From: an uncultured Verrucomicrobiae bacterium
GTDB taxonomy: Bacteria > Verrucomicrobiota > Verrucomicrobiia > Limisphaerales > JAFGQR01
DNA length: 64,000 bases
Reading direction: 5' to 3'
Assembly: GCA_963788655.1 (NCBI GenBank)
Contig: CAWBHS010000099.1
Span: 1-64,000 of the forward strand
Below are positions 1 to 64,000 of this stretch, one piece after another. A program made the position numbers and the translations under genes. Below the pieces are notes generated by a model that saw only the letters and a program-made list of their open reading frames with translations, was not told the DNA's origin and searched no databases. Position 1 is the stretch's first letter, and each line of letters starts with the position of its first letter.

Positions 1-1113
1 GCACGAATTGGAGCGCCGGATTGTGCTTTCCCAATACGTGACGGCGATTAATTGCGCCGGTTCGACGCCGCCGCAGGAAACGGGTCTGGTTCAGAATAGC
101 TCGTACGGGAATTTCCATCTCGAAATGCACTGGTGGCACGCGGCGCACTTCGCCTTGTGGAATCGCCTCGAACTGCTCGAACGCAGCTTGCCCTGGTATC
201 AGCGCATCCTGCCGATGGCCCAGGCGACCGCCCGACGCCAGGGCTACCGCGGCGCCCGCTGGCCAAAGATGGTGGGACCGGATGGACGCGAAAGTCCGAG
301 CAGCGTCGGAGTGTTCCTGATCTGGCAACAGCCGCACCCGATCTATTACGCCGAATTGGCTTACCGGGCTCATCCCGACCGCGCCACGTTGGAACGCTAT
401 CGGGAACTGGTCTTCGAGACGGCCGAAATTCATGGCGTCGTATCCGGGTCTGGGATGCCGCGAATCAGCGCTACGTCTTGGGACCGGTCCTGATCCCGGC
501 CCAGGAAAATTATGATCGGCGCACCACCCTCAACCCCACGTTCGAATTGGCCTATTGGGATTGGGGCCTGAACACCGCCCAGCGATGGCGCGAGCGGTTG
601 GGCTTGGCGCGCAATCCGGAATGGGATCGCGTGTTGAAACATTTGTCCAAGCCCACGGTCAAGGAAGGTGTTTATGCCGCCATCGGACGCCGCCGTTCAC
701 CAAACGCCAGGATCATCCGTCCATGCTGGCGGCCTTGGCGTTCTACCGCTCTCACCGTTGATCGATCCCAACACAATGAGCCGCAACTTGACAACGTGCA
801 AAAGACCTGGGACTGGCCGCGGACCTGGGGTTGGGATTACCCGATGATGGCGATGACCGCCGCGCGCGTCGGCAAACCCGAAGAGGCCATTGACGCCTTG
901 CTGCTGGATACGCCGAAGAACCATTACCTCGCCAACGGGCATAATTTCCAACGCGGCAACCTCCAATTGTATCTCCCAGGCAACGGCGGTTTGTTAACGG
1001 CGGTGGCCATGATGGCTGCCGGCTGGGATGGGGCGCCAAAGAGGTCTGCGCCGGGTTTTCCAAACAATGGCCGTTGGAAGGTGCAGTGGGAGGGACTCAC
1101 CCCGATGCCGTGA
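1..1113 (+). CDS. Six-hairpin glycosidase-like protein (GH65-like), 3' part, frameshifted
   Basis: ORF 8..493 (PPQETGL, FHLEMHWWH, RWPKM, LIWQQPHPIYYAEL) continues in ORF 133..1113 (LGPVLIPAQE, NPTFELAYW, TWGWDYPMMAMTAAR, YLPGNGGLL). Frameshifts near 430 and 690-780; the gene starts before the window. Confidence 0.65.
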
Positions 1114-1510
1114 CCCACCCCTTATACGTGTCTAATCCATGGAGCCTTGGGCGGGCAAGATTGCATCGGTGATTCATCTTGGCCTAAGCTGCGCGGGTGA
1201 CCGAAGTGTCTCCATTGCTATCAATGCCTAAATTGGTCGAGGTTATCGGCGATTCGTTCGCGGTCCCCACCCACGCGTTCCAAGACCAATTGCGGCAAGC
1301 TGATCTTGAAACGGTTCGGGAATTCTTCGAGCGCGGACCCCGGCGAAATCACGCGATGCGGGTTCGGTTTGGTTTGGCCGACAGCCTGGCTCATCGTACT
1401 AATGGTAGCCCGAACCGCATTCGCAGCGCAAACAAGGAAGGACTCGATAATTGATCGTTCGCCAAGTCCCATTCTTGCCTTGCCCGTCGTTTGCCGTTAA
1501 GCATGCCGGC

Positions 1511-1999
1511 ATGAACGTGGCCATATTATCCGACATTCATGACAACATCCCCAAGCTGCAGGCGGCGTTGCGGCGCTGCCAGGAGGCGGAGACGCTGATT
1601 TGCTGCGGTGACCTTTGTTCGCCCTTTATTGCCAAGGAACTGGGCCAGGGATTTTCCAAGCCCGTCCACGTGGTGTTCGGTAACAATGACGGTGACCGCT
1701 TCCGGATTGCCGCGAACGGCGCGAAATTTCCGCACCTGAATTTTCACGGGGAATATGTGGAACTCGAACTGGGCGGCAAGACGTTTTCCGTAAATCATTT
1801 TGACAATATTGGCCGGGCCATAGCCAAAGGCGGTGGCTATGACGTGGTCTGTTTTGGACATAACCATCGTTTCGAAATAAGGAGGATGGTGCGGCGCCAT
1901 GATCAATCCCGGCGAAATCTCCGGCGGCCCCTGACAGGCAACTCGACCTTTGTCAATTACGACACCGCGACAGGCACCGCTACGCGAATAGACCTCTGA
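1511..1999 (+). CDS. Metallophosphoesterase, YfcE/MJ0936 family
   Basis: Motifs SDIHDN, CGDL, GNND and FGHNH. The NPGE motif lies in another frame near 1902-1919, implying compensating frameshifts. Confidence 0.85.
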   Translation: MNVAILSDIHDNIPKLQAALRRCQEAETLICCGDLCSPFIAKELGQGFSKPVHVVFGNNDGDRFRIAANGAKFPHLNFHGEYVELELGGKTFSVNHFDNIGRAIAKGGGYDVVCFGHNHRFEIRRMVRRHDQSRRNLRRPLTGNSTFVNYDTATGTATRIDL

Positions 2000-2111
2000 T
2001 TGGCCGAGCGGCAATGGAGTTCCGGCTTGGGGCGACAAGGCTCATAATTCGCTGATCAGGAACGGCGAAATGCCCTGGCGAAAAAAGTCTGAAAAAAATC
2101 CAATAATGGCG

Positions 2112-2141
2112 TTGACACCCTTGGTCTGAATCGGGTAAAAC
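2112..2141 (+). promoter_or_regulatory. Sigma70-type promoter
   Basis: TTGACA (2112-2117), 18 nt spacer, TAAAAC (2136-2141), A-rich upstream tract; sits 6 nt before a structured RNA candidate. Confidence 0.6.
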
Positions 2142-2147
2142 GGACGC

Positions 2148-2229
2148 GGTTCTGGTAACAGTATAAATACCTCACAGCAGGATCCCCATCCCCACCTCCT
2201 TGGCTGCTGTTGCCAGGGCCATTTTTTTA
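2148..2229 (+). ncRNA. Candidate small RNA (long closing stem, C-rich loop, U-tract)
   Basis: GGTTCTGGTAACAG (2148-2161) pairs over 14 bp (with G-U pairs) with CTGTTGCCAGGGCC (2207-2220), followed by ATTTTTTTAT. The interior contains CCCCATCCCCACCTCCT. No credible ORF follows. Confidence 0.5.
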
Positions 2230-2549
2230 TCTTTCCATACCGCTGGTAACGGTCCGCCTCCCCCCGCTGGCGTTTTGCTTGGACCGGGGTTTGATTGGCA
2301 ACTTATCCGCCCCTTTCCATAATTCGGCAAAACGACCGAACACCCTGAACCATAGAAACCGACGTGAGAAATCTCTCAGTTCTTGGCTAGTTTAGAAGTG
2401 AGTTTCCGCCGTCCGCTTCTCCGTCGAAAGAAGGCTCGCAGAGCATGCCGGCAAAAGTTGCCTCCCAAGTGCCGAACGAGAAGCTCGTTCAGCATGCACC
2501 GCGTCCGTACCGTTACATCGAAGCTACTGGGAGTTGGAAGCAAGCGGGC

Positions 2550-3884
2550 CTACGACAATCCTTTCACTTCCCAGCCTTTCCGGTAGGTCCGGCGGACAAA
2601 GGAATTGGCTTCCTCGACATTCGTAAACGCCAGTTTTTTGGCATTCCATTCCAACGTCGCGTGCGGAAACCGGGTGGCCACACTGCCCAAGAGTACGGAT
2701 TCTGTCAGCGGCCCGGAGTAATCGAAATTGGCCAGGGGCGGTTTGCCGTTGCCGCGGGCGGCTTCGAGGAATTGCGTGTAATGGTGCGGCGCGGTCACGT
2801 TGGGAATGTTGTAGTCCTGGTACTGTTCCTTCGGTAGCAGTTGCGGCATGGCAATGTGCGGGATGAGCATGACCCCCTTTGTGCCGATGAGGATCGAGCC
2901 CTGCCCCGGTATTTTTGTCCGCCGAGCAACGCCTGACGTCCTGCGGCGGGCGGGCATCGCCGTCATACCACGTCACCTTCACGGTCTTACCTTCGGTGAA
3001 CTGGGTCCCGGGGAACACGTAGTGGATCACCGCGTTGATGGCCCAATTCCATTGGTTGGGCGTCGGGCCCTCGGAGCGCACCGACAACGGCGCGGTCAGT
3101 TCCAGCGATTTGAACACCGGATCGTAAATATGGCAGCCCATGTCGCCAAACGTGCCGGTACCGAAGTGAGACGTTTGCGCCAGTTGCCCGGGTGGTAGTA
3201 GGCATTGCCGATGAAGGGACGCTCCGCGCACACGCCCAACCAGATATTCCAATCAAAACCGTCGGGCACCGGGTCGCTGCGGTCCGGACGCGCACTCATG
3301 TCGCCCCATTTCTTGTTGCTCCAGGTGTGGACTTCCTTGACCTTGCCAAGGGCGCCATCCTGCACCAGGCGCACCGCAGTCATGTATTCCCGGCTCGAAT
3401 GAATCTGGATGCCCATCTGCGTGGCGAGTTTCTTCTGTCGCGCAACCAGAGTTAGTTGCCGCGTTTCAAAAACGTCATGCGTGAGCGGCTTTTGACAATA
3501 CACGTGCTTGCCGAGTTGCAGCGCGGACATCGCGATCGGGCCGTGCATGTGATCAGGGACGGACACATTGACCGAGTCGAGTTGTTTTTCTTGGTCAAGC
3601 AACTGGCGCCAATCCTGGTAAATCTTGATGTTCGGGAACTGTTGTTTCCAGCGGGCGGCACGGCTGAGATCCACGTCGGCCACGGCGACGAGTTGGACGA
3701 AATCATGGTGGGTAATGGTTTCCAGATCGGCGCCCGCCATGCCGCTGCCACCAAAGCTGGCGTGAAACAACTTACCGCTCGGCGGAGCGGACATTAGGTT
3801 GCGCGTGACAAACGGAACGCTCAGCCCCGCGAAGGCCACTTGTTTAAGAAACGAACGACGACTGGTGCGAAATTGTGAATTCAT
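2550..3884 (-). CDS. Gfo/Idh/MocA family oxidoreductase with Tat signal, frameshifted
   Basis: N-terminal SRRSFLK twin-arginine motif, VPDHMH, HVYCQKPL, TQMGIQ, GTGTFGDMGCH. Split over ORFs 3096..3884, 2524..3252 and 2550..2966. Confidence 0.85.
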
Positions 3885-4067
3885 AAACTTCTTCTAGGCC
3901 GATTTGCGTTCCGGTGCAAACGAGAAATGAAGGCTGCGGGCACGGGTTTGCCGATAAATCGAACGTCGAAACGAGCGAAGGAACGGAAAAAGAGGTTCCG
4001 ATTGGCGTGCTTTGCCGTTCCATTCATCTCAGGGCGGGGCCAAGGCCGGAATGGCAACCTCCGAAAG

Positions 4068-4200
4068 TCGCGCCCGCGTTTGGAGTGCGTCCGGCTTGCC
4101 GGCGCAGTTGCGGTCCGTTTCTGGAGTTGCCTTCCAATGGCGACGCCCGGCACTTGCAGAGAGCGGGAGCAAGCTTCGCGCACTCCAAACGCTGGCGCGA
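4068..4200. repeat. REP doublet family A (CGTTTGGAGTGCG...CGCACTCCAAACGCTGGCGCG)
   Basis: Inverted-repeat pair; near-identical copies in the 24.9-26.7 kb array and at 27974-28123, 31383-31418 and 33828-33980. Confidence 0.85.
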
Positions 4201-4295
4201 CTCTCGGAAGCGGCTGCAATTTTGAATTGATGCTTGAGCATTGGCCGAGACTCACATCGGGCACTTGCAAACCAGTTCGCTCGGAACAACGCACG

Positions 4296-7200
4296 TCATG
4301 GCGCCAACAGTACCCGGTAGAAACGCGTGCCGGATGCCGGTGAAGTTCCATCCACCGCGGCGCCGGTCGTGTTGCTGGCGGTCACCTCCGCGGGCAGGTT
4401 CTGCCAGGCCGAATCGTCCATGGAATCCTTGAACTGCACTTGATAGGTGCGACCGGGTACGGCGCTCCAAAGCACGGTCGTGCTGCCGCTGCCGGGCGCG
4501 GTTACGGTCAGCACTTGCAGCACGGAGCCTTCGTTCGTCGGATCCGTGCCGGCGCGGAACTCCTCACCGTTGGTCGAACCATCGCTGTCAAAGTCCCCTG
4601 CCCCGTCGTGATCCAAATTCTTGAAATACGCGATTTCCCAATCGTCATCCAGGCCGTCGGCATCGGTATCTTGTCCACCCAACTGCAACACGAACACGTC
4701 GCGCGTGCCGTTGTAGTCGTGAGGAATCAAGTCGCTGGCGAAGCTCTGGAACACCACCGTGCGGCCATTAGCCGCCAGGATGGGTTGGGTGGACGCACCG
4801 TTGCCGGGGCCCGTGCCATGGTAGTTCATACTGGCGAGCAAGGTGGTGCCGAGCCATAGGTCTCGCACGAAGATGTCGCTGGCGTGGTTGGTATCGTTCA
4901 ACACAAGGTTGTCCGCCCGACTGGCAAAGACCACATACCGGCCATCCGCGCTGATCGAGGCGGCCACGGAATCGCCGTTGACGCCCTGGCCCGAAAGGCC
5001 GCGGCTGACCAAATCGGTCGTGCCGCTCTCGAGATCGGCCACCATGATGTTCGTCGGTCCGGGGCGATTAACGGGCGTCTGATACGTTACGTAACGCCCG
5101 TCGCTGCTGATGCTGGGGGTTTCGCCGTGGGAGGTTGCCAGGGTGGTGGTTTGGGCAACCAAATCGCGAATGGTTATCATGCGCGATCCGCTGACAAACA
5201 CAACATGTCGGGAATCGGCGCTGAACATCGCCTCCCGTAAGTAACCCCAGGTGGTTTGGCCCTCCGGTCCAATGCTGATCAGCGTCGTGGTTTGCTTAAC
5301 CAGGTCGCGGGCATACAGACTGAACACGCCCGCCGGTGTGTCCGCCGTAACATACGAAGCCGCCGTGGCAAACAGAAGCCAATGGCCATCCGGGCTGAAC
5401 AGACAATTGGTGGCGGAATCATCCCAAAGTCCGTCTCCATACCAGTCCTGGCTGATCAGCGCATTCGTGCCCGTCCGCATGTCGCGAAGATAGACGTTGT
5501 AGTAATTATCGTAACCGCCATAAGCCCCGGCACCAAATCGCCGACATCGGCGTCGCAGCAAAAAGCCACGCACCGGCCATCCGGGCTGACCACCGGTGAA
5601 CGACAGCCCTCCAGCGGATTGCCGGCGGAATCGGCGTTCACCAACAGCGCCTGACCAGTGTCAAAGTCGTACCAATAGACATCCCCGGGATTCGATATTG
5701 TCACGTAGTAATGATAGGCATATCGTAACATCGTAATTGTGCCAAAGAAGGCTGCGGCTTCGCCATGCGCGCTTAAGTCAAGTTGCGAGCGAATCTATTG
5801 GTAACGTTAAAGCCGCCATTTTCATCGACGACTCAACGGCGTCAGCGAACCGGTGCCCACGTCCTGTACGAACGCATCCTGCCACCCGTTAGTGTCGCCG
5901 GGTGCCAGGTTGCCATCCAGACTAACAAAACCGATCCGCTTGCCGTCGGCTGAAATGGCGCCGACTTCGCGAGCACTCAGGGCGGAACCAGTGACGCAGG
6001 CCAACGCGGGATCGCGCGCGGAAACCAACCGAGTTGCGCCCGCAGTCACCTCGCAAACAAAGACATCTTCCATCCCGTTCAAATCGTCGGCCACCAGACG
6101 GTCGTCACTTGACGAAAAGGCCACCCAGCGACCGTCCGGGCTGAGCGAGGGAAGGGCAACGTCCAAATGCACCGCCCCGGGCCGGCCGTCATCGTCGGCG
6201 CTGACCAGAGTCGTGACGTCATGTTCCAAATCTCGCTGGTAGATTTGCCAGACACCGTTGATTCCGCCGTCCACCAGATTCGTCGCTGAGCTCAGGAACA
6301 CGACCCGGAGTCCGTTTGGTGTCATCAGCGGAGCTCGCGCCGCGGCACTCGCTGAATTGGTGCCGTCGGTAGCCACACTGACGAGCACGTTCGAGCCGGT
6401 GTCCCGGTCCCAGTGATACACCTGGTTGGTGCTTTCGTAAGCCACGAAACGTCCATCGGCGCTGAGTTGCGGCCAGGAATCCGCCGCCGTTTCCCGCGTG
6501 AGCACAGTGCTGACGCCCGTCAGCAAATCGTGGTGGACGAACAAAATCTCATTGGTCACTCCGATGGCCGTTGCTTTAAAAGCCACGAAACGTCCATCGG
6601 CGCTGAGCGCCGGGCCAAAGCATTGATACCCGGCGGCGTCCGGCATCGCCGCGCCGACGTTCGTGCTGGCCCAAAAGGTTTGGCCGGCATTAAGATCGCG
6701 CACATAAACGTCACCCAAGCGGTTGGTCACGCCGGGAACCAGATCCGTGGCCGTGCTGACAAACGCAACGAATTTTCCATCCGGCGTCATCGACGCCTGT
6801 TCGGAACGGCCATTGCCAGTCGCGGTACCGTTGGCATTGAGGCTGATCAAGTGCATCGTTCCCGTTTGCAGATCGCGAGCAAACGCGTCGGTTTCCTGAT
6901 TGGTGTCCGCCGTTTCCACCAAATTCGTGGCCTGACTTTCGAAAACCACCCAGCGACCGTCCGGCGAAATGAGCGGGTTACCCGACAACGGACGGGTAGC
7001 CAGCGGAGACGGATTGGCGGGCGAGCCACCGTCGCGGTCCACGCTCACCAATTGGGTCACCCCGGCCACGAGATCACGCACGAACACGTCACTGGCCTCG
7101 TTGGTATCGCCGGGGATCAGGTTGCCGGCGGCGCTGGCAAAGACCACGAATTGGCCGTTGGACGACAGCACGGCCGAACTCGAGTTGGCGTTGCCGCCAC

Positions 7201-7619
7201 CGATTCCATTCGTGTTCACGCTGATCAACACCGTCGAATCCGTTTCCAGATCGCGCACGAACACATCCAGGAACAGTTCCAAATCGTCGTTGGTCACCAG
7301 GTTGGGCGCGTCGCTGACAAAGGCCACGAAGCGGGCGTTGGCACTGAGCATGGGCAAGTACGAGCCACCACTGGCGGCGGCATTGTAGCGGGCGGCTATT
7401 GGAAACCGGTTGAATGGTTTCGAGGGTGCCCGCGCTGCTGCTGACGGCAATCAGCGCGGTTAAAGCAAGATTTGAAAGTCCCAAAACCCGTAGCCACCAA
7501 CGTGAGGAGGTGGACTGTTTGGCCTCTTGGCGCTGGCGAATCCGCCTCCTTACGTCGGCGGCTACCCGTTTAAAACACGCTTTTAGAATGAGCGCAATTG
7601 GGCGAGGAAGTGTTTTCAT
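4296..7619 (-). CDS. Large secreted TolB/PD40-like beta-propeller repeat protein with TSP3-like Ca-binding motif and C-terminal FYRV tail, frameshifted
   Basis: Repeated S.DGR.VAF.S.A.NLV..D.N...DVFVRDL units in ORFs 5822..7450, 5456..5731 and 4296..5573; DTDADGLDDDWE..DFDSDG..NGEE..AGTDP motif; N-terminal hydrophobic signal in ORF 7089..7619. Confidence 0.75.
7490..7565. repeat. REP-like inverted repeat (GTAGCCGCCGACGTAAGGAGGCGGA type) inside the 5' coding region
   Basis: GTAGCCACCAACGTGAGGAGGTGGA at 7490-7514 and TCCGCCTCCTTACGTCGGCGGCTAC at 7541-7565 are imperfect reverse complements. Confidence 0.7.
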
Positions 7620-7640
7620 GAGCAGAGCGATGGTTGAGAT

Positions 7641-8474
7641 TCAATATCGCGGCAACAACACGTGGAAGGCCCCATTCTCGCCTTGATAGCGAAATTCCTC
7701 GTCCAGGTAACGCCGCAGCCCTTCACTCGAAGTCTGCTGGACATGCCCATCGGCGATCAGCAGGTTGCCGGATTGGCCGTGCAAGCCGGGCAACCATTCG
7801 GTCTGGGATTGCGGATTGTACAGGGTGCCCGCCATGGTGACCCCGCTGGAGCAGGAAGCGGGTAAATAGTCCAACTTCACGTTACGATCGCCACTGATGA
7901 ACAAGCGGCTTTGGCCGGGAAAGACATCCAGGCTTACAAAATAGCTCACGGCCCGGCTGCGCTGGTTGGGATTCAGGAAGCCGCCATCGGGCGAGGTCGA
8001 GAAGTCGCGGGCCACGCGCGTATCGCCATCGCTGGGACAGGCCAGAATTCGCGGCGTGACGAGTTCGTTGGAAATCCAGGCAAAATGAAACCACGTGTTG
8101 TTGATGTATGGCGACGCGGAATAAGTAGCATCAAACAGCCCTCCCTGGGAATTGGAAGTGCGAATTGGCAGTCCCTCGCCGTGGTCGTCGCCCCACAGGT
8201 GATAGGCCTGGCCAATCCGGCGCAAGTTATTGACGCAACTCACCCGATCGGTCTGTAACCGGTTCCCGGCCAAAACCGGTAACGCAATCGTTGCCAGGAG
8301 CGCCAGTCCGGTAAGCACAGCGAGCAATTCCAGGCGCGTAAAAGCCGCCTGTGGTTGCGAAGCTGGAAGCGGATCGCCACGCTGAAACGGCTTGCCGGAG
8401 CGGGTTTGCCTGGGATTTGGTGGTTCGGTGGCAATTGGGTGCCTGGCGAATGATCGAGATGATGAATGGTTCAT
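7641..8474 (-). CDS. Prepilin-type N-terminal cleavage/methylation protein with DUF1559-like region and H-X9-DG motif
   Basis: AFTRLELLAVLTGLALLATIALPVL hydrophobic N-terminus, CVNNLRRIG, CPSD and C-terminal HGQSGNLLIADGHV (exact H-X9-DG). Confidence 0.85.
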   Translation of the reverse strand: MNHSSSRSFARHPIATEPPNPRQTRSGKPFQRGDPLPASQPQAAFTRLELLAVLTGLALLATIALPVLAGNRLQTDRVSCVNNLRRIGQAYHLWGDDHGEGLPIRTSNSQGGLFDATYSASPYINNTWFHFAWISNELVTPRILACPSDGDTRVARDFSTSPDGGFLNPNQRSRAVSYFVSLDVFPGQSRLFISGDRNVKLDYLPASCSSGVTMAGTLYNPQSQTEWLPGLHGQSGNLLIADGHVQQTSSEGLRRYLDEEFRYQGENGAFHVLLPRY

Positions 8475-8500
8475 AGTTGGCTGGGGCCAGGAAGCGGCGG

Positions 8501-10426
8501 TTAGTACTGTTTTTGACGCAATCTCCAAAAGCGATTGCCCGAAGTTGGAAGACTGGCAGTGCATGGATTGGTCATGGGTTGAAGCTCCTGCCACGGTCCG
8601 GCCACGGACGCGGCCCATTCCAAAGCCCAGCCGCCGCCCGTCCATGAGAGCACGGCCGATTGATCCTGCCGTTGGAGATCGAGGGTTGGAACCGGTGTGG
8701 AAGGAAGGGATCGGCGCGGAGCCATTGGCGCTTGCAGTTCCAGGCCAAATACGACGTTTCGATCCGTGAAGTAGGGGTGAACCTCGGCGGCCAGCAGGTT
8801 GGTGCCGACCAGGAGATTGGTTACCGTGAAGCTGTTGGTGATGCAGACAACCTCAGTAATCCCGCTCTTGGGAGGCGTATCGTAGCTCACATCCCCCGTC
8901 GGCATATTGTAGCGGAAGATTTCCTGGCCATTCAGATAGAACACCGCTCCATCGCCCACCAAATGAGTCAATTGAATCTTGTCTTCCGAATACCATTCCG
9001 GGAGAACAAAGGTCGTAGAGAAATAGTAAGTCTGCGCCCCCCCCAACGAAATAAACGTGTTTCGGGTTCCGCGACATAAATCGAATGCGTGCGTCGTGTT
9101 GTAAAAGACGCCGGGACGCTCCCCATACAGATAGGGATCGAGGTGATTGGTGCGCCATTCGGACGGTAGGGGCACCGGGTCTTCGGTCCAACGCCACCAT
9201 TGGTCCATGGGCACGAGAACCACATTGGTTTCGAACAACACGGGCACCTGGCTGCCGGGGGCTATCACATTGCCCTGCTGGTCCTGGATATTGCTCACGG
9301 TCAAAACATAATCGTTCTCCGGGACCAAAGTATCGGTTCGCAGGCGCATCAACTCACCCACCGGAAATCCGGACGGGCTGAGGCTTAGATTGGTTCCACC
9401 CACCTCCTGAAGTGAATAGTTGGAAGCCCGCAGGGCGCTGCTCACACTAACCCTCTCCGAAAAGCGCACCAGGCACTGCGAATAGGGGGGCGGACCGAGG
9501 GCAATGGCCGCAACAATACTTGGCCCCGTGCCATCCGGAAGGATCTCCACCTGAGCCACGCGGCTGGTGACACTGCCGCCCAGATTGGACACGATCAGAC
9601 GGTAATCTCCGGTGTGACTGACCGACGATTGGGCAACGCCGTATGCGGAGCCGGTCGCTCCCGCGAGGTTGGTGAACGCGCCTTGGCCGTTGCTTTTTTG
9701 CCATTGAAAAGACGGCTGGAAACCCGTGATTTGAGCGGCCAGCTTGAACGCTTTGCCCACCTCCGTGGTGGCATCCACCGGTTGGGAGACAATCACCGGT
9801 CCGGCGATGAACTGGTAACTGAGCTCCATTCCCAAAATGAGATCCGAGCTGTGGTAGGTGCCTTGATGGACCTCGACTGCGATCACATTGTCTCCAGCCA
9901 CGAGGTTGGTCGGCACCCACGTGAGCACTTCCACGCCGTCGCTGGATACCTCGCTGGCGCGATCCGCATAGGTCATCGAATCAAAATACCCGGCCGGCAT
10001 GGCGATTCGACCCACCGGGACGCCGTTGAGATAGAAAACCGCTCCGTCATCCACCAGATTTGAAGCGGTCATCAGGATTGGGGGCGTTGGATCGTCGAGC
10101 TGGAAATGAGTGCGGAAGCAATACGTGATGATTTCCGGATCCTCCGGCAAGACCGTCCTGACGCTGGCCCCGGCGAGAAAGGCTTCCGCGGGGAGGGGCT
10201 CTTCAAGTGGGAAACCCAGCACGCCCGGCCCGGACGCCCAAGCTGAATCATCGTAATCTACCTCCTTCCACGCGGCGCCAAAATTGTCCTGGTACGTGCT
10301 ATAGCTCCATACGGTGTCATAGGGGAACAACTGGATCGCAGCCTCGGCGGCTGCCAGACAACGGAGGGCACCCAACACTCCCATTGCTGTGATTAGTGTC
10401 CAACGGCGAAGTATCGAGTTCTCCAT
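8501..10426 (-). CDS. Secreted protein with two galactose-binding-like beta-sandwich (DDGAVFYLNG) domains, Ig domains and C-terminal FWRL tail
   Basis: Signal peptide MENSILRRWTLITAMGVLGALRCLAA; two W.Y...W...YDDS.W/YFR..F/DDGAVFYLNG/AVEVHQ-type domains; Ig motif PVIVSQP...FQWQK...GDYRLIVSN. Confidence 0.75.
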   Translation of the reverse strand: MENSILRRWTLITAMGVLGALRCLAAAEAAIQLFPYDTVWSYSTYQDNFGAAWKEVDYDDSAWASGPGVLGFPLEEPLPAEAFLAGASVRTVLPEDPEIITYCFRTHFQLDDPTPPILMTASNLVDDGAVFYLNGVPVGRIAMPAGYFDSMTYADRASEVSSDGVEVLTWVPTNLVAGDNVIAVEVHQGTYHSSDLILGMELSYQFIAGPVIVSQPVDATTEVGKAFKLAAQITGFQPSFQWQKSNGQGAFTNLAGATGSAYGVAQSSVSHTGDYRLIVSNLGGSVTSRVAQVEILPDGTGPSIVAAIALGPPPYSQCLVRFSERVSVSSALRASNYSLQEVGGTNLSLSPSGFPVGELMRLRTDTLVPENDYVLTVSNIQDQQGNVIAPGSQVPVLFETNVVLVPMDQWWRWTEDPVPLPSEWRTNHLDPYLYGERPGVFYNTTHAFDLCRGTRNTFISLGGAQTYYFSTTFVLPEWYSEDKIQLTHLVGDGAVFYLNGQEIFRYNMPTGDVSYDTPPKSGITEVVCITNSFTVTNLLVGTNLLAAEVHPYFTDRNVVFGLELQAPMAPRRSLPSTPVPTLDLQRQDQSAVLSWTGGGWALEWAASVAGPWQELQPMTNPCTASLPTSGNRFWRLRQKQY

Positions 10427-10770
10427 AGGCTTCTCAGTTTTGTAGTTTGGCAACCATCTGCACTCCGACTCGGCGAATCTGTTCCCGGCGCGAAAAGCCC
10501 AATCCTCTCCGGCTTGGAAACAGGAATTAAAAAGACTTATGGTTAGAAAATCGGATTCGTCCGCCAAAGTCAATTAAAAAATCCTTCCGGCGCTGCACCG
10601 CCGCTCGCGTCGAATGGCCAGTGCCCAATGGCCGATGGAGTATTGAGCATTTGTCACGCTGCACAACGGTTAGAAGTTGGTAATCCACACGAAACGAAAC
10701 AATTGCGGTTAATCCTTTGATGGGAGCCAGTAAGCGACGGGGGACGTTACTGATGCGACGGCCGGAATGG

Positions 10771-11538
10771 CTACACTTTGGCGGAGCGCAGATTCTGCCA
10801 AATCAGTCTCAACGTCAGCGCCAGCGCCACCGCAACAAAAACGGGGCGGACAAATTTGGCGCCCCGCTTGATCACCAGGCGCGCCCCCAAGCGTGCGCCC
10901 AACACCTGCCCCAGGCCCATGCTCAGTCCTGCGGCCAGATGCACTTGACCTGCCAGCGCAAAGCACAAGAGCGCCGCCGCATTGCTGGTGAAGTTCAATA
11001 ACTTCGTGTGCGCCGTCGCTTTGGTGAGATTGAATCCCAGTCCCAGCATGAACGCCATGGCCCAAAACGTGCCAGTGCCGGGGCCGAAGAACCCATCGTA
11101 GAAACCAAGCAGCAACCCAAACATGGGATAAAACCAATGCACGCTTAGCCGCGGATGAATGTCCGCCAGTCCGATCCTGGGTTGGCAGAGAACATAGAAC
11201 GCAATCGCCGCCAGCAACCAGGGAATCATGTGCTCCAGGAAATTGGCGTCAAGGTGCTGCACCGCGAGCGTTCCCGCCCCGGCACCGGCAAACGTGAACA
11301 GCACACCGATGAGTGCGCCACGGAACCCGATCAATCCGGCCCGTCCGTAGTGGAACGTCGCGCTGCCGGAGCCAAAGATCGCCTGAAGCTTGTTCGTGGC
11401 CAAGGCGTCGCGCGGCGTCAAGCCCAGGTTCAACAGCACAGGGATGCTGATCAGCCCGCCGCCGCCGGCAATCGAATCCACAAATCCCGCGCTGAGGCCG
11501 GTGAGAAACAGCAATGGATAGAGGTAAACCGAAATCAT
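10771..11538 (-). CDS. TauE/SafE (TSUP, YfcA-like) membrane transporter
   Basis: AGFVDSIAGGGGLISIP, ALATNKLQ, GFYDGFFGPGTG and multiple TM segments; likely start MISVYLYP at 11538. Confidence 0.9.
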   Translation of the reverse strand: MISVYLYPLLFLTGLSAGFVDSIAGGGGLISIPVLLNLGLTPRDALATNKLQAIFGSGSATFHYGRAGLIGFRGALIGVLFTFAGAGAGTLAVQHLDANFLEHMIPWLLAAIAFYVLCQPRIGLADIHPRLSVHWFYPMFGLLLGFYDGFFGPGTGTFWAMAFMLGLGFNLTKATAHTKLLNFTSNAAALLCFALAGQVHLAAGLSMGLGQVLGARLGARLVIKRGAKFVRPVFVAVALALTLRLIWQNLRSAKV

Positions 11539-11910
11539 GCCGGGCTCCAACCGAAAGTCGATACGGGTAGTTGCAAACAAGATCGCCGGCGATTCCGCGC
11601 CGAATCGCACGTTGCCGTTGCCCGAAACTGACAGGGATTGACCACCGGCCTGATGAGTTCGAAATTCAAAACCCGCACACCATCTCCAGACTCGTCCGGC
11701 AAAGCAAGTGTTCGTCAACGCAGGACAGCAAGTAAGCGCGAATGGCTTGGCAAACGAAAGGCTTGCCTGCCGCGACGGCCCGAGTAATTTCGGCGCATGA
11801 ATTGTCCCAACCGAATCGACTTCAACGAGCATCGTAATTTCACCTCGAGGGGTGCGCTGGACCCAGGTGGTGCCAATGTCTCGAACGGCGACCGCCTTCC
11901 AGCGTTGGTC

Positions 11911-12814
11911 ATGTGGTTGGCGAGGCGCCAACCACAGCGCCCGGGGCGGGCGCGCTCCTTGTTTGAGAAGGCGCCGGTGTGGCTTATTTTGTTTGCGCTT
12001 CTGGGCCTCAGCATTCTGTGCGGTCGCGCCGCGGAACCAGTTCCAAACGCCCACTCCGAATTGCGCGCCGGAAAAAACTTTGTTCCCACGCCCCGTCTAT
12101 TCCGCGGAGGACGATCAACGTCTCCGGGCGCTATTCAAGGGACTGCGCGTGGCGGACGTGAGCGACGGCATGGATGCCGTGGGCTTGCAGGACATCGGTC
12201 TGATGAATGCCCGCATTCGGCCGCTGTGGCGGGATACCGAGCATTACACGCACCGGTTTATTGGCATCGCGGTTACGGCGCGTTACATCCCCTCGCAGCA
12301 TCCGCCGGCAGGCAAAATGAGCGTCGAAGATTACGACCGATGGGCCGGCGAATGGTATCGCGACAAATCCAGTGAGCCGTTTGCCGCCCTGTTGCGCCCC
12401 GGCAGCGCGTTGGTGATCGAAGAAGCCGAAGACACCAACGTCGGCTCGATTGGCTCGAACAACATCATGAGTTGGAAAGTCAAAGGCTGCGTGGGCGTCG
12501 TCACCAGCGGCACCGCGCGGGACACGGACGAGATCATCACGGAAAAAATCCCGCTCTATTTCCATCAGCCGGGACGGGGCATCCGACCGGGACGAAACGA
12601 AATTGAATCCGTCAACCGCCCAGTGGTTTGCGGCGGGGTTACAGTGATGCCCGGTGACGTTATTGTTGCCGACGGCGACGGCGTGATGGTTGTGCCGCGG
12701 GCGCAAGCGGAAGCGGTTGCCGGTTACGCACAAAAGATTTTGACAGGTGATAAATCCGGCCGGCGCAATCTGTATCAAGAACTCGGCCTTCCTGCCGACG
12801 AATCGGTGAAATAA
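11911..12814 (+). CDS. RraA / HMG-aldolase family protein, probably with an N-terminal signal peptide (frameshift near 12090)
   Basis: VADVSDGMD, GIAVTARY, GVVTSGTARDTDEI and V.PGDVIVADGDGVMVVP in ORF 11852..12814; hydrophobic leader VWLILFALLGLSILCGRAAEP in the overlapping frame. Confidence 0.75.
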
Positions 12815-12849
12815 CCGCACCGATCACCCTCCAACTTGGAGACAACGAA

Positions 12850-13407
12850 ATGAACCGCGAACCAGCTTGGACCCTGCTGACTGAATTCACCACCTCGGAC
12901 TCACTGCTCAAACACGCCCTGGCCGTCGAAGCCGCCATGCGACATTACGCCGCTCATTTCGGAGCTGATCCGGAGTTGTGGGGCGTGGTGGGATTGATCC
13001 ACGACTTCGACTATGAGCGTTGGCAGAACCCGCCGGAACACACTCGCGAAGGCGCCCGCATCCTGCGCGAACGAGGCATCGACGAAGAAATCATTGGCGC
13101 CATCCTATCCCATGCCGAATGGAATCGGGAGGAGTATCCGCTGGATCGGCCGATTCGCAAAACCCTGGCGGCGGTGGATGAACTGTGCGGGTTCGTTACG
13201 GCGGTCGCCTACGTGCGGCCCGACCGCTTGAGCGGCATGACCGCCAGCAGCGTGCGTAAGAAGATGAAACAGAAATCGTTCGCCGCCGCTGTCAGCCGCG
13301 AAGACATTACCACCGGCGCCGAGTTGCTGGGCCTCTCCGTGGAGGATCACATCAAGCACGTCATTACGGCCATGCAAGGAATCGCCGAACCGCTGGGATT
13401 GGCATGA
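12850..13407 (+). CDS. HDIG domain metal-dependent phosphohydrolase
   Basis: LLKHALAVEAAM, GLIHDFDYE, AILSHA, AVDELCGF, KKMKQKSFAAAVSREDI; GGAGA RBS upstream. Confidence 0.9.
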   Translation: MNREPAWTLLTEFTTSDSLLKHALAVEAAMRHYAAHFGADPELWGVVGLIHDFDYERWQNPPEHTREGARILRERGIDEEIIGAILSHAEWNREEYPLDRPIRKTLAAVDELCGFVTAVAYVRPDRLSGMTASSVRKKMKQKSFAAAVSREDITTGAELLGLSVEDHIKHVITAMQGIAEPLGLA

Positions 13408-13465
13408 CCGGGAAGCAGCAATTGATTACTGGCTACCCCAAGTTGAGTTTCTCGATCGGGAGGGT

Positions 13466-14386
13466 GTGGTTGCGGCAATGACAACATCTCGGCGCTCCCT
13501 GCTTGTGTTGCTGGTCCTTCTCAGTGCTGCCATCAGCCTCGTGTCGGCTGGCGCGGAAGACTTGCCCTCCATCTTCACGCAGGATGTCACGCGGTTTACG
13601 CAATTGTTGTCCCGCCGCCTGCCGGAACTTCGGGTCGAAGGCATTCAAGGGCTGTCGCATTTGAAATACTGGCCCGCCGAAGAAGAGATCATCGAGCTGT
13701 TGCCTGATCCTTCACCGCCAGTCCATCGAGAAGTCGTGCTGGCGCTTGGTCGTTTGGGCACGGCGCGATCGGTGCCGCACTTGATTCGGATGCTGGACGA
13801 TCCTTCGTGGGAGATTCGCCATAATGCCTGGCTCGGTCTTTGCCGGCTGACGGCCCAACGTTTTTCGGCAACGGAGAAGTCAGCGTGGCAACAATGGTGG
13901 AATGCCGGCGCAGCCACGAATCACGAAGCAATTCTGCTGGCGGCCGTAACCAATGCCAACCCCGCGCTACCAAGGCATGACGCTTTGCATGCACTGAAGA
14001 CTTTTGCGTCGCCATCCAGCGAACCAACTCTGGCTCGCTTGCTGTGGCTTCCAAGCCTGACGGTCGAGGAACGGAACTGCTTGGCCGAAGCCTTGGAACG
14101 AGTTGGTTCCGCTAAAGCCATTCCCGCATTGGCCGGTCTGCACACCGATGCCGCCGCGTGGGCGCTGGGTCGGATTGGCGGTGCTGCCGCTGAGCAGGCC
14201 CTGCTGAAGTTCCCGAAATCCTTGGCGGTGCTCATTAACCTTGAACGACTGCCAGCCATCGATTGGCACCGCGGCGTAGGAAGTCTCTCTAGGTCACCAA
14301 CAGGGGAGGATGTGCTTGGCTATTCGAGACAGGCGAGACGCCTGTCCTACCACACCGAATCGCGTCATCGCTGCTCCAGCTATTGA
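13466..14386 (+). CDS. HEAT repeat protein with signal peptide, possibly 3'-truncated
   Basis: Helical repeats [37 protein letters not shown] and AAWALGRIG; the C-terminus runs into a REP-like hairpin. Confidence 0.55.
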
Positions 14387-14522
14387 ATGGATACGGCGCA
14401 GCGGCATCTCGGTAAAGCGCCCAAACTCCAGTATCCGCAAGACGGCGGCGCTCTACCGAGACGTCGCTACGGTTGACGGATTCAACTGGCGCGGCGAGCG
14501 GATATTTCCTACTTTCGCAATC

Positions 14523-15266
14523 ATGAAAATGGTGTTTGGTTTTCTTTGTCTGGGGCAGATGATTTTGACCGGCTGTGGCTGCGGAGCGTCGAAGGAAGCC
14601 AAGCGCCCGGAAAACCAGATGACTCGTTTCATGGCGGAGCGTAAACAAATGGTGGACGACCAAATCGCCGCCCCCGGTCGGGGAGTGACTAACCAGCGGG
14701 TGCTGCGCGCGATGGCTTCGGTGCCGCGGCACGAATTTGTGCCCGATTCCCAGCGCCAGTCAGCCTACTCGGATGGACCCTTGCCGATCGGCTACGGGCA
14801 AACCATTTCCCAGCCGTACGTGGTCGCGTTCATGACCGAGCAACTCGATCCCCAGCCCACCGATCGCGTCCTGGAAATTGGCACGGGCTCCGGCTACCAG
14901 GCAGCGGTCCTGGCGGAAGTGGTGCAGGAGGTCTATTCGCTCGAGATCATCCAACCGCTGGCAAAACGGGCACAAACCGACCTTCAACGTCTCGGTTACA
15001 CCAACGTCTTGGTCCGCGCCGGCGATGGATTCCAGGGCTGGCCGGAAAAAGCTCCGTTTGACGCCATCATTGTCACGTGCGCGCCGGAAGACATTCCCCA
15101 ACCGCTGGTGCAACAACTCAAAGAAGGCGGGCGCCTGATCATTCCCGTTGGCCCCACTGACGATCAAAGCCTTTACCTGCTCGAAAAGCAGGACGGTAAA
15201 ATCGAGCGCCAGGCGGTGTTACCCGTTCGCTTTGTGCCGATGACCGGCCAGGCGCTGGAGAAATGA
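14523..15266 (+). CDS. pcm: Protein-L-isoaspartate(D-aspartate) O-methyltransferase
   Basis: [62 protein letters not shown]. Confidence 0.93.
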
Positions 15267-15379
15267 GCGCCGAACAATATCCGGCCACGCCTGACCAATT
15301 CCCGGTTTGCGGGTCCTCCCTCGGTAGATAAAGTGTCTCCCGTTTCCGGTGGAATACATTCCTCCGCCGACCACAAATT

Positions 15380-15910
15380 ATGAATGTATTGGAAGCTATT
15401 TATGCGCGGCAATCGATCCGCGCTTATCAACCGCAGGCGATTGAACCGTCCAAGCTGGAAGCCGTGCTCAAGGCGGCCAACCAAGCCGCGTCGGCCGCCA
15501 ATTTGCAGGCCTACCAGATTTATGTGGTGCGCGACCAGACCGCCAAGGACGCGTTGGCCGTTGCGGCCGCGGGACAAAAATTCCTGGCTGCCGCCCCGGT
15601 GGTACTGGTGTTCGCCGCCGACCCGGCGCGTTCCTCGGCCAAGTTCGGCAAACGCGGCGAAGAGGTTTATGCAGTGCAAGACGCGTGTGCCGCCGTCTGT
15701 AATGCGATGCTAGCGGCGGTCGAATTGGGATTGGGCGCCTGTTGGGTGGATGCGGTGGACGAAGCCGCCGCCGGGCAAGCGATCAATATTCGAGCCGGAC
15801 AGCGCGCCGTGGTCATTTTGCCGATCGGTTACCCGGCGGAAAACCCTTCCCGCACGTCCCGTCGCGAACTGTCTGAGTTAGTGGTGGACGAGACTGTCGG
15901 TAATCGATGA
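15380..15910 (+). CDS. Nitroreductase family protein
   Basis: IYARQSIRAY, AASAANLQ, NAMLAAVELGLGACWV, LPIGYP. Confidence 0.88.
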   Translation: MNVLEAIYARQSIRAYQPQAIEPSKLEAVLKAANQAASAANLQAYQIYVVRDQTAKDALAVAAAGQKFLAAAPVVLVFAADPARSSAKFGKRGEEVYAVQDACAAVCNAMLAAVELGLGACWVDAVDEAAAGQAINIRAGQRAVVILPIGYPAENPSRTSRRELSELVVDETVGNR

Positions 15911-15965
15911 TTAGGTGCTGCCGGCACTGTCCGGTGAACGTGATCCGCCGGGATGGAGTTCCAGA

Positions 15966-16108
15966 GGGGAGCGCGCCCGCCTCGGCCGCTGTCAACGGCG
16001 CCTCGCCGTTGACCCGGATGCAGACGCCCCTCACCCACTCGAACGCCACGTTCCATTCGCGGTCGGCGCGAGGCGCACCGACCAACAGGCGAGGCGCCTG
16101 TGCTCCCC
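15966..16108. repeat. REP doublet family C (GTCAACGGCGCCTCGCCGTTGAC ... GGCGAGGCGCCTGTGCT)
   Basis: Nested hairpins; further copies at 28150-28270 and three in tandem at 34005-34460. Confidence 0.8.
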
Positions 16109-16308
16109 AACCAACCCAAAGGCATTTTTTGCCGGCGGGGACCGGTTGAACCGGTGAAGTTTCTCCGCCCGGCAGTAATTTGACTAGTTGATCCAAGTTC
16201 CCTTCTGCCCAACATCATCTCCGGTTAATGGTTTACTCGGTGGATTGTTGAAGAATTTACCGAATTCTCATGACCGGCTGTCCCTGCCCGAAACCTCCCG
16301 AATCCTGT

Positions 16309-16324
16309 TGGCACGCTTATTGAT
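16309..16324 (+). promoter_or_regulatory. Putative sigma54 (-24/-12) promoter
   Basis: TGGCACGCTTATTGAT matches TGGCAC-N5-TTGCW except for C-to-A at -12; it ends about 20 nt before the priming glycosyltransferase ATG. Confidence 0.45.
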
Positions 16325-16344
16325 AAACAGCCTGTCGCTGGTCT

Positions 16345-17856
16345 ATGAACGCTACCGCGACTACTGCTACAACTGCTGCCTCGGCGGCGGGAGCAAACGT
16401 ACGGGAATTATTTGCACCGTATCAACTTCCCCTGCCCCGGACACGCCTCGAGAAAGCGGATTTTCTCGTGTCCATCGCCTTTTTGGGCGATCTGGCGGCT
16501 GCCCTGGGGGGATTGGTGCTGGGTTATTGGATTCGTTTTCAATCCGGATGGATTACTTTCGGTGTGGAATCGCCGAACCGTCATTTCAGCGATTACGCGG
16601 GACTCATCTCCGTGGGGGCACTGTTCCTGGTGCTGACCTTTGGCTATCAGAAGCTTTACAATCATCGGCGGATGATGCCCTACCGCGAGGCGGCGCAGAT
16701 CATTTTCAAAGGCCTCACCTTTTGGGCGTTCGCGTTCCTGAGCATGACCTGGGTGTTGCAATTCACTCCCTCCTGTTCGCGCATTTACGTGGCGAGTTCC
16801 TACCTCGCCGGCCTGGGCACTCTGCTGCTCTGGCGCTGGGGTTATCACCGCTGGCTCCAAAGCAAACCGGTGGCCGACACCTTGCGCCAGCGGGTGCTCT
16901 TCATCGGGTGGACGCCGGAAGCCCAACGCATGAGCGAATTGATGGCCAAGGATTCCGGCCATCCGTACCAGGTGACCGGCTGGATCCCCGCTCCGCTGGG
17001 CCGGCGCGATCAGATCACCCCCATGCACATCCCCGAACTGGGCGATTGCTCGGACCTGCCCAATCTGCTCCGCCTCTATGAAGTTGAGGTGGTCATTCTG
17101 GCGGACCTGGGCTTGGCGTACGAAGAGATCGTGGGCTTGTCCAATCTCTGCGAAAAGGAACTCGTCCAATTCAAAATTATTCCCTCCTATTTCCAAATCC
17201 TGCTGTCCGGCTTGAAACTCGAACCCGTCAGCGGCGTGCCGGTTCTGGGCGTCTCCGAATTGCCACTGGACCGTCTGGTGAACCGCGTGCTCAAGCGCTG
17301 CATCGACGTAGCTGGAGCGCTCGTGGGATTACTTTTGACAGCACCAGCCATGGCCGTGTGCGCGGTCTTGATCTATTTGGAATCCCCCGGCCCAGTGCTG
17401 TACCGCCAGACGCGCACCGGACGCAACGGCAAGAATTTTACGCTGTTCAAACTCCGCAGTATGCGTCTGGACGCCGAATCCCAGACTGGCGCCCAGTGGG
17501 CCACCGGCAACGACGATCCGCGTTGCCTGCGCATTGGCAAATTACTGCGGAAGTGGAAACTCGACGAGTTCCCGCAGTTCTGGAACGTGCTCAAGGGCGA
17601 CATGAGCCTGGTCGGCCCGCGTCCGGAACGCCCTGAACTCATCTTCAAATTTCGCAACCAGGTTCCGCACTACAATGCGCGGCTGGCCTGCAAACCCGGC
17701 ATCACCGGCTGGGCGCAGGTCAACGGCACCGTGTGCAACACCAACCTGGAAGAACGCATTCGTTACGACCTGCACTACCTGGAAAATTGGAATCTGTGGT
17801 TTGATATTCAGACGATTTTCCAGACGGTTTTGGTCACCAAGTACAACTCCTATTAA
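16345..17856 (+). CDS. Polyprenyl glycosylphosphotransferase (WcaJ-like priming sugar transferase)
   Basis: N-terminal TM helices, KRCIDVAGAL, FKLRSMR, KLDEFPQFWNVLKGDMSLVGPRPERP, KPGITGWAQVNG, YDLHYLENW. Confidence 0.92.
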   Translation: MNATATTATTAASAAGANVRELFAPYQLPLPRTRLEKADFLVSIAFLGDLAAALGGLVLGYWIRFQSGWITFGVESPNRHFSDYAGLISVGALFLVLTFGYQKLYNHRRMMPYREAAQIIFKGLTFWAFAFLSMTWVLQFTPSCSRIYVASSYLAGLGTLLLWRWGYHRWLQSKPVADTLRQRVLFIGWTPEAQRMSELMAKDSGHPYQVTGWIPAPLGRRDQITPMHIPELGDCSDLPNLLRLYEVEVVILADLGLAYEEIVGLSNLCEKELVQFKIIPSYFQILLSGLKLEPVSGVPVLGVSELPLDRLVNRVLKRCIDVAGALVGLLLTAPAMAVCAVLIYLESPGPVLYRQTRTGRNGKNFTLFKLRSMRLDAESQTGAQWATGNDDPRCLRIGKLLRKWKLDEFPQFWNVLKGDMSLVGPRPERPELIFKFRNQVPHYNARLACKPGITGWAQVNGTVCNTNLEERIRYDLHYLENWNLWFDIQTIFQTVLVTKYNSY

Positions 17857-18144
17857 CAACTAATCGAGCGCTCCGGAATTTGATTGATGCCGAATGGATG
17901 GGGTGGAAACGAATCAAGCGCTCCGGTTCGTTTATGCCATATGGATGTGGATACGATCATGACGGCTTCGTAATTTAGGCGAGGCCGGGAGGAGCGCGTA
18001 TCCCAAGCGCGCTCGAATTCCCCAACGCTATCGAACGACGCCGATGCCGCCCGCGGTTCCGCGGCTGAAGTCACCGCGCCGCTGGCCAACAGCGTCAACG
18101 AACTCATTGCCACCCTCGAAGCGTTCAAAACCTGTCTGCCGGCC

Positions 18145-18636
18145 GTGCAACAGGGAGCGGAGACGCTGCTCAATGTTCTCAAGCGCGGCGGCAAGGTTCT
18201 CACGTGCGGGAATGGTGGCAGTGCGGCGGATGCGTTGCACCTGGCGGAAGAGTTGGTTGGTAAGTTTGATCAGCCTCGCCCTTCACTCCCGGCCGTTTGC
18301 CTGGTCGCGGATCCCACCTTGTTGACCTGCATTGGCAACGACTTTGGTTTCGACCGCGTTTTCTCGCGTCAAGTCGAGGGATTGGGCCGGCCCGGTGACG
18401 CACTGGTAACGTTCACCTCCAGCGGCAACTCGCAAAACCTAATCAATGCGCTTGAGTCCGCGCGGCGCCAGGGTTTGGCCACCATTGCCGTGCTGGGCAA
18501 AGGCGGCGGCCGGACAAAAGGCCTGGCCGACGTCGAGATCATCGTGCCCTCACCAACGACGGCCCGCGTGCAAGAAATCCACACGCTCATTCTCCATCTC
18601 TGGCTGGAACGGATCGATCCCGTATTTCTGGCATGA
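18145..18636 (+). CDS. gmhA: Phosphoheptose (sedoheptulose-7-phosphate) isomerase, SIS domain
   Basis: CGNGGSAADA.H.AEEL, GNDFGFDRVFSRQVEGLG, TSSGNS.N, ARVQEIH. The frame is open upstream to about 17974, so the true start is uncertain. Confidence 0.85.
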   Translation: MQQGAETLLNVLKRGGKVLTCGNGGSAADALHLAEELVGKFDQPRPSLPAVCLVADPTLLTCIGNDFGFDRVFSRQVEGLGRPGDALVTFTSSGNSQNLINALESARRQGLATIAVLGKGGGRTKGLADVEIIVPSPTTARVQEIHTLILHLWLERIDPVFLA

Positions 18637-19768
18637 AGGAAAAGCATTTCAACCATCGCCTGGAATCGCTGCGCGGGATTGCGGCCATGATGGTTGCCGG
18701 TGGCCATTGCTCTCCTCGTAGTTAACACCACCGGATGGCAAGCCCAACTGACGTCTGGATTGGGATGTCTTCTTAATGGTAAAGCTGCAGTGATGCTGTT
18801 CTTTGTGCTCAGCGGGTTCGTGTTGGGATTGGCAATTCGCCGGGCCGACCAGGAAGCGTTTGGTAAGGAGTTCGTGAAGTTTACCGATGCGGCGGATTTT
18901 GCGGATTTATCCCGCGTTTCTGGTGGTTACGCTCCTCACCATACTCTATTTCTATTTTCTTGTCATCCGATTGGAGTTACGCCGCATCTGCGTGGATTCA
19001 CCGATCATCATCCTGGTTCCATTACCCTGGCAAGTGTCATTCAAAATCTCCTGTTTCTGAGTCATTCGTTCAATGCGGTGACTTGGTCGCTAAAGACTGA
19101 GATTCTGGGTTCCCTGGCGCTGCCCTTCTTACATTTCCTCTCCAAGCGACTCCCGGATTAGGTAAAGCGGGTTTGTTGCTCGGGCTAATGATCTGGCTGT
19201 GCTACTGCGACCGTGCAATGCAAACTACCTTTTCATGTTTTACCTGGGCTACCTGCTGCCAGAATTCGGTCCCCACCTATGCGTGAGAGTGGCGCGTCAT
19301 TGTTGGGTGACGATCGGCTTTTTATGCCTCTGTCTTGCGGCTTGGTTGCTGGGCCGCCATCTCCCTGCCAAACTCATTTTCGAGGCCTTCGGCGCTGCGG
19401 GCCTGCTCGCCGCCGTTATGTATGGCCCGCCTTTCAAAGTCTATCGGCTATTGGACTCGACTGTCGTAAAGTTTTACGGACGAATTTCCTACAGCTTTTA
19501 TCTCTTACACATGAATGCGATGTTCGCGTTGGCGGCCCTGATGCTCGCGGGGATTCCGGCAACAATGGTGACGGCCAACCCGCTGCTCTCGAACTTCATC
19601 GTCTTCGTCAGCTCGATGGCCCTGGTCACTCCGTTGGCCTGGCTACTCCATCGCTACGTTGAAAAACCATTCATTGCCTGGTCCAAGAGCATTTGTTCGA
19701 ACTATATGCCTGCGAGATCCGCCGTGATTTCGTCGGCGGCTGCCCACCCAACCGCTGAAGCTGCATGA
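18633..19768 (+). CDS. Acyltransferase family 3 (OafA-like O-acyltransferase), frameshifted
   Basis: ATG at 18633 gives MKEKHFNHRLESLRGIAAMMV; later frames carry AVMLFFVLSGFVL, WSLKTE, GRISYSFYLLH and YVEKP. Confidence 0.85.
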
Positions 19769-21091
19769 CAACCCTTGCCCAAGTTTTCGGCTTTAGGCCC
19801 TCCGTGGAGAGGACCCGCGTCCTCAGCGAGGGCGCGTGGGCTGGCACCGGCCAGATCGCTGCCGCCTTGGGCACGTTGGTGGGGGTGCGTGCGCTGACCG
19901 AACTGATTCCTCCAAGCGTCTTTGGCTATGTGGCACTTACCACTGGACTTTCATTGCTGGGCTCGAACTTGTTTTGCGCGCCGTTGATACACGCAGCATT
20001 TCGTTTGTATGCCAAAGCAGCGCATGAACGAACCCGGCCGTTATTGCGGCATTCAATCGGCCGGATGCTGCTGAAGTCCACGTCGGCCTTGCTAATATTA
20101 CTACTCTTGGGTGGTGCCGTGTATGCCATGGTCGGAGGATGTTGCGTATTGGGTTATCATCTTACTGGCAGGTCTGCTGATTGTAGATACGAAGCGCGCC
20201 CTGGAGACGGCCTTCCTCGTGGCAGCCCGCCGTCAATGCCCTTACGCCCTCTGGCAGGCCTATGATGCCTGGGCTCGCCCCATCGGCGCCATAGTTGGCG
20301 TTTTGTGTTTAGGACCCAGCGCGGAAGCAGTCCTCCTGGGCTACCTGCTCGCCAGCTTGGGCGGGTTGGTCTGGTTTCGCCCGACGTTCATTCGCGAACA
20401 AAGCTTCACTGACACGGAAGAACCAGCCCTGTCCACCCTCGACGGCGAAATCCGCCGTTATGCGTTGCCGCTGGTGCCCTTGGCGATTGTTGGCTGGGTC
20501 AACTCGCTGGGCGACCGTTACATCATTGGCCATTTCATGGGCCTCGAATGGATGGGAATTTACGCGGCGGCGTATGGCTTGATCAGCCGCCCCTTTTTGA
20601 TGGTCGGACGCATTGCGGGGCAAACGCTGAAACCAATTTATTTCGACGCGTTTGAAGCCGGAAATCGGCAGCGCCAGCAACAGGTCTTCCGACTGTGGCT
20701 GGCCGTAACCGGCAGCATCAGCGTCCTAGGCGTGTTCATGATCTGGCTGTTGTCCAGGCAGGTCGCCTCCTTGCTGTTAGCAGAAAAGTTTCGCGCGGGG
20801 GTCATTTTGATACCATGGATCGCTACTGGTTATGCGTGTTACGTGATGGCTACGGTGTTTGAAGCGGTGCTCTACGCCCGCAAGCAAACGAAACAAATCC
20901 TGCTGCTCCAGTCGATGGTGGCGGCCTTCTCACTGGTTGCCGCCGTCATTGGCGTCAAGTGTTTCGGCATGACTGGAGCAGCGATGGCCTGCCCGGCTGC
21001 TTTCGGCGGATACTGGCTCCTGGCAATTGGTTTCGCCAGTAACAAGAAATCCAAGCCGCAAGCAACCCAGACAGGAGATCCAATAAGCTGA
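19765..21091 (+). CDS. Wzx-type polysaccharide flippase, frameshifted
   Basis: Multi-TM protein across ORFs 19765..20265 and 20111..21091; YALPLVP...DRYIIGHF..GIYAAAY pattern; ATGA overlap with the upstream gene. Confidence 0.8.
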
Positions 21092-21150
21092 TTTCAACAA
21101 TGGTATGCACGGGTTAACGACAGTCAGAATAAGCGCGGAGGTAACTTTCC

Positions 21151-22303
21151 ATGGATTGCACTGAACAGACGACTTCCACCCTTGACCGTAGCCCGACCTG
21201 GACTCGTCAGGCCGAGACATCACTGCAATCGTTCTCTGCCGCCACTTGCCCCCCACCGGTTGCCAGCCCAACCACCAGCTATTGTATTCTTTATTGCGGG
21301 CCATTAGCGAAAGGCAGCACCAGTCTGATGCGTTGCAACGTCTTGAAAGAGTTGGGGCACCAGGTGGCTCCGTTCGATTTCAGTGGTTACGAAGGCGGGG
21401 GATCGCATCTGTACTATAGACTGCGACTGCGATTCTATGCTGGTCCCTCCATTAATCGTCTCAACCGGTCCCTGTTGAAGGCGGTCCAGGAAACCAAGCC
21501 CGACATTGTGTGGGTGGATAAAGGACGATTTATTCGGCCACAAACGTTACAAACCATCAAAGATACGACCGGCAGCTTCTTGGTGAACTATAACAATGAT
21601 GATCCGTTTGGCAACGTTCGCATCGGCTGGAGGCTGTTCCGGCAAGCGATCCCCATCTACAGTTTGATCTGTACCCCGCGGAATTGCAGTGTGGACGAAT
21701 ACAAAGCTCACGGCGCCCGCGCTGTCCTTCGCTACGGGTGGGGATTTTCGCCCATGTTCACTATCCGCGAACGGTAACGAACGCAAATCGGGAACGCCTC
21801 GGCGGCCCGATCGGATTCATTGGTGATTATGAATCCGACCGAGCCGCATCCATTCGGTATCTGGCCGACCACGGCTTGCCGGTGCGCGTGTGGGGCCCGC
21901 GCTGGCGCGCGAACTGCCGGCCCCATAGCTGCGTCACACTGGAAGACCGCCCGCTGTGGAACAGCGATTACGCCGAGGCCATCGGCAATTTTGATATTTC
22001 TTTGGGCTTCTTGCGGAAGGCCAACCGGGACCTTTCCAATTCGCGGAGCACCGAGGTGCCGGCATGCGGCGGGTTCCTGCTGGCTGAGCGAACCGAGGAG
22101 CATTTGGCCTTATTCGCTGAAGGTCAGGAGGCCGAATTCTTCGAAACCAATGAAGAACTATTGGCAAAAGCGCGGTATATTTGGCGCATCCCACCGAGCG
22201 TGCGCGTGTGGCCAAGGCTGGCCGCCAACGCTGCCTGACCGGTGGTTACGGTTATCCCCACCGATTAGCCAAAATATTGCGCAAGATAGCCGAACTCAGG
22301 TAA
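21151..22303 (+). CDS. Glycosyltransferase (CgeB/YkvP-like), frameshifted
   Basis: PDIVWVDKG, NYNNDDPF, then IGFIGDYE.DR, VRVWGPRW, RS.EVPACGGFLLAERT.EH in ORFs 21151..21777 and 21684..22238; tail in a third frame ending at TAA 22303. Confidence 0.75.
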
Positions 22304-22316
22304 ATCCAAAGTGCCG

Positions 22317-23754
22317 ATGATCGATGCCATATCAATTCATTTGATTTGCAGCACAGCCTTCATAATCGCCGGGACGCTTCATGCCTACTTCGCGGCTACG
22401 GCCCGGCCATGATTTCTTCGCGATCCAACTCGCCTTCTGGATCACGGTGATTTTCTTTGGATTCGGACCCTGGGTCGCGCTGTTATACGGCGGCTCGAAA
22501 GCATTGTCCCTGGGTGATTCAGAGGCTCTGTTACTGGCCTACGGCGGGGTGGGATTGTTTTTGATTGGCCTCCTGATGGGCGGAAAATTGTCGGCCGCGC
22601 ATCGTGCCAACGTTTCGACCGCAACCACGACGCCGTTTGGCGATTCGATTCGGTCCGCGCCGTGCGTCTCAAGTTACGCCGTCGCCACCATTTACGTGGG
22701 TATTTGGATTACCCGGCTCATCATCGGGGTCCAGTATGGCATGATCGTTTCAGGTACCCAGACCCCTGACAACCTGGCAGAACTGCCCTATCTGCTAGTC
22801 GTAATGAAATCGATGATCGATGTCTTTGTTTACGGCTGCCTGCTGTGGAGTAACGGTATCATTTGGCAAAACCTTCGAACGAAATATGTTGCCTGGTCTA
22901 TCATGGTGTTAGAACTGGGATGGATGTTTTTTCAGGGCAGGCGATGGATATTTGCATTTTTCATCATCATGGCGGCGGGCTTCGTCCTTTGCCGGCATCA
23001 ATTTCGGTGGCGGTTTGCTGTCGGCGGAGTCGCCGTGATTGCTTTTCTAGTAATGGTTGCCTTCCCCAAATTCTACGAATTTCGCCTTGGCTACTGGCAC
23101 AATTATGAACGCGACGGGGCTATCTCGGGCATCCAAGAAACACTCGCGGAAATGTCCTGGAACCCAGTCCATCGCGAAAGCCAACAGCGTTACCAGGAAA
23201 ACATGAAAGACCGGCCGCTAATTATTGGATTCAACACTGATATTATCGAAGCGCAGCGGGATTACGGATATATGTGCGGGAATGCCATTGCGAACAGCCT
23301 GCTTTGGACCGTTCCTTCATTTCTCAATCCGAACAAGTTCAAAATGCTTCGCGACGAGGAGAATATTCAAGTCTTTTACCACTTGCCCCAGTTTGACACA
23401 AGCAGCAACTGGCCAGCATTTGGGTGCGCTGATTTTGGGATTATTGGCGCTTTTCTTGCCGGCGTTCTCCTAGGAGCAACCATGGGAGGAGTCGAACGGT
23501 TGGCTGGCGCTGTGATTCAGAAATCCGTGTTTTTCGGCCTTTGCCTGATGGGGGGAATGGTGGCCGTCGCAACCTCGGTTGAAGTCACTCCAGAGCTACT
23601 GTGAAGCGCATTGCGGGCCTTGATACTGATCTATGGGGCGCTGCGGATGGGCTCGATGTTTCTCGTATTTATTCCTCAAAAATCGATGGGCCGGAATCCG
23701 GACGAAATGACCGTGAACGGCACATTCGGATGTAAGGATGAACTGGTGTCATGA
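22317..23754 (+). CDS. Putative Wzy polysaccharide polymerase (multi-TM), interrupted
   Basis: About 10 hydrophobic segments, a QGRR motif, a large periplasmic loop and ADFGIIG in ORF 22381..23604. The frame continues past TGA 23602-23604 to TGA 23752-23754, which overlaps the next ATG. Confidence 0.65.
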
Positions 23755-24840
23755 ACATCCTCATCTTTCATCTGGGCCAATTGGGCGATACGCTGATCGC
23801 CCTGCCGGCCTTTCGGGCGGTGCGCCGGCATTATCCGGAAACGCGGCTCACGCTGTTGAACGACCAGCACGTCGGCAAGTTTCACGTCCTGGCCTCGGAC
23901 CTTTTGCAGAACTCCAATCTGTTCGATGCCTTCGAGGCGTATCCGGTGGACAAATCAACAACCGGCCGGTTCTTGCGCCCGCTCGCCATGCTGCGGCTGA
24001 TGGCCCGGCTGCGCTCGTGCAAGTTTGATACGCTCGTCTATCTCGGCCCCTCCATTCGCAGCGCCCGCCAAGTGAAACGCGACCGCTGGTTCTTCACGGC
24101 CGCCGGCATCCGACATTTCGTGGGGATGGACGGTTTTCATTCGCTGCCGACCGGGAAACATCCGCTGCCCGCCATTCCGCACGAAACCGATTTATTGCTC
24201 GCCCGCCTGGCCGCTTCGGGCCTGGACGTTCCCGCCGCCGGTCAGGCTGGCATGGGACTTGAACTTACCGCAACGGATGAGGCGGAGGTGGACCGTTGGC
24301 TGGCTCCCCTGCCCCCCGATCTGGGGCGTCCGTGGATTGGCGTGGGACCGGGTTCGAAGATGCCGGCCAAACGCTGGCCGGTGGAACGGTTTGCCCAAGT
24401 CGTATCCGAACTTGATCGACCAATTCGATGTCTGGCCGGTGGTCTTCGGCGGTGCGGAAGATCGAGCGATTGGCGAGAACATGATTCGCACTTGGGGCCG
24501 CGGCTACAATGCCGCCGGCAAATTGGGTCTGCGTCCCGCAGCGGCGGCGTTGTCGCGGTGCCGCCTCTATTTGGGCAATGACACCGGCACCATGCACTTG
24601 GCGGTGGCGGCTGGCATTCGTTGTGTCGCCATCTTCTCCGCTCGCGACTGGCCCGGGCGTTGGTATCCTTACGGCGAGGGACACCGGGTGTTCCGCGCGG
24701 ACATCGACTGTGAAGGCTGCCGCTTGCAAACTTGCACGGAACGCGGCAATGCGTGTCTGCGGCGCATTCAAGCGGACGAGGTGACTGCGGCGTGCGAGGA
24801 GATTTTGCAGCAACGTTTGGTATTGGGAACGGCGGCCTAG
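23751..24840 (+). CDS. Glycosyltransferase family 9 (heptosyltransferase-like), frameshifted
   Basis: ILIFHLGQLGDTLIALP, GPGSKMPAKRWP.ERF, YLGNDTGTMHLAVAAG and a C-terminal Cys motif; frameshift near 24415. Confidence 0.88.
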
Positions 24841-24850
24841 CGCAGAAAGT

Positions 24851-26767
24851 ATGCAAGCCTTGATGACATCTCCAACCGTTGCTCGCCTTTCGAAAGCGCC
24901 AGCAAGCAGGCATGCAAGTGAATCGCTGGGTTATCAAACTGCGGGCGTCAACTTCCCCCTCACCCCAGCCCTCTCCCTTGGGGAGAGGGAGCCCGTTCGG
25001 CGCCCGGCGGGGACAGCGAGCGCGCTCCCATGCTTGAATGTCGAGGCGTGTATCCCAAAGCCGGTGGTGACGGTCGCGACGCATCCAAAGACCAAGGCAG
25101 GTTCGATAGCTCTTCCCTCTCCTCGGGGAGAGGGTCAGGGTGAGGGGAACCCCCGTCGTCAACCGTTCAACGGCGTTCGATCTTCCAAAAGCGCCGGCGA
25201 GCCGGACGCACTCCAAACGCTGGCGCGACCTATGCCGGGCCTCGAACCTCGCGAAGCGTTTGGAGTGCGTGGAGCTTGCTCCCGCTTTCGTTGGATACTG
25301 AACGCCCGTCTATCAAGCCATCGCTGGCACCATTCAATCCTCACTTCCCTTCCGAAAGCGCCGGCAAGCAGGCAGGCAAGTGAATCGCTGGGTTATCAAA
25401 CTGCGGGCGTCAACTTCCCCCTCACCCCAGCCCTCTCCCTTGGGGAGAGGGAGCACGTTCGGCGCCCGTCGGGGACAGCGAGCGCGCTCCCATGCTTGAA
25501 TGTCGAGGCGTGTATCCCAAAGCCGGTGGTGACGGTCGCGACGCATCCAACGACCAAGGCAGGTTCGATAGCTGTTCCCTCTCCTCGGGGAGAGGGTCAG
25601 GGTGAGGGGAACCCCCGTCGTCAACCGTTCAACGGCGTTCGATCTTCCAAAAGCGCCGGCGAGCCGGACGCACTCCAAACGCTGGCGCGACTTATGCCGG
25701 GCCTCGAACCTCGCGAAGCGTTTGGAGTGCGTGGAGCTTGCTCCCGCTTTCGTTGGATACTGAACGCCCGTCTATCAAGCCATCGCTGGCAACATTCAAT
25801 CGACACCTCCCTTCCGAAAGCGCCGGCAAGCCGGCAGGCAAGTGAATCGCTGCGTGGTCGAACTGCGGGCGTTACCTTCCCCCTCACCCCAGCCCTCTCC
25901 CTTGGGGAGAGGGAGCCCGTTCGGCGCCCGTCGGGGACAGCGAGCGCGCTCCCATGCTTGAATGTCGAGGCGTGTATCCCAAAGCCGGTGGTGACGGTCG
26001 CGACGCATCCAAAGACCAAGGCAGGTTCGATAGCTGTTCCCTCTCCTCGGGGAGAGGGTCAGGGTGAGGGGAACCCCCGTCGTCAACCATTCAACGGCGT
26101 TCGATCTTCCAAAAGCGCCGGCAAGCCGGACGCACTCCAAACGCTGGCGCGACTTATGCCGGGCCTCGAACCTCGCGAAGCGTTTGGAGTGCGTGGAGCT
26201 TGCTCCCGCTTTCGTTGGATACTGAACGCCCGTCTATCAAACCATCGCTGGCAACATTCAATCGACACCTCCCTTCCGAAAGCGCCGGCAAGCAGGCATG
26301 CAAGTGAATCGCTGGGTTATCAAACTGCGGGCGTCAACTTCCCCCTCACCCCAGCCCTCTCCCTTGGGGAGAGGGAGCCCGTTCGGCGCCCGTCGGAGAT
26401 GGGGAACCTGCTCGCCTGCTTCGTTGCTGATGGGTGTGATCCAATGCCGGCGGTGACCGCCGCAACGTCCCCAAACGCTAAGCAAGTTCCGAAAGCTGTT
26501 CCCTCTCCTCGGGGAGAGGGTCAGGGTGAGGGGAACCCCCGTCGTCAACCGCTCAACGGCGCTCGATCTTCCCGGAACCGTCAAACTTTGGGAATCCTCC
26601 GGCTAAGCCGGACGCACTCCAAACGCTGGCGCGACTTATGCCGGGTCTCGAACCTCGCGAAGCGTTTGGAGTGCGGGGAGCTTGCTTCCGGATTAGCCAG
26701 GGCTCGACGGAGTCTCGCCCTACCGGAATTATATAATCGCCATCGGTTTTCGGATTACCACCCATGA
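24851..26767 (+). other. 638-codon ORF made of REP-derived 154-aa repeats (coding status unknown)
   Basis: Uninterrupted frame from an ATG 10 nt after the GT9 stop to a TGA overlapping the next gene's ATG (ATGA 26764-26767). Confidence 0.3.
24891..26700. repeat. Tandem array of about 3.9 x 462 bp composite REP units (family B doublet plus family A doublet)
   Basis: TGAATCGCTG anchor at 24919, 25381, 25843 and 26305 (exact 462 bp spacing). Each unit has CCCCTCACCCCAGCCCTCTCCC...GGGAGAGGGTCAGGGTGAGGGG and GCACTCCAAACGCT...AGCGTTTGGAGTGC. Confidence 0.95.
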
Positions 26768-27930
26768 ACGTCATTCAAACAACTCCTTGGCTTACTCGCG
26801 ACGGCGGCGGCATTCCCCGCAGCGTCACGGCACTTTCCTCCGCGTTGGCGGGACTGGGATTAAACGTGGACCTGCTTTCCCTGCACTTGGGCAAGCGGCA
26901 CGAAGACCACGTATTTCCCGCTGCCCAACAAGTTACCACTTTGCTGCTGCCCTGTTACCAGTTCAAGGGCCTGCGGTTCTTCTGGGCACCGCAATTTACG
27001 CGCACCTTACAACAACGCGCGAATGCCCATCGAGCGGAACTGATCCATGATCACGGTCTCTGGCAATCCACCAACCACTCGGCCGCCCAGTCAGCCCACC
27101 GCCTGGGAATTCCTTACATCCTGAGTCCGCGCGGCAACATTTCGCCCTGGGCGTTGCGTCATCAGCGCTGGAAAAAACAAATTGCCTGGCACCTGTACAC
27201 GCACCGCGATTTACGCGCCGCGCAGGTGTTTCATGCCACCAGTAGGACGAAGCGCGTCATCTGCGTCTGCCTGGGATTGCGCCAACCCATCGCCATCATT
27301 CCCAATGGAGTCAGCGTGCCGAAGATCTCACCCGAATGGAACGCGAACCGGGCGACCCTCGCACGGTGCTTTTCCTCGGGCGTCTGCACCGGAGCAAAGG
27401 CTTACTCAATTTGGTCGAAGCTTGGGCAGCCGCGCGTTTGCAAGGGTGGCAAGCGGTGATTGCCGGCCCGGATGAAGGCGGGCATCGCGCCGAACTCGAA
27501 GCAGCCATCGAGCAGCACGAATTGCGGGGAAGTGTTCCAGTTTACCGGCCCCGTGGAAGGCCAGGCCAAATGGGATCTTTACCGGCGCGCGGATTTGTTC
27601 GTGCTGCCGACCTTTTCCGAAAATTTCGGCATCTCGGTGGCCGAAGCCCTGGCCGCCGGCGTACCGGTCATCACGACCCACGGCGCGCCCTGGTCCGCAC
27701 TGCCGCAGCACCAATGCGGTTGGTGGGTACCGACTGGAGCCGCGCCATTGGCTGAAGCGTTGCGCGAGGCCACGTCCATTTCCGATGACGCCCGCTCCGC
27801 CATGGGCGCCCGGGGCCGTCAACTGGTACAACAGCAGTTCCTCTGGCCCAAGATCGCGGCCGAGATGCGCGCGCTGTATGAATGGACGTTGGGCCTGGGA
27901 CCGCAACCGAGCTCGGTCATTTTGAATTGA
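26764..27930 (+). CDS. Glycosyltransferase family 4, frameshifted
   Basis: GGGIPRSV, IHDHGLW, SPRG, IIPNGV, LFLGRLHRSKGL, FVLPTFSENFGISVAEALAAGVPVI over three ORFs. Confidence 0.88.
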
Positions 27931-27973
27931 TTGTATGCACGACCAAGTTTCGAACGAGATGACCAGCGGAAAA

Positions 27974-28270
27974 GTCGCGTCAGCGTTTGGAGTGCGTCCG
28001 GCTTGCCGGCGCTTTGGCGTTGAGCACGGCCATCAAATGCTCGCGCGGGTTGGATATATCCTTGTGCGCCATGCTGCGAACGAAAGCGGGAGCAAGCTCC
28101 ACGCACTCCAAACGCTGGCGCGACATTCACAGACCCTTCTATTCACACAGGGGAGCGCGCCCGCCTCGGGCGCTGTCAACGGCGCCCCCGCCGTTGACCC
28201 GAAGGACACGCGGCATTCAATCATCGGAAGCCTCTTGCACCAACCGGAACGGGCGGGGCGCCCATGCTCT
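27974..28270. repeat. REP family A doublet plus family C element
   Basis: AGCGTTTGGAGTGCGTCCGGCTTGCCGGCGCT...GCACTCCAAACGCTGGCGCGA followed by GGGAGCGCGCCCGCCTCGGGCGCTGTCAACGG. Confidence 0.85.
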
Positions 28271-28292
28271 CCTGCCAACTTTCGAAACAAGT

Positions 28293-29630
28293 ATGCGTAG
28301 TCTTCGTCAAGAATCGCCTCACCTCCTGCGTCGCCGACTGGTCAACCCCTTTGCGGGCGCGGTCAGCCGGCCCAAAATCTGGATCTTCTGCGAACTGTAT
28401 TACCCTGAAGAAGCGTCCACCGGTTATCATCTGACGGGCATCGCCGAGGCGCTCGCGGCGGAATTCGAGGTCCACGTGATCACCGGGCCAGCCAGTCAGG
28501 AATTCCAACCAGTCGCGGCCCCCAAACAGGAGGAGCGGCACGGCGTGCATATTCATCGTTGCCGGGGAACTCACCGTCCCAAAGACTCGTTGCCGGGCCG
28601 ACTTTTGAACATGCTGACCCGCACCGGCGCGATGTGGCTCGAGGGACTGCGACGCGTCCGTCGTGGCGACACGATGCTGGTGGTCACCAATCCGCCGCTG
28701 TTGCCGTTCGCGGTGATGCTCCTCAAGTGGCTCCGAGGCGCGCCGTTTGTCTTTCTGATGTACGACGTCTATCCCGAGGTGCTGGTGGCCTCCGGTTTGA
28801 GCCGGCCCAATTCCTGGCTGGTCCGGCTGGGCCAACTGGCCAATCGCCTCCTTTATCGGCAGGCGGATCGACTGATTAGCATTGGCCGGGACATGTCGCG
28901 GTTGCTTGCAGAGAAATTGCGCGGACTGGAGGACCGATTGCGACTGATTCCCAATTGGGCCGAGTTGGAGAGTATCACCTGCCAACCGCCAGAGAAAAGC
29001 CAATGGCGGGCCGAACTGGAATTGCAGGACAAGTTCACCGTGCTATACGCCGGCACCATCGGCCGTACGCATGGAGTCGAAACCATTGTCGCCGCCGCCG
29101 AACGGTTGCGCGAACATCCCGGCATCCACATTCTGGTGGCCGGCTTTGGCGCGAAAGAGACTTACGTCCGGCAGCAAATCGACGCTCGCCAGTTACCCAA
29201 TCTTTCCCTGCATCACTTCAACCGCCCGCGCCGCGAGCAGGGTGAAACACTGGCCGCCGGCGACGTGGGGCTCATTTCCTTTATGCCCGGCATGTCGGGC
29301 GTGTCGGTGCCCAGTCGGATGTACAATTTCATGGCCGCCGGCCGCGCGCTCATTGCCGTCACCGATGCGGAGTCCGAACTGGCCATGGTGGTGCGCGAAG
29401 AACAGATCGGCTGGGTGGTGCCGCCGAATGATGGCGCCGCGCTGGCGCAGGTTATCCTCGAGGCGCAGCGAAATCCCGAGACAGTGAAGGCCATGGGGGA
29501 ACGGGCTGCCGCGGTGGTGCGTTCGAAATACTCCCAGGAAAAATCCGCCGCAGGTTACCGCAAGTTGTTCGCGGAATTGACGGGCACGGTCGTGGAACCG
29601 GAACTGGTTCCGGAGCGTTTGGCGGCGTAG
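28293..29630 (+). CDS. Glycosyltransferase family 4 (WcaI/WbuB-like)
   Basis: ELYYPE, TNPPLLP, YDVYPE, IPNWAE, LYAGTIGRTHG, VPSRMYNFMAAGR; likely start ATG 28293. Confidence 0.88.
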   Translation: MRSLRQESPHLLRRRLVNPFAGAVSRPKIWIFCELYYPEEASTGYHLTGIAEALAAEFEVHVITGPASQEFQPVAAPKQEERHGVHIHRCRGTHRPKDSLPGRLLNMLTRTGAMWLEGLRRVRRGDTMLVVTNPPLLPFAVMLLKWLRGAPFVFLMYDVYPEVLVASGLSRPNSWLVRLGQLANRLLYRQADRLISIGRDMSRLLAEKLRGLEDRLRLIPNWAELESITCQPPEKSQWRAELELQDKFTVLYAGTIGRTHGVETIVAAAERLREHPGIHILVAGFGAKETYVRQQIDARQLPNLSLHHFNRPRREQGETLAAGDVGLISFMPGMSGVSVPSRMYNFMAAGRALIAVTDAESELAMVVREEQIGWVVPPNDGAALAQVILEAQRNPETVKAMGERAAAVVRSKYSQEKSAAGYRKLFAELTGTVVEPELVPERLAA

Positions 29631-29895
29631 CCCAAAAATACGAGTGACCAGTAATCCGACAGAAATTTGCGGCTTGCGACCGATTCCGACCCAAGAAGCA
29701 AAGGTTTCAAGTGAACGCGTTCGTTATGACTCTACTGATCACTGTTAACTGGAAACTGATAACACGAATATTTAAAGCCTAGCCGCAAGGATTCAATGGA
29801 TCAGATATGCCGACGCCGGTTTGAGTCGCCGCGTCTTCGAACTGTGGGCGTCTTCCTTCGAGCTCGCGGCGTTCTCGAACTGCGGGAGCGGACTT

Positions 29896-30084
29896 CCCCC
29901 TCACCCCAGCCCTCTCCCTGGGGAGAGGGCCGTTCGGCGCCCGTCGGAGATGGGGAACCTGCTCGCCTGCTTCGTTGCTGATGCGGGTAATCCAATGCCG
30001 GCGGTAACCGCCGCGACGCCCCCAACTACCAAGAAAGGTCCGAAAGCTGTTCCCTCTCCTTGGGGAGAGGGTCAGGGTGAGGGG
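29896..30084. repeat. REP family B doublet (solo REPIN-like copy)
   Basis: CCCCTCACCCCAGCCCTCTCCC...GGGAGAGGGTCAGGGTGAGGGG with an internal spacer resembling array unit 4. Confidence 0.85.
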
Positions 30085-30115
30085 AAACGTCGGCGCCAAA
30101 GGAAAGGTCGTGCTG

Positions 30116-31327
30116 ATGGCCTTACCGCAGCCCATCAAAGTGCTGCACTTGGTCGGTCCCGAAGTAACGGACGGCCTCGACCGCAGCATCCTCAGCCTGT
30201 GCGAACACCAGGATCGCACCCGTTACGAAGTTCACCTCGCCGGTCCGGCAAACGTTCACGCAACCGATCAGGTTCGTCCTGTTGGCGATCAGTTTCATCC
30301 ACTGCCTGCTTTTACCGCGTTATGGCAGCCGCTCAAAAATCTGTTGGCCTTTCGGGAAATCGTGCGTTGGTTGCGCCACGAACGATTTGATCTATTGCAC
30401 ACGCACACCCCAAAAGCCGGGTTGATCGGCCGATTGGCGGCACGGCGTTGCCCGGTGCCAATGGTGGTGCATACGCATCGCGAGCAACCGCTTTCCGACG
30501 CCAAGTCCGGCTGGCAGGACGAACTTCTACTCGTCTTGGAACGGTATTTACGATCGTACACCGACTTCTTTATCACCCCCAGCGAAGCCGCGCGCGAATA
30601 CGGCCGTCGCCAGCGGGTGATTGAATGGAGCCGATCACAGACGATCTATCCGGGCATCGACACCACGCGTCTGGACGCGCGCGCGCCGGTGTCAGTGGTG
30701 CGGCAGCGATGGGGAATTCCCGGCCACTGGCAAAGTGTGCTGCTAACCGGGCTGTCTGCGCCTGCTCGTTCGATTGATCTCCTGCTCGAAGTCGTTCGCA
30801 ACGTGCTCGCGCAGCAACCGGAAACATTGTTTCTTCTCGCCGGCGGCGCCGATGAATTACGGCCACTCCTGGAACTTCAAATCCGCCGCTTCAACCTGCG
30901 ACGCAATGTGCGGTTACTGAACATTAAAGACGAGTTGCCGACCTTGCTCAAGACCGCGGAAGTGTTTGCGCTTTGTGATCCGCCAACCGACGTGGGGGGC
31001 GTGCTCAGCGAGGCGATGTTGCTGGGCCGACCAATCGTGGCGCCGAACGCGGGCAGCGCGTCGGAACTGGTGCAGCATGGCGAAACCGGCCTCCTCTATG
31101 ACGCCGGCAAAGCGCACCAACTCGCCAGTCACTTGAATTACCTGCTCGAACATCCGACCGAACGTTACCGGTTGGGAGTGAATGCCCGCCGATTGAGCCG
31201 CAGACTGTTTGGGGTCAATCAAATGGTGACGCAAATTGAACACATCTACCAAACGCTGGCGGAGCAGAAGCTCCCGAAGCGAATGATCGAGTTTCCCGTG
31301 GCCCAATCGGTAGTTCGGGCCGCGTAG
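30116..31327 (+). CDS. Glycosyltransferase family 4-like protein
   Basis: IKVLHLV, FDLLHTHTPKAGLIGRLAAR, IYPGID, EAMLLGRPIVA...ELVQHGETGLL. Confidence 0.8.
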   Translation: MALPQPIKVLHLVGPEVTDGLDRSILSLCEHQDRTRYEVHLAGPANVHATDQVRPVGDQFHPLPAFTALWQPLKNLLAFREIVRWLRHERFDLLHTHTPKAGLIGRLAARRCPVPMVVHTHREQPLSDAKSGWQDELLLVLERYLRSYTDFFITPSEAAREYGRRQRVIEWSRSQTIYPGIDTTRLDARAPVSVVRQRWGIPGHWQSVLLTGLSAPARSIDLLLEVVRNVLAQQPETLFLLAGGADELRPLLELQIRRFNLRRNVRLLNIKDELPTLLKTAEVFALCDPPTDVGGVLSEAMLLGRPIVAPNAGSASELVQHGETGLLYDAGKAHQLASHLNYLLEHPTERYRLGVNARRLSRRLFGVNQMVTQIEHIYQTLAEQKLPKRMIEFPVAQSVVRAA

Positions 31328-31418
31328 CTGGTGGCCAGGGCAAGGGGTGAAACCAGCTACGGCTTTGGAAGGGCCTATCCTTCGTCGCGCCAGCGTTTGG
31401 AGTGCGTCCGGCTTGCCC
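31003..31418 (+). repeat. Direct repeat copy 1 (GT4 3' end, downstream region and REP half)
   Basis: 31003-31327 is near-identical to 33446-33770 (offset 2443); weaker similarity continues to the REP at 31383 versus 33828. Confidence 0.9.
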
Positions 31419-31679
31419 AGAACATCACGCGCATCTTCTCGTTTGACTGACCCACCGCATCCAACGCCATGCGTAGCGCAGAATTGTATTCTGCTGTATC
31501 GCCGATTTCCAATCGGCAGGGCGATCACAACTCCGGACGCGTCGGGAGTTAGACCGTGCCCTGCGGGCTGCAAGTCCGCTCCACCCCGAAGTTACCAATA
31601 TCAAGATTGTTTTACTTTTACCTTGATTCCACTTCTCCGTCCTCGTACGACTTAGCCCGCTTTGAACAGGCCAATTTCT

Positions 31680-33398
31680 ATGAGTGAACGGAACACGCAG
31701 AACTGGTTGCATCTTTGGACAACAGACTGCTTTCAAGCGACGTATCCGTTCCATCGGTTTGATTTGGCCGAACAGGAAATCTTCCTGCGCGGAAGTTTTT
31801 GGGATCTCCATGGACAGGCCCGTTCTGTCGTGGAGGTTGCAGCCGCGATCGTCCAAAAAGGGCAGCGGGTGCTTGATGATCTCGATGGTAGTTTTTCGAT
31901 TCTCGTCGCGGATCCCAAGAGGAAGACCGCGTGGTGTGCGACCGATCCCAAAGGCTTTTTTTCAGTTTACTATTCGGTCCACAGGGATGGCCTGCACTTA
32001 ACCAATGACGCTTCACTGCTGGCTGCCATGTCCAGCAAGGGAGAGCTCGATTCGGAAACGTTATTCGCCATTCTTAATTCTGGATACCCGTGGGGCGGGC
32101 TGACGTTATTCCGTGATATCCGTATCCTAATGCCAGGTTCGTTGCTTGAGTGGCGAGACGGAAAAGCCACAGAAAGACATTATTTCTCTGAGAAGGATGC
32201 TCCAACTGTTGCCCCATTTGCTTCGGAGGCTGACGTGCTGGAAGAATTAGACCGGGCTTTGCTCGCCACGAGGTCGCGGCGCAATCGCTGGCTAATTCCA
32301 ATGAGCGGCGGCGTGGACTCTCGGTTGATCGCCATTCGAGCGCACCAACTGGGAATTTCCTTCGAAGCCGTCACCATAACTGGAAGGATCGGGAAACAGG
32401 CGCGAGGCAGCGATTTCGATATTGCCCAGCGGTTGGCTGAGCGGCTTGGGGTCAAGCACCATCAGTGGGAGTGGTGTTCCGGGGATGTCGATCCGATCGA
32501 CAACGTAAAATCGCTCGCGGTGTTATCGGGAGGGATGAACAGCGCACTGTTTACTTACCTCGACGGAATGAATGGCTGGCGCGATGTCGTCGCCAGTTTT
32601 GACTGCGCGGTGCGAGGCGACGAGACGTTCGGCTGGGACCAGTTCTCGTGGTCAGCAGCGCACGCGTTGCACGTGTTAAACGTGCATGCTCACGACTGGC
32701 TGGGCACATTCACGAATCCGGAAGGCAGTCCATTGTCAAATGCTTCAGCGGCAGACGTGCTGGCAGCAACAACCGGGTTTACCCCGACTCTGCGCGGTCG
32801 CAAGGCTGACGCTTGGAAGCAGGCTTTTTATTGGCAAACGCGCATACCCCGGTTCGTATTACCGGTAGCGCGGTGGCAAGCCCTTCATGTTCCCATGGAG
32901 TTTCCGTTCCTGGAACGGCGCTTCATTCACCGAATGCACCAGACGGAACCAGCATTACGTGCTGACAAGCGGATCATTCGCGACACGCTAAGGCTAGTGA
33001 GCGAACAGGTTGAGGGGGTGGGGCGGATTCCTTTCTCCACCAGCCGCTCTTTTATGCCTGCAGAGCCATGGCAGAATCTCCTTGTTGGGCATCAGCAAGA
33101 CATTCAGGATATCCTGAGGATCTCGTCGCCATTAGATGCGTTCGTGGACAAAGGCGCCTTGGCGAATGCAATGACGGTCAGTGATCCGCCTCAGTATGAG
33201 GAATGTTCGGCACCCCCTTCCGAGCCATTCTCCCGTCGCCTGAGGCGTCGGTTCAAGGGAGTGGCAAATCTCTTAGGCGTATTCCCGAGAACACACGTTC
33301 CGCTGGCTTTGATTGTCCCCCGCGTTTTGTCGCTGCAATTGTTTTTGTTGCACGCGCCGAAAGACCTCCCGCAGCAGGCAAATTCCCTCAATAGTTGA
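31680..33398 (+). CDS. Asparagine synthase-related (AsnB-like) protein
   Basis: LDGSFSI, ATDPKGFFSVYY, TLFRDIRILMPG, PP-loop-like MSGGVDSRLI, VRGDETFG, FPFLERRF, DKRIIR; no N-terminal catalytic Cys visible. Confidence 0.7.
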   Translation: MSERNTQNWLHLWTTDCFQATYPFHRFDLAEQEIFLRGSFWDLHGQARSVVEVAAAIVQKGQRVLDDLDGSFSILVADPKRKTAWCATDPKGFFSVYYSVHRDGLHLTNDASLLAAMSSKGELDSETLFAILNSGYPWGGLTLFRDIRILMPGSLLEWRDGKATERHYFSEKDAPTVAPFASEADVLEELDRALLATRSRRNRWLIPMSGGVDSRLIAIRAHQLGISFEAVTITGRIGKQARGSDFDIAQRLAERLGVKHHQWEWCSGDVDPIDNVKSLAVLSGGMNSALFTYLDGMNGWRDVVASFDCAVRGDETFGWDQFSWSAAHALHVLNVHAHDWLGTFTNPEGSPLSNASAADVLAATTGFTPTLRGRKADAWKQAFYWQTRIPRFVLPVARWQALHVPMEFPFLERRFIHRMHQTEPALRADKRIIRDTLRLVSEQVEGVGRIPFSTSRSFMPAEPWQNLLVGHQQDIQDILRISSPLDAFVDKGALANAMTVSDPPQYEECSAPPSEPFSRRLRRRFKGVANLLGVFPRTHVPLALIVPRVLSLQLFLLHAPKDLPQQANSLNS

Positions 33399-33445
33399 TA
33401 TGCAATGCTAATGAAGTGCTCCGTGAAAGGCGGTTTTGAATGCGC

Positions 33446-33770
33446 GCTCAGCGATGCGATGTTGCTGGGCCGACCAATCGTGGCGCCGAATGCGGGCAGC
33501 GCGTCGGAACTGGTGCAGCATGGCGAAACCGGCCTCCTCTATGACGCCGGCAAAGCGCACCAACTCGCCAGTCACTTGAATTACCTGCTCGAACATCCGA
33601 CCGAACGTTACCGGTTGGGAGTGAATGCCCGCCGATTGAGCCGCAGATTGTTTGGGGTCAATCAAATGGTGGCACAAACCGAGCAGATCTACCAAGCGCT
33701 GGCGGAGCAAAAGCTCCCGAAGCGAATGATCGAGTTTCCCGTGGCCGAGCCGGTCGCCCGGGCGGCGTAA
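33446..33770 (+). pseudogene. Duplicated 3' fragment of the upstream GT4 gene (direct repeat copy 2)
   Basis: ORF 33405..33770 reproduces the last ~107 aa of 30116..31327 with few substitutions and has no N-terminal part. Confidence 0.85.
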
Positions 33771-33827
33771 CGATTGGCAAACGTTGGAGGAATGGAACCA
33801 GCCACACCATTGGAACGGCAGGCCCAC

Positions 33828-34460
33828 CGTCGCGCCAGCGTTTGGAGTGCGTCCGGCTTGCCGGCGCTTTCGAATAAAGCATAGGCGGTCAAGTTCTCCC
33901 GGACACCCCCTTGTTGTCGCCCGGTCATTTGCAACCGAAAGCGGGAGCAAGCTCCCCGCACTCCAAACGCTGGCGCGACATTCGCAGTTCATTCGATTCA
34001 CACAGGGGAGCGCGCCCGCCTCGGGCGCCGTCAACGGCGCCTCGCCGTTGACTCGAATGGAACCGGGCGAGCGGACCACTCGGCACCCTCCCCGCCATCG
34101 ATCTCCGGTGCGAGGCGCACCGGAGGACAGGCGAGGCGCCTGTGCTACCCAATTCAGACTGGGATGCGCGGTCGCCTCGGGCGCTGTCAACGGCGCCTCG
34201 CCGTTGACTCGAATGGAACCGGGCGAGCGAACCACGCGGCACCCTCCCCGCCATCAATCTCCGGTGCGAGGCGCACCGGAGGACAGGCGAGGCGCCTGTG
34301 CTACCCAATTCAGACTGGGATGCGCGGTCGCCTCGGGCGCCGTCAACGGCGCCTCGCCGTTGACACGGATGGGACGCGGCGTTCGAATTGACGCACGGCT
34401 CACGATTCGAACACCGGTGCGAGGCGCACCGGTGGACGGGCGGGGCGCCCGTCCCACCCA
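33828..34460. repeat. REP family A doublet followed by three tandem family C units (156 bp period)
   Basis: AACGGCGCCTCGCCGTTGAC at 34033, 34189 and 34345; lies between convergent genes. Confidence 0.9.
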
Positions 34461-34468
34461 ACCGCAGT

Positions 34469-36235
34469 TCAAGGGGCGGGCGTCAGCTTGATGGCTTTGA
34501 GGTTGATCGGACTAAATCCGCTCCGGACCGGTTTGACTGCCAACGAAGCTTTTCCCGCCGACGGCAGTTCGACGGTGCCCAATTCGACGGTTTTGAACTG
34601 GGCATAATCCCCCGTCACCGGAGCCGTGCCCGACAGCTTCTGGTTGGCCAACGTGAGTTCAAACTTCCCGGCGCCCATCGCGGCGATGTCGGCGGCCACG
34701 TTGAACTTGCCGGGCTTGGTGACCTTGAACTGCCACTCCACCCATTCATTGGGATCGGTCCAGAAACCAATGTTATCTTTGCCGCCACCGCTTTCGTATT
34801 TCAGGTTGCTTCCGTGCAGAATCGCTTCGGCCGCGGGAAGCTTCAGCAAACCGTTGGCCGCTTGCGTCAGCAGAATGGGCTCGATATTCAAGTCCCCTTT
34901 CACCTTAAGGACCACCGTCGAGGAAATCTTGTCGGGCGCATTTGCCGGCACGTTAACCGTGACGCCTGCGTCATCGGCCTTCGTGGTGAGCTTGGCGCCG
35001 GTGGCCAGCAGTGAGGCGGATTCAACCGTGCTCTTCAAACCCGGCACGAGCAGTTTGCCGTCGTCCGGCCAATTGAAGACGTGCAGGTACAGGGTCGCGC
35101 CATCGGCCTCGAGTTTCTTGGTGCATCGGCCCCAGGGCAGACGTTTGAACGGGCTGGCAGTGGTGTCGTAGATGGCCTCACTGTTGACCTTCATCCAACG
35201 GCCCACGGCTTTGAGGCGTTCGACGGACGGCTCCGGAATCAGCCCTTCGGATGTGGGTCCCACGTTGAGCAGGTAATTGCCGCCTTTGCTGGCGATATCG
35301 ACCAGGTTGCGGATGAGAGTTTCCACCGGTTTCCAATTATTGTCGTAGCTCTTGTAACCCCACGTGTCGTTCATGGTCATGCATGTTTCCCAATCGCGAC
35401 CGGGATAACCCGTGGCCGGGATGTGCTGTTCGGGAGTTTCGGTGTCGCCGCTATATCCGCCGCCAAGGCGGTTGTTGATAATGATGCCGGGTTGCAGCCG
35501 GATGAGCGGCAGCAGCATATCAGCGCGTTCCTTGTTCATCCCGCAGGGCGTGTCCCACCACAGCACGGCGATGGGGCCGTAATGACTGAGGATTTCCTGC
35601 ACCTGCGGCGCGGCGACTTTGGCGATGTATTCATCCATGCTGCCGTCCTGGGCCGGGTCCCAATGCTGGCCGCAGACGCCGCCGCCGGGATTGTTCCAGT
35701 CCTGCGCCTGTGAGTAATAAAACCCGAGCTTGAGGCCGTGACGTTGACAGGCCTCAGCCAGCGGCTTGAGCAAATCCTTGCCGTATGGCGTCGCCTTCAC
35801 GACGTTCCAATCCGAAGCCTTCGAGTCAAAGAGCGCAAAGCCGTCGTGGTGTTTCGAGGTGATGACGATGTATTTCATGCCCGCTTCCTTGGCGAGCTTC
35901 ACCCACTCGTCGGGATTGTATTTGACGGGATTGAATTGCTTGGCAAAGCCCTGGTATTCGGCGCAGGGAATTTTGGCGCGGAACATGATCCACTCACCGA
36001 TGCCGCCCACTTTCTCGCCGTGATACGTGCCGGCGGGCACCGAATAAACGCCCCAGTGGATGAACATCCCGAAGCGCGCCTCGCGCCACCATTTCATGCG
36101 GGCGTCGCGCTGGGCTGGAGTTTCGTTGGCATACGGATTGGCCGAATCGTTGGCAGCCGCCGGAGCTGCCGGGAGGTTGCCGGTAAACATGCCGACTGCC
36201 AGAATCGTGGAGAGGAACAATGATGTCTTTTTCAT
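34469..36235 (-). CDS. Alpha-L-fucosidase (GH29) with C-terminal CBM-like domain
   Basis: Signal peptide, RFGMFIHWG, ITSKHHDGF, LWWD nucleophile region, INNR, WETCMTMNDTWGY, GNYLLNVGP; CBM6/35-like tail IGFWTDPNEWVEW. Confidence 0.93.
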   Translation of the reverse strand: MKKTSLFLSTILAVGMFTGNLPAAPAAANDSANPYANETPAQRDARMKWWREARFGMFIHWGVYSVPAGTYHGEKVGGIGEWIMFRAKIPCAEYQGFAKQFNPVKYNPDEWVKLAKEAGMKYIVITSKHHDGFALFDSKASDWNVVKATPYGKDLLKPLAEACQRHGLKLGFYYSQAQDWNNPGGGVCGQHWDPAQDGSMDEYIAKVAAPQVQEILSHYGPIAVLWWDTPCGMNKERADMLLPLIRLQPGIIINNRLGGGYSGDTETPEQHIPATGYPGRDWETCMTMNDTWGYKSYDNNWKPVETLIRNLVDIASKGGNYLLNVGPTSEGLIPEPSVERLKAVGRWMKVNSEAIYDTTASPFKRLPWGRCTKKLEADGATLYLHVFNWPDDGKLLVPGLKSTVESASLLATGAKLTTKADDAGVTVNVPANAPDKISSTVVLKVKGDLNIEPILLTQAANGLLKLPAAEAILHGSNLKYESGGGKDNIGFWTDPNEWVEWQFKVTKPGKFNVAADIAAMGAGKFELTLANQKLSGTAPVTGDYAQFKTVELGTVELPSAGKASLAVKPVRSGFSPINLKAIKLTPAP

Positions 36236-36751
36236 AGTGTCAGTTGCCAGTTTCCTCCGGCGCAGCCAGAGCACAAGCAAAACCTGCGGCCTTGCGTCTG
36301 GGAAAACGTTTTCCCAATTAATTCAGAAGGCTTCCAGTCAGCCCTTCCCAAGGATGGAAGTAACTTCAAAACCCGGAGTCCAAAGCAAATCGCCCGCATC
36401 CGCCGGCAGACCGAACGCGGTGAGTCGCAGCGAATGGTAGTTGATGGGACGAATGCACCCGCCACATTCGTTCCTGTCAGGGGGAACGTCGGCACCCGGT
36501 TGAAAGTGCGTTCCCGCAGGCACAAAATCCTCCCCTTCCAACCGCCAAAAATTAACACTTGTGAAGTTGATTTTATGCGGGATTCAGGAGATGATTCTTG
36601 ACCTTGCCGATCCCGAACTGCACCGACGGCCTGTGGTTCGCTTCGGCAAGAATTGCACCGGTACAGCCCGTTTTTGTGGCCGGCAAGCTGATCCCTGTGG
36701 TCCGCAAACTCCGGAAATTGGGCGATCGAAACATTGCCGTCACCGCCGACT

Positions 36752-39700
36752 ATGAAGTTAAGAATTGTTGTCAGCCTCTCGCTCCTGGGAATTGTCGCCC
36801 TAATTTATTGGGTTGGCATAGCGCCCCAGGTCGGACCGCTTCCACGTCCGCTTCCGGTACCATCGCCCCCCCAAGCTACTGCGCCCGACCAAGCCGACCA
36901 AGCCCCGCTGCTCAGCCAGTCCGCGGCACCGACACCGACAAGCCCATCCCCTTCCCCGACGGTTGAATCGTCCGTGGTCGGTTCCGCCCCGAACCCGCCC
37001 ACCGCGTGGCAACCGTCGCCCGCCGGCCGCGAGTTCGCCGCCTTCGCCGATTGGGTCGCGCGTTATCGTCAGGCGGCAGCGGGGGCCAAGCCTGCTTTGG
37101 AAGCCGAAGGCAAGGTGGTAGCCCGCGCGCGCCTCACCGCGCTGGCCAACCTGATCCAAACCAATCCAGAACAGGCGCTGCAACAGGCCGTTCCGCAACC
37201 CGTGCGGGAGCTGCTGCCCGACGCCATCCAGCCGCTGCTCGAAGAACCGGTGAACACTCGCGGCGACTTTGAAGTGTATTGTGTGCTGCCGGTGGATGGC
37301 CAACCCGCCACGCCCATGGTGCGCGTGGCCACGATCAACGGTGAGCAATACCGAGTCTTCACCTACGACCAGGGGCTGGAGCAAGTGACCCGGCCTAACG
37401 TGCCCTTGAACGGCATCGCCGTGCCTGCCGCCGCGGCAACCACACCGCCTGCTGCTCCTTCCTCCAATCCAACGCATCTGATGGCCATGGCTCCCAGTCC
37501 GGTGCGCTATCTGAATTCCGACGAACTCGCCGCCTATCTGGCCACGCAAGCCACCGAACCACGGTGTACCGTCACGGGCCAACCCTGTTCGGCCAACGGC
37601 GAACCGGCCGCCCTCCAGTTTGGCGGCACAATCTATCCGTTCAGCAGCCTGGCCCTCGCGACAGAATGGGCCGCCGACACGATCAACGGCGAGGCCTTGG
37701 ACGTGCCCGTGGCGCCGGACAACCTGCCCACCGGCGCGAACACGTACACCGAAGGCCGGAAACGATTCATGGTCTTCCGCGTGGATTTTCCGGACTACGA
37801 AGGTGAAGTGATGACCACTAATGACGCGCTGTCGTTGATGCTCAATTTTAGCAATTTCATGGCGGAGGTGTCGTACGACAATCTCATCGTCGCTCCGGTC
37901 GGCGAAGGTTCCGACATCACCCCGACGATGCGGTTGCCCAACAACGCGGAATCGTACGCCAGCATGGGGACGTTTCTGAATGCCTGTTGGACCGAAGCGA
38001 CCGCCCGGGGCTACGACAAGTCCCAATACGATTTCTGGTTCGTCTGTACTGCGGGCAAACCCAACGCCAGTTTTGCGGGGCTGGGTTACGTGGGCGGGGT
38101 GGGCTTCTGGCTGGCCAACCGGTATTGGAATGTGCGGACCTGCGCGCACGAATACGGTCACAACCTCGGCCTGAGCCACGCCAACTGGTGGAACACCGGC
38201 GGGCACAGCATGCTGGGCGACGGTAGCAGCGAGGAATATGGTGATCCGTTCGACACCATGGGCAGCAGCGGCGGCGGCATCCGGCACTTCAGTTCGTACA
38301 ACAAAAACAAGATCGATTGGATTCCCGACCGCGATTGTCCCACCGTCACGCAAAGCGGACGCTTCCGAATTTACGCGCACGACATGGGCGCGCCGGTCGG
38401 ACTGCGCGGCTTGCGCTTCGACCGGCCCTCGGGCGGCGATTATTGGGTGGAGTTCCGTCAACTATGGACCTCTTACAAGGCGCTGATGAACGGCGTCAGC
38501 CTGCGCTGGGTGGGCGGCAGCACCACGCTGCTGGATTTCACACCCGGCTCGTCGGCGGGCAAGGACGATCACCCGATCACCATCGGGCGCACGTTCACCG
38601 ATACGAATTTGAATTTGAACCTCACCCCGATTGGCACAGGCCACACGCACCCGGAGTCCATGGACGTGGTCGTCAATATCGGCACCTTCCCCGGTAATCG
38701 GCCGCCAACGCTCGTGGCTCACGCGAGCGCCCTCGCCGCCGGTGCCGGTCAAACCCTCACCTTCACCGCCGATGCCGCCGACGCGGACGGGGACACGCTG
38801 GCGTATTTCTGGGACTTCGGAGACGGCGATTACAGCGTCGATAATCAGGCCGCCACCACCCACAGTTTTGGCAGCCAGGGAGAATACGTCGCCCAATGCA
38901 CCGTCAGCGACATGAAGGGCGGCCAGGCCAGCGAATCCGTCATCGTGCGCGTGGATACCCCGACCACTTACAGCATTCACGGCCACGTTCTGCAAACCAA
39001 CGGCCTGCCGCTGGTGGGCATCAAAGTCTCAGTGAACTCCTCGCACTATGCGTTCACGGAAAGCGACGGCAGTTATACCATCACCGGGTTGGGAGCGGGC
39101 AATTATGTGGTCACGCCCATTGAACCGGTCTATGGCCAACTCATCTTTTTGCCCGCGTTCTGGGACAATCCAATCGTGGTGCCGACCTCAATCACCGCGG
39201 ATTTCATCGCCCGCCTGGATTCGTCGGCGGTGTACACGCCGCTCCTCGCCCGAGAGTCCGAATGGAAATACCTCGATGACGGCTCGGATCAAGGCACGAA
39301 CTGGCGGATGCCGGCCTTTGACGATTCGAGTTGGGCCAGTGGCCGCGGGATTTTGGGTTACCCGGCCGACGACGTGCGCACGGAATTGCATTACGGGACC
39401 GATCCCGGCAACAAATTCATCACCTATTATTTCCGCAAGACCATCAACCTGCCGGACGCCGCCACCTATACGAACCTCCTGGCAGAAATCGTCCACGATG
39501 ACGGCGTGATCTTGTATCTGAACGGCATCGAAGCCTATCGCGACAACCTGCCGTCGGGCACGGTGACTGCCAGCACCCTGGCCAACACGGCCATTTCCGG
39601 CGGCGACGAGACCACCTACTTCGCCGCCAACCTCGACGCGTCGCTGCTGGTGCCGGGCACCAATGTGTTGGCCGTGGAAATTCACCAGGCCCAACCGGAC

Positions 39701-42700
39701 AGCAGTGACATTGGTTTCGATCTGGGGTTGAGCGGTCTTAGCATCTCCAATTCCGTGGGCATGAACCTGGCCTACATCACGTATCCGGAAAAGAATCAGA
39801 CCTTCACCACCCCGGTTTCGCGGTTGATCAACGCCACGGCCATCAGCCAAAACAGCCCGGTTACACAGGTGGACTTCTACGACAACAACGTGCTGCTGGG
39901 CACGGATCCGATCGGGCCGGGTACACCTACTTCTGGCGCCTGCCCGCGGAAGGGCCGCATACCCTGCACATTGTGGCGACGCTGGAGAGCGGTCTGCAAC
40001 TGACTTCCCCCCCCGTCAATGTCACGGTCACCACTCCTGCACCACCCCCCATTTCGCAGTCGTTAATCGCCACCAATACGGTGTGGAAATATTTTACCGG
40101 TCCTTCTGGTGCCCCGGCCAACTGGGAGCAACCCGGATTCGACGACGCCATGTGGCCCGCCGGCCCGGCCGAATTGGGCTATGGCGAGCAGGATGAGGCC
40201 ACCGCCGTTCCTTACGGCAACGATCCCAACAACAAATGGATCACCACCTATTTCCGCCGCACCTTCGAGGTCAATGATCCGGCGGCGGTAACCAATCTAG
40301 ACTTCCTGCTCAAGCGCGACGATGGTGCCCGCGTCTATCTCAACGGCCACGAAATCCTCCGGGACGACCTGCCCGAAGGCGACCTTACGCCGGACACCCT
40401 CGCCTCGGAAGCGGTGAGCGACGATGGCAAGAACTTCTATCATTTCACTCTCGATCCGGCGATGCTGGTGAACGGCCCTAATATGCTCGCGGTGGAGATT
40501 CACCAATCCGCTCCCACCACCTCCGACTTAAGTTTCGACGCCGCGCTTGATGCGCTGTTGACGGCCAACCGGACGCCGGGCATCTGGTTTACCGGCCCGG
40601 CACCGGGCAGCACTTTTTCCCTGCCCGGCACGGTCAGCCTGACGGCGGAGGTAACGACCGCGGCTTCGTATGGAATCACCCGCGTCGAGTTCTTTGACCG
40701 CGACACCAAAATTGGCGAAGACACCGCCGGACCGTTCGCTTTCGATTGGTACAATCCACCCGCCGGCTCACACGTGCTCAACGCGGTTGCCACGGACACG
40801 GTCGGGGGCTCGTTCACCAGTGCGCCGGTGAACATCACCGTCACGGCCCCGCCGGTTGGCAGCGCATTGGTTTCTCTCGGAGCCACCTGGAAATATCTCG
40901 ACAACGGATCAGACCCCGGCCCCGAGTGGACGACCGGCGCTTTTTCAGATCAAACGTGGAAATCCGGTCCCGCTCGACTGGGTTACGGAGGTGACGGCGA
41001 AGTTACCACCATCAACGCGGGACCCAGTCCCGAAGAGCGCTACGTCACCGCCTACTTCCGGCGTCAGTTCACGTTGGACAATCCGGCGCTCCTGGACGGT
41101 TTGCTGCTGCGGTTGGTGCGCGACGATGGGGCGGTGATTTACTTGAATGGCACGGAAGTCTTCCGTGACAATCTTCAGGCCGGGCCGGTGAGTTTCAATT
41201 CTCTGGCCACCAGCACCGTCGGGGGCGCCGAGGAAACCACTCCGGTGGAAGTCGTGCTGCCCCTGGACGCAATGGTGCCGGGGATGAACGTCGTGGCCGC
41301 GGAAATTCACCAGGCCAGCATCACCAGCAGCGACACGGGTTTTGACCTCGAATTGACCGGGCTGGCACGCACCAATACGTTCCAGAACGTGTACCTGGTG
41401 TCGCCGCCCAACGGCGCCCATTTCAACACGCCCGCCAACGTGCTGCTCAGCGCCTACGCCCATGCAGTGGCCGGGCCGATTTCCCTGGTGGAATATTTCG
41501 AAGGCGATACGAAACTGGGTGAAGGCACCGATGCGCCGTACCAGGTCGATTGGAACAATCCCGCTTCCGGCAAGCACACCATCACCGCCATCGCCACCTA
41601 CGGGGCCGGACTGCAAATGACCTCGGCGCCCGTGACCATCGGTCTGGATAGCCCACCGGCGCCCATCCAGCCGGTGGCCGCGACGCTGGTTCCCGCCCAA
41701 TCGGAATGGAAGTATTGGGACAACGCCAATCCTGTCGGGCAGGACTGGCAAAAGCCCGGTTTCGACGACCAAACATGGCCCACGGGCCTGGCCCGTTTCG
41801 GCTGGGGATTCGACGGCGAAATGACACCGATCACCGAGGGCCGCGTCACCCATTATTTTCGGCACTGGTTCAACGTGGATGATCCCGCGCGGTTCACGGG
41901 ATTGATCTTTCAACTTGTGCGGGATGACGGCGCGGTGGTCTATCTCAACGGCCAGGAAATCTACCGCAGCAACCTGCCCACCGGCCTCATTCAACCCAAC
42001 ACCACCGCCAGCACCACCGTGAATCCGCCGGATGAAACCACCTACTTCGAAACGATGGTATCCACCATCGGCTCCGGGCTTGTGGCCGGCAGCAACGTCG
42101 TGGCCGTGGAATTGCACCAGGGCAGCGACACCAGTTCGGATGGCGGCTTCGATTTCCAATTGCTGGCCACCGGCACCACCGAAGGTCGCATTTACCTCAC
42201 GCTGCCGGTCGCTCACCTCGAACTCAACGGCACCGCCGTCGCCCGTCTCGAAGCGGCCGCCCTGGCGCCCACCGGAGCCTCGGTGAGCAAAGTTGAGTTC
42301 TTCATTGACGGGGTGAAAGTTGGCGAAAACTCCACGGCGCCTTATCGCCTTAACTGGATCAACGTCTCGTTCGGTCCGCATTACGTGATGGCGCGGATGA
42401 CGGACAGCCGGGGGGGCGTCCTTGAATCGGAGCCGCGCTCCCTCGTCGTCAGCCCGGAACCGCTCAACGCCGTCTTCATCCCCCGCGGCGCCGTCTGGAA
42501 TTACCTCGACACCGGAGCCAACCTGGGCACGGCCTGGAAGGAACCGGGCTACAATGACGGCTCCTGGTCCAGCGGCCCCGCCCAGTTGGGCTATGGCGAT
42601 AACGGCGAAGTGACCACAATCAGCTATGGCTCCGATGGTAATAACAAACACATCACCACCTATTTCCGCCGGACGTTCGTGCAGCCGCCGGGCGCGGTTT

Positions 42701-43209
42701 TCAGCAGCGTGCTGTTTAACTTGTTGCGGGACGACGGCGCGGTGGTCTGGCTGAACGGCGTGGAAGTGTTCCGCAGCAACATGCCGGGCACTACGATCAA
42801 CTACCTTACCCATGCCTCCGATGCCGTGGGCGGAACCGACGAACAAACCTACTTCGGCACGCCGGTGCCGGTCAGCCATTTGGTCGCGGGAACCAATGTG
42901 GTGGCCGTGGAAATCCACCAGGCCAATGCCACCAGTTCCGACTTAAGCTTCGACCTGGAAGTAATTGGCCAGGGCTACGCCGATGTCACCCAAGTGCCCG
43001 CGCTCGCAATGACCATCGACAACGGCCATATCGAGGTTTCGTGGCCGGTCACAACCACCGATTGGCAACTCTATCGGATGGCCGATCCGCTGGCGCCGCC
43101 GTCCACGTGGACGCTAATATCGGATGATCCGGAGACCGTTAACAATCGCCACGTTATCACCGTCCAGCCCAACGGCGCCAAAGGGTTCTTCCGCCTGGTC
43201 GAACCCTGA
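36752..43209 (+). CDS. Giant secreted metzincin (M11/M6-like) metalloprotease with PKD, Ig-like and five beta-sandwich domains, frameshifted near 39920
   Basis: N-terminal TM/signal, HEYGHNLGLSH zinc motif, EYGDPFDTMG Met-turn, PKD YFWDFGDG, five DDG...YLNG...AVE.HQ domains interspersed with V..VEF...K.GE...P Ig domains, and a FFRL tail; ORFs 36734..40003 and 39973..43209. Confidence 0.85.
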
Positions 43210-43311
43210 GGGACTTGGGCGGTAACGCGTGTTTTCGGGTCATTGGATTTTAGCCATTCTCTGGTCAATGGTCCTTGGACATTGATCCTTAAGTTGGAAT
43301 TTGGAACCGAA

Positions 43312-44817
43312 TTACCGACCCGTCTGCAGCGGCGGATATGGCCGTCCCGCGATCAGGTTGGTACCATCCGAGAAACCTTCCGGGCGACCAGCCAGGCGGT
43401 GGATCAAGCGAGCGCGCCATGCGTCGAGCGTCGAGCGCCGACTTGGATCCTTGGACAAGTCGTGTTCCTCACGCGCATCGGTGTCGAGATTGAACAGTTG
43501 TTCCGAACCGTCGGTGGGCCGCCAGATATACTTGAAGTGGCCGTCGGTCAGTGCATGAAAGGCCTGGGCCTGGCTGTAACAAGGGGCGTGTTCGAAATGG
43601 AGATAGTCGCGGATTGTGACGTGCTTCCCTCTCAAAACGGGCACCAGGCTGACGCCATCCATAGGATGGGGCACTTTGACTCCGGCCAACTCCAGGAGCG
43701 TGGGCATCACATCCTGCAGACATACGGGTTGCAAGCAGCGTCCACCCGTTTCGAATCCCAAGTCGGGCGATCCAGCGATGATGAAAGGAATGTTAGCGGA
43801 ACCTTCGTAGGGTTCGCACTTGCGGAAGTACCCATGGTCGCCAAGCATCTCTCCGTGGTCCGAGATGACGACGATCACCCAAGGCCGTCGGTTCCTTTGG
43901 CTGCGCGCTTTGAATTCCTGGATCAACGGTGCCAGTTGCTCGTCGAGCTGCGTGATCAGTCCATAGTATCCGGCTTGAGCGTTGCGAAGGAGTTTTCCTT
44001 GTAACAAAACCCGGTGGGCAGCGCTTAGCTTTTTCGGCAAAGGCAGCGACGACCAATCCACCCAGTCCCCGTGGGCCGGCGGCGGTAGCTCTTGCTGCAA
44101 ATAGTCGTCAAAGTATTTTTGCGGCGGAAACAATGGCGGGTGCGGCGAGTAAAACGAAGCCGTCAGGAAAAGGGGCTTGTCCGGCAACGCCTCGGCCACG
44201 ACTTGGCGGGCCCGGCGCGCGATCCAGGCCGTGGGATGCCATTCCTCTTTCAGCGGCCACGGATTGGCTTCCCAGCCGTTGTTCGAAATCCCCAACTTGG
44301 CGACTAACGCCCGGATGCCGCCCGAAGCGGGAGCGACTTGTTTCAGAAAATGGTCGTAATCGTCATTGGCGAGGTAAGTCGAACCCCGAATCAGTTGTTG
44401 ATAACCGTAACCTTCCTCCGCCGGCACTTGGTGCATCACGCGCCCGGTTAGCACGGTCACGTAGCCGGCGCGGCTCAACAGTTGCGGCATGGTGGGTGTG
44501 CTGATGGGTTTGGCTTGGTAGCCCACCACCCCGCTGGTTCGAGGATCCAAGCCGGTCAACAAAGCGTAACGCGCGGGAATGCACGAAGGAACCGGAGAAT
44601 AAGCCCGCCGGAACAGCACGCCCTCGCGGGCGAGCGCATCCAAGTGCGGCGTCTTCACCACCGGATGACCGACAATGGACAGACAATCCCCGCGCATCTG
44701 GTCCGGCATGATCAACAACACGTCGGGCTTGGCAAGGTCACCGGCGACGGCTTGGCCGGATAACCCAGCCAGACAAACCAAGCCGCAGAATCCAAGACGA
44801 AGTTGGCGATGTATCAT
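43312..44817 (-). CDS. Formylglycine-dependent sulfatase (Cys-type)
   Basis: DQMRGD, CIPARYALLTG (CxPxR), SFYSPHPP, ISDHGEMLGDH, KCEPYEGS, LFNLDTD; signal peptide from about 44817. Confidence 0.92.
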   Translation of the reverse strand: MIHRQLRLGFCGLVCLAGLSGQAVAGDLAKPDVLLIMPDQMRGDCLSIVGHPVVKTPHLDALAREGVLFRRAYSPVPSCIPARYALLTGLDPRTSGVVGYQAKPISTPTMPQLLSRAGYVTVLTGRVMHQVPAEEGYGYQQLIRGSTYLANDDYDHFLKQVAPASGGIRALVAKLGISNNGWEANPWPLKEEWHPTAWIARRARQVVAEALPDKPLFLTASFYSPHPPLFPPQKYFDDYLQQELPPPAHGDWVDWSSLPLPKKLSAAHRVLLQGKLLRNAQAGYYGLITQLDEQLAPLIQEFKARSQRNRRPWVIVVISDHGEMLGDHGYFRKCEPYEGSANIPFIIAGSPDLGFETGGRCLQPVCLQDVMPTLLELAGVKVPHPMDGVSLVPVLRGKHVTIRDYLHFEHAPCYSQAQAFHALTDGHFKYIWRPTDGSEQLFNLDTDAREEHDLSKDPSRRSTLDAWRARLIHRLAGRPEGFSDGTNLIAGRPYPPLQTGR

Positions 44818-45175
44818 CACTGCATGGAACTTGCTGAAATTCCCTGCGTCCAGTCTAACTTTCACCAACGCGGCCGTGGGATTCTCCAAGATGTGGTCGG
44901 CGCATGGCCATTCTGATCCGCCTTCGGTTGACGCCGGGCGGACGGGCAAGAATGTCCGCGTCTGCAAATAACGATTTCGCAATCCTCGATCACGGTGAGA
45001 TGCGCCGACGCGCAGGCTCTTGGGCCAAATGCAGAGTTGACGAAGCCAAGAGATTGTGCATCCATTAAACGGTCCTTGTTGGGCGTGAGCGGTCTATTCC
45101 AACTACGAATCAAACCGGCTTTCTCCCCAACTCCGGCCAATACAACTCAATCAAAAGGTAAAGTCGAATAATGTT

Positions 45176-48100
45176 ATGAAACTCACCAAATTCTCAAAGC
45201 TATGGGCAAGCACTGTCGTGCTGGGCGTGGTGTCGCACCTGAGCGCCTCGAGGGCGAGCGCCGCCACTTTGGAGCACGAATATCCGTTTGACACGGGCGC
45301 CAATGACATCGTCGCGGGCGCCGATGGCACCCTGGAGGGCGGCGCTACGCTCTCGGGCGACGGGGCCGTGATTCTGGACGGGACCAACGGTTACATCAAT
45401 CTACCCAATGACCTGGTTTCCAGTTACACCTCCGCGACCCTCGAAGCGTGGGTTACCAACTCCGGCAGCGACAATTGGGCACGGATTTATGACTTCGGGA
45501 ACGCCACCGCTGGTGAGGATTATCCGGTCGGCACTTCCAGTCAGGGCACCACCTACCTGTTTCTCACGCCCCGCGGCAGCGGCGGCGACATGCGCGGTTC
45601 CTACGCCACCAACGGCAATATCGGTGAGCAAATCGCCAGCGCCGGGGCGGCGATGGTTTCCAATGAACTGACTCACGTGATCTGGACTTCGGATGCCGGG
45701 ACGCACACGGCGAAAATCTACGTGAACGGCCTGCAAGTCGGGGTCAACCATAACGTCACCCTGACGCCGGCCGATTTGGGGCCGAGCGAGAACGACTGGC
45801 TGGGTCGGTCACAGTATTCCAGCGATGCGTTTTTCAACGGCGCCATTGTCGAGTTCCGCATTTACGACGGAGCGCTCAACCCATTGGAAGTGGCCGCCAG
45901 TTATGAATCCGGATCAGACTTCCCCAGCTTCGATCCCGGCACGGTGCAATCGTTGGACCTGCACGTCAATGAGGTCATGCCGCAATGGACGGACCAACAG
46001 GCCAAGGTGCTCGCGTCCGCTTCGTTTTTGTTCATGCTCAATAATATCGACGTCGCCGACGTTCCCGGCATCATTTATCAGTCCAGTGATGAGGGAGTGC
46101 TCACCATCGATTCGAGGGGCCAGATTCAGGCCATTGGCCAGGGAACGTCCACGGTCACCGTGGAATACGGCGGGCAAATGGATTCCAAGACCATCACCGT
46201 GGTGCCGGATGATCAGGCCACGCTCAAGCATCGGTACCGCTTCGCGGAAACCAGCGGCACCACCATTGCTGATTCGCAAGGCAGTGCGGACGGAACCTTG
46301 CTAAATGAAACGAACGCCAGTTTCAGCGGCACCGGCCAGTTGCACCTCGGCGGCGGCGCGCCGGGCGCGTATGTGGATCTGCCCAACGGGATCATTTCCG
46401 CGCTGACCAATGCCACCTTTGAAGCGTGGGTGACCTACAGCAATACGCCGATGTGGGCGCGGGTGTTTTCCTTTGGTGTGAGTGACCTGGGTGATGGCAA
46501 CGCCGGCGTCGGCTCGAACTACATCTTCCTGGCCACGGCCAATCCCGTTCGTTACACTTTTAAAGCTGGCGGCGCGTCGGAAAATCCGGTGCTCGATTAT
46601 CCAGGACCGTTCCCGCAGGACGTGCCGACACACGTGGTTTGCACGTATAACACGGACGTGGGGATCGCCAAATTGTTCCTGAACGGCGAACTGGTCGCCA
46701 CCGGCGTGGCCACCGTGCCGTTGAGCACTTTGAATGATTTGAACAACTGGCTGGGGCGTTCACAATTCGCGAACGATCCCTTCTTCCTGGGCAGCTTCGA
46801 CGAATTCCGCATTTACGAAGGTTCGATGTCCGATGGCGACGTGGCGCTGAGTTATACGGCGGGCCCGGACACCGTGCCGGCCACTGGCACGGGCAACGAA
46901 GTAGCCCTGACGTTGGACTTAAACGCGGACATGACTGATTCCCAGCAAGCCAGGGTGTTGCTCGATTATGAGAACGTGTCGGGCGTCGATATCAGCGTGG
47001 ACCCGGATGTCACGTTTGAAACCAGCGATGCCACCGTGGCCACAGTTTCCGCCAGCGGCCAGGTCATCGGCCATGCCAACGGAACGGCCACCATCACGGC
47101 CAATTACCACGGCCTGACCGACAGCCGCGAGGTGACCGTATTGGTTGGTGGTCCGCCCATGGTTCACCGGTATCCATTCAATGAAACCTCCGGCACGATG
47201 GCGCAAGATGTCATTGGCGGTGCGGACGGCAACTTGCTCGGCGGGGCCAACTTCACCGGCACCGGTGAAGTGAACTTGAATGGTTCTTCCGCTTATGTGG
47301 ACCTGCCCAACGGCATCATTTCCAGCCTGAACGACGCCACCTTTGAGCTCTGGGTGACCTGGCGCGGGGGGAACAATTGGCAACGCATCTTCGACTTCGG
47401 CAGCAGCGTTCAAGGTGAAGGTAATTCCGGGCAAGGCATGACCTATTTCCTGGTGAGCCCGAGCGCGAGCAGCGGCAAGCTGCGCTGCACCATCAGCACC
47501 AATTCCAACGTGGCGGGCGCGGAAACCTACATGGAAGCGCCCACGGCACTACCTACGGACGTCATCAGCCACCTGGTGATCACGTTCAACTTTTCGGCGC
47601 GCACCATGAGCATGTTCCTGAATGGCGCCCGCGTGGCCAGCACCGCCATCACCGTTCCGCTGAGATCATTGGACGACGTCAACAACTGGCTTGGCCGATC
47701 CCAATACAATGATCCGTACCTCGACGGCCTGATCCATGGCTTCCGGATTTACGACCGGGTGCTTTCGGCCGCGGAGATTGCCGCCAGTGGCAACAACGGG
47801 CTAAACGTGCCGGCGATCGATCCGGGCGCAATCACGGACCTGCGCTTGAACGTAACCAACCCCACGCTGGCCGCAGGCAATCCGGTGCCGGCGATGGTTG
47901 AAGCCGACTTTGCCAACGTCAACAACATCGACGTGACCATGGGCCAGGGGGTCGTTTACACCTCCAGCGACACGGCGGTCGCCACGGTGAATGGCCAAGG
48001 CGTCATTCATCCGCTCGCCGCCGGTTCGGCGACCATCACCGCGGACTTCATGGGCTTGTCGGATTCGGTGGCGCTTACGGTAAACGCCGCTCCAATGCTC

Positions 48101-49915
48101 ATCACCGCCGGCGATCTCTTGGTGGACCTGACGCCGGAGAGCATCTCGGCGGACGGCACGACGTGGATGAATCAAGGCACCGTGGCGGGTGATTTTGCTC
48201 GCGAGGGCGGCACGGCGAAGTTGATCAACGACGTCAACGGCACCGGCGTTCCCGGCGTGTTGTTTGACGGCTTCGATGCTTTTAGGGGACCACTGGCTCC
48301 GGCGGGAATCACCGGAGCTGGCGACCGGTCCTTTGAAGTCTGGGTGCTCAATCCGGCGATTGCGGGGGAAGAACCCTTGCTCTCGATTGCCAAACGCGGC
48401 ACCACCGCGCGCAATTGTTCCTTCAATTATGGTAACAACACCGTTTACGGCGCGGCCGGCCAATGGGGAGGGGGTTACGATGTCGGTTGGAACGACGCGG
48501 CCAATGTGCCCGTGGCCAACGCCTGGCATCACATCGTTTATACCTACGATGGCGCCACCACTTGCCGCATTTATGTTGATGGCGCGCTGCGCGTCACCAA
48601 GGCGCTGGATGGCGCTTTGAACACCTGGCCGGATCTGCCCATGCTGATTGGCGCGGAATTGGAAGGGAACGGGGTGAATTTCAATACCGGTTTGTATCTG
48701 ACCGCGTATATCAATTCCGTCCGGGTTCATGATGGCATGCTCAGCGACGCGGATGTCGCCAACAACTATGCGGCCGGACCAGCGTTGATTCCGCAAGGGC
48801 CGGTGGAGATCGGGTTGTCCCCGCGAAACACCCTCGTGGGTGAGGGCGCTCCGGCGGCCTTGCAGGCCACCGCCTACGGGGCGGAGCCCATCTCCTATCA
48901 ATGGTATGCCAACGAGATGCCGATCCCGGACTCCAATGCCAGTGACTACCTGCTGGGCGGCGCCAGTTTGGCCGACGGCGGCGATTATTATGTCGTGGCC
49001 AGTAACTATTTCAACGGCACGGCGTACACGGCGACCAGTTCGGTGGCGACCCTGTCGGTGGTTTCGTCGGCCTACGCGCTGACGCACCGCTATAGTTTCA
49101 ACACGGACGCCGGCGACTCGGTGGGCGGCGCCGACGGGACCCTCATGGGAGCAGCCTCGCTCAGCGGCGGTGAGGTCGTGCTGGACGGAACGAGCGGCAC
49201 TTTTGTGGATCTGCCGAATGATCTGGTCTCCGATTATCCGGCAATCACCATGGAAGCCTGGTTTACGGACAATGGGAGTGGCAACTGGGCGCGCCTCTGG
49301 GATTTTGGGAGCACGGTCCAAGGGGAAGGCAACAGCGGCACCGGCTACAAATACATGTTCTTTGCCGTCAATGGCGGGCCCTATCGCAGCGCCTACAAAA
49401 TCTACGGCCCCGAGCAGGTGGTCAACTACTCGCCAGCCGCCGTGGGCGAACAGCGCCACGTCGTGTGGACTTCCGATGCGGCCTCCCACCGTGGAACGTT
49501 ATACGTGAATGGTGTGCCGGTGTCGGTCAATTTCAACCTCACGTACAGTCCAGCCGCCATTGGCAGTGCCTTCAATGACTGGCTCGGGCGTTCGCAATTC
49601 AACGATCCGTACATGCTCGGATCGATCAACGAGTTCCGCATCTACAACGCCGTGCTGTCGGATGCGCAAGTGGCCGCCAGTTATGCGGCGGGACCGGACG
49701 CGGAATTGCGGCCGGCGTTGAGCATCGTGCAGTCGGGCAGTGACGTCATCCTCTCCTGGCCCACCACGGGGGCCGGTTTCTCCGTGGAATCGAGTCCTGT
49801 CCTTGGGCCGGATGCCGTCTGGAGTTCAGCGGGTACGCCCACATTAGTGGGCGACTACTTCGAATTGACTGTCCCATTGACGAGCATGGCGCAGTACTTC
49901 CGCCTGGTGAAGTAA
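45176..49915 (+). CDS. Large secreted LamG-like (concanavalin A fold) repeat protein with Big_2/Ig domains
   Basis: Signal peptide, five LamG-like domains (HRY.F...DG.L, W.RIFDFG, WLGRSQ...F.G...EFRIY), Ig S(S)D..VATV...G units and a YFRL tail; intact 1579 aa ORF. Confidence 0.88.
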   Translation: MKLTKFSKLWASTVVLGVVSHLSASRASAATLEHEYPFDTGANDIVAGADGTLEGGATLSGDGAVILDGTNGYINLPNDLVSSYTSATLEAWVTNSGSDNWARIYDFGNATAGEDYPVGTSSQGTTYLFLTPRGSGGDMRGSYATNGNIGEQIASAGAAMVSNELTHVIWTSDAGTHTAKIYVNGLQVGVNHNVTLTPADLGPSENDWLGRSQYSSDAFFNGAIVEFRIYDGALNPLEVAASYESGSDFPSFDPGTVQSLDLHVNEVMPQWTDQQAKVLASASFLFMLNNIDVADVPGIIYQSSDEGVLTIDSRGQIQAIGQGTSTVTVEYGGQMDSKTITVVPDDQATLKHRYRFAETSGTTIADSQGSADGTLLNETNASFSGTGQLHLGGGAPGAYVDLPNGIISALTNATFEAWVTYSNTPMWARVFSFGVSDLGDGNAGVGSNYIFLATANPVRYTFKAGGASENPVLDYPGPFPQDVPTHVVCTYNTDVGIAKLFLNGELVATGVATVPLSTLNDLNNWLGRSQFANDPFFLGSFDEFRIYEGSMSDGDVALSYTAGPDTVPATGTGNEVALTLDLNADMTDSQQARVLLDYENVSGVDISVDPDVTFETSDATVATVSASGQVIGHANGTATITANYHGLTDSREVTVLVGGPPMVHRYPFNETSGTMAQDVIGGADGNLLGGANFTGTGEVNLNGSSAYVDLPNGIISSLNDATFELWVTWRGGNNWQRIFDFGSSVQGEGNSGQGMTYFLVSPSASSGKLRCTISTNSNVAGAETYMEAPTALPTDVISHLVITFNFSARTMSMFLNGARVASTAITVPLRSLDDVNNWLGRSQYNDPYLDGLIHGFRIYDRVLSAAEIAASGNNGLNVPAIDPGAITDLRLNVTNPTLAAGNPVPAMVEADFANVNNIDVTMGQGVVYTSSDTAVATVNGQGVIHPLAAGSATITADFMGLSDSVALTVNAAPMLITAGDLLVDLTPESISADGTTWMNQGTVAGDFAREGGTAKLINDVNGTGVPGVLFDGFDAFRGPLAPAGITGAGDRSFEVWVLNPAIAGEEPLLSIAKRGTTARNCSFNYGNNTVYGAAGQWGGGYDVGWNDAANVPVANAWHHIVYTYDGATTCRIYVDGALRVTKALDGALNTWPDLPMLIGAELEGNGVNFNTGLYLTAYINSVRVHDGMLSDADVANNYAAGPALIPQGPVEIGLSPRNTLVGEGAPAALQATAYGAEPISYQWYANEMPIPDSNASDYLLGGASLADGGDYYVVASNYFNGTAYTATSSVATLSVVSSAYALTHRYSFNTDAGDSVGGADGTLMGAASLSGGEVVLDGTSGTFVDLPNDLVSDYPAITMEAWFTDNGSGNWARLWDFGSTVQGEGNSGTGYKYMFFAVNGGPYRSAYKIYGPEQVVNYSPAAVGEQRHVVWTSDAASHRGTLYVNGVPVSVNFNLTYSPAAIGSAFNDWLGRSQFNDPYMLGSINEFRIYNAVLSDAQVAASYAAGPDAELRPALSIVQSGSDVILSWPTTGAGFSVESSPVLGPDAVWSSAGTPTLVGDYFELTVPLTSMAQYFRLVK

Positions 49916-50302
49916 CTGTCCGCGACTGAACCTACTCATCCCGGGCGGTGTCAACGGCGGTTCCGCCGTTGGCCCGCACGGGGTGGGCAGGTTTTCCAAT
50001 AAGCAAGCGGCATCGCTAAGGTTTGAAACCATGTGCAGCCCGTTGCGCCAGCGTTTGAAATGCATCCGGTTTGCCGGTGCTTTCGGTGCGAAGAGCGATC
50101 GTCAAACGTAGAGGTTCCCACCGAGCCCCGCGCACGTCGTGCGAGACTGTTTTTCACCTCGGCACTTGGAAATTAATGGGACTGCTTGTAACCTATTAGC
50201 AACAGCGCCTGTGCAAGTTTGCCAGCCGTTCCCGCGGCTTAATCTTGGAAAGCCTTTGGTCGGTCTTCCTGTATCTGCGCGCAAGACATAGTCAGTAACG
50301 AT

Positions 50303-53300
50303 ATGCAATTGAAACGCTTGATCCTTGGTAGCTTGCTGCCTTTGTTGGTGGCAAGCGTCTGCACCCAATCGGCTTCCGCCGCCTTGATCCACCGCTACAG
50401 CTTCACTGCCGACGCCACCGATTCCCAGGGGAGCGCCGACGGAGAACTGATCAACGGGCCGGTCATTAGCGACGGCGCGGTCACCCTGGATGGGGTGGAC
50501 GATTACATCAACCTGCCCAACGGGCTCCTGGCCAGCCTCACCAATATCACCATCGAAATCTGGCTCACGGACAACGGCAGCGGCAACTGGGCCCGCATCT
50601 ACGACTTCGGCAGCAGCAGCGGCGGTGAGGATTTCCCCACCAGCGTCAGTCCGGCCGCCACCGGCACCCAATACATGTTTCTGACCCCACGCAGTAGTGG
50701 CGGCGCCCTGCGGGGCGCTTACACCATCACGGGCAGCGGCGCCGGCGAACAGGTCGTCGAATGGACCGGCAACGCCCTGTCGGGTGGGGTATTGAAACAT
50801 GTCGTGTGGACGTCGGACAACGCGTCGCAAACCGCCAAGCTGTATGTGGACGGCGTGCTGGTCGGCAGCAACGAGGGGGTGACCCTGACTCCCGCCGACA
50901 TCGAGCCCAGTATCAACAACTGGATTGGCCGCTCCCAGTTTAGCGCCGACAATTTTCTGAAGGCCAGCATTACGGAGTTCCGCATCTATGATGCCGCTCT
51001 GAATGCTTTCCAGATTGCCGTGAATGCCGCCGCCGGACCGAACGAACAAATTGGGGATCCGGGTCCGTTGGAAAGCATCACGTTGCACGCGAATGCCGCC
51101 ATGGTGCTGGGTAGTGCGCAGCCAGCCACGGCCACCGGGAACTATGCCGATCTCAGCAATGTCAGCCTGCAAAACCAGCCGGGCGTCAACTATGCATCCA
51201 GCGACACCAACGTCGTCAGCGTTACTGCGGACGGTGTCTTGACGGCTCGTGAGATTGGCCAGGCAGACATTTCCGTGAGCTACCAGGGCTTCACGGATGC
51301 CGTAACCATTCAAGTGAGCGCCCCGCCGCAAACCCTGATCCATCGCTACAGTTTTGATGCGAGCGCCAACGATTCCGAAGGCACCGCCGACGGCACGCTG
51401 GCCGGTGGCGCCACGGTCAACAGCGGCCAGGTGCTGTTAAACGGCAGCAGCGCTTACGTGGACTTGCCGAACAACCTCGTCGCCGACCTGACTTCGCTGA
51501 CGTTCGAAGCCTGGGGAACCGACAACGGCAGCAGCGGGTGGGCGCGGCTCTGGGATATTGGCAACAGCAGCGGTGGCGAAGGGAACCAGGGCGGCGGCAC
51601 CAGTTATATGTTCCTTGCCTGGCCATTGGGTGCTGGCACCGGCATGCGGGGTTGCTATAAACTCGAGGGCCAGCCGGAGCAGATTCTCGACATCAGTCCG
51701 CGGCCAGCCAACAACACGCCCCACCACATTGTGTGGACCCAGGACGGTCCTTCACACACGGCCCGAATTTATGTGGATGGCGTGTTGGCGGGCGAGAACA
51801 CCAGTTTCACCTACACGCCCGCCGCCGTTGGTTCGACCGTCAACGACTGGTTGGGCCGCTCGCAATACAACGACCCGTATTTCAATGGTTCCATCGACGA
51901 GTTCCGCGTTTACAACGCCGCGCTGACGCCGCAGGAAGTCGCCCAGAATTATCAGCTCGGTCCGGATCTGTCCCCACAAAGCGGTCCGGTAACCATTACT
52001 CGGCAACCGCAAAATCTGACCGTGGACGAGCAACACCAGGCAAGTTTCTCGGTCGAATACCGCGGCACCCGCCCGGTCCTTTTCCAATGGTTCAAGAACG
52101 GCAGTGAAATCCCCGATGCCACGAACGCCACGTATCGAATCCCTGCCGCGCAACTGATCGACAACCATGCTGAGTTCACCGTGGCGCTGACCAATTCCAT
52201 AACCAACACCACCTTCTTCGCCGTGAGCGATCCCGCGGTGTTGACCGTCGTCACCGACACCGTTCCCCCGGTGGTGCTGCGCGCGTTCAACATCGGCGAG
52301 ACCTCGGTGGCGGTGGTCTTTTCCGAACCGGTGGAAACCGCCAGCGCGACGACGACGGCCAACTACGTGTTCGTCAGTGGCGCGACCGTCACCGCTGCCC
52401 AACTTGCTGACGATCTCGTCACCGTTACGCTGACCACCACGCCGTTGACTTACGGCAGCGAATACCTCCTCGTGATCAACGCCGTTCGCGACCGCGCCAC
52501 GACGCCGAACACCGTGGCCACGGATACGACGCTGCCCCTCCTGGCGACCCCGTATGCACCGGTCGATATCGGTGGCGCCACGCCGCCAGGAACGCTCGCC
52601 GCGGGCGACAACGGGTATGATGTCGTCGCCTCCGGGGGCGACATCGGAAGCACCGCGGACCAATTTCATTTCGATTACCGGAGGCTCACGGGGGATTTCG
52701 ACGTGCAAGTGCGTCTCGCGGGACTGACCCCCACGGACTTGTGGGCCAAGGCCGGATTGATGGCGCGGGAGACCCTGGATCCGGGCAGCCCCTTTGCCGC
52801 GGTGTTGGCCACGCCGACGCTCGCCGGTTCGTTTTTCGAATACCGTCTGGCGAACGGCGGCAAGGCGGCGACCGTCGGTTCCATGCCGGTGAATTTCCCT
52901 TACCAATACCTCCGGCTCCAGCGGGCGGGCGACCAGTTCAACGGCTACGCCAGTTATGACGGTCAGGTCTGGACGTTGCTCGGAACGGAAACGCTGACGG
53001 TGGGCAATAGCGTCTATTTCGGCATGGCCGCGGCCAGCCACGTCAACGGCACTTCAACCACGGTGCAGTTCCGCGAATTGGTGGACACCACCAGCACAAC
53101 AGTAGGAACCTTGCCTGACGTGGGTGAACCGCTGGGCCCGAGTAGCCGCCGCACCGGGCTGGTGATTTCCGAAATCATGTATCGCCCCGCGACGCGCCTG
53201 GACGCCCGCGATCTCGAGTTCGTCGAAATCTACAACTCCAATCCCTTCTATCATGACATCAGCGGCCATCGGCTTTCCGGCGACATCGATTACACCTTCC

Positions 53301-56300
53301 CCCAGGGAACGATCATCCCGGCGGCAGGCTTTGTAGTCGTGGCGGCCAATCCGGCGGACGTGGAAGCGGTTTATGGTCTGTCGGACGTATTTGGACCGTA
53401 CACCAATCGCTTGGCGGCGTCGGGCACGGTGCGGTTGCGTGACGAACAGGACACCATCCTGCTGGAGGTATCCTATCGCAGCACGAATCCCTGGCCAATG
53501 GGTGCGGACGGCACGGGCCATTCCATCGTATTGGCCCGTCCCAGCTACGGCGAAGCCGATCCGCGCGCCTGGGCCATCAGCGACGTCGTGGGCGGTTCGC
53601 CGGGCGCTTGGGAGACGTATCATCCGAGCCCATTGCGCCGCGTCGTAATCAACGAAGTCCTCGCCAACGCCGGGGCGATGCCGGCCGAGGATTACGTGGA
53701 ACTCTACAACCACAGCAACCAGGAAGTGGACTTGTCCGGCTGCATCCTCAGTGATAATCCGGCCGAGAACAAATTTGTGATTCCCACGAACACCGTGATT
53801 GCCGCCCGCGGTTTCCTCGTCTTCCAGCAAAGCCAGTTGGGCTTTGGATTGAAGTCTTCGGGGGACACGATTTACTTCAAGAACTCGGACGCCAGTCGCG
53901 TGCTCGATGCCGTGCGATTTGACGCGCAGGCCACCGGCATGCCGCTGGGTCGCTGGCCGGATGGCGCGGCGGACCTTTATCCAATGGCGGCGCAATCGCC
54001 CGGCGCGGCCAACGGCGCCTATCTCATGAGCGACATTGTCATCAACGAATTGATGTATCACCCGCTCTCCAATGACAACAACGAACAGTACGTCGAGTTG
54101 TTCAACCAGGGCCTCGGGGCCGTTAATCTGGGCGGCTGGCGCTTTGTTGATGGCATTGACTATCAATTTGCACCCGACACCATCCTGTCCGCCGGGGGGT
54201 ATCTGGTCGTGGCGGAAAACCTGACCAATCTGCTCGCCAAGTATCCGCAATTGAACGCCACCAACGCCGTCGGCAACTTCGGTGGTCGGCTTTCGTTTGC
54301 CGGCGAACGCGTAGCCCTTGCCCGCCCGGAATTCAATTACACCACCAACGCCCTGGGCGCGGTGACCACCAACATTCTTTACGTAACGGTGGACGAAGTC
54401 TCGTACGTCGATGGCGGCCGTTGGGGCGAATGGTCGGACGGCGGCGGCAGCAGTTTGGAATTGATTGATCCGCGCGCCAACCACCGGTTGCCTTCGAATT
54501 GGTCGGACAGCGACGAAACCGCCAAGGCACCGTGGACAACCATTGAGACAACCGGCGTGTTGGATAACGGAGAGAATTACGCCGGCAATCCCATCGGCTA
54601 CGCCCAACTCGGCCAACTGGATGCCGGGGAATGTCTCGTGGATAACGTCGAAGTGCATCAGGGAACGGGCGCGAACATTGTAGCGAATCCCGACTTCGAA
54701 GCCGGTTTGACGAACTGGTCGTTGCAAGGCTGTTTCTCCCGGTCCAGGCGCGAAGCCGATACCGGTGTGGGCGGCAGCGCGGCGTTGCACTTGCGCACGG
54801 CGAACCGGGTCTTCACCGCCGCTAACTCGGCGCAATGCGCCCTGAGCAGTACCTCACTCGGTGCGGGCCAAACCGCCACGCTGCGTTTCCAGGCCCGCTG
54901 GCTGCGCGGGACGCCAGACATTCTCTTCCGATTGAATGGCAACTGGCTCGAAGCCGCCGGTCGCATGACGGTGCCGGCCAATCTCGGCACTCCGGGATTG
55001 CCCAACAGCCGGGCCGTCGCCAATGCGGGTCCGGCGGTGTATGCGGTGATGCACACGCCGTCCATGCCCCTGGCTGGCCAAGCCGCCAGAGTCACCGCGC
55101 GGGTGGACGATCCGGATGGACTTCAGGATTTGACGCTCCAATACCGTCTTGATCCCGCGCCTGATTATACGTCGGTGCCGATGATCGATGATGGCTCCGG
55201 GGGTGATGCTGTTGCGGGCGACGGCGTGTTTAGCGCCATGATTCCTGGTCAGGCTGCGGGCCGGACGGTGGCCTTTCTCGTAACGGCCACGGATCTGGCG
55301 GGAGCCAGCGCTCGCTTTCCGGCGTGGTTGAACAGTGGCGCGCCGGTTCGCGAGTGCATCGTGCGCTTCGGCGAGCCGGATCCGGCCAGCAGCTTCGGCA
55401 TCTATCATTTGTGGCTGACCCAAACCAACGTGGATCGCTGGATCAATCTGCCGGTGCTGAGCAATGAAGACATTGACAGCACCGTGGTGTACGGCCCGCG
55501 CGTCATTTACAATGCGTTTGCGCGCTATGCCGGCAGCCCGTATCACCAGTCGTTCAATTCCCCTTTTGGCAATCCCTGTCATTACAACTGGAGCATGCCG
55601 GACGATGACAAATTGCTCGGACACACCTCGTTCAACAAGATTCACTGGATTGGCAACGACATTCAAGATGACACCCCCACGCAAAACAACAACGACGCCA
55701 CCTTGCAACGGGAGCAGGCGGCGAACACCTTCCTGCGCGGTCTGGGACAGCCGTGGATCTATCGCCGCTATGTGGGCGTTTATGTGAACGGCCACCGGCG
55801 GGGCCAATTGATGGAAGACGCCCTCCGGCCCAGCATCAGCGTGCCGGACGCCTATTTCCCGAACGACAGCGACGGTTTGCTGTATAAGTTCCAGCCGTGG
55901 TTCGAGTGTGGTCCCGAGCCTCAGGCCAATGGTTTCATGCCGTGGGAAAACAAGGAATGGAGCCTGTTCATGCCCTACAAAACCACGGGCGGCGCGTACA
56001 AAAAGGAGCGCTACCGCTGGACATATCAACTGCGGGAGACACCCGATACGTGGAGCAATTACGATTATCTGTTTGATCTCGTCACGGCCGGCAGCGCCTA
56101 CACCGATCCCCATTACGCGGCCAACATGGAAAACCTGGCGGACATGGAAAACTGGATGCGGTTGGTGGCGGCCAACCACGCCGCCGGCAACTGGGATTGC
56201 TGGGGCATCCAGAATGAGCAGAACATTTACGGATACGTGAGTCCCGCCCAGCGCTGGAAACTGTTCATGTTCGATTTCAGTATTGTGCTCGGCAACCGGA

Positions 56301-58973
56301 TTTCCTGGGGGCCGGGACAGAACCTCGAATACATCGTGCCAGGCAATTCCGGCGCCGGCTTTGCCCCGGACATCAACTGGCAGCGCATTTATGCGAATCC
56401 CACCAGCGCCAATCCCGGCAATCCCACCTTCCGCCGCATGTATTGGCGGGCGCTCAAGGAACTGGTGAACGGCGCAATGGCGGCCGATCAGATCGATCCG
56501 TTGCTCGAAGCCAAATACGCGGCGTTCCTCGCCAATGGCCTGACCGCGGCCGATCCCCAGGTGATTGAAACCTGGGTGGCCTCGGCGCGCACCAGCATCG
56601 CCAGTCAAGTGGCCGCATGGGATGCCGCAGACCTGACCCTGACGACCAACTCGCTGACCACCTCCAGCAACCTGATCACACTTTCCGGCACGGCGCCGCT
56701 CGAACGTCAGGCGGCTCACGGTGGACGGCGAATCCTGGACGCCGACGTGGACGAGCACCGTAAACTGGACGGTGCAACTGCCGGTGGAACCGGGCACCAA
56801 CATCCTGACCATTCTCGGTTATAATCGCTTTGGCCAATTGGTGGATGGGGCCAGCAATCAAGTCACCGTCGTCAACGAAGCTGCGCCCGCATCGCCGATT
56901 GGCAACCTCGTCATCAGCGAACTGATGCCCAATCCGGCAATCCCAGACGCCGAGTACGTGGAACTCCACAACCGCTCCGCCACCACGGCGTTCGACCTGT
57001 CGGGCTGGCAGTTCAACGGAATCGATTTCACCTTCCCCTCCGGCTCGATGTTGGCGCCCGATGGTTATCTGGTGCTGGCCAAGAGCCGCATTCTTTTTGC
57101 CAACGCCTACGGGGTGACCACCCCGGTGTTCGGCGAGTTCGGTGGCAATCTCCAACCCGATGGCGAGACGCTCAGTCTGCTGGCGACCAATCCGGTCACC
57201 GGCGAGGAAATCGTGGTGGACCGGGTGCGCTACGAGAGCGCGGCGCCCTGGCCGACGGGGGCAAATGGCACCGGCGCCTCCTTGCAGTTGGTCGATGTAG
57301 CGCAAGACAACGCGCGCGTGAGCAACTGGTCGGATGGGCAAGGTTGGCGGTTCTTCAGCTACACCGGCATCTCCGGCCCCAACAACGGGCAGTTCCTGTT
57401 TTATTTGGATACGGCCGGCAGTGTTTATCTGGACGACATGAGTTTGGTCGAGGGGACCGAGGCGGGGGTTGGCAGTAACTTGCTCACCAACGGGGGATTT
57501 GAACTGCCGCTCCAGGACACCTGGCTGTTCCGCGGCGTTCTGGGTACCAATTCCGACGTCAGCGCCGCGGTCAGTCATTCCGGCAATCAAAGTTTGCACG
57601 TCGTCTTCACCGCTCCCGGCAATGTGGGAAACTACATCTATCATCCGGTGTCGGGGATCGTGCCGACGAGCACGTTACACGTTCAGCTTCTGGTATTTGC
57701 CTTCGACCGACGCCAACAACATGCGCACGCGCTTGGGCTCGCCGTTCCAGCCCATCATCAATCTGCGACCGGGTCCTGGCCACCCCCGGAGCCGCGAACA
57801 GCGTGGCGTCAACCCTCCCGCCGTATCCGCCGTTGTGGTTGAATGAGGTACAGCCGCTCAATCTCACCGGCGTCACCGACAACGCCGGCGACCGCGAGCC
57901 GTGGATTGAACTCTACAATGCGGGCATGGAAGTCGATCTCCCTGGAGTGGCATGATGCTGGCGGACCAATACGCCGACCTTGGCCAATGGGCATTTCCAG
58001 CCAATGCGATGATTGCTCCCGGCCAGTTCCTGGTGGTGTGGGGGACGGCGAACCGGGTGAATCCACCGCCACGGAGTTCCACACGAACTTCCGGCTGGCC
58101 AGCGGGACCGGGTCTGTCGTTTTGTCGCGGGAGCTTGATGGGAAACCTCAAATTCTGGATTACTTGAATTTCGCCGGCGTGCCGGAAGATTGGACTTACG
58201 GCTCGTTGCCGAATGGCCAACCTTTCTACCGGGATAACATGTATTACGCAACTCCTGGTGGCCCCAACAACGCCGCCTCCCCGCCGCTGGTGGTTTATAT
58301 CAACGAATGGATGGCGGCCAACACCAGCGCCAGCGGGTTTGCCGATCCGGCGGACGGCAATTACGACGACTGGTTCGAGCTGTACAATCCCGGTTCCACG
58401 AGCGTGGCATTGGGCGGGTATTACCTGACTGACGATCTGGTCAACCGGTTCAAGTTCCGGATTCCGGAAGGTTATAACATCGCTCCGCAAGGATTCCTGC
58501 TGGTGTGGGCGGATAATGATACCAACCAAAACAGTCCAGTGAATCCCGATCTGCACGCGAACTTCAAGCTGTCCCAGTCGGGAGAAACCATTGGTTTATA
58601 CGCCTCGGACGGTACGATCATTGACGCGGTGGCCTTCGGAACCCAGACCAACAACGTCAGCGAAGGTCATTATCCGGATGGCACGGGACCGCTTTATTTC
58701 ATGACCACGCCGACCCCGCGGGCGGCCAATGAGTTGGCCACGCCAGTCGAACCGCCGCAGGTTAGCGAGGTTAGGCTGTCGCCGGAGGGCATGATTTCGT
58801 TCTCCTTTGACACAGTGGCCGGGGCGACCTATCGCGTCGAATACAAAGATGATTTGAACGATCCGACCTGGCATCCGCTCACGGCTGACCAAGTGGCCGA
58901 TGGCTCCGTGCAGCAGATCACGGATGATGCCAACGTCAATCCGCACCGCTTCTACCGGGTGGTGGTGCAGTGA
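50303..58973 (+). CDS. Giant secreted LamG / Ig / lamin-tail-domain / CotH kinase protein, frameshifted
   Basis: Signal peptide, two LamG domains, several LTD-like V(V)INE.M....EFVELYN..DLSGW repeats, CotH-like region (RYVGVYVNG, GLLYK, GNWD...NIYGY...W..FMFD) and a FYRV tail; ORFs 50303..56824, 56721..57842 and 57843..58973. Confidence 0.85.
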
Positions 58974-58989
58974 CCGGCAACGCAATGTG

Positions 58990-59125
58990 CGGTCGGCGTC
59001 TCGCCGGCAGAAACGAATGGTGGATAAAGGTTCGTTCACTGGTGGCGGCTGGTCAATGCAGCACCCGTTTCAAAATGCCGGCAGCACGCCGGGCAACGTG
59101 GTGTCGGCGTCCCGCCGGCAGAAAC
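58990..59125. repeat. REP-like hairpin cluster (TCGGCGTCTCGCCGGCAGAAACGAA duplicated)
   Basis: Two copies near 58993 and 59103 flank an inverted GCCGGCAGCACGCCGG; lies directly after the CotH gene stop. Confidence 0.6.
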
Positions 59126-59312
59126 GAACAGGCGGGGTGCGCTCGAACCTCCAACCCACCGCTAGCCAAGCCTGACTCCGTTCCAAGCTGCCGGTAGGAT
59201 GCACGCAGCATGGTGGCGCTAAATTTGATTCTTGAACCATCTCGCCACATGATGTCATTTAATCGCACACCGTAATCTTGAGAAATCGACGGAGATCCCG
59301 TTGGAGGACGCT

Positions 59313-59878
59313 ATGGCAGAACAAGTTTATTTGGGGGTGGACATCGGAGCGGAGAACGGTCGCGTCATGGCGGGACTGTGGGATGGCCAACGCGTGCGGG
59401 TGGCAGAACTGCACCGCTTTCCCAATCAACCTGTCACGCTGGGCACCACGCTGCGTGGTCCGCCCAGGAAGCGCTGCGATCCCAACGCGTCCTCGAAGTC
59501 AATCTCACCAACGAAGGCGGGGTGGACCGCACCTACCGCTTGTTGAAAAACATCATGGGACTCGGGCTCGCCCGACAGCGCAAACTGGCGTTCGAAGACG
59601 GGAGCAAACCACACTCATACGAAACGCTGGAAAGTCTGGCCGCCGAAGCGCCCGCCTTTCGTTCCCTGATCGATCCGGATGACAAACGGATCCTCAACCC
59701 ACCGAACATGCCTTCGGCCATTCGGGATTATTGCCGCGAAACAAGTCAACCGGCACCGGAAACCGAAGGGCAATTCATCCGGTGCATTTATGAAAGCCTG
59801 GCACTGCAAAACGCGCAAAGGCCAGGACTAGGCGCCGGTGTTAATTGGGGTTCTGCCGCCCGGAGACTTGGAAACTGA
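59313..59878 (+). pseudogene. rhaB: Rhamnulokinase (RhaB/FGGY family) remnant with internal and 3' deletions
   Basis: GGAGGA RBS then [18 protein letters not shown]...LHRFPN (N-terminus) joined out of frame to [18 protein letters not shown]...IDPDD..LNP..M...FIRCIYESLAL (C-terminal half); under 200 codons in total. Confidence 0.75.
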
Positions 59879-59973
59879 CCAAGGGCGGAGGCTCAGTTAT
59901 CATCCTCGTAAGACCGGCAATGTTCGCGAAGACGCGATGACTTCAAGGAAGCTTTCGCTAACCTGCCCCGGGG

Positions 59974-60621
59974 CTATTCCACGCGCGAAACCACCAACTC
60001 ATCAAACCGAATCGGAGTACCGGAAAAGGGATGACCAGAAACCAGTGGGCGGCCGCTGGGCGGTGCCGATTGTTCGTCAAGAACGATCATCCACTGGCGG
60101 GGTTCCGAGGCGCCAGCGGTCCAGACTTTGCCTTCCACTTTCCAGTGGTTTTCGCCCGACTTGCGGACTTGCAGACGCATGATGGTCCATTTGCCGGATT
60201 TCCATTTGCACGGCACGCTCAACACACGTTGCTCGCCTTTGAACAATTCCAGGGCCTGTTTGGCGGGCGCCAGTTGCATTTCGTAACCGCCCAAGCCATT
60301 CAAGCCCACCGCCAGCACCGGATAACGCCGGCCATGGCGCGTGCCAAAAAGACGGCCGGTCACGGCGACGTCCTCTTTCTCGTTGGGACCAAACAGCACA
60401 GCGTAATCATCCACCGGCGCGCCGGGCACTTCCAAAAACTTGTTGCCGCCTTCCTGCTTCACGGTAAATGCGCCGTTGAGTACCATAAAGTCCTCCGGCA
60501 CTTTGCCGACCTCGGCATTTTCAAAATTGTTTTCGTACAGCGGTTTATCTTGAGCCCCAGCCGATAGGACCATACCGCACGCTACGGCTAAACTGGCAAA
60601 CTTCATCTTCATCACCTTCAT
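59974..60621 (-). CDS. Secreted hypothetical protein, probable ConA-like beta-sandwich
   Basis: Signal peptide ending AGA-Q; beta-rich sequence with YENNFE, GKWTIMRLQV, VEGKVW...EP..W and IRFDELVV. Confidence 0.65.
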   Translation of the reverse strand: MKVMKMKFASLAVACGMVLSAGAQDKPLYENNFENAEVGKVPEDFMVLNGAFTVKQEGGNKFLEVPGAPVDDYAVLFGPNEKEDVAVTGRLFGTRHGRRYPVLAVGLNGLGGYEMQLAPAKQALELFKGEQRVLSVPCKWKSGKWTIMRLQVRKSGENHWKVEGKVWTAGASEPRQWMIVLDEQSAPPSGRPLVSGHPFSGTPIRFDELVVSRVE

Positions 60622-60794
60622 TCGTAATCAATTACTGGCAGCACATCAAGCCTCAGGGTGTAGTTGGTAAATCTGCGGCGAATCATAAACCGTCCCTGGT
60701 ACCCAGCCAACACTCGCGGGCTGCCCAGACTCGACGAATGCGACATCGAACATTATTGTTTTGGCCCGATGAATAATCTTGTTCCAGATTGCGT

Positions 60795-61100
60795 ATGAAA
60801 CTGCCTGATTATCTGCAGACGCGTCCCGACGGGGTGGTGTTGTTGCTTAAAGTGCAACCACGCGCTTCCAAGAACGAGATCGGCGAACCACTGGGTGGCG
60901 AACTAAAGGTCAAAGTCACCGCGCCCCCCGTAGATGCCGCTGCGAATGAAGCTCTGGTGCGGTTGCTGGCCGAAACGCTCGGTTGCCCGCGGAACGCGGT
61001 GAAGTTGGTCCGGGGCCACACTTCCCGCCACAAGCAAGTGTGGGTGCAAGGAATGCGGACTGAAGATGTCGCCAGCAAACTTACGGCCTCCGCCAAGTAA
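60795..61100 (+). CDS. DUF167 (YggU/UPF0235) family protein
   Basis: LKVQPRASKNEI, LKVKVTAPPVD.AANEALVRLLA, LVRGHTSRHK. Confidence 0.92.
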   Translation: MKLPDYLQTRPDGVVLLLKVQPRASKNEIGEPLGGELKVKVTAPPVDAAANEALVRLLAETLGCPRNAVKLVRGHTSRHKQVWVQGMRTEDVASKLTASAK

Positions 61101-61321
61101 GGGATTGACTGGCCCAAACTCACTCCCGAAATGGTGACGCCGATCCGTGCAGCCTCCATATTCGTTTGTGTAAAAAAGTGAGGACCGCTTCCTATTTCAT
61201 TGTTTGATGGCAGAACGGCGAAAGTCATCGCAGCAGAAATCCACCTCATTTCACTTCGAAACCGGAGCGGATTCACGACCTAACCGGACTTGCCTTCCCG
61301 CGGAGGCCGCTTCCGCCGCGT

Positions 61322-62041
61322 CTATTCGCCCAAGTTGCGGTGCAGCAACTCAGCCAACTTGGCGGGATTGAGTACGGTAATGGTTTTCCCTTTCACCTGG
61401 AGCAGTTGTTGTTCGCGCAGCTTGGCCATCGTGCGGGAAAACGTTTCGCTGACGGTTCCCAATTCGGCCGCAAGCACGCGTTTCGCCACCTTAAGTTCCA
61501 GAGCTACCGGTTGCGGGCCAATCGGCAGCGGGCAGCGTTTGAGCAGCCAATTGGCCAACCGCGTTTCCACGTCTTTAAGCGTCAAATCCTCGATCTGCCC
61601 CACCAATACCCGCAAATGTTGGCTCATGCCGCCCAACATGCGCAACGCCAGTTCCGGGCGCCGTTTCAAGAGCGCGATAAACTCCGCCTTGCGGACCAGC
61701 AGGATTTGGGACGATTCCACGGCCCGGGCATCGGCCGGATAGCCCGTTTCCGTGGCCAGGGTCGCTTCGGCCAGTGATTCACCGGCGCGAAAGACATGAA
61801 TCACCTGTTCCTTGCCCGCCGCATTCACCCGATGCACATTAACGGCCCCTTGTTGAACAATGTAAAACCCCTGGGAAAGATCCCTTTCGCGGAACAGGTA
61901 TTGTCCTTTATCGAGCGCTTTGAGCACCGTGATTTCAGCAATGTTCTCTAAATCAGCCTGGGGCAATCCGGCAAATAGCTGGCAACTCCGCAGGGTGTTT
62001 ACAATCGCGATTTGTCTGAATTGAGCGAACGACGGCTTCAT
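61322..62041 (-). CDS. Crp/Fnr family transcriptional regulator
   Basis: cNMP-type domain (LFRERD, FYIVQQGAV, GKEQVI, YPADARAVE) and HTH LAAELGTVSETFSRTM; no N-terminal FNR Cys cluster. Confidence 0.92.
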   Translation of the reverse strand: MKPSFAQFRQIAIVNTLRSCQLFAGLPQADLENIAEITVLKALDKGQYLFRERDLSQGFYIVQQGAVNVHRVNAAGKEQVIHVFRAGESLAEATLATETGYPADARAVESSQILLVRKAEFIALLKRRPELALRMLGGMSQHLRVLVGQIEDLTLKDVETRLANWLLKRCPLPIGPQPVALELKVAKRVLAAELGTVSETFSRTMAKLREQQLLQVKGKTITVLNPAKLAELLHRNLGE

Positions 62042-62298
62042 GTCTGCGACCGATCTTGCTCCGGCTCACGCCAAAAATAAACAATCCATTCGTTGCGCAT
62101 CCCGTGTTCAATGCGCGAACGAAATCCTTCGCTGCCCAACTTCTCGATCAATGGGGATGGCAGAAACGGCGCGATGACAATCAGTCCCTGGTCAGGTGCC
62201 AGCGAGTCCACCCGCGCCCGGATACGACCATAGGGATCGCTGCCCCGGCGGAGAATCGGGCGGACATCGAGACGAACAAAGCGGTTCAGCGGCAGCAT
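62038..62298 (-). CDS. DUF2249 domain protein
   Basis: LDVRPILRRGSDPYGRI...L.VIAPFLPSPLIEKLGSEGF...W.VYF; stop overlaps the Crp/Fnr start. Confidence 0.75.
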   Translation of the reverse strand: MLPLNRFVRLDVRPILRRGSDPYGRIRARVDSLAPDQGLIVIAPFLPSPLIEKLGSEGFRSRIEHGMRNEWIVYFWREPEQDRSQT

Positions 62299-62452
62299 AA
62301 GATTGCGAGTTACCGGGCGGACGGCTGGACGGCACAAAATTCAGCGCGTCACCGCCGCCCGGTTCCCGAGATAATGAGCAGCCATTCCAATACCTTCAGG
62401 GAGAAAATCAAAGTCAATTTCTGCAAATACTTCAACAAGGTTTGCGAAGCCA

Positions 62453-63412
62453 TTGCCCCCAAGCGGACGCAGGATTGCGCTCATAGTGAGAATATTGGAT
62501 GGAGATCCTTCGTCCGAGGTTCCAGCCAAGCGAGCGGCGGCGTTTGGCTCGTCCTCGACCCACAAACCGCCCGACTGCTCGGCCCTGGGCGGTCCGCGGA
62601 TTTTTCCCCAAACGCGTTTTGTCTTCTGCGTCATTTCCCAGCGGGCCCGTGGGTTGATGATCGGTGTGGACCTCTGCCCAAGCAAAACCTGCAATTTTCG
62701 GTGCGTTTATTGTGAAGTGGACCGTTCCCAAGCCGGGACCGAGAGCCAGGCCAATCTGGAGGTGATGTCGGCTGAACTGCAAATGGTTTTGGATCTCGCC
62801 TTCAATAACCAGCTTTGCCGAATCTCGGGATTAGAACACGTTCCCCCCGAATGGCTGCAACTCAAGGAAGTCGCATTGGCTGGCGACGGCGAACCCACCC
62901 TTTGCCCGAATTTCGCGGAAATTGTGCAAGCCGTGGTGCTTGTGCGCGCCCAGGGCCAGTATCCTTTTTTCAAGATTGTCCTGATCACCAATGGCACAGG
63001 ACTTAATCTACCAGAAGTTCAAAAAGGCCTGGCGAAGTTTAATTCGCGCGACGAAATCTGGATCAAATTGGACGCCGGCACGCAAGCGTTCATGCACAAA
63101 ATCAACCGAACGAAGATCCAATTGCCGCGCATTCTGGACAATATTTTGCGCCTCGGCCGCGAGCGGCCGGTGGTCATCCAAAGTCTGTTTCCGCGCTTGC
63201 ACGACGCGGAACCGCCGGAGTGCGAAATCACCGCCTACATCGAGCAGTTGCTACGGCTGCGCGACCAAGGTGCGCAAATCTCCCAGGTCCAGATCTTCTC
63301 GACCCGGAAGATCTCCGAGGTGAACGGTTGCCGCCACCTTCCGCTGCGCAGCCTGTCGCACATCGCCCGGCGCGTCCATGAGGAAACCGGGTTGACCGTG
63401 GATGTGTTTTAA
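62453..63412 (+). CDS. Radical SAM protein (wyosine-synthase-like uncharacterised subgroup)
   Basis: SQRARGL.IGVDLCP..TCNFRCVYC (CxxxCxxC), AGDGEPT, LITNGT, KLDAGT, VIQSLF; start codon uncertain. Confidence 0.85.
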   Translation: MPPSGRRIALIVRILDGDPSSEVPAKRAAAFGSSSTHKPPDCSALGGPRIFPQTRFVFCVISQRARGLMIGVDLCPSKTCNFRCVYCEVDRSQAGTESQANLEVMSAELQMVLDLAFNNQLCRISGLEHVPPEWLQLKEVALAGDGEPTLCPNFAEIVQAVVLVRAQGQYPFFKIVLITNGTGLNLPEVQKGLAKFNSRDEIWIKLDAGTQAFMHKINRTKIQLPRILDNILRLGRERPVVIQSLFPRLHDAEPPECEITAYIEQLLRLRDQGAQISQVQIFSTRKISEVNGCRHLPLRSLSHIARRVHEETGLTVDVF

Positions 63413-63568
63413 CCAAGCGGCGCTGACGGGTGGGCGCCTCCAGTAATCCTGCGCGCACCAACCGAGGGGGCTACGTCGAGTCTGCTTGATATTGAGAGGA
63501 ACAAGGCCAGCCGTGCTTATGACCAGCTTAGCGTTGCCTGCAATCCTTACCGGGGATGTTGTTCCCGG

Positions 63569-63597
63569 TTGACATTTCCTGGCGCTCCCCATAATTT
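63569..63597 (+). promoter_or_regulatory. Sigma70-type promoter of the PocR-domain gene
   Basis: TTGACA at 63569-63574 with TAATTT at 63592-63597 (17 nt spacer) or an overlapping CATAAT. Confidence 0.5.
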
Positions 63598-63628
63598 GCC
63601 GTCAGCAGTGCAAAATCGGACCCCTAAA

Positions 63629-64000
63629 GTGACAGCACAGCAAACGATAAACGGTCACAAAGACCTGGTCGAAACCTTGGCCAATTCCAAGGTGTATCAG
63701 GACTACGAACGAGCCTTTAATGAGGCCACGGGATTGCCATTATCGTTGCGCCCGGTGGAATCCTGGCAACTCCCCCATCACGGAAAGAAGAACGAGAACG
63801 AGCTTTGCGGGCTGGTTGCCCAAAAAAGCCGGGCCTGTGCCGCCTGTCTCCAAGTCCAACAAAAGCTCTCGGAATCAGCGACCTATGAAGCCCGCACCGT
63901 AGCGTGCTCATTGGGAATGAGCGAAACCGCCGTGCCGGTGCGCTTGGGGTCCGAGTTGATCGGCTTTCTGCAAACCGGGCAGATCTTTCGCCGGACCCCC
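63629..64000 (+). CDS. PocR ligand-binding domain protein (probable AraC-type regulator), 5' part
   Basis: Not in the ORF track because it runs off the window. GTG 63629 opens VTAQQ...YQDYERAFNEATGLPL...NELCGLV...CAACL...C.LGMSETAVPVRLGSELIGFLQTGQIF. Confidence 0.8.
   Translation, partial: MTAQQTINGHKDLVETLANSKVYQDYERAFNEATGLPLSLRPVESWQLPHHGKKNENELCGLVAQKSRACAACLQVQQKLSESATYEARTVACSLGMSETAVPVRLGSELIGFLQTGQIFRRTP

Follow-up and report, generated by a model that had tools for sequence, protein, structure and literature searches.

A predicted small RNA family of Verrucomicrobiota with an exposed C-rich seed that matches the 16S rRNA anti-Shine-Dalgarno tail

The locus under study lies near the beginning of the window, by which we mean the whole stretch of 64,000 nucleotides that was analysed, and two genes converge on it. 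A Metallophos_2 open reading frame (ORF) on the + strand ends at 1999, which leaves 113 nt up to the first promoter element, and on the other flank a GFO_IDH_MocA oxidoreductase gene (-) ends near 2524. A direct reading of the + strand gives a -35 hexamer TTGACA (2112-2117), a spacer of 18 nt (2118-2135) and a -10 hexamer TAAAAC (2136-2141), which agrees with the consensus at four of six positions; the missing final T explains why a consensus scanner did not list this promoter. The aligned copies C12 and C72, which have TTGACA and TTGCAA as their -35 and TAAACA and TAATTT as their -10, share with the window copy a distance of 6 nt between the -10 and the following stem, so that in the window subtype the transcript should begin at the stem. 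This stem, P1, pairs GGTTCTGGTAACAG (5' arm, 2148-2161) with CTGTTGCCAGGGCC (3' arm, 2207-2220) over 14 bp, three of them G-U, and is followed by A2221 and by a tract of seven T (2222-2228) that has the form of an intrinsic terminator tail. The arms of P1 enclose the 5' side of an internal loop, UAUAAAUACCUCACAGCA (2162-2179; unpaired probability about 0.6-0.9), a mini-hairpin P2 with a C-rich loop, GGA-UCCCCA-UCC (2180-2191), and an unpaired seed CACCUCCUUGG (2193-2203) that contains CACCUCCUU; the loop interior at 2184-2200 reads CCCCATCCCCACCTCCT. Every promoter, stem and terminator element of the preliminary description was found where it had been placed.

The predicted small RNA (sRNA) extends over 2148-2229 (+) with a length of about 75-82 nt and is supported by a covariance-model match and by BLAST; its start would fall at 2147-2149 and its end within or just after the T tract. 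Mechanical translation yields three ORFs that overlap the unit, at 2200-2322 (+, 40 aa), 2172-2330 (-, 52 aa) and 2056-2175 (-, 39 aa), and the two ORFs scanned against Pfam, 2210-2395 (+) and 2172-2330 (-), gave no match. A tRNA/tmRNA scan of the 64-kb window found none. Folding of 2146-2229 returns P1 as a long stem with a minimum free energy of -28.0 kcal/mol (z = -2.70), and 1 of 200 dinucleotide shuffles of that stretch reaches an equal energy. Within 2 kb around the locus, sites that resemble a terminator are no commoner than chance predicts (three found, 2.7 expected in shuffles); taken alone, the local succession of promoter, stem and terminator is weak and at most suggestive evidence. 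It is the homology with compensatory changes, judged from the aligned sequences, that raises the observation far above chance.

Homologues were collected with two covariance models, R1 being the first and R2 a broader one built from 96 matches. Of the 61 genomes of the order, titled Limisphaerales in the records and drawn from 60 families, R1 matches 58, mostly with E values of 1e-17 to 1e-20 and with 1-10 copies per genome. A class sample of 151 genomes contains 62 that are matched by R2, other orders of Verrucomicrobiae included; sorted by family of these other orders, the matches amount to 17/17, 10/11 and 3/3, but to 0/18, 0/11 and 0/11 elsewhere. At the level of the phylum R1 matches 14 of 151 sampled genomes, all outside the class except the window's own genome, and R2 matches 17 of 151; the R1 matches have unrelated stem sequences, while layout and core are unchanged. 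An exact-pattern scan of named genomes returned at least 120 stretches, and the titles among the matches listed are mostly Verrucomicrobia, Limisphaerales, Pedosphaera and subdivision 3; the 99 stretches from a second pattern scan mostly carry the titles Kiritimatiellia, 'Lentisphaerae' or PVC. Four Bacteroidota-titled matches to a short pattern (L191, L213, L215, L226) had no model match and were taken as chance.

No family of Rfam 15 accounts for these sequences. The whole 64-kb window has no match at the gathering score, the region 1950-2600 has just two chance matches to snoRNA models at E <=10, and the sole on-target match at E <=1 among seven canonical or distant member loci is a tRNA. 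The element is neither a known repeat nor an Rfam family, and a match to a known repeat was among the outcomes that the preliminary description had named as refuting it. A literature search, with subscription journals and supplements outside its scope, found no description of the RNA. The predicted family in Verrucomicrobia appears, so far, to be large and hitherto uncatalogued.

The structural evidence comes from an alignment of 96 rows, 92 of them distinct, fitted to a covariance model. In the 92 distinct sequences 98.1% of the paired cells are complementary, against 73.0% in column shuffles and 44-55% when the structures are slid by 1-3 columns. Double changes occur in 17 of 18 pairs, and none of 500 shuffles reaches the covariation score; all 14 pairs of P1 contain double changes (98.4% of cells paired), and three of the four P2 pairs covary. 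The stems lie outside the fetch pattern used for the rows. About half of the rows were fetched by a pattern that contains the core, so that in these rows core invariance is given by construction, and this applies to CCTCCTTGGC, which 91 of the 92 distinct rows contain; among the 20 class-level matches that were found by the model alone, CTCCTT occurs in 19. P1 is followed by at least four T in 76 of the 92 distinct rows. An alternative helix between CAGCAG (2175-2180) and CTGCTG (2204-2209) had been proposed earlier, and both hexamers are indeed present in the window copy; the family as a whole does not preserve this helix (66.7% of cells paired, compared with 63.5% in shuffles), and we have abandoned it. 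A candidate inner extension of P1 by 3 bp (ACG/CGU) is paired in 73.5% of cells against 68.3% in shuffles, and its columns shift between classes.

Within the internal loop the order of elements is a 5' single strand, the mini-hairpin GGGR-UUCCYCA-YCCC, to which P2 of the window copy is homologous, and a second single strand (C/G)ACCUCCUUGG. The seeds are almost invariant while the stems change freely, and 45 interior nucleotides are near-totally invariant across 60 families, among them a U-rich stretch that holds no C-rich seed. In members from outside the order the letter preceding ACCUCC is G instead of C, and some retain no more than CUCCUU. The unpaired probability of the seed in the ensemble is 0.6-0.7 for the window copy and 0.8-0.9 for a canonical copy. 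The RNA is, in this model, a single long hairpin that also acts as its own intrinsic terminator, and the alignments establish a conserved family of structured RNA genes that extend from promoter to terminator and carry invariant, exposed C-rich letters. The view from which the analysis started, namely that of a stand-alone non-coding RNA of about 80 nt with an exposed C-rich sequence like the anti-Shine-Dalgarno (anti-SD), is borne out by homology, covariation and the lack of an Rfam match, and the homologues with compensatory stem changes that it had asked for exist in number (seven paralogues; 92 distinct sequences).

The paralogues reside in the window's own genome. BLAST of 2100-2235 against the 8.96-Mb assembly finds five other places, with 83% identity of the window copy to C97 and 79% to C12; a motif scan adds two further copies, and R1 finds 8 full-length copies. 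One of them, on C32, shares 98.6% identity with the window across 3,096 nt of flanking sequence, which makes it probably an allele or a second strain (bin contamination of the assembly is 5.6%); once it is set aside, seven distinct loci probably remain. The aligned copies have CACCTCCTTGGC in identical form, and their stems vary in a compensatory way, for instance from CTGG/CCAG to CGGG/CCCG and from TAAC/GTTG to TAGC/GCTA; from seven copies RNAalifold predicts 20 pairs, and 10 of these contain double changes. Similarity between copies stops at the edges of the RNA, the flanks being unrelated except for the C32 allele, and the gene contexts of the copies differ from one another.

Every element of the family is recognisable in the window copy at 2148-2228, including P1, the nested P2, the unpaired seed and the U tract. 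The segment 2141-2232 scores 88.1 bits with R1 (E 3.9e-18) and 55.8 bits with R2 (E 7e-11), values that are in part given by construction, as the window sequence is a training row of both models; the BLAST identities to C97 and C12 support its membership independently. Its subtype is distinguished by the 5' loop UAUAAAUACCUCACAGC in place of the canonical ACGUUUCUUCAGC and by an additional ACCUCAC motif at 2169-2175; it is common to C97 and, more loosely, to C12, and was found in one other species record only. The window copy is best described as a diverged, genus-restricted paralogue of the larger predicted sRNA family.

This divergence raises the question of decay, in which case the family would be real and the window copy a paralogue that has lost its expression or its function. 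Its R2 score is the lowest among the own copies (64.7-85.2 bits for the other seven), and the narrow distribution of its subtype and the -10 without final T point in the same direction. P2 is moreover reduced to 3 bp by the loss of 1 nt and by an A where the C32 allele, with its canonical 4 bp, has a G. Such decay would nevertheless have spared the 14 bp of P1, the T7 tract, the perfect -35 and both seeds, and the third C-rich motif, ACCUCAC, is common to C97 and a relative. The comparison with the C32 allele argues against it as well: the whole promoter-terminator unit contains only three differences, one in the -10 (TAAAAA in C32) and two in P2, and none in P1 or CACCUCCUUGG. We consider decay unlikely.

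What the seed resembles became apparent from the 16S rRNA. As the 16S rRNA of the own genome is unassembled, three relatives were used, whose 3' ends read GGATCACCTCCTTT, i.e. they end in GGAUCACCUCCUUU. The letters CACCUCCUU are identical, 9/9, to the last nine before the UUCU end in all three. Of Shine-Dalgarno (SD) sequences the host appears to make little use, as far as two crude tests, both without a positive-control genome, can tell. The first counted an SD 5-mer at the candidate start of 305 of 3,456 GC3-filtered ORFs, against 267 in a control window; the GC3-filtered ORFs replaced earlier sets that were contaminated by spurious ORFs, recognisable by a 3-base upstream periodicity. The second was a reading of the S10-spc-alpha ribosomal-protein cluster, in which most well-spaced genes are without an upstream GGAG/GAGG-type box. 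In agreement with both tests, the sister order Verrucomicrobiales is reported to be globally without SD (7/7 species; PMC10798248) and some Verrucomicrobia to be 'SD-scarce' (PMC10783764). One gene, rpsU, stands apart: at five of six loci it begins with TTG and is preceded by a GGAGAGGAAGUGA-like box, which recalls the autoregulation of bS21 reported for Bacteroidia (PMC10798248).

A search for the chaperone Hfq (PF17209) found it in none of the order's 61 genomes, of which 59 reach a completeness of 90% or more; the control was positive for 5 of 14 known genomes. A lack of Hfq is likewise described for the hosts of C-rich-seed sRNAs, 6C among them (PMC6486639). Complementary sites were sought in the own genome. 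A search for exact complements of the loop interior, 10 nt or longer, gave scattered matches of 11-14 nt, many of them in coding frames, beside those in the sRNA genes, and no site was conspicuous. A duplex-energy scan of 11,703 seed-bearing sites, in which excessive duplex length makes the energies unrealistic, places 28 of the top 100 sites in translation-start-like contexts, compared with 209 of 1,000 random ones, which is no clear enrichment, and ranks the rpsU leader 4,634th. CCAAGGAGG is not over-represented in the genome, with 75 sites, those in the sRNA genes included, against about 100 expected from a base-composition estimate.

We consider it most likely, with a probability of roughly 0.55, that the window contains a real, independently transcribed sRNA of this family, which would act in trans and without Hfq on GGAGG-like tracts of mRNAs. 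Two C-rich seeds would be available for this purpose, the UCCCCA loop of P2 and the unpaired, invariant CACCUCCUUGG that copies the anti-SD tail of the 16S rRNA. Their pairing partners would be GGAGG-like purine tracts in a restricted group of mRNAs, and the pairing would alter the translation or the stability of these messages. Gene, fold, family and promoter layout can be read directly from the alignments; from these we infer the transcript, its targets and the direction of regulation. The scarcity of SD sequences in the host has two consequences for this mechanism: GGAGG-like tracts should be rare, so the seed could be selective, and the classic picture of an sRNA that blocks the ribosome-binding site cannot apply broadly. 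The original proposal that the RNA targets ribosome-binding sites would accordingly need qualifying for a lineage that seems poor in SD. Furthermore, the invariance of the whole interior exceeds the need of a short seed, which hints at a protein or a structured partner.

Both the SD-poor host and the invariant interior fit simple seed pairing poorly and keep alive a different reading, that of a 16S 3'-end mimic or decoy. The hairpin of the RNA together with (C)ACCUCCUU would imitate helix 45 and the anti-SD tail, and the RNA would either titrate a tail-binding protein (an assembly GTPase, a nuclease or a bS21-type pocket) or compete with ribosomes for the rare strong-SD mRNAs such as rpsU. The 9/9 identity to the tail of three relatives, the low SD use of the host, in line with what PMC10798248 reports for 7/7 Verrucomicrobiales species, and the conserved box of rpsU are all compatible with such a role, as is an interior so invariant that a protein or structured partner comes to mind. 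The resemblance to the 16S end is incomplete, however: the loop UUCCCCA and the stem are unlike helix 45 (GGGGAACC loop region), the spacing from the hairpin to CCUCC is 2 nt in the sRNA versus 4 nt in 16S rRNA, and the letters themselves change outside the order, as noted above. When aligned by hand, the rpsU box pairs with the 16S tail at 12 of 13 positions, which is better than its pairing with the sRNA (8 bp and one mismatch), and the gene neighbourhood indicates no protein partner. This mimicry, too, seems to us unlikely.

Returning to the preferred reading of a trans-acting sRNA, an independent transcription is suggested by the promoters of the family. A sigma-70-like -35/-10 pattern (TTGACA-N16-18-TAnnnT) is present upstream of 20 of 37 order-level loci, compared with 2 of 37 control stretches, and sits at a consistent distance from the RNA. 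Beyond the order a different form is frequent: GAAC-N16-18-GTC, which we take to be the classic shape of an ECF sigma promoter, is found at 15 of 20 other-order and 18 of 55 other-class loci and in none of the control stretches, typically as TTGAAC-N17-GTCTAA. None of the 37 order-level loci matches the ECF pattern, and the window copy has TTGACA-18-TAAAAC instead. The exact 12-letter ECF-like motif is rare, with 0-2 instances per genome in five genomes, and three of the six instances are sRNA promoters. One more is located within an ECF sigma gene, and immediately downstream of it come genes for a zf-HC2 anti-sigma factor and for a trypsin-like (HtrA-type) protease; being a single example, this link between sigma factor, anti-sigma factor and protease is suggestive only. 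That a single RNA family has ECF-type promoters in some members and housekeeping ones in others offers a ready case of regulatory rewiring.

We speculate, as a rather improbable extension of these observations, that the RNA could be a free copy of the anti-SD tail that acts on the partners of the tail itself, with ECF control as the ancestral state that was rewired in Limisphaerales to a housekeeping promoter beside tRNA-Asp. If this were true, a phylum largely without SD-led initiation would have maintained a copy of the tail over hundreds of millions of years. The RNA could compete with bS21-poor or 'open-tail' ribosomes for strong-SD messages, rpsU being the first of these, or occupy proteins that bind or occlude the tail, and would in this way tune ribosome specialisation or assembly.

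The tRNA genes just mentioned also bear on whether the element acts in cis, either as the intrinsic terminator of a neighbour or as a leader or attenuator, for example of tRNA-Asp. Stem and U tract have the form of a terminator, and tRNA-Asp(GTC) lies on the same strand some 50-160 nt downstream at 19 of 29 relative loci, an adjacency that is stable across 19 families, with tRNA-Gly in the equivalent position at one further locus. Two members, C89 and the relative L038, are without a T tract, and the C89 copy is located upstream of a GFO_IDH_MocA gene. The tRNAs have a promoter of their own (CGTTGAC...TAnnTT) behind the terminator, however, just as the RNA unit has a conserved promoter of its own, and none of the eight own copies or the 20 other-order loci has an adjacent tRNA. 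At the window locus 113 nt separate the end of the upstream ORF from the -35, and the gene that follows the RNA is encoded on the opposite strand; the convergence of the flanking genes also confirms the earlier supposition that the RNA is not the leader of a longer mRNA. The conserved interior of 45 nt would be needless for termination, and we regard a role in cis as very unlikely.

Least probable of all, and hardly credible in view of the evidence, is that the copies represent mobile or repetitive DNA (REP- or MITE-like) or a type I/III antitoxin RNA: 1-10 copies per genome, some of them in tandem, would suit a mobile element, yet similarity ends at the RNA edges with unrelated flanks except for the C32 allele, no terminal repeats or target duplications were noticed when the flanks were read by eye, the position beside tRNA-Asp is held in 19 families and the stems covary as RNA, while for the antitoxin alternative of the preliminary description the scan of flanking ORFs yielded no conserved partner or small ORF and nothing toxin-like nearby, in contexts that differ between the own copies.

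The preferred sRNA reading places the RNA among known regulators with C-rich seeds. Cuckoo/CcsR1-4 and alpha-r14 (NfeR1) of Alphaproteobacteria display CCUCC-type anti-SD motifs in unpaired regions, as does the Verrucomicrobia family, and occur as multi-copy siblings that are sometimes arranged in tandem; the family likewise has 8 copies in the own genome and 1-10 per relative, with tandem pairs at L227, L194 and L033. The promoters of cuckoo/CcsR/alpha-r14 are partly stress-linked. These RNAs repeat CCUCCUCCC in the loops of at least two hairpins, whereas the family possesses a single CACCUCCUUGG in the internal loop of one terminator hairpin and one UUCCYCA/CCCC loop; they belong to a different phylum, and no Rfam model of theirs matches the family. 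Rfam presumably includes all of 6C, RsaE, cuckoo/CcsR and alpha-r14.

The 6C RNA of Actinobacteria resembles the family in its C-rich loop seeds, its independence of a chaperone and its phylum-deep conservation (PMC6486639). It consists of two hairpins with C-rich loops and has no identity to the 16S tail, whereas the family forms a long hairpin with a nested mini-hairpin; the 6C covariance model (Rfam 15) has no match at the locus or at the members. By analogy, the family RNA may work like 6C without being a member of it. RsaE/RoxS of Firmicutes ends in a terminator hairpin. Its unpaired C-rich motifs pair with G-rich ribosome-binding sites and are conserved over a large clade (PMC6158497), traits that recall the family; RsaE/RoxS differs in its fold, in its SD-heavy hosts, set against the apparently low SD use of the family host, and in the lack of a model match.

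MicA, RybB and MicL of Enterobacteria are sigma-E dependent and Hfq-dependent sRNAs with seeds at their 5' ends. The likeness to them consists in the ECF-type promoter that many distant members carry (15/20 and 18/55 loci); the window copy and the 37 order-level loci are without it, and there is no likeness in sequence or model. With an ordinary intrinsic terminator the RNA shares a G+C-rich stem and a T tract, to which the family adds an interior of 45 nt conserved in 60 families, a promoter and a nested, covarying hairpin. Altogether, the comparisons identify a new putative family of C-rich-seed sRNAs, which has an unusual one-hairpin design, carries nine letters of the 16S tail and occurs in an SD-poor phylum.

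We know of no characterised regulatory sRNA from Verrucomicrobiota, which is consistent with the literature search, and the family would be the first deeply conserved one of this phylum, with a fold that is well supported, clear seeds and defined promoters. It also relates to the question, raised in 2024 (PMC10798248), of which role a conserved anti-SD tail plays in lineages without SD: here, an SD-poor lineage keeps an extra, free copy of the tail letters. The alignment and the model are suited to Rfam and would annotate hundreds of genomes. The family was found in most soil and freshwater Limisphaerales.

In the copy of the small RNA carried by the window, the 3' half of the anti-Shine-Dalgarno-like seed (CCUUGGC) is able to pair with the 3' arm of the long stem P1 (GCCAGGG), both lying within positions 2198-2218. 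The alternative terminator hairpin that would result is shorter, with 7 pairs; judged by eye, pairing of this type is impossible in the canonical copies of the family.

The surroundings of this copy exist twice in the genome bin, as positions 645-3730 of the window are duplicated on contig C32 (3197-6289, 3,096 nt) with 98.6% identity. The duplicate probably reflects strain heterogeneity within the bin, whose contamination is 5.57%, rather than a true paralogue. Downstream of the small RNA, on the minus strand, a GFO_IDH_MocA oxidoreductase gene (2524-3884) is split in the window allele: 3096-3884 and 2524-3252 form separate ORFs that overlap and are read in different frames. The matching stretch of the C32 allele holds a single ORF of 340 aa. 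The split reflects a frameshift or else an error in the assembly of the window allele.

A GFO_IDH_MocA oxidoreductase gene also lies about 200 nt downstream, on the same strand, of another family copy of this genome, located on contig C89 (89739-89831), which is devoid of the T tract. The tail sequence of this copy, TTTCTCCTTGTGAATA, is found again in a relative of the same genus (L038, 1501-1591), and the C89 copy may act as a 5' leader instead of a free small RNA. A further stretch of the genome, on the plus strand of contig C34 near position 6939 (CCTCCCCCTTCCCACCTCCTTGGCC), is similar to the family interior, gives no match to the model and may represent a relic copy. Several genomes contain sibling arrays, in which copies follow each other in tandem on the same strand at distances of 20-700 nt (L227, 162-361; L194, 165-388; L033, 1501-2388; also contigs G284:C280 and G028:C638).

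In a genome of another order, genes for an ECF sigma factor, a zf-HC2 anti-sigma factor and a trypsin-like (HtrA-type) protease are found consecutively (L310, 1051-3028), and the 3' part of the sigma factor gene contains a TTGAAC-N17-GTCTAA motif of a type identical to the small RNA promoters. Two copies of the window's own genome, on contigs C12 (L015) and C22 (L016, 157721-157813), adjoin genes of the envelope-quality-control type: one is followed after 46 nt by a PDZ-containing M50 site-2 protease gene on the opposite strand, and upstream of the other lies an FKBP-type peptidyl-prolyl isomerase gene. These neighbours may be a coincidence, yet they echo the ECF-type promoters of distant family members.

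The rpsU (bS21) genes of the order start with TTG (on contig C22 near 21118 in the window's own genome, L315; also L314, L316, L317 and L319) and carry upstream a conserved purine box, GGAGAGGAAGUGA, which pairs with nearly the entire 16S tail. This layout recalls the exceptional status of rpsU described among SD-less Bacteroidia. In one genome a second copy of rpsU (L318) starts with ATG and lacks the box.
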